This document shows positions 1 to 40,552 of a DNA stretch of 40,552 nt, piece by piece. The DNA comes from a virus (lineage: Duplodnaviria; Caudoviricetes). The position numbers were made by a program, and so were the translations under genes. The stretch lies in the IMG/VR virus record IMGVR_UViG_3300009075_000007, positions 1-40,552 of that record; one strand, given 5' to 3'. How positions within the stretch are numbered: position 1 is the first letter of the stretch; every line of letters begins with the position of its first letter. The notes under the pieces are model-generated. The model was given only the letters and a program-made list of their open reading frames with translations. It had not been told where the DNA came from and did no database searches.

Positions 1-2
1 TC

Positions 3-3000
3 GGCGACCCACGCATCGCCGCGCCGGTCGACCCGAACCTCTGGGAGTCGTCGATCCTCGACGCCGGCTACGACGGTTACGTCAACCGCAGCAAGGGCAT
101 GGCTGTGGTGCTGGACGCCGACGTGCCGGCCACCTACGTCGGCGTGGACTACGCCGGCCCGAAGGTCGCTACGCCCGCCCCTGTCGCCCCGAGCCTGCTG
201 AAGCAGCCGCTGATGTCGGCCGAGATCGGCCCCGTCACGGCGGCGATCGCCGGCATCCCCGGTGCGCGCGTGCGCATGGGCACCCTCGAAGTGGCACAGG
301 CGAGCGTGCAGCAGGTCAACGCCGCGCTGTCGAGCGCCGGCCTCGGCGTGCAGATGAGCAAGCAGCGCGACGCAGCCGAGCGGTTCAATACCGAGCAGGT
401 CGAGAGCAACCGCGTGCCCAACTGGAAGGGTCGCGAGAAGTTGGTGCAGATGCCGCTCGATCAGTTCCTCGCGCTGTCCGAAGACGGGACAGACGAGACC
501 AAGGCGAAGCGCGTCGCCGGGATCATGGAGCGCGGCGAACAGTTCGAGACGTTGCCCTACATGATCGTCGAGAGCGACGGGCGGGTGACTGGCCACGAGG
601 GCCGCCACCGTGCCCGCTGGCTGCTGGCGAACGGCTACACCACGATGCCGGTCGTCCTGAAGTCGGCGAACATCCGCTGGAGCGAGCAGGCCGACCCGAA
701 CCGCTTCGACTACATCGACGACAGGGACTGGCCGAAGACCCTGCGCGCGCAGAAGGGCGCACCGGACGAGCGCTACACCGCCCCGTTCCCCGTCGCCCGC
801 GAAGACGCGATGCAGCCCTACCCGAGCGAGCCGGGCATCTCGAAGAGCACCGCGCGCACCGACATCACCAAGAGTGCGCAACGTGGCGGGATCACGGGCA
901 CCTCGGCGTTCAAACGGTGGTCGAAAGGCCTCCCCGTCGTCAACATCCGCGACAAGCACACCTTCAGGACTGGCGAAGGGCTCATCCTCTCCGGCATGCT
1001 TCATGGGTCTCCTCGGGCAAAAAGTCTGCGCGCGTTTAGAGAGGGCGAGATCGGAACCGGCCGCTTTGGAAGCGCCAGCAACAATAGGCTCGGATGGCAT
1101 TTCACCGACAACGCGGCACAGGGGGCGGAGTACGCGCTGATGGTGGATGCTTACGACATGTCGGAGAGGGAGCAGGCCAGATTCGAGCGCGTCGCCGACG
1201 GGGAGATGCTTCGGTCTGGAGAGGGCGTTGTCGAGACCTTCATCCGGCTCGAAAAGCCGCTGGTGATGGCCGGCCGCCAGTACGGTCGCTTCATCGAAGG
1301 AAAGAGCGAAGACGTGTCTGCCCTGCGCGTGTTCATGCAGGACAACGAGCACGATGGGGTTATCGTTGACTGGTCGAACAACGGCGCTCGCTCAACGCTG
1401 GCCGCTTCTTATATGGCGGTCTACGACGAGATGCTCGACAGATGGATCGACAAGTACAACGCTCTTTCCAAGAAGGACAAAACCGAAGTCAGAAACGCTG
1501 AAGCAGAGTTTCTGGCGTGGGCCGATGGCGGCGCGAGTTCTGAGTATCCGGCCGCAGCTATCGACACGCTTGTCGACAAACTCACTGACGGAACCAACCC
1601 TTTTATCGGCCGCTACCGGGCTTCTCCTGTCGGTGAAGACGTTCTCGAATATCTTGGCCTTTCTGTTGGTGTTCGGGAGTCCCTCCACAATCCCTTCTTC
1701 GCCGGCACTGAAGGCAGCCTCTGGGTGGTCGTCACGCCGGAAGCGGCAGGCCGTGGGCAGATCAAGTCCGTTCTCAACAACGGAAAATTCACCGACTCGC
1801 CGGACATCTACAAGAGCGCGCCGCGCTGGGGTGGCTTCTACAGCGAGCTCGCGAAGCAGGTCGACGCGCTGCCGACGAACAGCTCGGTGGCGACCGGCTG
1901 GAAGCAGGCGATCAAGAGTCTGACGCAGAAGGGTGTGAAGGTCGACGAGATCGAATGGTCTGGTGTGAACGAATGGCTCGACCTGCAGCCGGCGAAGGTG
2001 ACGAAGCAGCAGGTGCTCGACTACCTCGCGCAGAACGGGCCCACGGTCATCGAAACGGTGAAGAGCCCGCCCAACCTTCTCGCGGAAGAGCTGGAGTGGG
2101 ATTCGCTCGACGTCCGCGACGTGGATGACCCGCTGCCTGTCGCCACCAGCTTTCCGAGTGTGAGGCCCGATCGGATCTTCGAGGCGAAGCGTGACAACGG
2201 CCAGTTCGCTCGCTACGAGTGGGACTCGGTAGACGTCGGCGACGAAGACGACACGGTTTTCGAGCCGCACACTGTTGTCGAATACTTCCCTGACGGCGAG
2301 ACCCCTTGGCTTGTCTATTCCGGCCCACCGGAACGGATGAACGAGGAAATCGGTCGCTTTATCGGCGGCCGTTTTGCCCGCGAGAAAGGTGGGCTGCCCA
2401 AATTCAGCAAGTACACCGTCACCGGCGGCAATGACTACCGTGAGCTGCTGATTCGGCTGCCGTCCAAAGTAGATGCCGATGGTCTGCCTGCAGGCTATCA
2501 GGTGATCGACGAGGGCGACGGCCGGTGGAGCTTCAAGACGCCGACTCGTTCAAGCCGTATATTCACGTCGCGGGAAGACGCGGTCTCGGGCGCGCTGCAC
2601 GCGATGCGCAGGGAACGAGAAAACGGCGACGGCATTCGGAACGACTTCACCTACCCGGCACACTGGGAAGAGCCGAACGTCGTTGCGCACGTTCGATTCA
2701 AGGAACGCATGGACGCCGCCGGCGCGCGCGTGCTGTTCATCGAGGAAGGCCAGAGCGACTGGGCGCAGCAGGGCGGCGAGGAGGGGTTCGTCAACCCGGC
2801 AATAAAAGAAACGCGCCAAGCGATGTACGACCGCGTGCTCGACGCCCAGTATCGCGTCGAAGAAATTAAAGATTCTTTCTCGCTCACCTCCGATGACAAC
2901 GAGCTAACCAAGCTGGAGCTCGCTTACGCGGAGGCACGCGAGGAGGAGATCGCTGCTCGACGCGAGTGGGAGGAGTTCTCCGGGCGCGCCGGCGAGATCC

Positions 3001-6000
3001 CACTGGCCCCCTTCGTTGCGAAGCGCGAGTTCGCGGTCTTCAAGGACGGCGTCGAGGTCAAGGCGGCGAAGGACGGCCGCACGCAGCGCTACGGCACGAT
3101 GGAGGAGGCGCAGGCTGCGGCCAAACGTCTCGGTGGCGAAGCGCGCGACCTTGGCTACGGGGAGAACACGCCGGCGTGGGTCTCGCTCATGCTCAAGCGC
3201 ATGATCGGCTGGGCCGTGGAGAACGGCTTCGACAAGATCGCGTGGGCGACGGGCGCGCAGAGCGCCGAGCACTACAAGCTGGAAAAGCACGTCAGCAAGT
3301 TGGAGTGGATGGAGAACGAGAAAAAGCTCTTCGGCTATGACCCGAAGACCGAAATGATGACGGTCTCCGAGGCCGAGGTGACCCGCGAAAAGCTTCCGAA
3401 GTACATCGGCAAGGAGTTGGCCGAGCGGCTGGCCGGGCAGAAGAAGGACACCTTTGGCGTGCGGACGCTGGAAGGCGACGGCCTCGTCGTTGGTGGCGAA
3501 GGCATGAAGACGTTCTACGACAGCGTCTTGCCGAACATCGCCAACGAGGTGCTGCGAAAGCTGAAGGCAGAGACGAAGGTCGGCGTGATCGAGGTCATGC
3601 CGGATCGGCCTGTGACGACGCTGTCGGTGATAGAGGTCGACCCGAGTAATGACCCGGAGGCTGGCCAATCGTTGATCGCCGAAACAGACGAGATCGAAGG
3701 GGCCCGCTTTTTCGTCGTCAACGAAAACGGTTATCGGCTCGCCAACGCCGCCACGCGAGAGAAAGCAGAGGCCGAGCTCAAGCGCCGCCAGCGCCAGTTG
3801 AGTGCGAAGTTCGTCGGCCCGCAGCTCGGCTTCGAGATCACGCCGCAGCTAAAGGCGGCGGCCGAGCGCGGCCTGCCGCTGTTCAGCAAGCAGCGCTGGT
3901 TCGAGGGCTCGAAGGCAGTCGACGCGAACGGCGAGCCGCTGGTGCTGTACCACTCGACCGCGTCCGACGTCGACGCCTTCAAGACCAACTTCGGCGAAGA
4001 CGAGTACCGGCGCTTCGGTGCGCATCTCGGCAGCATCGAGGCGGCCGAGAATCGGATCGGGATCAAGGCTGCAGAAGACGAGGTCAACGGCGAGCGCGGC
4101 GGCAACGCGGGCGTGAACGTGATGCCCCTGCACCTGCGCGCCAAGAACCCGCTGCGGCTCGACGAGAACCGCACCGGACGGTGGGGCGTGGACGACATCA
4201 TGCGCGCCGTCATCGAGAAGGCCGAGGCGGGCGACCTGCCCGAGATCCCGGCCGACAGCAAGTTCGTCGACGACTACTACGAAGACGCCTCGCGCCTCGG
4301 CGGCAAGCGATCCAAGGTCTGGCAGGACGTCAACGACTGGCGTCCCGGCGAGCGCAGCGACGCCTTGCGCACATGGTTGGAGTCGCTCGGCTACGACTCG
4401 ATCGTCTACGCCAACGAGTTCGAGGGTGGTGGTGACAGCTACATCGCCTTCCGCCCCGAGCAGATCAAGAGCGCGATCGGCAACGAGGGCACCTTCGATC
4501 CGAAGGACGCCCGGATCACGAAGAGTGCCGACCGCAGCCAGTTCCTCGGCGCGCTCACGCCGGCGCAGGAGGCGGCCCTGCGCACGGCCGGCGCGATCGT
4601 GCAGCCGAAGACGTGGCAGGAGCGCTGGGCGACCTACAAGACCGGTCTCGGCCAGCGTGCCATTCAGGGCATCTTCGACCAGTTCGATCCGATCAAGCAT
4701 CTCGACCAAGAGGCCTACATGCAGGCCCGCATGTCGCGCGGGTCGGATGGCACGCTCGAAGCGGCGCTGCTCTATGGTCGCCCGAAGCTGGTCGACGGCG
4801 TACCCAACGTCGACATCAACGATCGCGGCTTCGCCAACGTGCTGGCCGACCTCGGCGCTGACACCGACCGCTTCTTCTGGTGGGTGGCCGCCAAGCGCGC
4901 GCAGCGGCTGAAGGCCGAGGGGCGCGAGAACCTGCTCACCGATCAGGACATCACCGCCCTGCTGACGCTCAACGAGCCGGTGGCCACTGACCCCGCGACC
5001 GCCGGCCGGGCGGCGCGCTTCTCGCGCGCGCTGGCCGAGCTGAACGAATTCAATGAGGCGATCCTGCGCATCGCACTCGAAAGCGACCTGATCGACAAGG
5101 ACGGTTACAACCTGTTCAAGGATCAGCCCTACGTCCCGTTCTACCGTGTGATGGAGGAAGAGGGCGGCATTCGCGGGCCGGGATTCGGCGGCGGACTGAC
5201 CAGCCAGTACATGTCGAAGAAGCTCAAGGGCGGCAGCGAGGCGCTGAATCAGGATCTGCTCGCCAACGTCCTCCTGAACTGGTCGCATGTCCTGTCGGCC
5301 AGCGCGAAGAACCGCGCCGCCGTCGCCACGATGGGCGCTGCAATGCAGGTCGGCGCGGTGCTGCAGGTGCCAGCGAGCACGCCGAAGTCGGTGCGGATCC
5401 GGGTCGAGGGGAAGGAGCAGCATTTCCTCGTCCACGACCCGTACCTGCTGGAAGCGATCAGCGCGATCGAATACGCCACGCCCCGCTGGTTCAAGCCCTT
5501 CTCGACCGTCAAGCGGTGGCTCACGATCGGCGTGACGGCGAGCCCGTCATTCAAGATCCGCAACCTGATCCGCGACTCGGTGCAGGCGATCGCCACGGGG
5601 CAGCTGAAGCCGAACCCGATCGGCAACGTGGCGCAGGGATTCAAGGCCAGCGCGAAGTCGACCCAGACCTACGCCTCGATGCTCGCCTCGGGCGGCATGA
5701 TCCGCTTCGGGTCTCTGGTCGAAGGCGACCGCGCGCACCACGTCCAGAGGCTGATCGACAAGGCCGGCCGCAAGGCACACATCCTCGACGAGCCCAGCTG
5801 GAAGAAGCTGCAGGGGCAGATGGTCACCCTGATCGAGGCCTACAACGAGCTCGGCGACCGCAGCGAGAACGTCAACCGCAACGCGCTCTACGAGCAGCTG
5901 CGCGCTAAGGGGGTCAGCCACCTCGAAGCGGCGTTCATGGCGCGCGACCTGATGGACTTCGCCATGGGCGGGACGTGGCCCGTGGTGCGATTCCTGACGC

Positions 6001-7037
6001 AGTCGGTGCCGTTCCTCAACGCCCGCCTGCAGGGCCTCTACAAGCTCGGCAGGTCGGCCAAGGACGACCCGGCGCGGGTCGGCTATGTCGTCGGCGCGGT
6101 CGCACTGGCCAGCCTCGCCCTGCTGCTGATGTACGGCGACGACGAGGACTGGAAGAAGCGCGAGGACTGGGATCGCGACACCTACTGGTGGTTCAAGATC
6201 GGCGACGTCGCCTACCGGATCCCGAAACCGTTCGAGATCGGCGCGATCGGCACGATCGCCGAGCGGACGTGGGAGCTGATGTTCGACAAGGAGATGACCG
6301 GCAAGCGCTACGGTCGCCGCACGCTCGAAATCATCACCGAGCAGTTCGCGATGAACCCGGTGCCGCAGATCGTCAAGCCGATGATCGACCTCTACGCCAA
6401 CCGCGACAGCTTCACCGGGCGCGCGATCGAGAGCATGGGCATGGAGCGCCGGCGGCCTGAGGACAGGGCCAGAGCGAGCACCAGCACGATCGCGCTCGCG
6501 CTTGGGCAGCTGGGCCTGCCGAACCCCGCGCAGCTCGCCAACGCCCGCTATGAGGCTCTGAGCCCGGTGCAGATCGATCACCTCGTTCGCGGCTACTTCG
6601 GCTGGCTCGGGACGGCCATCACGGCCGGCCTCGACTACGGCCTGCGTCCGATGAGCGACCGGGGCGCGCGGCCGGAGATGCGGCTGAAGGATGTCTTCCT
6701 CGCCGGCAGCTTCGTCGAGACCTTGCCCGCGAACAGCTCGCGCTACGTCACCGAGATGTACGAGCAGGCTCGGCAGGCGCAGCAGTTCTGGGCCAGCTAC
6801 CGGGACGCGGTGAAGTTCGGCGACACCGCGCGAGCGGCCGAGCTGATGGCCGAGAACCGCGAGCAGCTGGTGAAGGCGCGCAGGCTGTCGGGCTTCACCG
6901 ATGCTGGCGGGCAGCTCAACGAGCAGGTGCGCAGGATCGAGGCCAGCAGGAGTTTGTCGCCGGAGACGAAACGCAAGATGATCGATGCACTGGAGCAGCG
7001 CCGGAACCAGCTGGCGATGCGGGCAGTGGCACCGTAA
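3..7037 (+). CDS. Giant polyvalent protein, 5'-truncated: ParB-like domain, two ART-PolyVal-like domains, an 'EEGQSDW' domain and C-terminal LPD38; probable internal virion/ejected protein
   Basis: Frame is open from nt 3 (GDPRIAAP...ILDAGYDGYV), so the real start is probably upstream of the window. ParB-like 'VTGHEGRHR'; ART-like 'HGSP..GWHFTDN..HDGVIV..QIKS' and 'LYHST..LRAKNPL..GYDSIVY..PEQIKSAIGN'; LPD38 'DWDRDTYWWFKIGDVAYRIPKPFEIG'. Confidence 0.88.
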   Translation, partial: GDPRIAAPVDPNLWESSILDAGYDGYVNRSKGMAVVLDADVPATYVGVDYAGPKVATPAPVAPSLLKQPLMSAEIGPVTAAIAGIPGARVRMGTLEVAQASVQQVNAALSSAGLGVQMSKQRDAAERFNTEQVESNRVPNWKGREKLVQMPLDQFLALSEDGTDETKAKRVAGIMERGEQFETLPYMIVESDGRVTGHEGRHRARWLLANGYTTMPVVLKSANIRWSEQADPNRFDYIDDRDWPKTLRAQKGAPDERYTAPFPVAREDAMQPYPSEPGISKSTARTDITKSAQRGGITGTSAFKRWSKGLPVVNIRDKHTFRTGEGLILSGMLHGSPRAKSLRAFREGEIGTGRFGSASNNRLGWHFTDNAAQGAEYALMVDAYDMSEREQARFERVADGEMLRSGEGVVETFIRLEKPLVMAGRQYGRFIEGKSEDVSALRVFMQDNEHDGVIVDWSNNGARSTLAASYMAVYDEMLDRWIDKYNALSKKDKTEVRNAEAEFLAWADGGASSEYPAAAIDTLVDKLTDGTNPFIGRYRASPVGEDVLEYLGLSVGVRESLHNPFFAGTEGSLWVVVTPEAAGRGQIKSVLNNGKFTDSPDIYKSAPRWGGFYSELAKQVDALPTNSSVATGWKQAIKSLTQKGVKVDEIEWSGVNEWLDLQPAKVTKQQVLDYLAQNGPTVIETVKSPPNLLAEELEWDSLDVRDVDDPLPVATSFPSVRPDRIFEAKRDNGQFARYEWDSVDVGDEDDTVFEPHTVVEYFPDGETPWLVYSGPPERMNEEIGRFIGGRFAREKGGLPKFSKYTVTGGNDYRELLIRLPSKVDADGLPAGYQVIDEGDGRWSFKTPTRSSRIFTSREDAVSGALHAMRRERENGDGIRNDFTYPAHWEEPNVVAHVRFKERMDAAGARVLFIEEGQSDWAQQGGEEGFVNPAIKETRQAMYDRVLDAQYRVEEIKDSFSLTSDDNELTKLELAYAEAREEEIAARREWEEFSGRAGEIPLAPFVAKREFAVFKDGVEVKAAKDGRTQRYGTMEEAQAAAKRLGGEARDLGYGENTPAWVSLMLKRMIGWAVENGFDKIAWATGAQSAEHYKLEKHVSKLEWMENEKKLFGYDPKTEMMTVSEAEVTREKLPKYIGKELAERLAGQKKDTFGVRTLEGDGLVVGGEGMKTFYDSVLPNIANEVLRKLKAETKVGVIEVMPDRPVTTLSVIEVDPSNDPEAGQSLIAETDEIEGARFFVVNENGYRLANAATREKAEAELKRRQRQLSAKFVGPQLGFEITPQLKAAAERGLPLFSKQRWFEGSKAVDANGEPLVLYHSTASDVDAFKTNFGEDEYRRFGAHLGSIEAAENRIGIKAAEDEVNGERGGNAGVNVMPLHLRAKNPLRLDENRTGRWGVDDIMRAVIEKAEAGDLPEIPADSKFVDDYYEDASRLGGKRSKVWQDVNDWRPGERSDALRTWLESLGYDSIVYANEFEGGGDSYIAFRPEQIKSAIGNEGTFDPKDARITKSADRSQFLGALTPAQEAALRTAGAIVQPKTWQERWATYKTGLGQRAIQGIFDQFDPIKHLDQEAYMQARMSRGSDGTLEAALLYGRPKLVDGVPNVDINDRGFANVLADLGADTDRFFWWVAAKRAQRLKAEGRENLLTDQDITALLTLNEPVATDPATAGRAARFSRALAELNEFNEAILRIALESDLIDKDGYNLFKDQPYVPFYRVMEEEGGIRGPGFGGGLTSQYMSKKLKGGSEALNQDLLANVLLNWSHVLSASAKNRAAVATMGAAMQVGAVLQVPASTPKSVRIRVEGKEQHFLVHDPYLLEAISAIEYATPRWFKPFSTVKRWLTIGVTASPSFKIRNLIRDSVQAIATGQLKPNPIGNVAQGFKASAKSTQTYASMLASGGMIRFGSLVEGDRAHHVQRLIDKAGRKAHILDEPSWKKLQGQMVTLIEAYNELGDRSENVNRNALYEQLRAKGVSHLEAAFMARDLMDFAMGGTWPVVRFLTQSVPFLNARLQGLYKLGRSAKDDPARVGYVVGAVALASLALLLMYGDDEDWKKREDWDRDTYWWFKIGDVAYRIPKPFEIGAIGTIAERTWELMFDKEMTGKRYGRRTLEIITEQFAMNPVPQIVKPMIDLYANRDSFTGRAIESMGMERRRPEDRARASTSTIALALGQLGLPNPAQLANARYEALSPVQIDHLVRGYFGWLGTAITAGLDYGLRPMSDRGARPEMRLKDVFLAGSFVETLPANSSRYVTEMYEQARQAQQFWASYRDAVKFGDTARAAELMAENREQLVKARRLSGFTDAGGQLNEQVRRIEASRSLSPETKRKMIDALEQRRNQLAMRAVAP

Positions 7038-7068
7038 CCGACCTTCAGGTCAAACAAGGAGTAGCGCC

Positions 7069-7359
7069 ATGGGTATCGTGCAACAAGCAATCGCGGCCCT
7101 GATCGGGCCGACCGTGGGGGCCGTGCTGACCCCCCTACAGGAGCGCGTCGACGCGCTCGAAGCCCGCCCCGTGGCGGCCGAGGTCGACCTGTCGCCGCTG
7201 CAGACGCGCGTCGACGCGCTCGAAGCAGCGCCTGCCCTGACCGACGCTGACCGGGCCACGCTCGCCAAGGCCGAGCAGCTCGTGGCCGAGTTCGAGGCAC
7301 TGGCGGGCGGCACCGTGCCGACGGGGGGCTCGATCACCATTACGGACGTGACGCCATGA
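7069..7359 (+). CDS. Hypothetical coiled-coil protein with internal repeat PLQ(E/T)RVDALEA
   Basis: RBS AAGGAG at 7056-7061, ATG 7069, stop overlaps next ATG (ATGA). Confidence 0.8.
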   Translation: MGIVQQAIAALIGPTVGAVLTPLQERVDALEARPVAAEVDLSPLQTRVDALEAAPALTDADRATLAKAEQLVAEFEALAGGTVPTGGSITITDVTP

Positions 7360-7790
7360 GGGCCGCCATTGCAGCTCTCGCGCTGGCCTTCGCCGGCGGC
7401 GTCGCGGCGCAGACGGTCACGCTCGACAAGTGGCAGGACATGGGGCCGTTGCTCGATCGGCAGAGCAAGAAAATCAACGAGCACACGGCGCAGGTCGCGG
7501 CGATGCAGGCTGCGCTCGACGCGCAGAAGGCCGAGGTCGCGGTGCTCACCAGCGACATGGGGCTGGTTATCCAGCGCTACGACACGTTGCTGCGCGCGAT
7601 CATCAACAACGTCTGCGCGAGCAACAAGCTGATCGTCGACAACAACTGGGCGGCGACGCTGATCGGCCTCAAGCCGATCGGGATCGCGGGTCATGTTTGT
7701 CCGGGCGACGCGGAGACGGCGCGCTACTATGTGCCGCAGTACCTGTCGCCGAACGGGCCGCCCATCCCGCCGCCACTGACGACCCCATGA
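7356..7790 (+). CDS. Exported coiled-coil hypothetical protein
   Basis: Signal peptide MRAAIAALALAFAGGVAA-Q, heptad region, Pro-rich tail, ATGA coupling at both ends. Confidence 0.75.
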   Translation: MRAAIAALALAFAGGVAAQTVTLDKWQDMGPLLDRQSKKINEHTAQVAAMQAALDAQKAEVAVLTSDMGLVIQRYDTLLRAIINNVCASNKLIVDNNWAATLIGLKPIGIAGHVCPGDAETARYYVPQYLSPNGPPIPPPLTTP

Positions 7791-8077
7791 GGGCACTCGC
7801 GTTGACCGCGCTGCTCGCCGCCACGCCGGCGGCCGGGCAGTCATTCGCGGTCGCCGGGTGGCCCTTCATCGAGCTCGGGCTCGCCTTGCCGACGGCAGGC
7901 TGCATCGCCGACGGCAGCGCGGGCTGCTCGGACAGGCCGCTCGGGATCGTGGTGCTGGGGTGGCAGATCAACGACCGTCTCGCGGTGCAGTGGGAACACC
8001 TGTCGAGCGTGCGCGAGAAAGACCGGGGCCTTGATCTCGTGTCGGTGCGCTACCGGTTCAGCTTCCGCCGGCCCTAG
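7787..8077 (+). CDS. Small exported outer-membrane beta-strand protein with PagL-like C-terminus
   Basis: Signal peptide MRALALTALLAATPAAG-Q; amphipathic strands; 'WEHLSS..DRGLD..VRYRF'. Confidence 0.65.
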   Translation: MRALALTALLAATPAAGQSFAVAGWPFIELGLALPTAGCIADGSAGCSDRPLGIVVLGWQINDRLAVQWEHLSSVREKDRGLDLVSVRYRFSFRRP

Positions 8078-8184
8078 CCGCAGCAGGGGGCCAGCAGCGT
8101 GCCGTGACTGAGTAGGCTGAGCAACGCACCGACAACCCATCCGAGCGCGGATAGGCCGAGCAGGAGAACGAACAGGGGAGGCAT
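8074..8184 (-). CDS. Possible 36-aa membrane peptide
   Basis: MPPLFVLLLGLSALGWVVGALLSLL... fills the gap between convergent genes; RBS is weak. Confidence 0.3.
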   Translation of the reverse strand: MPPLFVLLLGLSALGWVVGALLSLLSHGTLLAPCCG

Positions 8185-8221
8185 CCCCTGATCGTAGTGG
8201 CTGCGCAAATTTGCGCAACGG

Positions 8222-8479
8222 TCACTTGGTGGCCTGCCTCCGCACCAGTGCCAGCACGCGCTCGATGTCGCGCCGTGGGAGGCTGCCGAGGTGGCGCTCC
8301 ATGGCCACATAGCCGCCTTTCGCCGGCGGGCGCAGGTCGAGATGGTTCATCATCGCCAGCAGGCCGGCGCGATTGGTCTTGCCGATGATGTGCTTGATCG
8401 CCGCAACGGGGCGCAGGGTCGGCACGTTATCCTCGGTGAACGGGGTGGTGTAGACCTCGAACCTGTCGATCTGTTTCAT
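8222..8479 (-). CDS. Hypothetical protein
   Basis: RBS AAGGAGG; ATGA overlap with upstream gene. Confidence 0.7.
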   Translation of the reverse strand: MKQIDRFEVYTTPFTEDNVPTLRPVAAIKHIIGKTNRAGLLAMMNHLDLRPPAKGGYVAMERHLGSLPRRDIERVLALVRRQATK

Positions 8480-8814
8480 TTCGCCTCCTTGTACATCTCG
8501 TCCTTCAGCGCATAGCCGAGCAGCGGCCAGACCTTCGAGAAGGCATGGTCGCGCGCGAGCTGCTTGCCCATCGCCGCATTGAATTCCGCCGGGTCGACGC
8601 AGGCCGATTCGCCGGTGACCGTGAATCCGTTCTTCAGCACCAGCACGCAGAAGGTCAGCAGCTGAAGCGGAGCCGGTGCGAACCAGCCGTTGGAGGTGCC
8701 GTCCTGCGCCATCCCCTCCAGATGCGCTCGACCCGCTACGCCTTCCTTCGCAGTGAAATAGTGCTCGCTTTGGATCGCGCTCTCGACATCGTGGTAGCTC
8801 ACTCTTCTACTCAT
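8476..8814 (-). CDS. Gp49 family protein (Phage_gp49_66)
   Basis: 'LTFCVLVLKNGFTVTGESACVDPAEFNAAMG...VWPLLGY'; RBS GAGGAG before ATG 8814. Confidence 0.9.
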   Translation of the reverse strand: MSRRVSYHDVESAIQSEHYFTAKEGVAGRAHLEGMAQDGTSNGWFAPAPLQLLTFCVLVLKNGFTVTGESACVDPAEFNAAMGKQLARDHAFSKVWPLLGYALKDEMYKEAK

Positions 8815-8977
8815 CGTCCTTCTCCTCGTTGTCATAGGGAACTTCGACAAGCGGCTTGCCGCAGAAGCAGCAAAACTTCATGTCGTTCTCGGTCGGCCCG
8901 CCGTCGTTCAGGCAGAAGAGCTGGCCGCAGCCGGTGGCCCACGCCGTGCCGTCGTCTGTCCATGCGCAGCTGTTCAC
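8807..8977 (-). CDS. 56-aa zinc-ribbon protein (absent from ORF track)
   Basis: MNSCAWTDDGTAWATGCGQLFCLNDGGPTENDMKFCCFCGKPL...; GTG overlaps upstream TGA. Confidence 0.8.
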   Translation of the reverse strand: MNSCAWTDDGTAWATGCGQLFCLNDGGPTENDMKFCCFCGKPLVEVPYDNEEKDDE

Positions 8978-9326
8978 GCCGGCCTCTTCGGTGCGCCATC
9001 AAGGCGAGCGCGCAGAGCTTCGATAGCATCGTGCAGAGGCTTGTGCGAAGTGGCGACCGCCGTTAGATCGCTGGCCCACACAAGAGAGTCCAAAGCCTGC
9101 CGCAGCAGCGCGGTGTCGTCGTGCGGTGCGGGCTGCTCTGCCATCTGGCGGATCATGGCGGCGGCGGTTTTTACATCGGTCCCCTCCTGCGCTGCAACAA
9201 CGAGGGTTCCTTTGTATCCGGCCATATCCTCTGCAAGCTGGCGTAGTCGCTCGCCAAGGGCTCTCATCTGTTCGGGGGTCGCGCAGCTGTTCACGCCGGC
9301 CTCTTCGGTGCACCATCAAGGCGAGC
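8964..9326. repeat. 46-bp direct repeat (8964-9009, 9281-9326; 1 mismatch) spanning two stop/start junctions
   Basis: gcgcagctgttcacgccggcctcttcggtgc(g/a)ccatcaaggcgagc encodes ARLDGAPKRPA*/MNSCA. Confidence 0.95.
8974..9294 (-). CDS. Hypothetical modular phage protein
   Basis: GTGA coupling; shares DDTALLRQALD and LRARLDGAPKRPA with its neighbour. Confidence 0.75.
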   Translation of the reverse strand: MNSCATPEQMRALGERLRQLAEDMAGYKGTLVVAAQEGTDVKTAAAMIRQMAEQPAPHDDTALLRQALDSLVWASDLTAVATSHKPLHDAIEALRARLDGAPKRPA

Positions 9327-9459
9327 CCGGAGGGAGGCGACGGTGTTTTGCCAATTCCTGACATCCCGAGCATCATGCCCCCCGTGGTTTAGGTCGTCCT
9401 TGGGCGGCATAAGTTCCGTCAACGCATCCAACGCCTGCCGCAGCAGCGCGGTGTCGTCG
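9089..9459. repeat. 33-bp direct repeat (9089-9121, 9427-9459; 1 mismatch)
   Basis: tccaa(a/c)gcctgccgcagcagcgcggtgtcgtcg encodes DDTALLRQALD. Confidence 0.95.
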
Positions 9460-9836
9460 GCCTGCGGTGCCTGCCCCGGCTCGTAGCTGGCCTCGAAGAT
9501 GGCCGGCTTGCACGGGTAGACCTCGCCCGCGACCCCGGTGATGATCCAGTCGCCGGGGCACACGATGTGCCCGCCTTCGAGCGTGTCGATCCAGCCGTGA
9601 ACATGCATCCTGTTGCCGCAGTGCTCGCACGCGCGAACGGGATCAACCTCCGGGTGGCGGAAGTAGCGCACTACTTCGCCTTCCCAGTTGTGGGCGAGCC
9701 GGTGCGATGCTGGAACGCTGACAAGTCTCCCGTTCTGAAACCCGGTTTGCTCCGATTTGTGATCGTCCGGGTGGTCGCCGTTCTTGAACCACTGGCTGGC
9801 CTCGATGACGATCGGCTTCTTCCTAAACTTCGACAT
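9291..9836 (-). CDS. PGDYG-like conserved phage protein with appended C-terminal module
   Basis: 'FRKKPIVIEA...IDTLEG..VCPGDWIITGVAGEVYPCKPAIF..SYE'; RBS GGGAGG. Confidence 0.8.
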   Translation of the reverse strand: MSKFRKKPIVIEASQWFKNGDHPDDHKSEQTGFQNGRLVSVPASHRLAHNWEGEVVRYFRHPEVDPVRACEHCGNRMHVHGWIDTLEGGHIVCPGDWIITGVAGEVYPCKPAIFEASYEPGQAPQADDTALLRQALDALTELMPPKDDLNHGGHDARDVRNWQNTVASLRARLDGAPKRPA

Positions 9837-10044
9837 GGTGCCTCCCGACGATCTCTGCATGTTGGCGACAGTACAACTGTGCCGGGCCGTGTCCGGGCTT
9901 GCGGTTGCATTGATGGTTGCCCCAGCCGATCGCTGGCCAGACGCGGAACGCGCACTGGCGCTCGTCGTAAGCCACCTCTCGGTGCGGCGCGCCGTATCGC
10001 TGCAGGCGCGCCTCTTCCTTGGTGACCGGATCGTCGTACATCAC
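9823..10044 (-). CDS. Small C-C-C-H zinc-finger protein
   Basis: 'QC...QCNRKPGHGP..LYCRQH'; RBS AAGGAGGAG. Confidence 0.7.
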   Translation of the reverse strand: MMYDDPVTKEEARLQRYGAPHREVAYDERQCAFRVWPAIGWGNHQCNRKPGHGPAQLYCRQHAEIVGRHHVEV

Positions 10045-10550
10045 TCCTCCTCCTTGTGAATATAGGCAGGGTGCAGCTCGCGCTTCGCTGCCATGTAGGC
10101 GGCGTGCGCTTCTTCGGGAGTAAGAAAGACACCGAGGTGGAGCTTTTTATAGCCGACAATGATCCTCGCCGCCCACGGGTTTTTCTTGCTGTTGGTGCAG
10201 GCGGTCACGCCAAGAAAACCAGAAGCGTTGTTCCGCTGCGCCTGTTTTCGGTTTTGCTGATTCTCGGTAGCTGTTACGACTCTCAGGTTCTCCCACCTGT
10301 TGTTGGCGCGGTCGCCATCTTTGTGATCTATCTGCTCCAGTGGCAAGCGGCCTGTCATTAGCAGGAACGCGAGACGGTGGGCGTACCTGTTTTTTCTCAG
10401 CAGCCGAATATGGGTATACCCGCGCCCATTGTTGCACCCTGCCCGTCGGCCGGCCGAAGCCGTTCCACGCGAGACCTTCCACCGAAACTCACCGGTCTCC
10501 GGGTCGTAGGCGAGCAGCTGCTCGACCACCTCCTTCGTCAGTTCACTCAT
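10041..10550 (-). CDS. HNH homing endonuclease with AP2-like C-terminal domain
   Basis: 'YAHRLAF...IDHKDGDRANNRWENLR' and 'SGFLGV...WAARI...HLGVF.TPEEAHAAY'; visibly lower GC than neighbours. Confidence 0.93.
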   Translation of the reverse strand: MSELTKEVVEQLLAYDPETGEFRWKVSRGTASAGRRAGCNNGRGYTHIRLLRKNRYAHRLAFLLMTGRLPLEQIDHKDGDRANNRWENLRVVTATENQQNRKQAQRNNASGFLGVTACTNSKKNPWAARIIVGYKKLHLGVFLTPEEAHAAYMAAKRELHPAYIHKEEE

Positions 10551-11115
10551 ATGGCCACCGCTTTTTCCCGGTGATCTCCTGCATCAGCACCTGCAACTTG
10601 TCGGGCAGGTCGGCGACGAGGCCGTCGTTGTCCAGCAGTAGGTCGCCATAGCGGCGCTTGACGCCAGCCTCGCTGCGATGCTTCGACGAGAGCAGGCCGT
10701 GCGCGCCGGGCGGGCGGATGACGTGAACGACCTTGCCGCCAACGCGGCGCACGTACTCGGCCTCGTCCTCGAACCGGATGTCGGTGATCACGACGCCGGC
10801 CACGTTTGCCTCGGTGAACTTGTCGACCCGCTCGGCCAGCAACCTGATCCAGATCTCCGGGTGGATCATCTCGCGGCCCCACTCGGTGCCCAGCGTCTGC
10901 ATCAGCACGCGCGGACTGGCACCGTGCAGCTCGATCGGTGTCTCCTTCAGCTTGCGGTCGTTGAGCTGCTCGGGCTTTGCGAAGCCACCCATCACGAGCA
11001 TGACCCGCAGCGGATCCGCGAACGCGATCTGCTGCCAACGAGGCAGGTCGGCGATCAGCCCGCCGATGGTGTCCTTGCCAGAGCCAGCTTTGCCGGCCAA
11101 ACCGATGACGTGCAT
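10543..11115 (-). CDS. Deoxynucleoside monophosphate kinase
   Basis: P-loop GKAGSGKDT, 'FADPL', 'SPRVLMQTLGTEWGR', 'DIRFEDE', 'HRSE'. Confidence 0.92.
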   Translation of the reverse strand: MHVIGLAGKAGSGKDTIGGLIADLPRWQQIAFADPLRVMLVMGGFAKPEQLNDRKLKETPIELHGASPRVLMQTLGTEWGREMIHPEIWIRLLAERVDKFTEANVAGVVITDIRFEDEAEYVRRVGGKVVHVIRPPGAHGLLSSKHRSEAGVKRRYGDLLLDNDGLVADLPDKLQVLMQEITGKKRWPYE

Positions 11116-11116
11116 G

Positions 11117-13138
11117 TCATGCCTTCCTGTAGAAATCCAGAACGTCGCCGTCCGCCTTCAGCGGCAGCCCCTGCGCCCAGTCGATCGGGTCGGCCATGAT
11201 CGCCAGCAGATCGGCGAGCGCCTGCTCAGCGCCCTGCTCGGGCACTTCGAGCACCATCTCATCGTGAACCGTGAAGACGATCGGGAAGCCCGCCTCGTCG
11301 GCGCGGAACATCGCCTCTCGCAGGCAGTCGCGCGCCGTCGCCTGTACGAGGTTCTCCACCAGACGCCCGCCAAAGGTGTCGCATCGTGACCACTTGTGGG
11401 TCAGCGGATGCAGGCCCATGAAGGTGATCTTCGGCCCGTACGCACCCTCCTCGACGCGCGGCTTGGGGTACGTCAGCCGGCGGCCGCTGGGCAGGTGCAT
11501 GAACAGGCAGCCGGAGCTGTACTCGAAGAAGACCCGATGCACGCCGGCGGTGGCCGGCAGCGGGTCGATGCCGCGATCGGCGAGCAGGCGGGACATGGCC
11601 GGCGCGACGGCGACCCGCTGGCCCTTGTTGAACAGCGCCTTGCGGGCCGTCTCCTCCATCGCGTACCAGAGCACGACGATCGATGGAGAGGCGGCACGCC
11701 AGCGATCCTTGATCTCCGGCAGCTCGTCGGCGGTCAGGCCCATGTCGAGCGCGCCCATCAGTTCGAGCGCGCCGACGCCACCTTGGAAGCCCAACGCGAG
11801 CTCGGCGATCTTGCCCTTCTGCCGCAGCGGGTCTCCCTTCGTCACCGAGCCGGCGGGCAGGCGGAACATCTGCTCGGCCGATGCCTCGTAGATCTTCCCG
11901 TGGGTGGCGAACACGTCCATCCGCCAGAGCTCGTGCGCGACCCACGCGATGACGCGCGCCTCGATGGCGCTGAAGTCGACCGAGATCAGCAGCCGTCCCT
12001 CGTCGGGGATGAAGGCCGTGCGGATCAGCTCGCTGAGCACGCCCAGCACGCTGTCGTGGAACATCCCGAGCGCGTGCGGGTCGGCCAGCAGGATGGCGCG
12101 CATCTCGCGCAGGTCTTCGATCAGGTTCTGGGGCAGGTTCTGCACCTGCACCAGCCGGCCGGCCCATCGGCCGGTGCGGATCGCACCGTAGAACTGCAGC
12201 AGACCCCGCAGGCGGCCGTCGTGGCAGACCCCGCGCAGCATCGCGCTGTACTTCGCGATCGAGCTCTTGCTGATCTCCTGCCGAAGACGAAGGACGTTGT
12301 CGATCAGGATCGGCTGATCGGTGCGCAACAGCTTCGCGACCGTCTTCTTCTTCAGATCCTTCGTCTCGACCAGCCCCTCGACCTCCTGCTCCGCCCGCAG
12401 CCACGCCAGCAGCTGATGGCGAGAGCCGGGGTTGGACAGGCCGGTCAGCGAGATCGCCTCCGCTTCGAGCTTGTCGATCTCCTCGCCGGCGGCGGCGATC
12501 GCGGCCTTGGCGAGAGGGAGGTGGATCTTCACGCCACGGTCGTTGATGCGCTGGTCGAGCTCCCACAGGCGCTGCTCCTCGGGCAGCAGCGGGAACAGGG
12601 CGAGGCGTTTGTAGATCTCCCGCTCGGCCTCGGTGTCGCGGACGCAGTAGTCCTTGAACAGCGCCCAGTCGTCCTCGTGCTCGGACGGCATGGCGAAGCG
12701 GCCGGTCTTCTTCTCGGGCATGCAGAACTTGCGGATCAGCCGCAGGCCGGTGCCGAGCTTTCGCTTGTCCTCGGGTATGCCGACGCGCTCGCCGACGTCG
12801 CCGAGGCGACCCGGGAAGCCCATCGCCAGCGCGCGCACCATGGCGCACTCCCACTGCTCGGGCAGGCACTCGGCGGCGAAGTCGGCCCACAGGCAGACCC
12901 GCTCGAACTGCGCATTGAAGGCGACCTTCTTCAGCGAAGGGTCGGCCAGCAGATCGAAGAAGCGCCGCAGCCGCGCGCCATGCTCGCGCGTCAGGTCGAG
13001 CAGCTGCACCGGCTCGTCGTCGATCGCGTAGGAGATCAGCATGACCTCGAAGTCGGGGCACTCGACGTACCGGTAGACGCCGGTCTTCGTCAGCTCGACC
13101 CGGCTGCGGGTCTCGATGTCGACGTGGAGCACGCTCAC
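11117..13138 (-). CDS. Family A DNA polymerase (SPO2/APSE-like) with 3'-5' exonuclease
   Basis: Exo I 'DIET', 'RTGRWAG', motif A 'DFSAIEAR', motif B 'RQKGKIAELALGF', motif C 'VHDE'; GTG 13138 overlaps upstream TGA. Confidence 0.96.
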   Translation of the reverse strand: MSVLHVDIETRSRVELTKTGVYRYVECPDFEVMLISYAIDDEPVQLLDLTREHGARLRRFFDLLADPSLKKVAFNAQFERVCLWADFAAECLPEQWECAMVRALAMGFPGRLGDVGERVGIPEDKRKLGTGLRLIRKFCMPEKKTGRFAMPSEHEDDWALFKDYCVRDTEAEREIYKRLALFPLLPEEQRLWELDQRINDRGVKIHLPLAKAAIAAAGEEIDKLEAEAISLTGLSNPGSRHQLLAWLRAEQEVEGLVETKDLKKKTVAKLLRTDQPILIDNVLRLRQEISKSSIAKYSAMLRGVCHDGRLRGLLQFYGAIRTGRWAGRLVQVQNLPQNLIEDLREMRAILLADPHALGMFHDSVLGVLSELIRTAFIPDEGRLLISVDFSAIEARVIAWVAHELWRMDVFATHGKIYEASAEQMFRLPAGSVTKGDPLRQKGKIAELALGFQGGVGALELMGALDMGLTADELPEIKDRWRAASPSIVVLWYAMEETARKALFNKGQRVAVAPAMSRLLADRGIDPLPATAGVHRVFFEYSSGCLFMHLPSGRRLTYPKPRVEEGAYGPKITFMGLHPLTHKWSRCDTFGGRLVENLVQATARDCLREAMFRADEAGFPIVFTVHDEMVLEVPEQGAEQALADLLAIMADPIDWAQGLPLKADGDVLDFYRKA

Positions 13139-13431
13139 GACAGCCTGCGCCAAGAGGTGCCGAATCCGCCATGCGAGCGGCCGTTGGTGGAGATGCCGAT
13201 CGAGCGGATCAGCTTCTCGCGTTGGAGGCGTTTGGTGACTGCGCCCCAGACTCGGGGCTCGCGGGGCGCTATGCCGGCGGTGCGGGCGGCTGCGCGCAGC
13301 TCGCCCATCGTGAACGGGTCGCCGCTGGGCCGTTGGTAGAGCCAGCTGACTGCGAAGGCGAGGCAGCCGTGGTAATTGTTGTCGGGTGCTCGCGCCACGC
13401 GTGCGAGGGCCTCGTCTCTTCCGCAATTCAT
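13135..13431 (-). CDS. Conserved phage protein, probable winged helix
   Basis: 'PREPRVWGAV...LI..IG....SH......W' pattern; RBS GGAG. Confidence 0.7.
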   Translation of the reverse strand: MNCGRDEALARVARAPDNNYHGCLAFAVSWLYQRPSGDPFTMGELRAAARTAGIAPREPRVWGAVTKRLQREKLIRSIGISTNGRSHGGFGTSWRRLS

Positions 13432-13557
13432 CGCATCAGCTCCATCGGAATAGGTGCCGGGGCTCTCCCCGGCGGTCACGTCTAGTTCATGCCCTCTCGA
13501 CGTTCAGAGGCCCTCGCGGGCGGGACGGGGAGGCGGGCTCCCGCGAGAGACTGCGCT

Positions 13558-14124
13558 TTACGACAGGAAGTCGTCGTCGTCGGCGATTTCGTCGAAGTCC
13601 TCGGTGGCCGAGGTGCGACCCGACAGGCGTGGCCCATCGGCGACCTTCTGGATGTTCTGCAGTCCAGCGCCGACACCCTTGTTGCCGTTCTTGTTGAACG
13701 CGTAGAAGTTCAGCGACACGCGCGCGAACACCCCCGAGTAGACCTCGTCCTTGTCGAAGATCTCGTTCATCTGCCGATCCACGATGCCGGGCTTCTCGTT
13801 GCTCGAAGCGTTGAGAAACCAGCAGCCCTTGTAGACCGGATCGTCGGGCCGGTCGACGTCGCCGTCACGCAGCGGCATCTTCAGACCCGGCGGCAGCTTG
13901 CCGCCCCACATCGCCTTGCCGTTCTCCTTGGCGACCTCGCAGGCGCGCTTGATCCGCTCGACCGTGTCCTTGTCCGCCTTCGGGATCAGAATCGCCGTCG
14001 AGTATTTCAGCGCGCTGCCCTCATCCGGGCCGGCACGCGGCGTCCAGACGTTTGCATAGGAGAGGCGTACCTTGCCGGTGACCACCTTGGTCTTCGCGGC
14101 TTCCTGCTTTGCATCATTCGCCAT
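13558..14124 (-). CDS. DUF2815 family ssDNA-binding protein
   Basis: 'VRLSYANVW', 'PLRDGD', 'YSGVFARV', 'GLQNIQK', acidic tail DDDDFLS; adjacent to DUF2800. Confidence 0.92.
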   Translation of the reverse strand: MANDAKQEAAKTKVVTGKVRLSYANVWTPRAGPDEGSALKYSTAILIPKADKDTVERIKRACEVAKENGKAMWGGKLPPGLKMPLRDGDVDRPDDPVYKGCWFLNASSNEKPGIVDRQMNEIFDKDEVYSGVFARVSLNFYAFNKNGNKGVGAGLQNIQKVADGPRLSGRTSATEDFDEIADDDDFLS

Positions 14125-15331
14125 CATCAGCTCCATCATCTTCATCAGCAAAATCCTCGGCCGCAGTGGCCCGAGGTTCGAGCTCTGGGCGCTTGTCGCT
14201 GACAGGCACCAGAGTGGGTTTGCCGGGAGGCTTGTCGATCAGCCCACCCAGCAGTTCGTTGATCGGCCTCTTGCCGATCGACTTTTCAAGATCGCCGAGC
14301 GTCCGCAGGCTTTGCGGCTCGTAAACATCTGACGCATTGTAGCCTGCTTCGAGGAGCACAAGGGCGGCCGCTTCTTTGTCAGCGATGCGCCTGTTGCTGC
14401 GTCCCGACACGAGCTTGAAGCCGGGAAACTTCTGGCCCCGCTCGGCCTGCTTCAGGGCATAGTCCTGCACCGCATCGATCCACTTCCGTAGCCCGTCAAC
14501 TTTGGGCAGCAGCTCGGCGATCTCGTCGGCCGACAGCAGCTCCGGCTCGGCGAACTCGCGCTTGGCCGTTTCGAGGTGCAGCTCGGCGCGCGCTCGGCAG
14601 GTCGCCTTGGCGCGGCAGAAGCGGCACGCGTCGTCGCTCGGCGCGAAGACCGCCCCGTCGCCGGTGAAGGCCACCTGCGCGGCAGGGGCGACGATCGCGT
14701 CGGCCCACGCGAGCAGGTCTGCAGAGGAGATCGTGGCCGTGTCGACGTGGTCGAGGCGAGGCTGGTGGATGGTCGAGACGACGCGCTCGATGTCGTAGAA
14801 ATGATCGAGCTCGTGGTACGCACCGAGACCATAGAGCAGCAGCTGCGGATTGCCGTCGACCTCGACCTTGACCCCCTTGCCGTACTTCAGGTCGATGACC
14901 TCGACCGTGCCCGCGTAGACCAGCACCACGTCGCCGGTGCCGAACCCTTCCGGCACCCAGCGGCTGAAGTCGAGCCTCTGTTCGAGGAGCACCTCGGCGC
15001 GGGCGTCCTGCGATCGGGCGTGCGTGATTCGCTCGTTCACATAGTCGATGAACGTCTGGACGTAGTTCACCATCTCGGCTGGATAGCTGGCGGCGAACGC
15101 GTCTTCAGCTCCCGGCCCAAAACCGTTGATGCGAACCGCAAGCTCTCTTGCGTACCACTGGCTCGTGTCTATCTTGCTGCTTAGACAGTCGTAGGCCACT
15201 TCATGCGCACGCGTGCCCTCCTCGGCGAAGCTGCTCGTGCTGTTGGGCAGCTGCGCCTCGATGGCGGCCGAGGCCGTGCAGTGCAACCAGCGGTGGCTGC
15301 CGCTGGCCGACAGGTAGGCGTGCCCGCTCAC
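14114..15331 (-). CDS. DUF2800 Cas4-like PD-(D/E)XK exonuclease
   Basis: 'HAYLSASGSHRWLHC', 'FGTGD', 'IDLKYGKG', 'QLLLY', 'CRFCRAKATC'. Confidence 0.92.
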   Translation of the reverse strand: MSGHAYLSASGSHRWLHCTASAAIEAQLPNSTSSFAEEGTRAHEVAYDCLSSKIDTSQWYARELAVRINGFGPGAEDAFAASYPAEMVNYVQTFIDYVNERITHARSQDARAEVLLEQRLDFSRWVPEGFGTGDVVLVYAGTVEVIDLKYGKGVKVEVDGNPQLLLYGLGAYHELDHFYDIERVVSTIHQPRLDHVDTATISSADLLAWADAIVAPAAQVAFTGDGAVFAPSDDACRFCRAKATCRARAELHLETAKREFAEPELLSADEIAELLPKVDGLRKWIDAVQDYALKQAERGQKFPGFKLVSGRSNRRIADKEAAALVLLEAGYNASDVYEPQSLRTLGDLEKSIGKRPINELLGGLIDKPPGKPTLVPVSDKRPELEPRATAAEDFADEDDGADDGE

Positions 15332-15615
15332 TGCTTTGGCTCCGCGAACTGCGTGTCGTTGCCGGCCAGCGAGAGCAGCGGCATGACCATCGTCTCCCAG
15401 CGGTTGTCCATGATGTAGGGCAGCGCGCGGATGATCCTGTCCATCGCCTTGTGCGCGGCGTTGTTCTCCAGATCGAGCTTGTCCTCGGCCCCCTTCTCGA
15501 CCGCCACGTCGATGTGGATGAAGGTCGTGATCGTGTCGCCCTCGGCGCGAACCATCGGGTAGATGGTCAGCGCGACGGCGCTCTGGTCGGGGATGCGGTT
15601 GCCATCGCTGATCAT
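15328..15615 (-). CDS. Hypothetical protein
   Basis: Translationally coupled on both sides; RBS GAGGAG. Confidence 0.7.
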   Translation of the reverse strand: MISDGNRIPDQSAVALTIYPMVRAEGDTITTFIHIDVAVEKGAEDKLDLENNAAHKAMDRIIRALPYIMDNRWETMVMPLLSLAGNDTQFAEPKQ

Positions 15616-16124
15616 TTCGAGATCTCCTCGGTCAGGGCCGCGATCGCCTCGGCGATGTCCTCGCCCTCGTACAGACGATCGAGGCAGGCGTTGAAGGGGC
15701 CGAACTTGTCGGGCGGGACGGCGCTCAGCCGCATCACACCCATCACCGACAGCGCGTCGCGGATCGCCTGCGCATGCTCCTTGCTGGATCCGGCGACCAG
15801 CTTCGCGCGGGCCCAGAGCTCGTTCGGGTCGATGCCCTCGGCGGGCGGCTGCTCGGCGGGCGGCTGCTCGGCGGGCGGCTGCTCGGCGGGCGGCTGCTCG
15901 TCCTTGCGCGGCCGACCGCGACCGCGCTTGCCCTCGGCGGGCGGCGGCGGCGGCGAGACAGGCGTCTCGTAGCGACGCTCGCGCTCTTCGGGGTGAGGTG
16001 AGTCGGCCTGCTCGGGCGCGCTGGCCGCCACGCTGACGAGCGGCGACCCGAGGGCCACGATCGCGGCGCGCAGAATTTCCGCGAGCCGGTCGGTTACGTC
16101 AATCTCTACTTTCATCTGCATCAT
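15612..16124 (-). CDS. Hypothetical protein with AT-hook and EQPPA repeats
   Basis: KRGRGRPRK AT-hook; repeat linker; helical C-terminal domain like genes that precede DUF2800. Confidence 0.75.
   Translation of the reverse strand: MMQMKVEIDVTDRLAEILRAAIVALGSPLVSVAASAPEQADSPHPEERERRYETPVSPPPPPAEGKRGRGRPRKDEQPPAEQPPAEQPPAEQPPAEGIDPNELWARAKLVAGSSKEHAQAIRDALSVMGVMRLSAVPPDKFGPFNACLDRLYEGEDIAEAIAALTEEISK
15837..15900. repeat. Perfect 15-bp tandem repeat x4.3 (ctcggcgggcggctg)
   Basis: Read directly; in frame, encodes EQPPA. Confidence 0.97.
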
Positions 16125-16133
16125 CTGCTCCGG

Positions 16134-16373
16134 TTATTTTCCATCGTCACTGCTGCGCTCGATCCGTTCGAGCGCCTGCCCGACCTGATTGAGCAAGTCC
16201 AAAATCTCAATCGAGAGCTCCGTCAGCACCTCGATCCGCTGGTGGGCGATCGCCGCCACCTCGTTCCCCGTGACGGGGAGTCCGTTGTATCGAACGTGCC
16301 CGTAGCTGGTGACGTTGCGCATCTCCTGCTCGAACCGCAGCCTTGCCTCGAAGATCTGCTGGTGGATACTCAT
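16134..16373 (-). CDS. Hypothetical protein
   Basis: ATGA coupling with upstream gene. Confidence 0.65.
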   Translation of the reverse strand: MSIHQQIFEARLRFEQEMRNVTSYGHVRYNGLPVTGNEVAAIAHQRIEVLTELSIEILDLLNQVGQALERIERSSDDGK

Positions 16374-16645
16374 TTCCTTGTCGCCTTTAGAACGCCCATC
16401 ACGTCAGCGAGCAGGTCGTTTGTGAACCGCTCGTCGGTTGTATCGAACCCGCTGCCGGCCGTGGCCTGCTGCCACATGAGCCCGAGCACCTCCAGCACGC
16501 GGGCGCGCTGCTCGGGCGGCGATCCGACCTGCCGCAGGACGAGGGCCAGCTGGTGGACGGTGACCCCGAACACGACGCACTGGTAGTAGGCCTCACCCTT
16601 GACCGCGATCAGGTTGTCGATGATCTCCTGAGACTGTTCGCTCAT
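16370..16645 (-). CDS. Hypothetical protein
   Basis: ATG 16645 (MSEQSQEII) overlaps upstream TGA. Confidence 0.65.
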   Translation of the reverse strand: MSEQSQEIIDNLIAVKGEAYYQCVVFGVTVHQLALVLRQVGSPPEQRARVLEVLGLMWQQATAGSGFDTTDERFTNDLLADVMGVLKATRK

Positions 16646-16992
16646 TCCTGCCTCGCGACCAGTGACGGCGCTTCGCGCGCCGCCTTGCGGGCGATGTACT
16701 CGCGCGTTCGCTGGCGGCCGCTCTTGGGTGCCGGGCGTCGGCAGTCGGGCCCCTCCCCGAGAACGAAGGCCTCGACGACGCGCGCGCCGCGTCTGTTCTC
16801 GACCCACGTCGAGACCCGCACGATGCCCTGCCGGTGCATCTCCCGCACCCACTCGCGAACGGTGATGTAGTGGGCACCCGTCTCCTCGGCCAGCTCGGCG
16901 AAAGTGTGCGGGCCCGTCATCAGCAGCTTGATCATCTGGGCGAACATCATCGCGTTAACCCGAACGATCTTGGGCCTCGGAGCGGCGCTCAC
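16642..16992 (-). CDS. Winged-helix DNA-binding protein
   Basis: 'GPHTFAELAEETGAHYITVREWVREMHRQGIV'; GTG overlaps upstream TGA. Confidence 0.75.
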   Translation of the reverse strand: MSAAPRPKIVRVNAMMFAQMIKLLMTGPHTFAELAEETGAHYITVREWVREMHRQGIVRVSTWVENRRGARVVEAFVLGEGPDCRRPAPKSGRQRTREYIARKAAREAPSLVARQE

Positions 16993-17204
16993 AGGGATCG
17001 GTAGAGGAGGTAGAGGAGAACCCAGATCAGCGCGCCGGCGAAGCAGGCGGCGAGGATCGGGCATAGGCTGGTCGCGTCGCGACGGTAGTCCTCTTGTAGG
17101 TCGTCAAGCAGATCCTGCATCTCCTTGTCGGAGATGAACCCTTCCCCGCGCCAGTCGGGGTCGATCCTGCGCCCTTCGGCTTCGGTCAGTTTGATCATCT
17201 TCAT
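16989..17204 (-). CDS. Small protein with C-terminal transmembrane helix
   Basis: ATG 17204 after a purine-rich RBS; hydrophobic tail. Confidence 0.65.
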   Translation of the reverse strand: MKMIKLTEAEGRRIDPDWRGEGFISDKEMQDLLDDLQEDYRRDATSLCPILAACFAGALIWVLLYLLYRSL

Positions 17205-17214
17205 CGCCTTCCCC

Positions 17215-17243
17215 TTGCTTTTCGACTCGTGCAACGTCATGAT
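17215..17243 (+). promoter_or_regulatory. Putative sigma70 promoter for the rightward HTH-primase operon
   Basis: TTGCTT-17 nt-CATGAT. Confidence 0.5.
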
Positions 17244-17251
17244 GCGGGCAG

Positions 17252-17281
17252 ATTGTGCCTGCCTGCTTTGGCACTCGTCAA
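17252..17281 (-). promoter_or_regulatory. Putative sigma70 promoter for the leftward replication operon
   Basis: TTGACG-18 nt-CACAAT on the minus strand. Confidence 0.5.
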
Positions 17282-17299
17282 CCCCTTGGAGAAAATTAG

Positions 17300-17557
17300 A
17301 TGGACGTTCTGGAAATCATCACCACGGCTCTGGCCGGTCGAAACACGGTCGAGATCAAGGAGCTGGCCGCCCGCTCTGGGGTGGCATGGTCGACGATCTA
17401 CAAGATCGCCTCCAAGCGAGCCCTCGACCCGCGATGGTCAACGGTCGTCCGACTGGCAAACACGATGGGGATCAAGGAACCGGCGCTGACCAGCGCCGAT
17501 CGCAAGCGCCTCTTCAAACACCTCGACCCGAAGAAAGCCCGTGGCGCGCGGCGTTGA
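17300..17557 (+). CDS. XRE/Cro-like helix-turn-helix regulator
   Basis: 'IKELAARSGVAWSTIYKIAS...DPRWSTVVRLA'; RBS GGAG; first gene after the divergent gap. Confidence 0.85.
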   Translation: MDVLEIITTALAGRNTVEIKELAARSGVAWSTIYKIASKRALDPRWSTVVRLANTMGIKEPALTSADRKRLFKHLDPKKARGARR

Positions 17558-17987
17558 TCACCATTTCCCCGAGACCTTCTCCGGGTCGATGCTGGACGAG
17601 GCCGGCACGATCCGGGTCGAAGAGGGGCGGCGATGCCGGATGCTGATCGCGGCCGTCATCCTGCAGGCCGTCCTCGATGTCGGGAACGACCTGACAGGGG
17701 CGGAGAAAAAGAAGCAGCGCAACCTCGATGAGGATGCCCGCAGCGCGCTATTCTTCCTGTTCCACCCCGACGGGGGCCTACCTTCGTACTGCGCATGGCT
17801 CGACATCGACGCCGACGTGGTTCGCAGGCGTCTACGAGACGGCCTACGCAGCGGCGGGCAGTGGATGGCGCTGCGGGCGGCACGTTCTTTCGCAGAGGCG
17901 GACAGGAGGCGCTTGGCGGTCGAGCGGCGGATACGCTGGTTCGACCGTGAATTTGAGCGCGGGGCAATGGTGGCGGAGAGGGAATAA
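17541..17987 (+). CDS. Conserved phage hypothetical protein
   Basis: 'AAVILQAVLD...A..FLF...CAWLDID' pattern; start uncertain. Confidence 0.65.
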   Translation: MARGVDHHFPETFSGSMLDEAGTIRVEEGRRCRMLIAAVILQAVLDVGNDLTGAEKKKQRNLDEDARSALFFLFHPDGGLPSYCAWLDIDADVVRRRLRDGLRSGGQWMALRAARSFAEADRRRLAVERRIRWFDREFERGAMVAERE

Positions 17988-17989
17988 TA

Positions 17990-20617
17990 ATGCAGGACAA
18001 GAGTGATGTGCCGCAGGTCGGCAGACCCCGGCTTTTTCCTGTCCCGAGACGGGTGCCCGAGGAGCTTCGGGCTTGGCCGAACTGGGTCAACTGGCGGGCG
18101 GTTGGCGAGCGGCGGCCTGAGGAGGTCAAGTACCGGAAGATCCCGGTCGATCCGAAGAACGGCCGAAACGCGAAGACGAATGATAGCGCGACGTGGGCCA
18201 GCTTCGGCGATGCGGCGGCCTTCTGGAACAGGCACCAGTTCAGCGACGGCGTGCCGGAGAAGTGCGCCGGCATCGGCGTGATCCTCGGTGAGGTGGAGGG
18301 CCTGCACCTCGTCGGGATGGACTTCGACAACTGCGTGCGCGAGGGCGTGCTCGACGCCGACGTCGCCACGATCATCGCCCAGCTGCCGGGCTATGCCGAG
18401 AAGTCGCCCTCGGGCAACGGCGTGAAGGTGTTCTGGTTGACCACGGTCGACCTATCCCACTTGACCCGCGCAGGGCTCGACGCGCAGGGAAGAGGCCGGG
18501 AATTTTACTGCGGATCCCCACGATACTTCGCCGTGACCGGCAGACCGCTGCCGGGCCGGGAAGGTATGGGCGAGGTGGTCGGGCCCGACTGGATGGACGC
18601 GCTCGACGTGCTGGAGCGCTCGATCGAGGACGTCGTCGCGGCCGCCATGGCCGACGTGGTCGGTGCGACGCGCGCGGCAGGGCCACGACTGGCCGCCGTC
18701 GGCGGGCAGGTCGTCGACCCGGAGTTCGCCGACGAGAACGGCGAGGACGCGTTCGCGAAGATGTCCGAGAAGCCGCGCGGCTGGACGCTCGACCGGGTCA
18801 GGAAGGAGCTGCTGACGCAGGTCAGCTCGGACTGCGGATACGAGGACTGGTTCCGCGTCTGCTGTGCCCTGCACCACCACGGGGATGGCAGCGAGGAGTG
18901 GTTCGAGCTGTTCGACGCGTGGAGCCAGAGGGCTGGTGATCGGTACCCGGGCGAGGACGGCCCGAACGGCACCAGAGCGAAGTGGGACTCGGTTGGAGGG
19001 CGGCAGCGCGGGTCGCCGGTGACGCTGGCATCGCTGATGAAGATGGCCAAGACGGCCAACGCGGTCGTGGCGCAGGATGCGATCGCGGAGATCGCCGGCG
19101 CTGCGGATGAGAAGACGTTGCGGGAGATTGCCGACAGGTTGTGTCATCGCGACCTCGACCCGTTCGACCGCGAGAAGGCCGCGAATGCGCTGAAGAAGCG
19201 ATTCAAGGATCTCGGGCAGAGCGTCTCGATCGCGATCGCCCGGGGGATGGTCAAGAAGTCTGGCCCGGTGGCGGCTGCCTCGGTGCTGCCTTGGGCGGCC
19301 GAGCTGGTCTATGTGGTCGACGAGCGGCGCTGGTACGGGCCGCAAGGCGAGAGCTACACGGTGGACTCCCTGATCGCGACGTTCGCGGCTAAGACACCCC
19401 TCCTGCCCCCGCCGGTTTCGGGACGCATATCGCCGATGAAGTACGTCTCGGAGGACGTGGGCGACCACATCCCCAAAGCGCGCTCGCGCCGCTTCAGGCC
19501 CGACATCGACACCCGCCTCTTCGAGGAACACGGCGAGCTGTACCTGAACAGCTACACCGAGAACCTGCACCGGCTGCCGGCGCTGGTCGAGCCGACCCCG
19601 GCCGCGCTGGCCGGCTTCAAGATGATCGAGGATCACCTATCGTGGCTGCTGCCGGCCGAGCGCGAGCGGCGTCTGCTGTGGGACACCCTCTGCTGGATCG
19701 TGCAGAACCCCGGCAAGCTGTTGCGGTGGATGCCGCTGCTGGTCGGCCCGGTCGGGGCCGGCAAGTCGTTCTTCGAGGTGCTGCTGCGCACCGTGCTGAG
19801 CCCGGAGTGGGTGGGGGTGGTCAACCACACCGTCTTCGCCGGCAACTTCAACGGCTGGGCCACCGGCAAGCTGGTGGTGGTTCTGTCGGAGGTTCGCTTC
19901 CCCAGCGACACCAGCCGCTACGCGATGCTCGACAAGCTGAAGCAGCTGGTGACCGACGACACGGTCACGATCGAGGAGAAAGGCGTGGACGCCTACTCGA
20001 CGCTGAACCTCACCAACTACCTCGCCATGTCGAATCACGACGACGCGATCCCGCTGGGCGAGGACAGGCGCAGGGTGATGGTGCTGTCGGTCGACCTCTC
20101 CACGCCCGAGATCGAGGCCCGCAGCAAGGCGGGGTACTTCGAGGCCCTGTTCGGCATCCTGAAGGCGCACCCCGGCGCGCTGCGCCACTGGATGCTGTCG
20201 CACACCGAGGCGCACTGGCACCCGGACTTCGATCCCGGCGGCCGCGCGCCCCACACGCAGGCCCGCGACGACATGGTCGAGGCGACCGAGGATCCGGTCG
20301 TCGAGGAGGTTCGAGAGGCGCTGGCGCAGGGCGGTGACGGGTTCAGCCAAATCGCCGTCGACCTGCCGAAGCTGGTCACTTATCTGGCCCTCCGGCCGGG
20401 CGGAAACAGGCCCCACAGGAACCGGGTGAGGCACGCTTTGAGGGCCATCGGGTACAAGACCTATCAGGAGATTCAGATGAAAGTAGGGGGTCGCGTGGTC
20501 AAGCCTTTAGTTACCTTGGGGGGTCGAGCGAATTTTGAAAAATCACCGGCCGAATTTCGGGAGGAAATTCGTATTTCGTGGAATTCGGAGTTTTTGGGTA
20601 ACAACTTGGACGACTGA
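17990..20617 (+). CDS. Primase-helicase: AEP-like primase, PriCT-2, SF3 (D5/DUF5906-like) helicase
   Basis: 'GMDFD', 'YAEKSPSGNG'; PriCT-2 'YEDWFRV..ALHH...FDAWS...KWDS'; Walker A GPVGAGKS; 'AMSNHDDAI'. Confidence 0.92.
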   Translation: MQDKSDVPQVGRPRLFPVPRRVPEELRAWPNWVNWRAVGERRPEEVKYRKIPVDPKNGRNAKTNDSATWASFGDAAAFWNRHQFSDGVPEKCAGIGVILGEVEGLHLVGMDFDNCVREGVLDADVATIIAQLPGYAEKSPSGNGVKVFWLTTVDLSHLTRAGLDAQGRGREFYCGSPRYFAVTGRPLPGREGMGEVVGPDWMDALDVLERSIEDVVAAAMADVVGATRAAGPRLAAVGGQVVDPEFADENGEDAFAKMSEKPRGWTLDRVRKELLTQVSSDCGYEDWFRVCCALHHHGDGSEEWFELFDAWSQRAGDRYPGEDGPNGTRAKWDSVGGRQRGSPVTLASLMKMAKTANAVVAQDAIAEIAGAADEKTLREIADRLCHRDLDPFDREKAANALKKRFKDLGQSVSIAIARGMVKKSGPVAAASVLPWAAELVYVVDERRWYGPQGESYTVDSLIATFAAKTPLLPPPVSGRISPMKYVSEDVGDHIPKARSRRFRPDIDTRLFEEHGELYLNSYTENLHRLPALVEPTPAALAGFKMIEDHLSWLLPAERERRLLWDTLCWIVQNPGKLLRWMPLLVGPVGAGKSFFEVLLRTVLSPEWVGVVNHTVFAGNFNGWATGKLVVVLSEVRFPSDTSRYAMLDKLKQLVTDDTVTIEEKGVDAYSTLNLTNYLAMSNHDDAIPLGEDRRRVMVLSVDLSTPEIEARSKAGYFEALFGILKAHPGALRHWMLSHTEAHWHPDFDPGGRAPHTQARDDMVEATEDPVVEEVREALAQGGDGFSQIAVDLPKLVTYLALRPGGNRPHRNRVRHALRAIGYKTYQEIQMKVGGRVVKPLVTLGGRANFEKSPAEFREEIRISWNSEFLGNNLDD

Positions 20618-20833
20618 GAGGGAGTTGGAGAGGCTAGATACCTTTTAGTTACCTGCCTTTTCTCCTCTCATACACCCCTAAAGGTAACTAAGGTAACTAG
20701 GTAACTAAAAAAGTATAGTAGACCGCAGAGGATATATAAAAATTAATTCAATGATAATTAAATGAATTTTCAAAAACATATGTCCCCCGTGGTACCTATG
20801 AACCAGACCCCAATAGTTACCTTTTTAGTTACC
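20506..20833. other. Putative replication origin: seven TAGTTACC/GGTAACTA iterons around an AT-rich core
   Basis: TAGTTACC near 20508, 20646, 20814, 20826; GGTAACTA near 20683, 20692, 20700; AT-rich tract about 20732-20781. Confidence 0.75.
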
Positions 20834-20855
20834 CGCCCCGTGGAGCCCTCGCGAC

Positions 20856-21167
20856 ATGCGTGAGTCAGAACTAGAAACGTACCTCGATCAACAGGCCCGA
20901 GCGCTGGACGGGCGGGCGGTCAAGATCGTCAGCCCGGCGCTGGACGGGTGGCCCGATCGCGTCCTCGTGCTGCCGTACCTGCCGGCGATCTGGATCGAGC
21001 TGAAGAAGCCCGAGGTGGGCCCGGCGGGGGTCACGCCCCGGCAGCAGTACTGGCTCGACTGGCTGGCCGACCGTGGCCAGTTCACGGCCGTCGTCTGGAC
21101 GAAGGAGGGGGTCGACGCGGTGATCGACATGGCCAAGCGCTGGATCTGGCCGGGAGGCAAGGCATGA
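20856..21167 (+). CDS. VRR-NUC domain nuclease
   Basis: 'MRESELE...GWPDRVLV...WIELK...Q..W'. Confidence 0.9.
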   Translation: MRESELETYLDQQARALDGRAVKIVSPALDGWPDRVLVLPYLPAIWIELKKPEVGPAGVTPRQQYWLDWLADRGQFTAVVWTKEGVDAVIDMAKRWIWPGGKA

Positions 21168-22606
21168 AGTACGAGCCGAGGGACTACCAGCGCACGGCGC
21201 AGCAGTTCGTCGTCGACAACCCGCGATGCGCGCTCTGGCTGGACATGGGGCTGGGCAAGACGGCGGCCACGGCCAGCGCGATCCTCGACCTGCTGGATCG
21301 GGTCGAGGTGACGAAGGCCCTGATCGTGGCACCGAAGCGGGTCGCCAACCGGACATGGCCACTGGAGCTGCGGAAGTGGGATCACCTGCGGGGCCTGCGT
21401 TGGCGGGTGCTGGAGGCGGAGCTGTTCGGGCTCACGCCGAAGGTGACGCTGGGCCGCCGGCGCGGCCTCGAAGTGCGCGACCCGGCGCTGTCGCGCCAAC
21501 GCCTGCAGGCGGCGATCGCCAGCGCCGACATGCTGATCGTCTCGATCGACTTCTTCGGCTGGCTGGTGAGGCTGCTGGGGCAGAAGCGGTGGCCGTTCGA
21601 CATGATCGTTCTGGACGAGTCGTCGCTGGTCAAGGAGCGCGACACCGAGCGTTTCAAGGCCTTCCGGCATGTCTGCGCGGCCAGCGCGCGCTTCGTCGAG
21701 CTGACCGGCACGCCGGCCACGCAGGGGCTGATGGGCCTCTGGTCGCAGGCCTACCTGCTCGATCAGGGTACGAGGCTAGGCAGAACCCTCACCTCGTTTC
21801 GGGATCGCTGGTTCGTTCCCGACAAGCGCGGGCAGGGGATGATCGTCTACAGCTACAAGCCGAGGGCAGGGGCCCGCGAAGAGATCGCGGAGCTGCTGCG
21901 CGACATCACCCTGTCGATGTCGGCCGAGGACTGGCTGAGCCTGCCCGAGCGAATCGACAACCTCATCGGCGTGGATCTGCCGGCCGACGTGCGGCGTCTG
22001 TACGACGAGATGGAGCGCACGGGCATCGCCGAGGTCGGCATCAACGGCGAGCGGGCGATGGCCGCCAACGCTGCGGTGGTCGTCGGCAAGCTGGTGCAGG
22101 TCGCCAGCGGGGCGGTGTTCGACGATCAGGGGGTGGCGCACGTCGTCCATGACGAGAAGATGGCCGCCCTCGAAGAGCTGGCCGACGCGACCGACGGGAA
22201 CCTGCTGGTCTTCTACGGCTACAAGGCCGACCGCGAGCGGCTGCTGGCCCGCTTCCCCTTCGCCCGTTCGATCGACGACGCGGGCGTCCTCGATGCGTGG
22301 GACAAGGGGCAGGTGAGGATGATGGTCGCGCACCCGGGCAGCGCCGGGCATGGGCTGAACCTGCAGGAGGGCGGCGACACGGTCGTCTGGTACACCGTGC
22401 CGCACTCGGCCGAGCTCTACCGGCAGGCCAACCGGCGACTGCACCGGCCCGGCCAGACCAGCGACCGGGTCGTGGTCAACCACCTGATCGCGACCGGGAC
22501 GATCGACGAGGAAATCCTGACGAGTGTGCAAGGGAAGGTCGGTGCCGAGCAGAGCCTGATGGATCTGCTGAAGGCGAGGGCTGCGAAAATCAACGCTGGG
22601 GCCTGA
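21164..22606 (+). CDS. SNF2-family helicase
   Basis: 'LDMGLGKT', 'LDESS', 'LTGTP', 'GHGLNLQ', 'QANRRLHRPGQ'; ATG 21164 overlaps VRR-NUC stop. Confidence 0.93.
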   Translation: MKYEPRDYQRTAQQFVVDNPRCALWLDMGLGKTAATASAILDLLDRVEVTKALIVAPKRVANRTWPLELRKWDHLRGLRWRVLEAELFGLTPKVTLGRRRGLEVRDPALSRQRLQAAIASADMLIVSIDFFGWLVRLLGQKRWPFDMIVLDESSLVKERDTERFKAFRHVCAASARFVELTGTPATQGLMGLWSQAYLLDQGTRLGRTLTSFRDRWFVPDKRGQGMIVYSYKPRAGAREEIAELLRDITLSMSAEDWLSLPERIDNLIGVDLPADVRRLYDEMERTGIAEVGINGERAMAANAAVVVGKLVQVASGAVFDDQGVAHVVHDEKMAALEELADATDGNLLVFYGYKADRERLLARFPFARSIDDAGVLDAWDKGQVRMMVAHPGSAGHGLNLQEGGDTVVWYTVPHSAELYRQANRRLHRPGQTSDRVVVNHLIATGTIDEEILTSVQGKVGAEQSLMDLLKARAAKINAGA

Positions 22607-22718
22607 AATCGGGCGCTGGCGAGGTTTTTGGGGAGGGGCCTTTGTGATGACCTTAGCCGCCGCTGTGCGCGCGCCACGGGCCTGCAATTCTTTGCTGTCA
22701 ATCCTGACATCTGTAACG

Positions 22719-22750
22719 AAAAAAGGGGAGCCGGCTCGCGCCGGCCCCCC
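22719..22750 (-). terminator. Rho-independent terminator closing the leftward early operon
   Basis: Minus strand GGGGGGCCGGC-GCGA-GCCGGCTCCCC followed by T6. Confidence 0.85.
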
Positions 22751-22752
22751 GT

Positions 22753-22968
22753 TCATTTGTCCAGCTCCAGCATCAACGCGTCGGCCAGTGCGACGCCGAT
22801 TTGGGCGAGCTTGTCCTGCTGGCCCGTACTGGTGGGCCAACAGTTCCCCACACCGGCGATCAGGCCTGCGGTCAGGTGGATGGCCGCATACTCGCGGCAG
22901 GTCAGCCCGTCGTCGCCCTCGACGTGAGGGTTCGGGAAGGCCGCGAAGTCACTCTTGCCGCGTCTCAT
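22753..22968 (-). CDS. Conserved small phage protein (AFP...GLTxREYAA...ADAL family)
   Basis: Recognisable motif; RBS AAGGAGG; ATGA overlap. Confidence 0.8.
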   Translation of the reverse strand: MRRGKSDFAAFPNPHVEGDDGLTCREYAAIHLTAGLIAGVGNCWPTSTGQQDKLAQIGVALADALMLELDK

Positions 22969-23393
22969 GCTTCCTCCTTGTGCCGGAATCCGGCTTTGAC
23001 GACCTGACCACAGGTCGGGCAGATGGGTTTGCGCCGGCGCGACGCGGCGAACTTGTAGACCGCAGAAGGGGAGACGTTGAACTTCGCGCCGGCGTCTCGC
23101 CCGGACGCGTCCGGGTGCTGCTCCCACCACTCGAACGCGCGCCGGGTGCGGAACTCCTCCTCTGCCTCTGGCGCTGCCTTCGACCACCAGCCGACCCGCT
23201 TCGCACCCTCCGCCGGCGGCACGTCCAGATCGTCAGGCACCTTGGTGTCGGCGTCGAAGATCTGGACGATGCAGCGGTCGGCGACCTTCCAGATGACCAG
23301 CCCTGCAGCGTCATCGGCTTCGAGCTCGACGGCGGCCCTCGCGCGCTGCCTCGGCGGCAGTACGTTCAGAAGTTTTTCGAGCATGGCGGTCAC
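22965..23393 (-). CDS. HTH plus CxxC hypothetical protein
   Basis: 'SGRDAGAKFNVSPSAVYK' then 'CPTCGQ'; start 23393 (GTG) or 23384. Confidence 0.7.
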   Translation of the reverse strand: MTAMLEKLLNVLPPRQRARAAVELEADDAAGLVIWKVADRCIVQIFDADTKVPDDLDVPPAEGAKRVGWWSKAAPEAEEEFRTRRAFEWWEQHPDASGRDAGAKFNVSPSAVYKFAASRRRKPICPTCGQVVKAGFRHKEEA

Positions 23394-23482
23394 CCCCAGA
23401 TCCAGATCGCCAGCACGACCGCCGACAGGATGATGGCCAGTGCGCGGGCGGGCGGCCGCGCGGATTGTTCGTCAGCGGACAT
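23390..23482 (-). CDS. 30-aa membrane peptide (absent from ORF track)
   Basis: MSADEQSARPPARALAIILSAVVLAIWIWG; RBS GGAGG; GTGA overlap. Confidence 0.6.
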   Translation of the reverse strand: MSADEQSARPPARALAIILSAVVLAIWIWG

Positions 23483-23606
23483 AGACCCTCCAAAGGGCGG
23501 CGAGGTGTTCGAGCAGGTCTTCGTCGGACGCGACGACCGTGAACAGGTAGACGAGGATCACGACCGTGACGACGGTCAGGATCCAGTCACTCAGATTTTG
23601 GGGCAT
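23472..23606 (-). CDS. 44-aa membrane peptide (absent from ORF track)
   Basis: MPQNLSDWILTVVTVVILVYLFTVVASDEDLLEHL...; RBS AAGGAG. Confidence 0.65.
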   Translation of the reverse strand: MPQNLSDWILTVVTVVILVYLFTVVASDEDLLEHLAALWRVYVR

Positions 23607-23817
23607 CCCCCTTCTCCTTGTTTTGCTCGCGTCGTAGCAGCGAGCGACAGTTGAGCAGCGCGCGCGGGTCGCTGGGGGTCGTCGGCACGATCACGATCGC
23701 GCCACCGTGCGGGGCGTAGCAGTGGAAATGCCGCGCCCCGCGCTCGACCCGCCAGCCGGCGGCCTTGAACTCCTTCAGCAGGCGCGCGACGTCACGGTCG
23801 CTCGCCTTCGAGGTCAT
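23587..23817 (-). CDS. HicA-like toxin/RNase-fold protein
   Basis: 'GWRVERGARHFHCYAPHGGAIVIVPTTPSDPRALLN'; 76 aa; ATGA overlap. Confidence 0.7.
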   Translation of the reverse strand: MTSKASDRDVARLLKEFKAAGWRVERGARHFHCYAPHGGAIVIVPTTPSDPRALLNCRSLLRREQNKEKGDAPKSE

Positions 23818-24110
23818 GATGTCTTGCGAGCCGAGACCCGCACCATGTCGTACGGAGCACCGTGCTTGGTGTGCGCCGCAACCAGCTGCCTGCTGGGCTC
23901 GAACTTGGCCGCGATCGACTGCCAGTCGATCGTTGCGCGGCCGTCGCAGTGCGAGATGGCAGCCCGGTACGTCGCACCCTCGACGACGGGCAGGCCCGAG
24001 TCGATGAGCAGCGATTCGAGTGCTTCCTGATCGGCCTTCAGCGAGGCGATCGTGGCCTTGATCTGGCCGATGCGGTCGACTGCGACCGCGAGGGGAAGGG
24101 TCATGTCCAT
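23814..24110 (-). CDS. Conserved phage hypothetical protein with N-terminal coiled coil
   Basis: 'VDRIGQIKATIASLK...EG..YRA.IS...DWQSIA...PSRQLVAAHT'; RBS GGAG. Confidence 0.8.
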   Translation of the reverse strand: MDMTLPLAVAVDRIGQIKATIASLKADQEALESLLIDSGLPVVEGATYRAAISHCDGRATIDWQSIAAKFEPSRQLVAAHTKHGAPYDMVRVSARKTS

Positions 24111-24150
24111 TGTGTCTCTCCAGACTGTTCGCCGCGAGTGACGCGGTCGT

Positions 24151-24202
24151 TGGACTCATCAGTGCAGGGACTACCTGCAGACCGGCTCGCGCCGGTTTCG
24201 GC
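24151..24202 (-). ncRNA. Type II hammerhead ribozyme HH1
   Basis: GCC GAAA CCGGC-GCGA-GCCGG UC^ UGCAGG-UAGUC-CCUGCA CUGAUGA GUC; predicted cut 24180/24179; stem II has a mismatch. Confidence 0.88.
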
Positions 24203-24751
24203 TTAGAAAATCTTGTCTTCGCGGTTGACCGGCACGTCCCATGTCTTGCATAGCGCGCTCACCTTGGCGACAAGGAAGTCGAGCTTCGCCGACACGGTCA
24301 CGAGCTCCGCCTCCTGCGCCTTCAGCGCCGCCTGCAGCGCCTCGAACCGCTGGGTGGCGACAAGGCTGCGGCCGGCCTCTTCCACCCATTGAACGGGGAG
24401 CGGCTTGGGCGCAGGCGTCGGTGCCTGCACTCGGGCAGCCCGTTCGCGCCGCTTCGTTTCCAAGGCGTAGCGGGTGCGCTGGGCGTTCGATCGCGAGAGG
24501 GCGGACTCGAATGCCCTGTCGCCGAAGAGCGTGATGACGTGCCGTCGATTGGCGAAAGCGACCGTCCCGTCCTTCGTCTCCAGAACGCGGGTCAGCTGGA
24601 TCCCGTACCGCTCCGCGAACGCGACCGGATCGCGCGCCACGTTGGTGTGCCCGAGCGCCTTGCGGATTTGTCGGATCGTCACTTCCGATTTTTCGTCTGG
24701 CCTGCCGTCGAGGTGCTCGTCGAGGACTTCCAAGAACATGTCGAGGTTCAT
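24203..24751 (-). CDS. Hypothetical protein with C-terminal coiled coil
   Basis: ATG 24751 (MNLDMFLEV) overlaps upstream TGA. Confidence 0.75.
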   Translation of the reverse strand: MNLDMFLEVLDEHLDGRPDEKSEVTIRQIRKALGHTNVARDPVAFAERYGIQLTRVLETKDGTVAFANRRHVITLFGDRAFESALSRSNAQRTRYALETKRRERAARVQAPTPAPKPLPVQWVEEAGRSLVATQRFEALQAALKAQEAELVTVSAKLDFLVAKVSALCKTWDVPVNREDKIF

Positions 24752-24966
24752 GTCGTTTCCCCTTGCGCCAACGGCACGTTGCGCCCGTCGACGAAACGGT
24801 AGTTGACCGGCGCGTCGGTCTCGACGACGCCCGTGTCGATGACCGCCATCCAGCGGCCCATCAACTCGTCGGCCGAGGCCTGCGCCTCTTCGCGGGTCGC
24901 GAACACGAGCGCGTTGGTGTACAGCTTGCCAGTGCTGTCCGTTGAAACACCGGGTTTGAAGTTCAT
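24748..24966 (-). CDS. Conserved small phage protein
   Basis: 'NALVFATREEA...RW..V...VVETDAPVNY'; RBS GGAG; start 24966 or 24969. Confidence 0.75.
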   Translation of the reverse strand: MNFKPGVSTDSTGKLYTNALVFATREEAQASADELMGRWMAVIDTGVVETDAPVNYRFVDGRNVPLAQGETT

Positions 24967-25004
24967 CATCAGCTCCATCAGGTTGACCGCGAGTGACGCG
25001 GCTT

Positions 25005-25055
25005 TGCATCATCAGTGCAGGCACTACCTGCAGACCGGCTTGCGCCGGTTTCGCG
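25005..25055 (-). ncRNA. Type II hammerhead ribozyme HH2
   Basis: CGC GAAA CCGGC-GCAA-GCCGG UC^ UGCAGG-UAGUG-CCUGCA CUGAUGA U GC; predicted cut 25033/25032. Confidence 0.88.
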
Positions 25056-25589
25056 TTATTCGACGACCTTCCAGCCGCCGGGCAGCCCGTTGCCCCACGA
25101 GGAGCAGCGCTCGAAGCGGGTCGACCGGCTGCCGTCGGCCTTCAGCAGACGCACGACGAGGGTGCCCGGAGTAGGCAGGCCCCATTTCTTGTTGCTTGGC
25201 ACCGGGTCGCCTTCGACGAAGACCTCGACGATGCCGTAGAGGTTGCGGATGCTGTAGCCGCCGGCGCGTGCGAAGACCTTCTTGCCGACCATCGGGTGGC
25301 CGTTGGCGACCTCAAGGCGGGCCTTGCGAGCGAGATCCCATGCCTCGCTCATCTCCTGCTTCTGCGCGTCTATGCGACTTTTGTACGTGGCGTTGACTTC
25401 GGCCTCGACGGCGCGACTCGTGATGCCGATCTGCTCTCGCAGCGCATCCATTTGCCGGTTCAGATTTTCGAGCCGGGCGCGGGATAGAACGTCGTAGTGC
25501 TCCCTGCGTTCGCTTTGAAGGGCCTGCAACGCTCGATACGCGGCGCGGGCTTTATCCTCCAACTCGGTAACTTCTTCGGGGGTGAACAT
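25056..25589 (-). CDS. Hypothetical protein (coiled coil plus beta domain)
   Basis: RBS GGAGAGG; sits exactly between HH4 and HH2. Confidence 0.8.
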   Translation of the reverse strand: MFTPEEVTELEDKARAAYRALQALQSERREHYDVLSRARLENLNRQMDALREQIGITSRAVEAEVNATYKSRIDAQKQEMSEAWDLARKARLEVANGHPMVGKKVFARAGGYSIRNLYGIVEVFVEGDPVPSNKKWGLPTPGTLVVRLLKADGSRSTRFERCSSWGNGLPGGWKVVE

Positions 25590-25613
25590 GATTGCCTCTC
25601 CAGTTGATTGCGT

Positions 25614-25730
25614 CCCATACCCTCCCCTCGGCGGTCACACAGGGCGGGGTTGTTCGCCGCCATGCGCCCAGTCGCCACGATGGGATTCAGGAGAGGGTTT
25701 CGGCCCGTCGCCACGGGCCTCGTCAGTGGG
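25614..25730 (-). ncRNA. Type I hammerhead ribozyme HH4 with 60-nt insert in stem III
   Basis: CCCA CUGACGA GGCCCGU-GGCG-ACGGGCC GAAA CCCUCUCCU-(60 nt)-AGGGGAGGG UA^ UGGG; predicted cut 25618/25617. Confidence 0.85.
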
Positions 25731-26738
25731 TCAGTCGAGCAGCGCCAAGGCAGCCTTGAACGCTTCGGTCTTCAGCGCGTCGCCGGCACCGAACTCGGCG
25801 CTGTCCATCCGGTTGTCCGGGCTGCGCGAGCGCTGGTAGTGGTCGACGTACTCGGTCACGCCGTTCACCAGCCCCCACGCGGTGCCGGCCACGCCGGGCA
25901 GGTTCGCACCGCGACCCTTGCCGCCGAACAGCGCGAGCACGGTCTGGTAGCCGATCGAGTCGACGACCTTGCTGTTGCGAACGATCTGCGCCGCGTTCTG
26001 CGGTGCCGCGACTCCGCCCATCAGCTGCAGCGTCAGCAGCTGCGCCTCCTCCGGGCTGATCTCGCGCTTGGCCAGCTCGCGCGCCTGCGCCATGAAGCGA
26101 GCGAAGGCGACCGGCGCGACGCCGAGCTGGCGCTTGACCTTCGCCTCGTCGAACACGCTGCGGTGGCTCACCTTGACCATCGAACCGTTGGTCTCCTGCA
26201 TCGCAAACCCGAGCGTGTTCGAGCAGACGACGCGCTCGCTCACGCCCTTGGCGATCGTGTTCATCGAACCGTCGCACGCGGTCGCCAGCAGCAGCCGCGC
26301 GCCAACGAAGTCGTTCCGCACGACGTTGTCGCCAGCGCCAACATCGGCCTGCGCCCAGAACTTCTTGCCCCCGTGCAGCACGCCCGCCGTGGTCATCCTG
26401 AACCCCGCCTCGCGGATCAGGTCGGCGAAGAAGCTCAGCACCTCGCGCGGCTGAACGACCTGAAACGAGTCGCTGACGACCGCGAGCGGGGCCTTGGTGT
26501 CCGAGCGAAGCAGGACGTGGTAATCAGGCCAGACGGTCGGCGCGGCGACGTCTTCGCGCGAGGTGGCGAACCGCACCTTGCTGCGCTGGATCGTCCAGTC
26601 CATCCCGGCGGCCTTCTCCCAGACTTCGATCGGGGCATCGTCGGGCATCGCCTCGCCGAGGCCGTGCCAGATCGCGTTGCGGTCGCCGGTGAATGCCATC
26701 GCGGCGCGGCCCTTGGAAAAATCGATTGCGTGTGCCAT
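25731..26738 (-). CDS. DUF932 (TIGR03299-like) phage/plasmid protein
   Basis: 'WHGLG...AGMDW', 'VQPREV', 'TAGVLHGGKKFW', 'CDGS', 'RVVCSNTL', 'GTAWGLVNGVTEYVDH'. Confidence 0.92.
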   Translation of the reverse strand: MAHAIDFSKGRAAMAFTGDRNAIWHGLGEAMPDDAPIEVWEKAAGMDWTIQRSKVRFATSREDVAAPTVWPDYHVLLRSDTKAPLAVVSDSFQVVQPREVLSFFADLIREAGFRMTTAGVLHGGKKFWAQADVGAGDNVVRNDFVGARLLLATACDGSMNTIAKGVSERVVCSNTLGFAMQETNGSMVKVSHRSVFDEAKVKRQLGVAPVAFARFMAQARELAKREISPEEAQLLTLQLMGGVAAPQNAAQIVRNSKVVDSIGYQTVLALFGGKGRGANLPGVAGTAWGLVNGVTEYVDHYQRSRSPDNRMDSAEFGAGDALKTEAFKAALALLD

Positions 26739-26778
26739 TTGGGGTCTCCCTGTTGGCGTACCGGGAGCGGCCCGGCGT

Positions 26779-26835
26779 TGACTCATCGGTGCGAGAGCGA
26801 CTCGCAGACAGGCCCGCGTGGGGCCTGTTTCGTCA
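26779..26835 (-). ncRNA. Type II hammerhead ribozyme HH3 with CCGAUGA core variant
   Basis: UGAC GAAA CAGGCCC-CACGC-GGGCCUG UC^ UGCGAG-UCGCU-CUCGCA CCGAUGA GUCA; all three stems fully paired; predicted cut 26807/26806. Confidence 0.85.
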
Positions 26836-27060
26836 TCACCGGTTCAGCGCCCGGTGCCAGCTGGCCAGATACTCGGCTTCCCGCTGCGCCGTCGACGGGT
26901 CGTAGAAGGGCCGGCCTGTGAGGAACTCGCCGCCGGGCCCGGTCACCGTGTACCGGCGGGAATCCCTGTTGCCGTCGGTCTCCCAGACCTCGACGACGAA
27001 CGGGAAGGCCGGGCCGGCGCTATGGGCCTGAATGCCGGCGTTGTTCGATAGATGTCCCAT
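26836..27060 (-). CDS. Hypothetical protein
   Basis: ATG 27060 with RBS AGGAG. Confidence 0.7.
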   Translation of the reverse strand: MGHLSNNAGIQAHSAGPAFPFVVEVWETDGNRDSRRYTVTGPGGEFLTGRPFYDPSTAQREAEYLASWHRALNR

Positions 27061-27061
27061 G

Positions 27062-27355
27062 TCACTCTCCTGTCGCTTCGGTGATGGCCGTGAGCAGCCG
27101 TTCGCGCTGCGAGAAGTTGCCAGCAAGCCGAGCGTATTCCGCCGCCTCTCGCAAGGCGGTCAACATGATCGGAGCGGCCCGCATCAGCCGCGCGTTCGCC
27201 TTGGCCTCGTACCAGCCGGCCATCTTGTCTTCACGGGCCAGTACCTTGACCGCCGCGATCTGTTCGCCACTGGGCGCGTCGATGCGGGAGCTATCCCGCT
27301 GCGTGTCCGACACGTTGACGTGTACGGCCCAAGGGCCGGGGGTGTGCTTGTCCAT
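27062..27355 (-). CDS. Conserved phage protein (HTPGPW...ANARLxxAAP family)
   Basis: Both motifs present; RBS AAGGAG. Confidence 0.8.
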   Translation of the reverse strand: MDKHTPGPWAVHVNVSDTQRDSSRIDAPSGEQIAAVKVLAREDKMAGWYEAKANARLMRAAPIMLTALREAAEYARLAGNFSQRERLLTAITEATGE

Positions 27356-27367
27356 GTCAGTTCTCCT

Positions 27368-27538
27368 TCAGCGCAGCTTCAAAGCCTGCAGGATGTCGAA
27401 GCGGAGCTGGCCAGCGCCGAGCTCTCTGTACAGCGACTGCGCGTCGTTCTTGGCCACGGCATCGAGCACCTTGCGCAGCGTCCGTTCGAGGCTGTTGCGT
27501 TCGGCGACGAGCTTGTTGTATTCGGAGCGGGGGATCAT
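27368..27538 (-). CDS. 56-aa hypothetical protein
   Basis: ATG 27538 with RBS GGAG (MIPRSEYNKL...). Confidence 0.65.
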   Translation of the reverse strand: MIPRSEYNKLVAERNSLERTLRKVLDAVAKNDAQSLYRELGAGQLRFDILQALKLR

Positions 27539-27552
27539 GTCAGTCTCCGGTT

Positions 27553-27816
27553 TCAGAGGGTGATGGTGATTTTCTTGACGAGGCGCAGCGGGTCGCCGGT
27601 CTCCGAGGAGACAACGCCACGGTGATCTGCTTCCCACCCGTCGACGGTGGCCGTGTCGTACACGTTCACGTTCGCCTCGGCGATTTTGTAGTATTTGCCC
27701 CAGTCGGCCTTGACCCGCTTCGCGGCAGCCTTGGCGGCAGCCTCGGGGGTGGCACCGTAGGCCCACGACGAGCCGGCACCGATGAACACGATGCCGCAGA
27801 AGTCCTTGTCTTTCAT
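27553..27816 (-). CDS. Hypothetical protein, first gene of the early operon
   Basis: ATG 27816 with RBS GGGAGG. Confidence 0.75.
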   Translation of the reverse strand: MKDKDFCGIVFIGAGSSWAYGATPEAAAKAAAKRVKADWGKYYKIAEANVNVYDTATVDGWEADHRGVVSSETGDPLRLVKKITITL

Positions 27817-28085
27817 GTCTGCCTCCCAGCAGTGCGATGCGACAGTTGCATCTGGCAGCGCCCCGTTGGGCGAGACGCTGCGGGCTGCAATATCAGGGTG
27901 TTTCCAAAGATCCAAGAGGCGTTATCTCCGCCTCTACCCTCGCGCTCCCCGATCAGTTGGCTCCGAATCGGCTCTCAGCGGTCTGGCCAGTGCGCCTCGG
28001 GTTTCCCCCTAGATCAGCGTCCAGCTGGTGCCCCTTTTGTATCCCGCTGGCCCTTCGCGGCCCGGCTAGTAGCGCCGGAGACCAA

Positions 28086-28125
28086 AGCATGACACATTGT
28101 GTTGACACGCTACAACTCCTTGATT
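28086..28125 (-). promoter_or_regulatory. Putative early promoter with overlapping IHF-consensus site
   Basis: TTGTAG-18-CATGCT with extended TG; AATCAAGGAGTTG (28125-28113) fits WATCAAnnnnTTR; near-palindrome ACACA-T-TGTGT in the spacer. Confidence 0.55.
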
Positions 28126-28333
28126 TGTAAGGGAAATAATACTTGACTGAATCGTGCGGGTTTTACAGGGCCGCAATTTTGTGCCCGCCACGAGTTATGC
28201 CGGGCCCGTGGCCCTCGGTCTGTGCGTTGGCGCACACTGGCGGGCCTATTTTTGGGGCCCGACTTGCGCTATCGCCCCTCTCAGGGAAAATCTCGACTCG
28301 TACGCGCCCGAATCCCCTCTGAAGGAATGCTCT

Positions 28334-28819
28334 GTGCCCGCTGGTCGCCCGTCCACTTACACCGTCGAGCTCGCCCGTGAGATTTGCGAGCGAATCGCCC
28401 ACGGCGAGGTGCTGAACCAGATCTGCCGCGACGAGCACATGCCTGCGCGGCCGACGGTCATAGGCTGGCTGCGCGCGCACCCCGAGTTCGATGCCGAGTA
28501 CATCCGCTCGCGCGAGCAGATGATGGACATCTGGGCCGAGGAGGTCGTGGAGATCTCCGAGGACGGCACCAACGACTGGATGGAGCGCGAGATCGCCAAC
28601 GGCCGGGTCGTCACCGTGACGAACGCCGAGGCCACGGCACGCTCGAAGCTGCGCGTCGACTCGCGCAAGTGGCTCCTATCGAAGCTCCGGCCCGAGACCT
28701 ATGGCGATAGCCAGCGGATCGATCTCAAGGGCAAGATCACCCTATCGGAGAAGGAGATCGACGGCCAGCTCGCCGCCTTGCTGCTGAAGGCGACGGCGAA
28801 GAAGGGCGACGCCGAATGA
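28334..28819 (+). CDS. terS: Terminase small subunit (Sf6-like)
   Basis: 'GRPSTYT.ELAREICERIA.G....IC....MP...TV..WL', 'KLRVDSRKWLLSKL.PE.YGD'; RBS AAGGA, GTG 28334. Confidence 0.9.
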   Translation: MPAGRPSTYTVELAREICERIAHGEVLNQICRDEHMPARPTVIGWLRAHPEFDAEYIRSREQMMDIWAEEVVEISEDGTNDWMEREIANGRVVTVTNAEATARSKLRVDSRKWLLSKLRPETYGDSQRIDLKGKITLSEKEIDGQLAALLLKATAKKGDAE

Positions 28820-30291
28820 GTGCGGTGCTCGACGAGCTGCGGCACGTCGACCTGAAGACGCTGTCGAAGGCCGACAAGCTGCAGCTCATCGAGCTGCTCG
28901 CCACGCGTGAGCGGCTGATCGCCGAGAACCAGCTCGCGCGATACAGGCCCTACCCCAAGCAGGCAGAGTTCCACGCCGCTGGCGGCTTCGCCGGCGTGCG
29001 CGAGCGCCTGCTGATCGCCGGCAACCAGCTCGGCAAGACGTGGTCAGCCGGCTTCGAGGTCGCCATGCACGCGAGCGGCCTGTACCCGGACGACTGGCGA
29101 GGCAAGCGCTGGAAGCGGCCCGTGGTCGGATGGGCCAGCGGCGTGACCGGCGAGAGCACGCGCGACAACCCGCAGCGGATCCTGCTTGGACGCGTCGGCT
29201 CGTGGGGCACCGGGTCGATCCCGGCGATCGCCATGCAGCCGATCGACAAGTCGATCATCCGCAGCTCGCACGGCGTGGCCGACGCAGTCGATCACGTCAA
29301 GGTCAAGCACGTCAGCGGCGGCACCTCGCTCATCTACTTCAAGCACTACTCGCAAGGCCGCGAGAAGTGGCAGGGTGAGTCGCTCGACTTCGTCTGGTTC
29401 GACGAGGAGCCGCCCGAGGACATCTACAGCGAGGGCCTGACCCGGACGAACGCGACGAAGGGCATCACGTTCATCACCTTCACGCCTTTGTTGGGTATGT
29501 CGAACGTCGTGAAGCGGTTCCTGCTCGACAAGCAGCCCGGCACGCACGTGACACAGATGACGATCGAGGACGCGCTGCACTACACCCCGGAGGAGCGCGC
29601 GACCATCATCGCCAGCTACCCGGCGCACGAGCGCGAGGCCCGCACGATGGGCATCCCGATCATGGGCTCGGGGCGCGTGTTCCCGGTCGAGGAGGGGGCT
29701 TTCAGCGAGGGCCGCATCGAGATCCCGCACTACTGGCCGCGCATCGCCGCGCTCGACTTCGGATGGGATCACCCGACGGCCGTCGTCTGGCTCGCATGGG
29801 ATCGCGACAACGACGTGATCCACCTCTACGACTGCTACCGCGTGCGGCAGGAGTCGGTGCTGATCCACGCCGAGGCGATCAAGGCGCGCGGCGCATGGAT
29901 CCCCGTGGCATGGCCGCACGATGGTCGCAACGAGACGGCACAGGCTCAAGGCGTGAGCCTGTCGGCGCAGTACCGCAAGCGCGGCGTCAACATGACCCGC
30001 GACGCAGCGACATGGCCCGACGGCAGCAACGGCGTCGAGGCAGGCATCATGGACATGCTCGACCGCATGCAGACCGGTCGACTGCGTGTCGCCTCGCACC
30101 TGTCGGACTGGTGGGAAGAGTTCCGTATCTACCATCGCGAAGACGGCAAGCTGGTGAAGAAGGGCGACGACCTGATGAGCGCCACCCGCTACGCGATCAT
30201 GATGCTGCGCAAGGCGGACGTGATGCCCAGCACACTGCCCAAATACGAAACCGTCGGCTACGGCGTGCTGGACGCCGAGACCGGCTTTTAA
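28816..30291 (+). CDS. terL: Terminase large subunit (P22-like)
   Basis: Walker A 'AGNQLGKT', Walker B 'VWFDEEP', 'TFTP', nuclease 'LDFGWDHP', 'DDLMSATRY'. Confidence 0.96.
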   Translation: MSAVLDELRHVDLKTLSKADKLQLIELLATRERLIAENQLARYRPYPKQAEFHAAGGFAGVRERLLIAGNQLGKTWSAGFEVAMHASGLYPDDWRGKRWKRPVVGWASGVTGESTRDNPQRILLGRVGSWGTGSIPAIAMQPIDKSIIRSSHGVADAVDHVKVKHVSGGTSLIYFKHYSQGREKWQGESLDFVWFDEEPPEDIYSEGLTRTNATKGITFITFTPLLGMSNVVKRFLLDKQPGTHVTQMTIEDALHYTPEERATIIASYPAHEREARTMGIPIMGSGRVFPVEEGAFSEGRIEIPHYWPRIAALDFGWDHPTAVVWLAWDRDNDVIHLYDCYRVRQESVLIHAEAIKARGAWIPVAWPHDGRNETAQAQGVSLSAQYRKRGVNMTRDAATWPDGSNGVEAGIMDMLDRMQTGRLRVASHLSDWWEEFRIYHREDGKLVKKGDDLMSATRYAIMMLRKADVMPSTLPKYETVGYGVLDAETGF

Positions 30292-30304
30292 CTGGAGAAG
30301 AACC

Positions 30305-30742
30305 ATGCTGACCATCGGACGCATCGTCATCGTTCATCAAAGCGGCAACGAGATCCCCGCCATCGTCACCGAGGTCAACGGCACCTCGTGCTGCGTGACC
30401 GCCTTCCCGCCGCGCCGCAGCCCGGTCACGATCCTCGACATGCCTTGGTTCCGCGCCCGGCACGAGGCTCTCGAATGGCTCAGCGCGCAGTCAGCACAAA
30501 ATACGCACGTCGGCTACCTGCCGTACAAGGGCGACGAGGCACTGCCGGTCGACTCGCTCGCGCAGGTCAGCTCGGCGCTGGCCGACAACGACGCCGAGCT
30601 GCGCCAGCTGGTCGAGCGCGTGGGCACCGAGCCCGCGCCGACCCACGACTTGCAGGATGCCGAGATCGGCAGGACACTCCCGCCCATCCGGGGCGTGCTG
30701 ACCGTGCCGCTCGACCCGCTCATCTTCGGAACGAAACCATGA
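30305..30742 (+). CDS. Hypothetical protein
   Basis: RBS GGAG; 'TIGRIV...PAIVTEV' SH3-like start. Confidence 0.75.
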   Translation: MLTIGRIVIVHQSGNEIPAIVTEVNGTSCCVTAFPPRRSPVTILDMPWFRARHEALEWLSAQSAQNTHVGYLPYKGDEALPVDSLAQVSSALADNDAELRQLVERVGTEPAPTHDLQDAEIGRTLPPIRGVLTVPLDPLIFGTKP

Positions 30743-30852
30743 CCTTCCTCCTCGGCCTATTGCTCGGTGCTGCCCCGTTCCTCGTCTGGCCGACGCTGGG
30801 CGGGCGGATCCGCGAGACCGTGCTCGCCGGCATCAGGGCGAAGAAGGAGTAA
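30739..30852 (+). CDS. 37-aa membrane peptide
   Basis: MTFLLGLLLGAAPFLVWP...; ATGA overlap; its end carries the portal RBS. Confidence 0.6.
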   Translation: MTFLLGLLLGAAPFLVWPTLGGRIRETVLAGIRAKKE

Positions 30853-30855
30853 CCG

Positions 30856-33210
30856 GTGGCCAATGCCGTTGCAGCCTCCTTCCCCATGCTGCCGTCCTCT
30901 GCAGACGTGGGCGGCGACCCCTCTGTCGAGCTGACCGAGGAGGAGCAGGAACAGGTCGACCGGCTGCAGCGCTTCGGCGCGGAGCTGGCCAAGAGCCGGC
31001 GCTCTGCGATCGAGGCGCGCGCGGCCTCCGGCGTCGAGCGGCGCTGGATCGAGGACGACGACGCCTATCACGGTCGAGACGGGATGAACGCCCGCACCGA
31101 CATGGTGATGACCGTGGCCGGCGAAGCCCGCCCAGCGAGCCGCGCCGGCGCAGCGCCCAGCCGGGCCACCACGTTCGTCCAGCTCACGCGCCAGAAGACG
31201 AACGCGGCTGCCGCCCGGCTCAGCGACATGCTGTACCCGGCCGACGATCGCAACTGGTCGATCTCGCCCACGCCCGTGCCCGAGCTGTCCCGCCTGCTCA
31301 AGGAAGAGGGCGAGCGCGACTTCGTCGACCCGCAGACCGGCGGCCCCCTACCACACCCGGTCGAGGAACGGAACATCCAGCTGAAGGACTTGGCCGTCGA
31401 GCGCATGGCGCAGGCGACCGAGCAGTCGAACGCGATGCAGCGCGAGATAGACGACGCGCTGGTGGAGTGCCAGTACAACTACGAGGGCCGCAAGGTGATT
31501 GCCGATGCGGCGCGCCTCGGCTGCGGCATCCTCAAGGGCCCGCTGATCATCAACCGGACGAAGAAGAAATGGGGCAAGCAGCAGACGGCCGACGGCAAGG
31601 CCGTGCATATGCTGGAGATCGTCGAGCAGACCCGCCCGGCCAGCGTGCGCGTCGACCCGTGGAACTTCTTCCCTGACCCGAGCTGCGGCGAGGACATCCA
31701 GACCGGCTCGCACACATGGGAACGGGAGTACGTCGCCGGCCGCGAGCTGCGCAGGCTCGCCCGCACCGAGGGCTACCTGTCGGGCCAGATCAACGAATGC
31801 CTACGCGAGGGCCCGCAGCACTACACGGCCGCCGGCGCGTACAAGCCCGAGAGTCGCGGCGACGGGGAGTACCAGTCGCCGACCGTCTTCAACGACTCAC
31901 GGTTCGAGATCTGGACGTACGTCGGCGAGGTGACCCGCGAGCAGCTGATCTCCACCGGCGCGCTCGACGCAGGCGACACCGACGACTCAGCGCCCGACAG
32001 CCACCTCGACCTGATCAGCGCCGTGGTCGTGCTCTGCAACGAGCGCGTCATCAAGGCGATGATCAACCCGCTCGACACCGAGGATCTACCCTACGACGTG
32101 TTCATCTGGGAAAAGATCTCAGGCAGCCCGTGGGGCGCTGGCATCCCGTACCTGATGCGCTATGCGCAGCGCACCGTCAACGCCGCATGGCGCGCGATGC
32201 TGGACAACGCCGCGATGAGCCACGGCCCGCAGATCGTGCTGCGCAGGCAGCACATTCAGCCGGCCGACGGGCGCTGGGAAATCACCGGCCGCAAGCTCTG
32301 GTACGCGAGCGAGGAGGTCGACGAGGTCAAGAAGGCCTTCGACGTCTACGACATCCCCTGTCGCCAAGGCGACCTGAAGGCGATCATCGAGATGGCGATG
32401 GCCTTCGCCGACCAAGAGACCTCCCTACCGCAGATCTCCCAAGGTGAGCAAGGCTCAGCGCCTGAGACCGTTGGCGGCATGACCATCCTGATGAACAGCG
32501 CGAACACGGTGCTGCGCCGTCTCGTCAAGCAGTACGACGACATGGTGACCAAGCCGCACATCACGCGCTACTACGACTGGTTCATGCAGTACAGCGAGAA
32601 GGAGGAGATCAAGGGCGACTTCGAGGTTCACGCCCGTGGCTCCTCGGCGCTGATCGTGCGCGACATGCAGCAGCAGATGCTGGTGCAGCTGCTCAGCATG
32701 ACCGACCATCCGACCTTCGGCGTCTTCGTCGACCCCGAGAAGCTGTTCCGCAAGACCCTCGAATCGGGGCATGTCTCCGCAAGCGACGTCATGCGCAGCA
32801 AGGAAGAGATCGCCGAACGGCTGGCCAAGCCGCCCGAGGCCCCGCCCCCGGTGCCGGTGCAGGTCGCGCAGGTGCGCGCGCAGGCCGACCTGCAGAAGGT
32901 GCAGATCGACACCGAGAGCGAGAAGGTCAATCAGGAGCTGCGCATGCAGCAGGCGCGCGACGAGCGTTCCTCGCGCCTGCACGAGATGGCACTCGAACGA
33001 GACCTGATGATCCTGAAGTTCGCGCACGAGCGGAACCTGCAGATCAGCGAGGTCAAGGCGATGCTGGCCAAGACGGTGATCGAGCAGCAAAGCAAGCGCC
33101 GCGACGCCGAAGCGAACCGCAGGGTGAAGCAGGCCGACGCAATGGCCCGTGGGCCCACGAGCGGCAACCCGCGAGACATCAAACAACCGCCCGCAGTGGC
33201 AACGAGGTAA
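30856..33210 (+). CDS. Portal protein with long C-terminal helical barrel (podovirus-type)
   Basis: 784 aa after terL; 'VDPWNFFPDP', 'WGAGIP..MR.AQ...NAAWRAMLDNA', 'TVGGMTILM', 'IKGDFEV.ARG'. Confidence 0.9.
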   Translation: MANAVAASFPMLPSSADVGGDPSVELTEEEQEQVDRLQRFGAELAKSRRSAIEARAASGVERRWIEDDDAYHGRDGMNARTDMVMTVAGEARPASRAGAAPSRATTFVQLTRQKTNAAAARLSDMLYPADDRNWSISPTPVPELSRLLKEEGERDFVDPQTGGPLPHPVEERNIQLKDLAVERMAQATEQSNAMQREIDDALVECQYNYEGRKVIADAARLGCGILKGPLIINRTKKKWGKQQTADGKAVHMLEIVEQTRPASVRVDPWNFFPDPSCGEDIQTGSHTWEREYVAGRELRRLARTEGYLSGQINECLREGPQHYTAAGAYKPESRGDGEYQSPTVFNDSRFEIWTYVGEVTREQLISTGALDAGDTDDSAPDSHLDLISAVVVLCNERVIKAMINPLDTEDLPYDVFIWEKISGSPWGAGIPYLMRYAQRTVNAAWRAMLDNAAMSHGPQIVLRRQHIQPADGRWEITGRKLWYASEEVDEVKKAFDVYDIPCRQGDLKAIIEMAMAFADQETSLPQISQGEQGSAPETVGGMTILMNSANTVLRRLVKQYDDMVTKPHITRYYDWFMQYSEKEEIKGDFEVHARGSSALIVRDMQQQMLVQLLSMTDHPTFGVFVDPEKLFRKTLESGHVSASDVMRSKEEIAERLAKPPEAPPPVPVQVAQVRAQADLQKVQIDTESEKVNQELRMQQARDERSSRLHEMALERDLMILKFAHERNLQISEVKAMLAKTVIEQQSKRRDAEANRRVKQADAMARGPTSGNPRDIKQPPAVATR

Positions 33211-33213
33211 GCG

Positions 33214-33588
33214 ATGACGACGAGAGCGATGGTCGCCTCGATCCCTGCCGGGGATCAGATGACGCGAAAGCTGAGCTGGACAGGCTTGGCGAACACCGAC
33301 GATGGTGCGCCGATCGGCCCCGACTGGTCGGCCTTCAGCGACCGCAGCGTGCAGGTCACAGGCACCTTCGGCGCTGGCGGCACGCTGCTCTGGGAAGGCA
33401 GCAACGACGGCGTCAACTACGCCACCCTGAACGTGCCCGCCGGCACCGCGTGCAGCTTCACCGCTGCCGGGCTGAAGCAGGTGCTCGAAGGGGCGCTGTA
33501 CATGCGCCCGCGAGTCAGCGCCGGCGATGGCACCACGTCGCTCGTGGTGACCGTCTTCGCACGCCGTCCGAACCAAGGGAGAACCTGA
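33214..33588 (+). CDS. Probable virion beta-sandwich protein
   Basis: 'DRSVQVTGTFG.GGT..WEGSNDG'; follows portal. Confidence 0.7.
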   Translation: MTTRAMVASIPAGDQMTRKLSWTGLANTDDGAPIGPDWSAFSDRSVQVTGTFGAGGTLLWEGSNDGVNYATLNVPAGTACSFTAAGLKQVLEGALYMRPRVSAGDGTTSLVVTVFARRPNQGRT

Positions 33589-33589
33589 C

Positions 33590-34123
33590 ATGGCGACCAA
33601 CCACAACGTGCTGGCCGACGCGCTCGATCGCATGGCACTACAGCAGGAGGCCGTCATCGAGGCGGCCCGCGCTTTCCGCGCCGTCGGCTCGGTCGAGGCT
33701 GCGATCGCCGCACGAGAGGCAGACCTGCGAAGCGTGAACAAGACGATCGAGGCGAAGAAGCAGGAGCTGGCCTCGCTCGACGAGCGGTTGCGCACTGGCA
33801 ACGACACGCTGGAAAAACTCAAGGCCGAAGCCGCGAAGCAGGTGGCCGAGCAGATCGCCGCTGCGCGCGAGCGCGCCGACGAGATGGTCAGCGCTGCCGA
33901 GGCACAAGCCGCAACGATGCGCGCCGACGTGGGCGCACAGGTGGATGGCATGACGGCCCGCGCAGCCGTTCAGGCCAAGCAGGCGCAGTCGGAGGCCGCC
34001 GCAGCGGTGGCCGAGATGAACGCCGCGCACAAAGCGCGTGACGAGGCAAACGCCGAGCTCAAATCCCTCAACCAGAAGCTTGCCGATGTCCGCGCGAAGA
34101 TGCGCGAGCTGATCGGCGAATAA
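33590..34123 (+). CDS. Coiled-coil hypothetical protein
   Basis: Ala/Glu/Lys heptads; RBS GGGAG. Confidence 0.75.
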   Translation: MATNHNVLADALDRMALQQEAVIEAARAFRAVGSVEAAIAAREADLRSVNKTIEAKKQELASLDERLRTGNDTLEKLKAEAAKQVAEQIAAARERADEMVSAAEAQAATMRADVGAQVDGMTARAAVQAKQAQSEAAAAVAEMNAAHKARDEANAELKSLNQKLADVRAKMRELIGE

Positions 34124-34133
34124 GGAAACCATC

Positions 34134-34532
34134 ATGGCACTTCAGTATTCGGACACCTATCGCAATGCGATGCTCGACGCGTTCGAGACCTCGGTCGGCA
34201 CAGACGCCAAGTTGCAGCTGCGCACCGGCGCGCAGCCGGCGACATGCGCCACGGCCGACAGCGGCACGCTGATCGCCGAGCTGACCCTACCGACCGATTG
34301 GATGAACGCCGCGTCGACGGGGTCGAAGACAAAACTCGGAACGTGGTCTGGAACGGCGAGTTCAGGCGGCACGCCGGCACACTTTCGCATCAAGAACAAC
34401 GCCGGCTCGACCTGCCACATGCAAGGCTCGGTCGGTCAGGGCACGGGCGACCTGTCGCTCGACAATACGACGATCACCAACGGCCAGACGATCACGATCA
34501 GCACCTTCACGCTGACCGCACCGGGTGCCTGA
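34134..34532 (+). CDS. Probable virion structural protein
   Basis: 'RNAMLDA...LQLRTGAQPA...GTLIAELTLP'; Thr/Gly-rich; RBS AAGGA. Confidence 0.75.
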   Translation: MALQYSDTYRNAMLDAFETSVGTDAKLQLRTGAQPATCATADSGTLIAELTLPTDWMNAASTGSKTKLGTWSGTASSGGTPAHFRIKNNAGSTCHMQGSVGQGTGDLSLDNTTITNGQTITISTFTLTAPGA

Positions 34533-34541
34533 TGAGCCGCT

Positions 34542-35039
34542 ATGCCGCATCACGTCTACCGATCCGGGTCGCCGATCCCGGTCGCAGCGCACGATGTCTG
34601 CCCTGCGTGCGGGCGTGCTTCGGACGAAGCGAAGCTGATGATCTACACGTCGAACCGCAAGATGAAGGTCGTGCCGATCGCGACCCTCACGGCGCTGCTG
34701 TCGAAGGACAAGTACGTCGAGCTGTGGGGCGACAAGGGCCTCGCCGGTCTGACTGGCATGTCCATCGTGGATCTTCTGCGCGAGTACCCGAAAGACTTCG
34801 TTCGCGTACACCGCAACGCAGCAGTCAGGCTGAACGCGATCACCGGTTCGACAGCGGCGCTCAACGAGACAGGCATCAGGCTCTTCGTCGAGGGCTGCCC
34901 CGAGGAGATCAAGGTCTCGCGGCGAGAGGTGGCGAACTTCACGTCGGCGATGGCCCGCACATTTACCTGCGAGCGGCAACAAAAGAGGCAGCCTCATGGA
35001 CTATGCAGCACTGAAGGCCGCGATCCTCGCGGAGACTGA
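34542..35039 (+). CDS. Solo LytTR-domain DNA-binding protein with N-terminal CxxC
   Basis: 'DKYVEL', 'FVRVHRNAAV...I', 'IKVSRR'; no receiver domain. Confidence 0.8.
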   Translation: MPHHVYRSGSPIPVAAHDVCPACGRASDEAKLMIYTSNRKMKVVPIATLTALLSKDKYVELWGDKGLAGLTGMSIVDLLREYPKDFVRVHRNAAVRLNAITGSTAALNETGIRLFVEGCPEEIKVSRREVANFTSAMARTFTCERQQKRQPHGLCSTEGRDPRGD

Positions 35040-35439
35040 CGCGGGGTTCGTCGCGAACCGCGCCGCCGGCAATACCGGCGCGATGGCCGACTTCTACAAC
35101 GAAGCGACCGCGACGATGATTTGGAAGCCCCGCGTCACGATCACCGAGTTGCTCAGCTCGGTGGTGTGGTCGGATTTCATCGCGCTGACCGTGGACAGGC
35201 GTGAGGCGTGGTTCGCGCTCACGCAAGGCGGCTCGGAAGGTGTCGACGCAACAGTCGGGTCAATCCGCAGCGGGTTCGTGACGATCTTCGGCGGCGCATC
35301 GGATACGGTGACCAACCTCACCGCCGTTGCACAGCAAGCCGCCACCCGATACGAGGCGATGCATACCACGAGCGGCGTATCGAGCGAGTTTGGGCGACGC
35401 GTGTCGAACGACGACATCGTTCGCGCCCTCGCGGCGTAA
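34996..35439 (+). CDS. Hypothetical protein, likely virion-associated
   Basis: RBS GAGG; late-gene context. Confidence 0.7.
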   Translation: MDYAALKAAILAETDAGFVANRAAGNTGAMADFYNEATATMIWKPRVTITELLSSVVWSDFIALTVDRREAWFALTQGGSEGVDATVGSIRSGFVTIFGGASDTVTNLTAVAQQAATRYEAMHTTSGVSSEFGRRVSNDDIVRALAA

Positions 35440-35450
35440 GGGGGTAGATC

Positions 35451-35894
35451 ATGGCTGACGTAAAGAATGCCTACCCCGCTGGTGCGGCATACACCATCAC
35501 CCTTAACTCGCTCGGGTCGGGATCGTATGTCACCGGCAACGAGGTCGACAACACGACAAACTTGTATCTGGACTACCTTGTCGAGTTCGTCATCGCCGAC
35601 GTGGCCGAGGCAGGCAACAAGCAGGTGGTGATCTTCGCCATCTCATCGCTCGACGGTACCAACTACTCGGACGCGCCGAGCGCGACCAAGCCGCAGAACA
35701 ACGCCGCTATCGTGGGGGCCATCTCCCTCGACGGCACGGGGCCGTACCGGTCGAAGGCGATGAGCGTGGCTGCGGCGTTCGGCAATGTGCTTCCGCCGAA
35801 ATTCGAGCTGGTTGCGTATAACGACGCTGGCGTGGCGCTTGCCGGGTCGGGCAACTCCGCTTATTTGCGCGGCGTCTATAACACGGTCGGCTAA
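35451..35894 (+). CDS. Probable virion beta-sandwich protein
   Basis: 'VDNTTNLYLD', 'SLDGTNYSD', 'LPPKF'; RBS present. Confidence 0.7.
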   Translation: MADVKNAYPAGAAYTITLNSLGSGSYVTGNEVDNTTNLYLDYLVEFVIADVAEAGNKQVVIFAISSLDGTNYSDAPSATKPQNNAAIVGAISLDGTGPYRSKAMSVAAAFGNVLPPKFELVAYNDAGVALAGSGNSAYLRGVYNTVG

Positions 35895-35900
35895 CCGGCG

Positions 35901-36719
35901 ATGCTCCTTCGACACGCGCCAACCTTCCGGCCCGCCTCTGTCAGCATCATCACGGCGGGCAACGCGGGGGCGGTCGCCTCGGGCGCTCCGCAGTCGTACC
36001 TCTCCCTTGTTCGTCGGGACGGCAACGGAGGGAACGGGTACGGGTACATCTACGGGCAGATGCCCACTGGCACGATCAACGGGCCGCGCTACTTCTATCA
36101 GGACGACGGTCGCCTGTGGTTTGCCGCGCACTCGACTACGGCCAACCAGCCGGGACGCTCGATCACCGCTGGCGACTTCCCCGGCAATGGCATCTGGCAC
36201 TGGGGCGCTGCGACGTGGGAGGGGCTGAGCACCTTCGCCTCGATCCGCCTCTACATCTCGCAGTCGCTGACTTCTCCGCTTGCGGAAGGAACGTACTTCG
36301 ACGGCAACAACGGAAGCGGGGACGGGATCGGCGGGCCGGGCGAACTCATCACCATCGGCAACAGGCAAGACAGCGCGCGCACCCTCAACGGCGCGATCGG
36401 GTTGCTCGCGCGGTGGAACCGTGCGCTGCGGTTGGACGAGCTGGAAAGGGCGAAGCGGTACGGCCCTCGCGCTGTTCCGAACGGGCTCATCCTCCTGTAC
36501 GTCCACGACCAGCTGGTCATCGGGGAAGGGGCCGCAAAAGGGATTACGCGCGTCGGGATTACCAAAACCAACGCACCGGGTGTGTGGCTACCAACGGAGG
36601 CGAAGCCGCGTCGATTCTTCGCGGTGAGCGGCGCACGCATCCCGGTGCTCTCGCTGCCCGGCGTCCAGAACATTGCGTCCACCACGGCTCAGCCGAAGGT
36701 GACGCTGACCTATTCGTGA
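35901..36719 (+). CDS. LamG/concanavalin A-like lectin-fold protein
   Basis: 'WHWGAATWE...LYI', 'TIGNR...LNGAIG..ARWNRAL..DE'. Confidence 0.75.
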   Translation: MLLRHAPTFRPASVSIITAGNAGAVASGAPQSYLSLVRRDGNGGNGYGYIYGQMPTGTINGPRYFYQDDGRLWFAAHSTTANQPGRSITAGDFPGNGIWHWGAATWEGLSTFASIRLYISQSLTSPLAEGTYFDGNNGSGDGIGGPGELITIGNRQDSARTLNGAIGLLARWNRALRLDELERAKRYGPRAVPNGLILLYVHDQLVIGEGAAKGITRVGITKTNAPGVWLPTEAKPRRFFAVSGARIPVLSLPGVQNIASTTAQPKVTLTYS

Positions 36720-36726
36720 GACCGAC

Positions 36727-38100
36727 ATGACGACCGTCACTGCCGCGCCGGCCTACTGGGCCGCCGTCCTTCCAGAGATTGGCGATCTGGCGAGGGCGAA
36801 CGCCGTTGCAGCGCTGCTGACCACCGGCACGAAGCTGAAGATTTACGACAGCGACGATGTGCTGATCCGCACGGTCACGACCGCTGCATGGACGCGCGGC
36901 ACTCTCGCGCTCGGCGAGTACCCGATTACGCCGGGCGCGATCACAGACGGCGCAACGGGTAGCGGAACCCCGTCCTATGTCGTCATCACGACGACTGCAG
37001 ATGTCGAGATCATCCGCATGCCTGCGGGGGTTTTGAGCGGCACGATGCGATTCCCGGCGGCGATTGCCGGGGGAACGGCGCTCGACGCGGGCACATTCGC
37101 GCTCGCCTATCCGACAGACGCGGTAGCGCCGACTGGCAAGCGTTGGTTTCCGGGCCACTACCTGTATGCGTCCGACGATGTGAACCATCTGGGCATGATG
37201 GATTCGCGCCGGAATCTGGTGAAAGACAACTCCAATTGGGCTGGCTACCACAATCAATACTGGTGGCACTCACTGGAGTCGACCGAGGGCGTCTACGACT
37301 TTTCGGTCATCACAGATGACTTGGTGAAGGCGGAGGCCGACGGCAAGGCGTTGGTGGTGCGGTTGATGGACCGTTCGTTTCACGGCTCGACACGTCCGTT
37401 TCCCGTCCCTGCCTACATCACCAGCACGTACAGCGGCACCTACACATCGGGGTCTTTTATCGGCGTCAAACTGTGGGAACCGACAGTCAACGAAAGATTG
37501 ATCCTGATGATCGAGGCGCTGTATGCCGCCTGTGAACCGTATGCAGCATTCCAAGGTCTTGCGATGGACGAAAGTTCAATGGTTGGGGTTCTCGATCAGC
37601 CGTCGTACACACACGCGAAGATGGCGGCGTGGTGGCTGAAAATGAGCGAACGGTGCGGCGCGGCGGCCGGAACGGCGCTGTTCTTTTCAAACATGAATTA
37701 CGGCTACTCGTCGAGCGCTGTCCCGTCTCGGCTGGAAATTATGACCGAGATGGCGACAGTCGATCGGATCGGCACCGGAGCATCGGACGCAAGGCTCGAC
37801 GGCGACCGGAACGGCGGGGCATTGGGTTATCCGTTCAATCCGTGGCAGTGGGCTGGCATTTCACCGCTGTTCGGTGGGGTTGAGTACAACACCTATACGA
37901 CCGACCCGCTGCGGCCGACGCGAACGGCGAAGGATTATTTGGATTTCGGCGTCGATCAGCTGCGCCTCAACTTCATGGGCTGGATGGCGCGCACCAGCAC
38001 GACCGGCGTCGACTTCAACATCTACGACGCGATTGCCGAGATCGACAGGCAGGCGGGTCGAATCGTTACTACGCGTCCGACCAACGCGCCTGCGGGGTAA
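36727..38100 (+). CDS. N-terminal structural module plus glycoside-hydrolase-like (clan GH-A-like) domain
   Basis: 'WFPGHY', 'YWWHSLESTEGVYDFS.I', 'PVPAYI', 'KLWEP.V', 'MDES'. Confidence 0.65.
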   Translation: MTTVTAAPAYWAAVLPEIGDLARANAVAALLTTGTKLKIYDSDDVLIRTVTTAAWTRGTLALGEYPITPGAITDGATGSGTPSYVVITTTADVEIIRMPAGVLSGTMRFPAAIAGGTALDAGTFALAYPTDAVAPTGKRWFPGHYLYASDDVNHLGMMDSRRNLVKDNSNWAGYHNQYWWHSLESTEGVYDFSVITDDLVKAEADGKALVVRLMDRSFHGSTRPFPVPAYITSTYSGTYTSGSFIGVKLWEPTVNERLILMIEALYAACEPYAAFQGLAMDESSMVGVLDQPSYTHAKMAAWWLKMSERCGAAAGTALFFSNMNYGYSSSAVPSRLEIMTEMATVDRIGTGASDARLDGDRNGGALGYPFNPWQWAGISPLFGGVEYNTYTTDPLRPTRTAKDYLDFGVDQLRLNFMGWMARTSTTGVDFNIYDAIAEIDRQAGRIVTTRPTNAPAG

Positions 38101-38103
38101 GCG

Positions 38104-39393
38104 ATGAGCGTCGAACTATCAAGCGGCAATTACCTCTCGCGCACGGTCGGCGTTCCGACGAGCCATCAAGCGTTCTCGTGCTGCGGTTGGTTCAAGCGAT
38201 CCAGCGATGCGGCGATCGACGAGTACGTGATCCACTTTGGATCGGGCACAAACCCGATCCAGATCAAAGTCGAGCACGACGACGACAAGATCACGTTGAA
38301 CCTGCAGTACAGCGGCTCGCGGATCGTCAGCGGGCCGGTCGCAACGGTCGGGTCTTGGTTTTTCATCGGGCTGGTCTGCTCCGGCACGACCGCGACGATG
38401 TACTGGCGTGCGGAAGGCGAAACATCGCTTTCCAGTGGTTCGGCATCGAACACAGGCGGCGACTGGACGACGGACAACATCTATCTAGGCCGCGATGCGA
38501 CGACCGCCCCTAGCAACCCGTTCACTGGCAAGGCCGCGTGCGCTCGTTTTTGGAATGTAGCAAACACCGTCGGCGAGATGCAGGCTGAGTCGGAAAGTCT
38601 GACGCTCGTCAAAACTGCGAACAACCTGTCCGACCATCGGTTCGATGGCGCGAACATCGCCGCCGCTCTTGTCGATGACTCTGGCAACGGCAACGACTTC
38701 ACCGCGACCGGCACCGTCACGGTCAGCGTTGACGAGCCAACCGTAACCGTTGGGGGCGGTGCCGCGCATGAACTGGCCGGCGGCGACGATCTGCCGGTGA
38801 TCACATCGATCGACTTGGCACCGACGACTGTCTCACTGGTAGCGGGCGATGACCAGTCGATGTTGCTGACGATCAACGATCAGAACGATGCGCCGATTCC
38901 GTACCTTGAAGGCGTGTCGGCATCGGATACGACTTCGGTCGCCACGGTCACGCAGCCTGCCGCAACGGATGCGTCGGGTGAGGCGACGTTCCTTGTGGGC
39001 TCGCTCGCGGCCGGAAGCGCGTCGGTAACTGTCACCCTAGACGGTGTGACATCGAACGCGGCAGCGGTCACAGTGACTGCGCAGCCAACTCCCGCCGTTG
39101 TCAACGTGCTCCCCATCACCGTGGCGCTGGCCGCCGGAACCACGCAGCAGTTCACTGCCTCCTTGGATGGAGACCCCTCGGCGACCTTCGTCTGGTCGAT
39201 CTCTTCGGGCGCAGGGTCGATCGGTGCCGGCGGGCTGTTCACCGCCACCACGCCGGGCACCGTCGTTGTTCAAGCTGCCCACTCAAGTGACGCCGCCCTG
39301 TACGGGGAGGCCACCATCACCGTATCAGGTGGGGCAACCGCCCCGATCAGCGGGCCGCCGCCAGCGCGTCGAAACAGAAGGAGGTTCAAGTAA
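38104..39393 (+). CDS. LamG plus Ig-like (Big) domain protein
   Basis: 'FSCCGWFK', 'WFFIGLV', 'DDSGNGNDF'; 'PTTVSL', 'GTTQQFTA...VWSI...G.FTA..PG'. Confidence 0.8.
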   Translation: MSVELSSGNYLSRTVGVPTSHQAFSCCGWFKRSSDAAIDEYVIHFGSGTNPIQIKVEHDDDKITLNLQYSGSRIVSGPVATVGSWFFIGLVCSGTTATMYWRAEGETSLSSGSASNTGGDWTTDNIYLGRDATTAPSNPFTGKAACARFWNVANTVGEMQAESESLTLVKTANNLSDHRFDGANIAAALVDDSGNGNDFTATGTVTVSVDEPTVTVGGGAAHELAGGDDLPVITSIDLAPTTVSLVAGDDQSMLLTINDQNDAPIPYLEGVSASDTTSVATVTQPAATDASGEATFLVGSLAAGSASVTVTLDGVTSNAAAVTVTAQPTPAVVNVLPITVALAAGTTQQFTASLDGDPSATFVWSISSGAGSIGAGGLFTATTPGTVVVQAAHSSDAALYGEATITVSGGATAPISGPPPARRNRRRFK

Positions 39394-39980
39394 TGCACTT
39401 CAATAAATCAGAAAGCACGCCCGCCCTGCGCTGGCTGCCTTTTCAAGCCTTTGACGACGACGCCGCCGACAACTATGCGCCGAAGACAGGGCTGACGTGG
39501 GGCGTGGGAGAGCTGAAGGTCGCGAAGGCTGGCGGAGGTTGGGCGGACGCCGCCGGCACGACCGCGAACGGGCAAGTCATCGAGATCGGTGGCGGCTGGT
39601 ACTGGTATCAGTTCTCCGCCGCTGAGCTGGATACGCAAGGCGCGATCATGCTGGTCGTGAACAAAACCGACGTCTACTCCGAGGGCGCTGTCGGATTTAT
39701 CCCCGGCTACGACCCGCACGATGCGGTCGCGCTCGGACTGTCCAACCTCGCCACTGCGGTGCCGGCAATCGCCGACTGGCTCGACTCTGCCGACAGCATC
39801 GAGACCGGTCTCACGCTGCGCAACGCGCTGCGCCTGATCGCTGCCTATGCGGCTGGCAACGTCACCGGCGGCGGCTCGGGTACGGAAGCGTTCAAGGCTG
39901 CGGTCGACTCAGCGAAGACGCGCTTCACGAGCTTCCCGACCAGCGCCGGCTCGCGCACGGTCACCTACGACTTCAGCTGA
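39393..39980 (+). CDS. Probable virion structural/adaptor protein
   Basis: 'EIGGGWYWYQFSAAELDT.G' and 'ETGLTLRNALRLIAA..AG..TG'. Confidence 0.7.
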   Translation: MHFNKSESTPALRWLPFQAFDDDAADNYAPKTGLTWGVGELKVAKAGGGWADAAGTTANGQVIEIGGGWYWYQFSAAELDTQGAIMLVVNKTDVYSEGAVGFIPGYDPHDAVALGLSNLATAVPAIADWLDSADSIETGLTLRNALRLIAAYAAGNVTGGGSGTEAFKAAVDSAKTRFTSFPTSAGSRTVTYDFS

Positions 39981-40519
39981 TGCACTCCGGGGCCCAGCAC
40001 TACGCGGCGAAGCATCAGGCCGCACGGCACACGACGCTGGCGACCAGCTCGTCGGTGCAGTCGCTCGGCCTGCTACACCACGCCGCTCGGCACTTCGCAG
40101 CCAAGCACGGCTCGGCGATGCACCACAACCGCAAGAACCTGCGGGCCGCGCTGCCGACAGGCGACGTCACGGTCGGCGAGTGGCTGCCGTCCTCCGGCGA
40201 CACGCTGTTCGCGCGGCTCGTCTCGATCGACGGTGACGGGTTCATCAGCATCGACGGGCCCGGCGAGTGCGAGATCGCGCTGGACGCGATCGACGACCCT
40301 GCCGAGCTGGCCCCTCACGCACTGGCATGCCGAGTCGCCTGCACCTCGGTGCGCGCACTCACCGTGCAGCTGCGTCAGGGGGCCAGCAAGATCATCGCGA
40401 CTTGGGAGCACGGCCGCCCGCCCGACAGCCCGATCACGGTCTTCTCGTACCTGACCGAGTCGCAGATCGGCGAGATCACCAACCGCGCTGATTTGCGCGT
40501 GCGACTCGTGAGCACCTGA
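39980..40519 (+). CDS. Hypothetical protein with duplicated His-periodic N-terminal motif
   Basis: HSGAQHYAAKHQAARH and HHAARHFAAKHGSAMHH; TGATG coupling. Confidence 0.7.
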   Translation: MHSGAQHYAAKHQAARHTTLATSSSVQSLGLLHHAARHFAAKHGSAMHHNRKNLRAALPTGDVTVGEWLPSSGDTLFARLVSIDGDGFISIDGPGECEIALDAIDDPAELAPHALACRVACTSVRALTVQLRQGASKIIATWEHGRPPDSPITVFSYLTESQIGEITNRADLRVRLVST

Positions 40520-40520
40520 C

Positions 40521-40550
40521 ATGGCGATTACCTACGTCGGCGGTAATAGC
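40521..40550 (+). CDS. Start of next gene (MAITYVGGNS...), truncated
   Basis: ATG follows the previous stop after one base and runs off the window. Confidence 0.5.
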   Translation, partial: MAITYVGGNS

Positions 40551-40552
40551 AA

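Follow-up and report, generated by a model that had tools for sequence, protein, structure and literature searches.

Hammerhead Ribozymes between the Genes of a Phage Operon and a Candidate RNase III Site before Its First Gene

A Phage Operon Containing Four Hammerheads

The window analyzed here is the whole 40,552-nucleotide stretch of a Caudoviricetes phage record (IMG/VR, IMGVR_UViG_3300009075_000007). Its minus strand encodes an operon of 14 genes which, judging from gene context, is probably an early one. Three type II hammerhead ribozymes (HH1–HH3) and one type I (HH4) were found on this coding strand, each filling an intergenic gap of its own. The features of the region are as follows.

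27900..28136, minus strand: non-coding leader, 81% conserved in the sister phage (block 28136-27832)
27840..27895, minus strand: motif X, a hairpin and candidate RNase III site upstream of the first gene
26836..27813, minus strand: proximal block of four small genes, motif X to HH3
26779..26835, minus strand: HH3, type II hammerhead; stems I/II/III of 6/4/8 bp; predicted cut 26807/26806
25731..26738, minus strand: DUF932 / TIGR03299 gene, 335 aa, HH3 to HH4
25614..25730, minus strand: HH4, type I hammerhead; stems of 4/7/10 bp; predicted cut 25618/25617
25056..25589, minus strand: 177-aa gene without known family, HH4 to HH2
25005..25055, minus strand: HH2, type II hammerhead; 2-bp stem II; predicted cut 25033/25032
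24203..24969, minus strand: overlapping gene pair (73 and 182 aa), HH2 to HH1; second gene replaced in a related strain
24151..24202, minus strand: HH1, type II hammerhead; 1-bp stem II; predicted cut 24180/24179
22753..24110, minus strand: distal block of small coupled genes 3' of HH1; among them are a 98-aa gene and one that is weakly HicA-like
22715..22750, minus strand: hairpin of 11 pairs with a T run, resembling an intrinsic terminator, at the operon end

Only four gaps within the operon are longer than 50 nt (97, 141, 86, and 92 nt) and each holds one hammerhead, in agreement with the original prediction that every sizeable gap is filled; the remaining junctions (9 of 13) are 14 nt or shorter. 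The four cut sites given in that prediction, as well as the internal pieces of 1189, 585, and 853 nt expected from them, proved to be correct. No minus-strand promoter was detected by a sigma-70 promoter scan, and a search for cultured phages with a closely related operon found none. In a literature search, the only information on the function of DUF932 came from a preprint about a plasmid copy. DUF932 is also present in phage DSL-LC04, where it is not accompanied by a hammerhead.

A descriptor scan of both strands of the 40.5 kb detected these four hammerheads and no others. The chance level estimated from 60 dinucleotide shuffles was 0.1 loose type II matches per window, and zero for type I and for strict matches. 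The three type II motifs also matched RF02276 (Hammerhead_II) at 24148-24203, 24998-25056, and 26772-26835, with 33.8, 33.0, and 29.3 bits, respectively (E-values of 0.0009-0.013). All three scores lie below the gathering threshold of 37 bits, and a gathering-level scan of the window returned no match; HH4 had no Rfam match and was detected by the descriptor alone. Considering that none of 27 array copies from three other array loci reached the RF02276 gathering score either, this model is narrow. Other ribozyme classes were absent by Rfam from the 19-31 kb region at E-values up to 10 and from 12 array loci at the gathering level.

Minimum free energy folds contained stems I and III in all three type II motifs and the complete stem set (I, II, and III) in HH3 and HH4. 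The core (C3 U4 G5 A6 N7 G8 A9, G12 A13 A14 A15, U16 H17) is canonical in HH1, HH2, and HH4. The presence, strand, and position of all four hammerheads, as first proposed, are therefore confirmed by the descriptor, the RF02276 matches (type II), and the folds.

Features of Individual Ribozymes

For comparison, 188 distinct type II copies from 105 viral loci were collected. HH3 begins 4 nt past a stop codon, and the DUF932 start codon lies 44 nt beyond its core. Its core carries U4C, a natural hammerhead variant which lowers in vitro activity and is common to 6 of the 188 copies. The ortholog of HH3 in the sister phage (L002, 5909-5969) has the canonical core, and its stem III differs from that of HH3. 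HH3 also possesses a U at position 1.7 and an A beside stem II, as do 139 of 153 copies; these two residues presumably form a Hoogsteen contact.

HH1 is a near copy of HH2, downstream hairpin included, and we confirmed that 2 of 45 nt distinguish the pair, each of them located in a loop. Stem II of HH1 is a single base pair, a feature seen in 1 of 188 copies, and that of HH2 has 2 bp (9 of 188 copies) provided that the U after A9 is counted as an insertion; an insertion of this type is present in 29 of 194 copies. Possible pseudoknot pairings of 3 and 4 bp in HH1/HH2 were not above chance (shuffled means of 3.3-3.9), and type II copies with a 4-bp stem II likewise gave no pseudoknot signal (3.33 vs. 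3.35). Because of this weak stem II, the activity of HH1 and HH2 is the least secure, and their cleavage may be slow. A sequencing run contained a strain in which stem I of HH2 shows a compensatory change from A-U to G-C (25029/25019). A related strain has a different gene before HH1, and the joint at 24200 coincides with the HH1 edge. Four DNA runs, the contigs of which drop rare variants, gave no joint expected from a deletion of the HH2-HH1 interval. A look through the listed sequencing runs for one from RNA found none.

HH4 was compared with 83 distinct phage type I copies from IMG/VR. It shares with them the layout of stems I and II, a stop codon before and a ribosome-binding site after the ribozyme, and a pseudoknot between loop II and the tail (3 bp in HH4), which is typical of this family: among 70 type I relatives, 50 have pairing of at least 3 bp, whereas 500 re-dealings gave 30 on average and 43 at most. 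HH4 differs from them in its stem III loop, which is 59 nt long; the loops of the other listed copies measure 1-23 nt. Of 80 other type I loci, one had a type II hammerhead nearby.

Motif X and the Sister Phage

Motif X folds into a lower helix of approximately 10 bp with one bulge, a 4x4 internal loop, and an 11-bp upper helix. In the sister phage, three copies were found, two of which occupy junctions that hold hammerheads in the window: one after DUF932 (HH4 in the window) and one before the 98-aa gene (HH1 in the window). At the HH2 junction, before the homolog of the 73-aa gene, the sister phage lacks any such element.

The upper helix is 11 bp in all four copies, which fits the RNase III rule that 11 bp separate the cut from the terminal loop in a structure of about two helical turns; the predicted cuts are at 27882/27881 and 27853/27852. 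In the upper helix, position 1 of the proximal box is G-C in 4/4 copies; in the lower helix, it is G-C in three copies and G-U in the fourth. Position 2, with an offset derived from the text of PMC1540722 and a numbering direction that we inferred, is A-U/U-A on both sides in 4/4 copies. At positions 3 and 4, the upper helix has C-G and G-C in 4/4 copies, which departs from the A-U preference of Escherichia coli; in RNase III substrates, G-C at position 4 lowers reactivity 14-fold. All four copies also have a U-G pair at +9, which we take to be a distal-box position.

Of the 42 stretches returned by the full viral scan for motif X, only those in the sister phage and in one near-identical contig contain the hairpin. 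Neither a loose viral pattern, run over 4 of 64 parts, nor a metagenome pattern, run over 5 of 64 parts, yielded more than chance matches, and a pattern search for the leader found only the same two phages. Motif X has no Rfam match. A by-eye comparison with consensus features gave no fit to the twister, twister-sister, pistol, hatchet, hairpin, or HDV ribozymes. Motif X is likely an RNase III site at which the host enzyme would make a fifth cut; that it represents an undescribed self-cleaving RNA instead seems very unlikely.

Hammerheads in Other Phages

Among the 188 type II copies, a stop codon precedes 146 by no more than 10 nt (control, 13%), and 161 are followed within 45 nt by a Shine-Dalgarno sequence and a start codon (control, 17%; antisense, 9/188). 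In all 36 contigs with at least two copies, a single strand holds all of them, with a median piece of 435 nt. The 148 genes located downstream of hammerheads fall into 129 clusters. Arrays in IMG/VR reach up to 10 hammerheads, and the cultured Streptomyces phages Amethyst and Marav have 7 and 11 copies, respectively. Each of these two phages has one hammerhead directly 5' of an Ocr-like antirestriction gene. The vicinity of other arrays showed no enrichment of RNase III-like hairpins (19 sense vs. 23 antisense; 6 vs. 2 when a start site was included).

Possible Function of the Hammerheads

The four hammerheads probably cut a long minus-strand phage mRNA between its genes, without any protein, into messages of one or a few genes. 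Such cutting, which had been proposed originally, fits the position, strand, and conservation of the hammerheads and the anatomy of the 188 related copies. A single transcript would begin at about 28.1 kb and end at the 22.7-kb terminator. After a type II cut, the upstream product would carry the stem III hairpin, with its 2',3'-cyclic phosphate, directly past the stop codon, and the downstream product would start with a 5'-OH stem I hairpin about 40-45 nt ahead of the next start codon; a short stem II may let the cleaved halves separate. 5'-OH ends and terminal hairpins can stabilize RNA. Each piece would thereby have protected ends and a ribosome-binding site free of its upstream neighbor, so that swapped-in genes could be expressed regardless of neighbors. 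If motif X is cut by host RNase III, the phage would mix self-cleavage with host cleavage.

Some copies, chiefly HH1 and HH2, might be slow or dead remnants of a recent duplication, so that fewer than four sites are cut. Their stem II of 1-2 bp without a clear pseudoknot points in this direction, as do the stem II strands of HH1, which match each other poorly, as if from two parents, and the finding that 4 of 18 consensus hammerheads were inactive (Perreault 2011, PMC3088659). However, both cores are intact, the U insertion of HH2 recurs in other copies, HH2 shows a compensatory change, and a ribozyme with a 1-bp stem II was fast in the same study, albeit with a pseudoknot; we consider inactivity of this kind unlikely. 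The two copies are also near-identical direct repeats, and the motifs could be kept mainly as short repeats that flank swappable gene cassettes and act as recombination points, with cleavage as a by-product. The joint of the replaced gene at the HH1 edge, a gene order and content unlike those of the sister phage, and the diversity of genes after hammerheads are all consistent with this, but a DNA repeat needs neither a catalytic core, covarying stems, a pseudoknot, nor the coding strand; moreover, HH4 is a different permutation without a repeat partner, and an HH2-HH1 deletion was unseen in the four runs (rare variants being dropped from the contigs). Such a role is improbable.

Cleavage might instead be a regulated step that lowers or times downstream expression, as decay or as a switch, rather than constitutive maturation. 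This was raised by Perreault 2011 (PMC3088659); slow variants (U4C, weak stem II) could permit control, and the long HH4 insert, compared with the loops of other listed type I copies, might serve it. Nevertheless, no conserved sensor was found, the insert is seen in this phage only, and the majority of copies are minimal and uniform, making regulation a rather implausible main role. Ligation of the pieces into circular or spliced mRNAs appears extremely improbable: the 5'-OH and cyclic phosphate ends are suitable and the two ends of the HH2-HH1 piece could come together as a chimeric hammerhead, but the stem II cross-pairing between these ends is 1 bp, and circles or spliced products were sought and none found by Perreault 2011 (PMC3088659).

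The exchange of hammerhead and hairpin at the same junction in close relatives suggests mRNA processing as the selected function. More tentatively, and with the balance somewhat against it, phage accessory operons may contain an exchangeable junction module (type II, type I, or protein-cut hairpin) that is swapped between close relatives. In its boldest form, if true, motif X would be a self-cleaving RNA of an undescribed kind, in itself very unlikely, and ribozyme punctuation would free early gene expression from host RNases. A review (PMC6765202) treats the purpose of bacterial and phage hammerheads as an open question.

Comparison with Known Systems

Clustered phage hammerheads, with transcript cutting as their proposed role, are already known and have been in print since 2011 (PMC3088659). 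Perreault 2011 described clustered prophage hammerheads and triple arrays that cleave in vitro and in E. coli, and some Streptomyces or IMG/VR-like copies may already be listed in Dataset S1 of that paper. As in those clusters, several co-oriented hammerheads in the window flank single genes or short blocks of phage DNA, the genes are mixed and changing, stem II is short, and the proposed role is the same. On the other hand, the window has four hammerheads rather than the three of the tested arrays, mixes type I with type II, has type II copies without a clear pseudoknot, and includes a non-ribozyme hairpin in the same operon. Motif X, together with the hammerhead/hairpin swap at matching junctions of the sister phage, is what is added here.

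The early mRNA of phage T7 is cut at five RNase III signals (PMC3867540), and rules for minimal RNase III substrates are available (PMC1540722). The T7 signals and the hammerheads both lie between genes of a polycistronic phage mRNA, with cuts just 5' of ribosome-binding sites. RNase III cuts give a 5'-phosphate and a 3'-OH, whereas hammerheads give a 5'-OH and a cyclic phosphate and require no host enzyme. Motif X shares with the T7 signals the 11-bp upper helix, the internal loop, and A-U at proximal-box position 2 on both sides, but two of its four proximal-box positions depart from what the E. coli enzyme prefers. The T7 analogy of the original prediction gains direct comparative support from the sister phage, in which two matching junctions hold a hairpin that partially fits an RNase III site, but the pattern was not general in other arrays.

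The synthetic insulator RiboJ, mammalian use of which is documented and which is presumably used as an insulator in bacteria, also places a hammerhead and a hairpin before a ribosome-binding site to give a defined 5' end. RiboJ is engineered and present as a single 5'-end copy, whereas the hammerheads of the window are natural and lie between genes; such compact natural stop-ribozyme-RBS modules could be ready-made insulator parts.

Hammerhead array of the window

The four minus-strand hammerhead ribozymes of the window form a real and well-supported array. A structural descriptor recovers exactly the four motifs of the original prediction in 40.5 kb, whereas shuffled windows give 0.1 loose matches each, and recomputation returned the same coordinates, cut sites and piece sizes. 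Three of the four match the Rfam type II model, with scores under its cut-off. The claim that hammerheads occupy all large intergenic gaps also held, as each of the four gaps longer than 50 nt is filled.

Hammerheads and associated elements in the window
24151-24202 (-): HH1, type II
25005-25055 (-): HH2, type II
25614-25730 (-): HH4, type I
26779-26835 (-): HH3, type II
25634-25692 (-): stem III loop of HH4 (59 nt), folding as an extended helix; 1-23 nt in the other listed type I copies
24128-24145 and 24987-25002 (-): small hairpin common to HH1 and HH2, 3' of the ribozyme and 5' of the ribosome-binding site

The original prediction left some weak points unmentioned: stem II has 1 bp in HH1 and 2 bp in HH2, the HH3 core carries U4C, and the stem III loop of HH4 is 59 nt long. 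The loop of the small hairpin could form 4 bp with loop I of HH2.

The window is 71% complete (CheckV), and its genes include primase, helicase, terminase and portal-like genes. A proteobacterial host is likely, given that the top terminase matches (50-55% identity) come mostly from phages infecting Xylella, Rhizobium and Achromobacter. Metagenomes of freshwater sediment, soil and wetland contain near-identical DNA. Fourteen small minus-strand genes are lined up from 27813 to 22753, with the terminase genes on one side and the helicase on the other. This run ends at a terminator-like hairpin, and its layout suggests an early operon. A 76-aa gene at 23587-23817 (-) weakly resembles HicA (E 0.0015), and the C-terminal part of a 2312-aa gene at 99-7037 (+) matches a PHROG labelled DNA methyltransferase.

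Conservation of ribozyme structure

A 60-kb sister phage (L002) has homologs of eight of the 13 operon genes tested, one of them in a different position. HH3 is retained upstream of its DUF932 gene (84% identical to that of the window); stems I and II are unchanged, the core is canonical, and stem III differs and contains one mismatch. A 6-kb contig from sequencing run X5 shows 14 differences in a 3.3-kb part of the region; two of these convert one A-U pair of HH2 stem I into G-C. HH4 belongs to a type I family common in phages (83 of 114 distinct pattern matches are type I), and shares its pairing between loop II and the tail, which reaches at least 3 bp in 50 of 70 distinct cases, a count inflated by related sequences, and in at most 43 with re-dealt tails.

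Type II hammerheads in other phages

In 27 of the 64 parts of IMG/VR, a type II pattern gave 126 matching stretches. Among 76 contigs with long flanks (seven same-contig loci removed, one near-duplicate pair retained), 36 carry two or more hammerheads, always on a single strand, and 19 carry three or more. A stop codon lies within 10 nt upstream of 146 of 188 distinct copies (13% for random positions), and a Shine-Dalgarno sequence with a start codon within 45 nt downstream of 161 (17%); the copies are not independent, and the counts are biased since the triplet and some of stem I were preset in the seed pattern. The genes that come next are small, with a median length of 85 aa, and varied (148 genes in 129 clusters); 17 of the 112 scanned have a Pfam match, two of them to DUF932. 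In L378, L380 and another hammerhead locus, L021, DUF6011 genes lie downstream of a hammerhead. Mixtures of both types are uncommon (one of 80 type I loci).

Largest arrays in IMG/VR and arrays in cultured Streptomyces phages
L378, 8432-13239: 10 hammerheads (one per gene); array end at an SNF2 helicase gene
L379, 8620-12981: 9 hammerheads (one per gene); array end at an integrase gene
L380, 6230-9724: 8 hammerheads (one per gene); array end at an SNF2 helicase gene
Amethyst (L381), 4206-7956: 7 type II hammerheads, right arm, absent from annotated features
Marav (L382), 735-7686: 11 type II hammerheads, right arm, absent from annotated features

The Streptomyces phage totals are from a relaxed descriptor; the strict one gives six in Amethyst and eight in Marav. 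Marav has two hammerheads back to back, and in both phages one lies just upstream of an annotated Ocr-like gene. With arrays of up to 10 in IMG/VR and of 7 and 11 in these phages, the four copies of the window are therefore unremarkable.

A hairpin at hammerhead positions in the sister phage

Leader and motif X
27900-28136 (-), L002 5212-5450: non-coding leader of about 240 nt, 81% identical between the two phages
27840-27895 (-): motif X, a hairpin ahead of the first gene; lower helix of about 10 bp, 4x4 internal loop, upper helix of 11 bp
L002 5455-5520, 7027-7095, 7866-7935: motif X copies

The leader has a predicted fold of about -85 kcal/mol and could be an antitermination RNA or another structured RNA; one exact pattern found it in no other viral contig. 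One L002 copy of motif X has the same leader position as in the window, another lies directly 3' of DUF932, the place of HH4, and the third directly 5' of the 98-aa gene (65% identical), the place of HH1. Two pairs of the upper helix are altered on both sides between the two phages; in runs X8 and X10, one lower-helix U-G becomes U-A and one A-U is broken. Motif X has no Rfam match, and viral pattern scans found no other phage carrying the hairpin.

Motif X follows RNase III rules in part, through its 11-bp helix, G-C at proximal-box position 1 and A-U at position 2 on both sides, while positions 3 and 4 deviate; it also has a constant U-G at +9. The fit is moderate evidence, because a box scan of both window strands also passed four other hairpins. 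An RNase III site is the somewhat favored candidate. A protein-binding or stabilizing hairpin is a less probable reading, though one to be taken seriously, and a new ribozyme appears very unlikely. The exchange with hammerheads is not general, as RNase III-like hairpins are not enriched near other arrays. L046 has a further long intergenic hairpin that passes the box scan; it adjoins a hammerhead pair and lies, on the strand of the ribozymes, about 100 nt upstream of a start codon.

Possible role and relation to earlier work

The ribozymes would most likely self-cleave during transcription or soon after. Type II geometry would leave a hairpin on each of the two new ends, and the short stem II would let the cleaved halves separate. 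After HH4 cleavage, the hairpins would stay with the DUF932 piece and the next piece would start with a 28-nt leader. Predicted pieces are 1189, 585, 853 and about 1460 nt, with a first piece of about 1050 nt ahead of them provided that motif X is cleaved. We infer cleavage, a single transcript and a benefit of cutting alike. A contig of run X2 carries 367 different bases in place of 571 upstream of HH1, and the joint falls at the HH1 edge; with processing modules placed at the junctions, swaps of this kind would be neutral to neighboring genes.

A literature search, with most subscription journals outside its coverage, found no published description of hammerhead arrays in Streptomyces phages or of a hammerhead/RNase III exchange. 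The arrays in cultured phages and the sister-phage swap add value as tests of function. Sources consulted were, on RNase III, PMC1540722, PMC3867540, PMC6212723, PMC5371410 and PMC3074117, and in addition PMC13725137, PMC5311408, PMC11334430 and bioRxiv 2025.06.20.660599. A 2019 review calls the purpose of hammerheads undefined (PMC6765202). The array of the window belongs to the kind described in Perreault 2011 (PMC3088659), where prophage genes are flanked by multiple hammerheads, cleavage is demonstrated for three tandem arrangements, and processing into operon- or gene-length mRNAs is proposed.

What the first reader, a model, noticed from the sequence alone, without database searches (positions are those of the whole stretch)
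24196..26838. Every ribozyme starts 0-4 nt after a stop codon: possible translation-gated cleavage
Seen: UAA-gcc-GAAA (HH1), UAA-cgc-GAAA (HH2), UGA-ugac-GAAA (HH3), UGA-ccca-CUGACGA (HH4). In each case the first strand of the open, weakest stem (2-4 bp) lies where a terminating ribosome would cover it, in both topologies. Inference: a ribosome at the stop would block folding, tying cleavage to translation of the upstream gene. After cleavage the upstream cistron ends in a strong hairpin and the downstream cistron gets a 5'-OH end, which is a poor substrate for 5'-monophosphate-stimulated RNase E.
Basis: partly seen in the sequence, partly recalled or inferred. Interest (0 to 1): 0.75.

Follow-up and report, generated by a model that had tools for sequence, protein, structure and literature searches.

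The report
Phage hammerheads flush against stop codons
Four hammerhead-type RNA motifs sit directly after stop codons in a phage early operon, a layout common among phage hammerheads, and they likely cut one long message into hairpin-protected pieces instead of acting as a translation-operated switch.

Summary
Observation confirmed: three type II and one type I hammerhead lie on the minus strand, and each core starts 3-4 nt after an in-frame stop. The layout is general. In 491 non-redundant phage hammerheads the open stem starts within 4 nt of the upstream stop in 92 of 112 type II and 143 of 171 type I. Gating as the selected function is not supported. Type III ribozymes sit a median 23 nt away, behind a separate hairpin (58 of 73). 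That hairpin and the type II stem III both start about 6 nt after the stop. One cultured phage spaces nine type II copies from -1 to 64 nt. A sister phage puts a non-hammerhead stem at two of these junctions. Best reading: near-constitutive processing into hairpin-capped mRNAs plus tight packing, with at most a modest ribosome-caused delay. This scan noted the same packing on other genomes. Side finds: a candidate kissing-loop type II variant and an RNase III-like element. No RNA data.

The parts
24152..24202 (-). HH1, type II hammerhead; predicted cut after 24180; stem I 6 bp, stem III 6 bp, stem II 1 contiguous pair (2 of 4 in register)
24132..24146 (-). 5-bp hairpin 3' of HH1; its loop is a candidate kissing partner of loop I (3 pairs)
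24203..24751 (-). gene upstream of HH1 (182 aa, no family hit); stop UAA 24205-24203; replaced by 367 other bases in a related contig, with the break at 24200
23814..24110 (-). gene downstream of HH1 (98 aa); its homologue in G001 is preceded by the non-hammerhead element
24748..24966 (-). gene downstream of HH2 (72 aa)
25006..25055 (-). HH2, type II hammerhead; predicted cut after 25033; U inserted after A9; stem II 2 bp; compensatory A-U to G-C change in stem I (25029/25019) in a strain contig
24987..25001 (-). 5-bp hairpin 3' of HH2; loop complementary to loop I over 4 pairs
25056..25589 (-). gene between HH4 and HH2 (177 aa); stop UAA 25058-25056
25610..25730 (-). HH4, type I hammerhead; predicted cut after 25618; stem I 4 bp, stem II 7 bp, stem III 10 bp with a structured 60-nt insert (25688-25629); 3-bp loop II/tail pseudoknot possible
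25731..26738 (-). DUF932 gene (PF06067, E 2e-49; phrog_1221), flanked by HH3 and HH4; stop UGA 25733-25731
26779..26835 (-). HH3, type II hammerhead with C at core position 4 (15 of 150 surveyed type II share this); predicted cut after 26807; stem II 4 bp, whose 5' strand begins with a second in-frame UGA
26761..26775 (-). 5-bp hairpin 3' of HH3 (2 central kissing pairs kept)
26836..27060 (-). gene upstream of HH3 (74 aa); stop UGA 26838-26836; G001 has a different gene here
27836..27896 (-). leader element: 10-bp stem, 4x4 internal loop, 11-bp hairpin; three more copies in G001, two of them at junctions where this window has hammerheads
22725..22750 (-). intrinsic terminator closing the operon, 2 nt after the last stop (22755-22753)

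Best explanation
The four motifs are hammerhead folds placed between genes of one phage operon, and they likely cut its long early transcript near-constitutively into pieces whose new ends are predicted to be shielded by hairpins. They sit flush against stop codons probably because of tight packing, because the stop can supply a base the ribozyme needs anyway (the A just before stem II, or the core UGA), and because the upstream piece's end hairpin is kept close behind the stop (about 6 nt in types II and III). Passing and terminating ribosomes would melt the open stem for a moment. Unlike a terminator, a ribozyme can refold and try again, so the expected effect is a small delay, not a switch. 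Shown: sequence, folds, spacing statistics, covariation. Inferred: cleavage in the cell, end protection, kinetics.
For: Type III ribozymes, whose upstream product has no built-in hairpin, are displaced: 10 of 75 lie within 9 nt of the stop against 247 of 283 for types I and II (Fisher p 3e-34). 58 of 73 carry a separate hairpin of -7 kcal/mol or better before the cut, against 5 of 73 same-length coding controls and 14 of 43 type III without a nearby upstream gene (different search window). Stop-to-hairpin offset is alike in type II (median 6, n=102) and type III (6.5, n=58; p 0.13). An A precedes stem II in 83 of 95 stop-adjacent and 19 of 22 ORF-free type II; 23 of 26 cases at -1 are UAG; UAG is 38 of 106 against 125 of 796 ordinary stops (p 3e-6). 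Open-stem length does not differ between stop-adjacent and ORF-free copies (p 0.60 type II, 0.27 type I). 39 of 171 type I genes end on the core UGA. Streptomyces phage Daudau (NC_054668.1): gaps -1, 1, 1, 12, 13, 15, 20, 41, 64 by its deposited annotation. Sister phage G001 has a non-hammerhead stem at the HH1 and HH4 junctions, one copy starting inside the stop. Ordinary junctions are tighter still (stop to Shine-Dalgarno median -10, n=291). With assumed ribosome rates the slowing is 1.0-2 fold in 11 of 12 settings and 4-fold in one. Processing into gene-length mRNAs was proposed in PMC3088659 (passages and one section read).
Against: The 5' gap is tighter than an even split of the free spacer predicts (47 of 63 observed against 24 expected for type II; 49 of 68 against 17 for type I), though the 3' side must also hold the pseudoknot tail and ribosome-binding site. 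Terminators in the same loci lie farther from stops (median 20 nt, only 15 found). In PMC4824070 ribosome interference with a terminator reached about 27 nt, which would cover many type III cases. 13 of 58 type III hairpins overlap the ribozyme's stem III strand, a geometry a ribosome could relieve. HH1's stem II is among the weakest seen (1 bp in 3 of 150), so it may be slow or dead. The kinetic figures are assumptions. Cleavage was not measured.
Confidence: 0.68

Rival explanations
1. Translation-gated cleavage: type I and II hammerheads are kept within the terminating ribosome's reach so that cleavage occurs only when the upstream gene is weakly translated or ribosomes have cleared.
For: All four window cases, 92 of 112 type II and 143 of 171 type I lie within 4 nt. 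A genome-contig set repeats this: 27 of 37. The result holds with stricter gene calls. The 5' gap is tighter than the 3' gap and than terminator gaps. Ribosomes at a stop repress nearby terminator folding (PMC4824070).
Against: Type III is displaced. Gaps run from -1 to 64 nt within one phage. ORF-free copies have the same stem lengths. Upstream genes are unrelated and are swapped between relatives at the ribozyme edge. The 10-bp extension of HH3's stem II into the gene end is absent in G001. Occupancy estimates give about 2-fold (assumed rates).
Confidence: 0.12
2. The ribozymes mainly regulate the downstream gene: cleavage sets the stability or ribosome access of the next cistron, and stop adjacency is a by-product.
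For: A Shine-Dalgarno motif follows the 3' stem end at a median 7-12.5 nt in all three types. Type II and III products begin with the stem I hairpin (structure). Copies exist with no upstream ORF. In this window a further hairpin follows each type II.
Against: It does not explain the added hairpin upstream of the type III cut, found in 58 of 73 with an upstream gene. It is compatible with the best explanation rather than exclusive of it.
Confidence: 0.12
3. The motifs serve chiefly as repeated boundary sequences for gene shuffling; the stop sits at the cassette edge, and some copies (HH1) are mosaics with little activity.
For: HH1 and HH2 share most of their sequence and the 3' hairpin. A related contig replaces the gene upstream of HH1 with the break at 24200. 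G001 joins a different gene to the HH3 homologue. HH1's stem II is mismatched.
Against: A compensatory stem I change in a strain contig and covariation across phages show selection on RNA structure. Cores are intact in all four.
Confidence: 0.08

Closest known systems
Clustered type I/II hammerhead ribozymes flanking genes in prophages and phages (Perreault et al. 2011, PMC3088659; Rfam RF02276)
   Same: Core, three stems, very short stem II, several copies flanking single genes or short gene blocks, proposed processing of long phage transcripts (passages and section 8 read).
   Different: [quoted passage not shown] The window's type II copies lack the 4-bp-or-longer loop I/tail pseudoknot and have a 3' hairpin whose loop may kiss loop I. 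HH4 has a 60-nt insert in stem III.
Ribosome repression of intrinsic terminators near stop codons (Li et al. 2016, PMC4824070)
   Same: A ribosome at the stop blocks folding of an RNA structure a few bases downstream (passages read).
   Different: Termination is decided once while the polymerase passes; a hammerhead can refold later. Hammerheads sit closer to stops than terminators in the same loci (median 0 against 20).
RNase III processing signals with an internal loop (R1.1 type; PMC1540722 passages read; their origin in the T7 early mRNA is recalled)
   Same: Single cleavage at an internal loop leaves a protective 3' hairpin, the outcome proposed here. The 27836-27896 element and its G001 copies have about two helical turns with an internal loop.
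   Different: These need a host enzyme and leave 5'-phosphate ends (recalled); hammerheads cut themselves and leave 5'-OH. The RNase III reading of the element came from earlier scan notes and is untested.
glmS ribozyme (PMC3997798, PMC6765202; passages read)
   Same: Self-cleavage in a bacterial mRNA giving a 5'-OH downstream product.
   Different: Metabolite-triggered, in a 5' leader, and destabilising through RNase J1. No ligand or trigger is evident here.

Membership tests
Hammerhead ribozyme | Core C3-U4-G5-A6-N7-G8-A9, G12-A13-A14, A15.1-U16.1, H17 | tested here: met
   All four; HH3 has C at position 4, shared by 15 of 150 surveyed type II; HH2 has a U insertion after A9, shared by 30 of 150.
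Hammerhead ribozyme | Three helices around the core | tested here: met
   Stems I/II/III: HH1 6/1/6, HH2 7/2/6, HH3 6/4/8, HH4 4/7/10. One- and two-pair stems II occur in natural hammerheads per PMC3088659.
Hammerhead ribozyme | Tertiary contact between stem I and stem II regions | tested here: inconclusive
   No loop/tail pseudoknot of 4 or more pairs (1-3 pairs). Candidate kissing with a 3' hairpin: two central pairs kept in 10 of 10, one compensatory change, in a set chosen on the hairpin loop.
Hammerhead ribozyme | Site-specific self-cleavage | not testable with these tools
   Needs in vitro transcription or RNA end mapping.
Rfam RF02276 Hammerhead_II | Score at or above the gathering threshold of 37 bits | tested here: not met
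   HH1 33.8, HH2 33.0 (E 0.003, 0.005); HH3 no hit at E<=5; the G001 homologue of HH3 32.0. The type II topology itself is met.
Ribosome-controlled RNA switch (attenuator-like; features recalled) | Narrow, conserved stop-to-structure spacing | tested here: inconclusive
   About 82-84% within 4 nt for types I and II, but 7% for type III and 3 of 9 in phage Daudau.
Ribosome-controlled RNA switch (attenuator-like; features recalled) | Dedicated short sensor ORF upstream | tested here: not met
   Upstream genes are ordinary 74-335 aa genes that differ between relatives.
Ribosome-controlled RNA switch (attenuator-like; features recalled) | Conserved alternative fold involving the coding region | tested here: not met
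   HH3's stem II extension is absent in G001; the competitor strand in HH4's insert has pairing probability 0.0. Only HH3 and HH4 were tested.
Ribosome-controlled RNA switch (attenuator-like; features recalled) | Output changes with translation | not testable with these tools
   Needs cell or coupled in vitro assays.
RNase III internal-loop processing signal (element 27836-27896) | About two helical turns with an internal loop | tested here: met
   10 + 11 predicted pairs around a 4x4 loop in 3 of 4 copies, a similar fold in the fourth; compensatory changes in the lower stem.
RNase III internal-loop processing signal (element 27836-27896) | Permissive proximal and distal box pairs | not tested
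   The cut site is unknown, so the boxes were not assigned.
RNase III internal-loop processing signal (element 27836-27896) | Cleavage by RNase III | not testable with these tools
   Needs an enzyme assay or an rnc mutant.

The most novel reading that the evidence does not exclude
Type I and II phage hammerheads are ribosome-traffic sensors: held inside the terminating ribosome's footprint, they cut only once the upstream gene falls silent or ribosomes clear, so the early transcript is dismantled gene by gene according to translation load. In this phage the type II copies would use a kissing-loop scaffold that holds an otherwise marginal stem II ready to snap shut.
Probability: 0.12. Interest if true: 0.75.

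Novelty: new member of a known kind. Interest (0 to 1): 0.27.

Why it matters
The role of self-cleaving ribozymes in phages is described as largely open (PMC6765202, passages read). The survey here turns the question into a sharp test: what stays constant is an end hairpin about 6 nt behind the stop, not the ribozyme's position. That predicts a stabilising role for the upstream message. A cultured phage (Daudau, nine copies with natural spacings from -1 to 64 nt) offers a ready test system. If gating were shown instead, it would be a new way of linking translation to mRNA processing without a protein nuclease. The locus itself is an ordinary member of a known arrangement that this scan has met several times.

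Tried and rejected
No RNA holder listed among 17 sequencing runs. Rfam found no twister, pistol, hatchet or other ribozyme in the window at E<=5 and nothing on the 27836-27896 element's copies in G001 at E<=10. Fitting that element by eye to twister, pistol, HDV-like and permuted hammerhead layouts (layouts recalled; PMC10085705 passages read) gave no consistent fit. Searches for more copies gave 5 viral loci (three G001 copies, the window's own phage, one chance match inside a gene) and 13 metagenome loci (one of the window's length, the rest without the fold or gene context). The first hairpin search gave 43 loci, of which 3 were hammerheads. A split by host group was too small to read (Bacillota 5 of 7, Pseudomonadota 5 of 6 within 4 nt; labels set by hand for 80 of 125 loci), and G+C bins showed no trend. 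HH3's 10-bp stem II extension was rejected as a switch because G001 lacks it. The swapped gene's stop position in the related contig could not be read because two records were merged. Regions near a Pseudomonas and a gammaproteobacterial phage hit held no hammerhead. Felletti et al. 2017 (PMC5785228), on ribozymes in bacterial 3' untranslated regions, is not held and may bear on novelty. No paper on translation-gated natural hammerheads appeared in the listings; subscription journals and bioRxiv supplements were not searchable.
Full report
Setting. The window is a whole 40,552-base virus record with terminase, portal-like, DNA polymerase A, primase and helicase genes. Terminase and DUF932 relatives of 80%+ coverage are at most 55% identical and the best rows are phages of Proteobacteria, so a proteobacterial host is a weak inference. 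The finding lies in a minus-strand run of 14 small genes from 27816 to 22753 (my own codon-model gene caller), closed by a terminator 2 nt after the last stop. 'Early operon' is inferred from gene content.

Observation. A structure scan of both strands found exactly four hammerheads: HH1 (type II, G12 at 24199), HH2 (type II, 25052), HH4 (type I, C3 at 25726) and HH3 (type II, 26831). Each follows an in-frame stop, with the core starting 3, 3, 4 and 4 nt later. Stem II is 1 contiguous pair in HH1, 2 in HH2 and 4 in HH3; stem I of HH4 is 4. Rfam gave sub-threshold RF02276 hits to HH1 and HH2 only. A strain contig in run X5 carries two changes in HH2's stem I that turn one A-U pair into G-C (25029 and 25019; one contig), which points to selection on the fold.

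Survey. 606 distinct hits passed stem filters, 555 had at least 280 nt upstream and lay outside genes (1 dropped as inside a gene), and clustering on the upstream sequence left 491; one of them is this phage's own HH3. With a same-strand gene ending within 150 nt, the open stem starts within 4 nt of the stop in 92 of 112 type II, 143 of 171 type I and 5 of 75 type III (medians 0, 0, 23). 38, 54 and 41 clusters had no such gene called. Stricter gene scores keep the pattern, and off-frame stop triplets are about 5 to 12 times rarer there. A genome-contig scan repeated it: 27 of 37 type II within 4 nt (45 of 125 loci held a passing hit). The patterns fix parts of the stems, so the sample is not unbiased.

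What the spacing tracks. Type I and II upstream products end in stem III by construction; type III products would end unpaired. 58 of 73 type III with an upstream gene have an added hairpin that ends a median 6 nt before the cut, against 5 of 73 coding controls and 14 of 43 without a nearby gene (search windows differ). That hairpin starts a median 6.5 nt after the stop; type II stem III starts at 6 (p 0.13). So the constant appears to be a hairpin just behind the stop, not the catalytic core. The fine register has a simple source: an A precedes stem II in 83 of 95 stop-adjacent and 19 of 22 ORF-free type II, and the rare UAG stop is enriched where it overlaps that A and the first stem base. 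That this A is the loop II tertiary-contact base is recalled, not tested. In type I, 39 of 171 genes end on the core UGA.

Natural variation. Streptomyces phage Daudau has nine type II hammerheads in 10 kb with gaps of -1, 1, 1, 12, 13, 15, 20, 41 and 64 nt by its deposited annotation; it is one phage found through a weak match, and tiny ORFs could be unannotated. In sister phage G001 the HH3 homologue follows a different gene whose stop forms 3 of the 4 bases of the stem II strand. At the HH1 and HH4 junctions G001 has no hammerhead but a long stem with an internal loop, one copy beginning inside the stop. A related contig swaps the gene upstream of HH1 with the break at 24200.

Results against this reading. 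The 5' gap is tighter than an even split of the spacer predicts (47 of 63 against 24; 49 of 68 against 17). Terminators lie farther out (median 20, n=15). Ribosome interference with a terminator reached about 27 nt in E. coli (PMC4824070, passages), more than the 9-nt reach I assumed from recall. 13 of 58 type III hairpins overlap stem III and could be ribosome-relieved switches. None of this shows gating, but it keeps a minority case open.

Mechanism. Steps shown: folds, positions, covariation, slot exchange. Steps inferred: cleavage after 24180, 25033, 25618 and 26807; upstream products ending in stem III; type II downstream products starting with the stem I hairpin and a 5'-OH; protection from host nucleases. 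A terminating ribosome must unfold the open stem, but with assumed initiation rates of 0.02-0.5 per second and dwell times of 0.5-1.5 s the stem is free most of the time (1.0-2 fold slowing in 11 of 12 settings, 4-fold in one). 5'-OH protection depends on the host; RNase J1 attacks such ends (PMC3997798, passages).

Side result. All three type II copies are followed by a 5-bp hairpin. Among 50 folded hits of a scan for type II with this loop I class, 4 had such a hairpin, and 3 of these had a stem II under 4 bp, against 1 of the other 46. In ten aligned examples the two central loop-loop pairs hold in 10 of 10, with one compensatory change (C-G to U-A in HH1 and HH2, a single event), the outer A-U in 8 and the fourth pair in 4. 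The set was chosen on the hairpin loop and partly on loop I, so this is a lead, not a result.

Comparison and novelty. Arrays of hammerheads flanking phage genes, with processing as the proposed role, are described in PMC3088659 (passages, section 8 and a term search of 11 supplements) and reviewed in PMC6765202 (passages). Neither main text contains 'stop codon', and no paper on translation-gated natural hammerheads showed in the listings. PMC5785228 could not be read. Earlier notes of this scan report the same packing on other genomes, the type III hairpin and two-state hairpins in ribozyme slots; they are leads, not support, and the RNase III idea is taken from them. Verdict: a real, ordinary member of a known arrangement; gating unproven and unlikely as the selected function (about 0.12); interest 0.27.

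Noticed in passing
window 27836-27896 (-); L672 minus strand, three copies (G001): Uncatalogued element: 10-bp stem, 4x4 internal loop, 11-bp hairpin, with compensatory changes; its 3' part can refold as a 5-6 bp hairpin, so a cut in the loop would leave both pieces hairpin-ended. It replaces hammerheads at two junctions in G001. No Rfam hit; no further copies found.
   Followed up: partly
window 24132-24146, 24987-25001, 26761-26775 (-); L093, L642, L848, L850, L867, L636: Candidate kissing-loop variant of type II hammerheads: a 5-bp hairpin after the ribozyme whose loop can pair with loop I, mostly in copies with a weak stem II.
   Followed up: partly
window 25629-25688 (-): HH4's stem III encloses a structured 60-nt insert that repeats the loop II sequence and shares a 10-base stretch with the region after HH1's hairpin; no Rfam hit.
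   Followed up: partly
L896:679-8480 (Streptomyces phage Daudau, NC_054668.1): Nine unannotated type II hammerheads in the right-arm operon of a cultured phage; four are preceded by the same short repeated motif.
   Followed up: partly
window 24200-24772: A related contig replaces this gene by 367 other bases with the break at the ribozyme's 5' edge; further joints at 27056-27368 drop another gene of the operon. This suggests modular gene exchange.
   Followed up: partly
window 23587-23817 (-): Weak HicA-like hit (PF07927, 19 bits, cut-off 27) with no HicB partner seen among the neighbours scanned.
   Followed up: no
window 99-7037 (+): 2312-aa gene matching phrog_18222 over its C-terminal 850 residues, with a weaker DNA methyltransferase family hit.
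   Followed up: no
L673:149-282 (-), G001: Weak PrrB/RsmZ hit (26.6 bits, gathering 44) just before the operon's terminator in the sister phage; a possible CsrA/RsmA-binding RNA, or chance.
   Followed up: no
window 13431-14114 and 34532-34996: Long stretches with no called gene and no hammerhead or Rfam hit.
   Followed up: no
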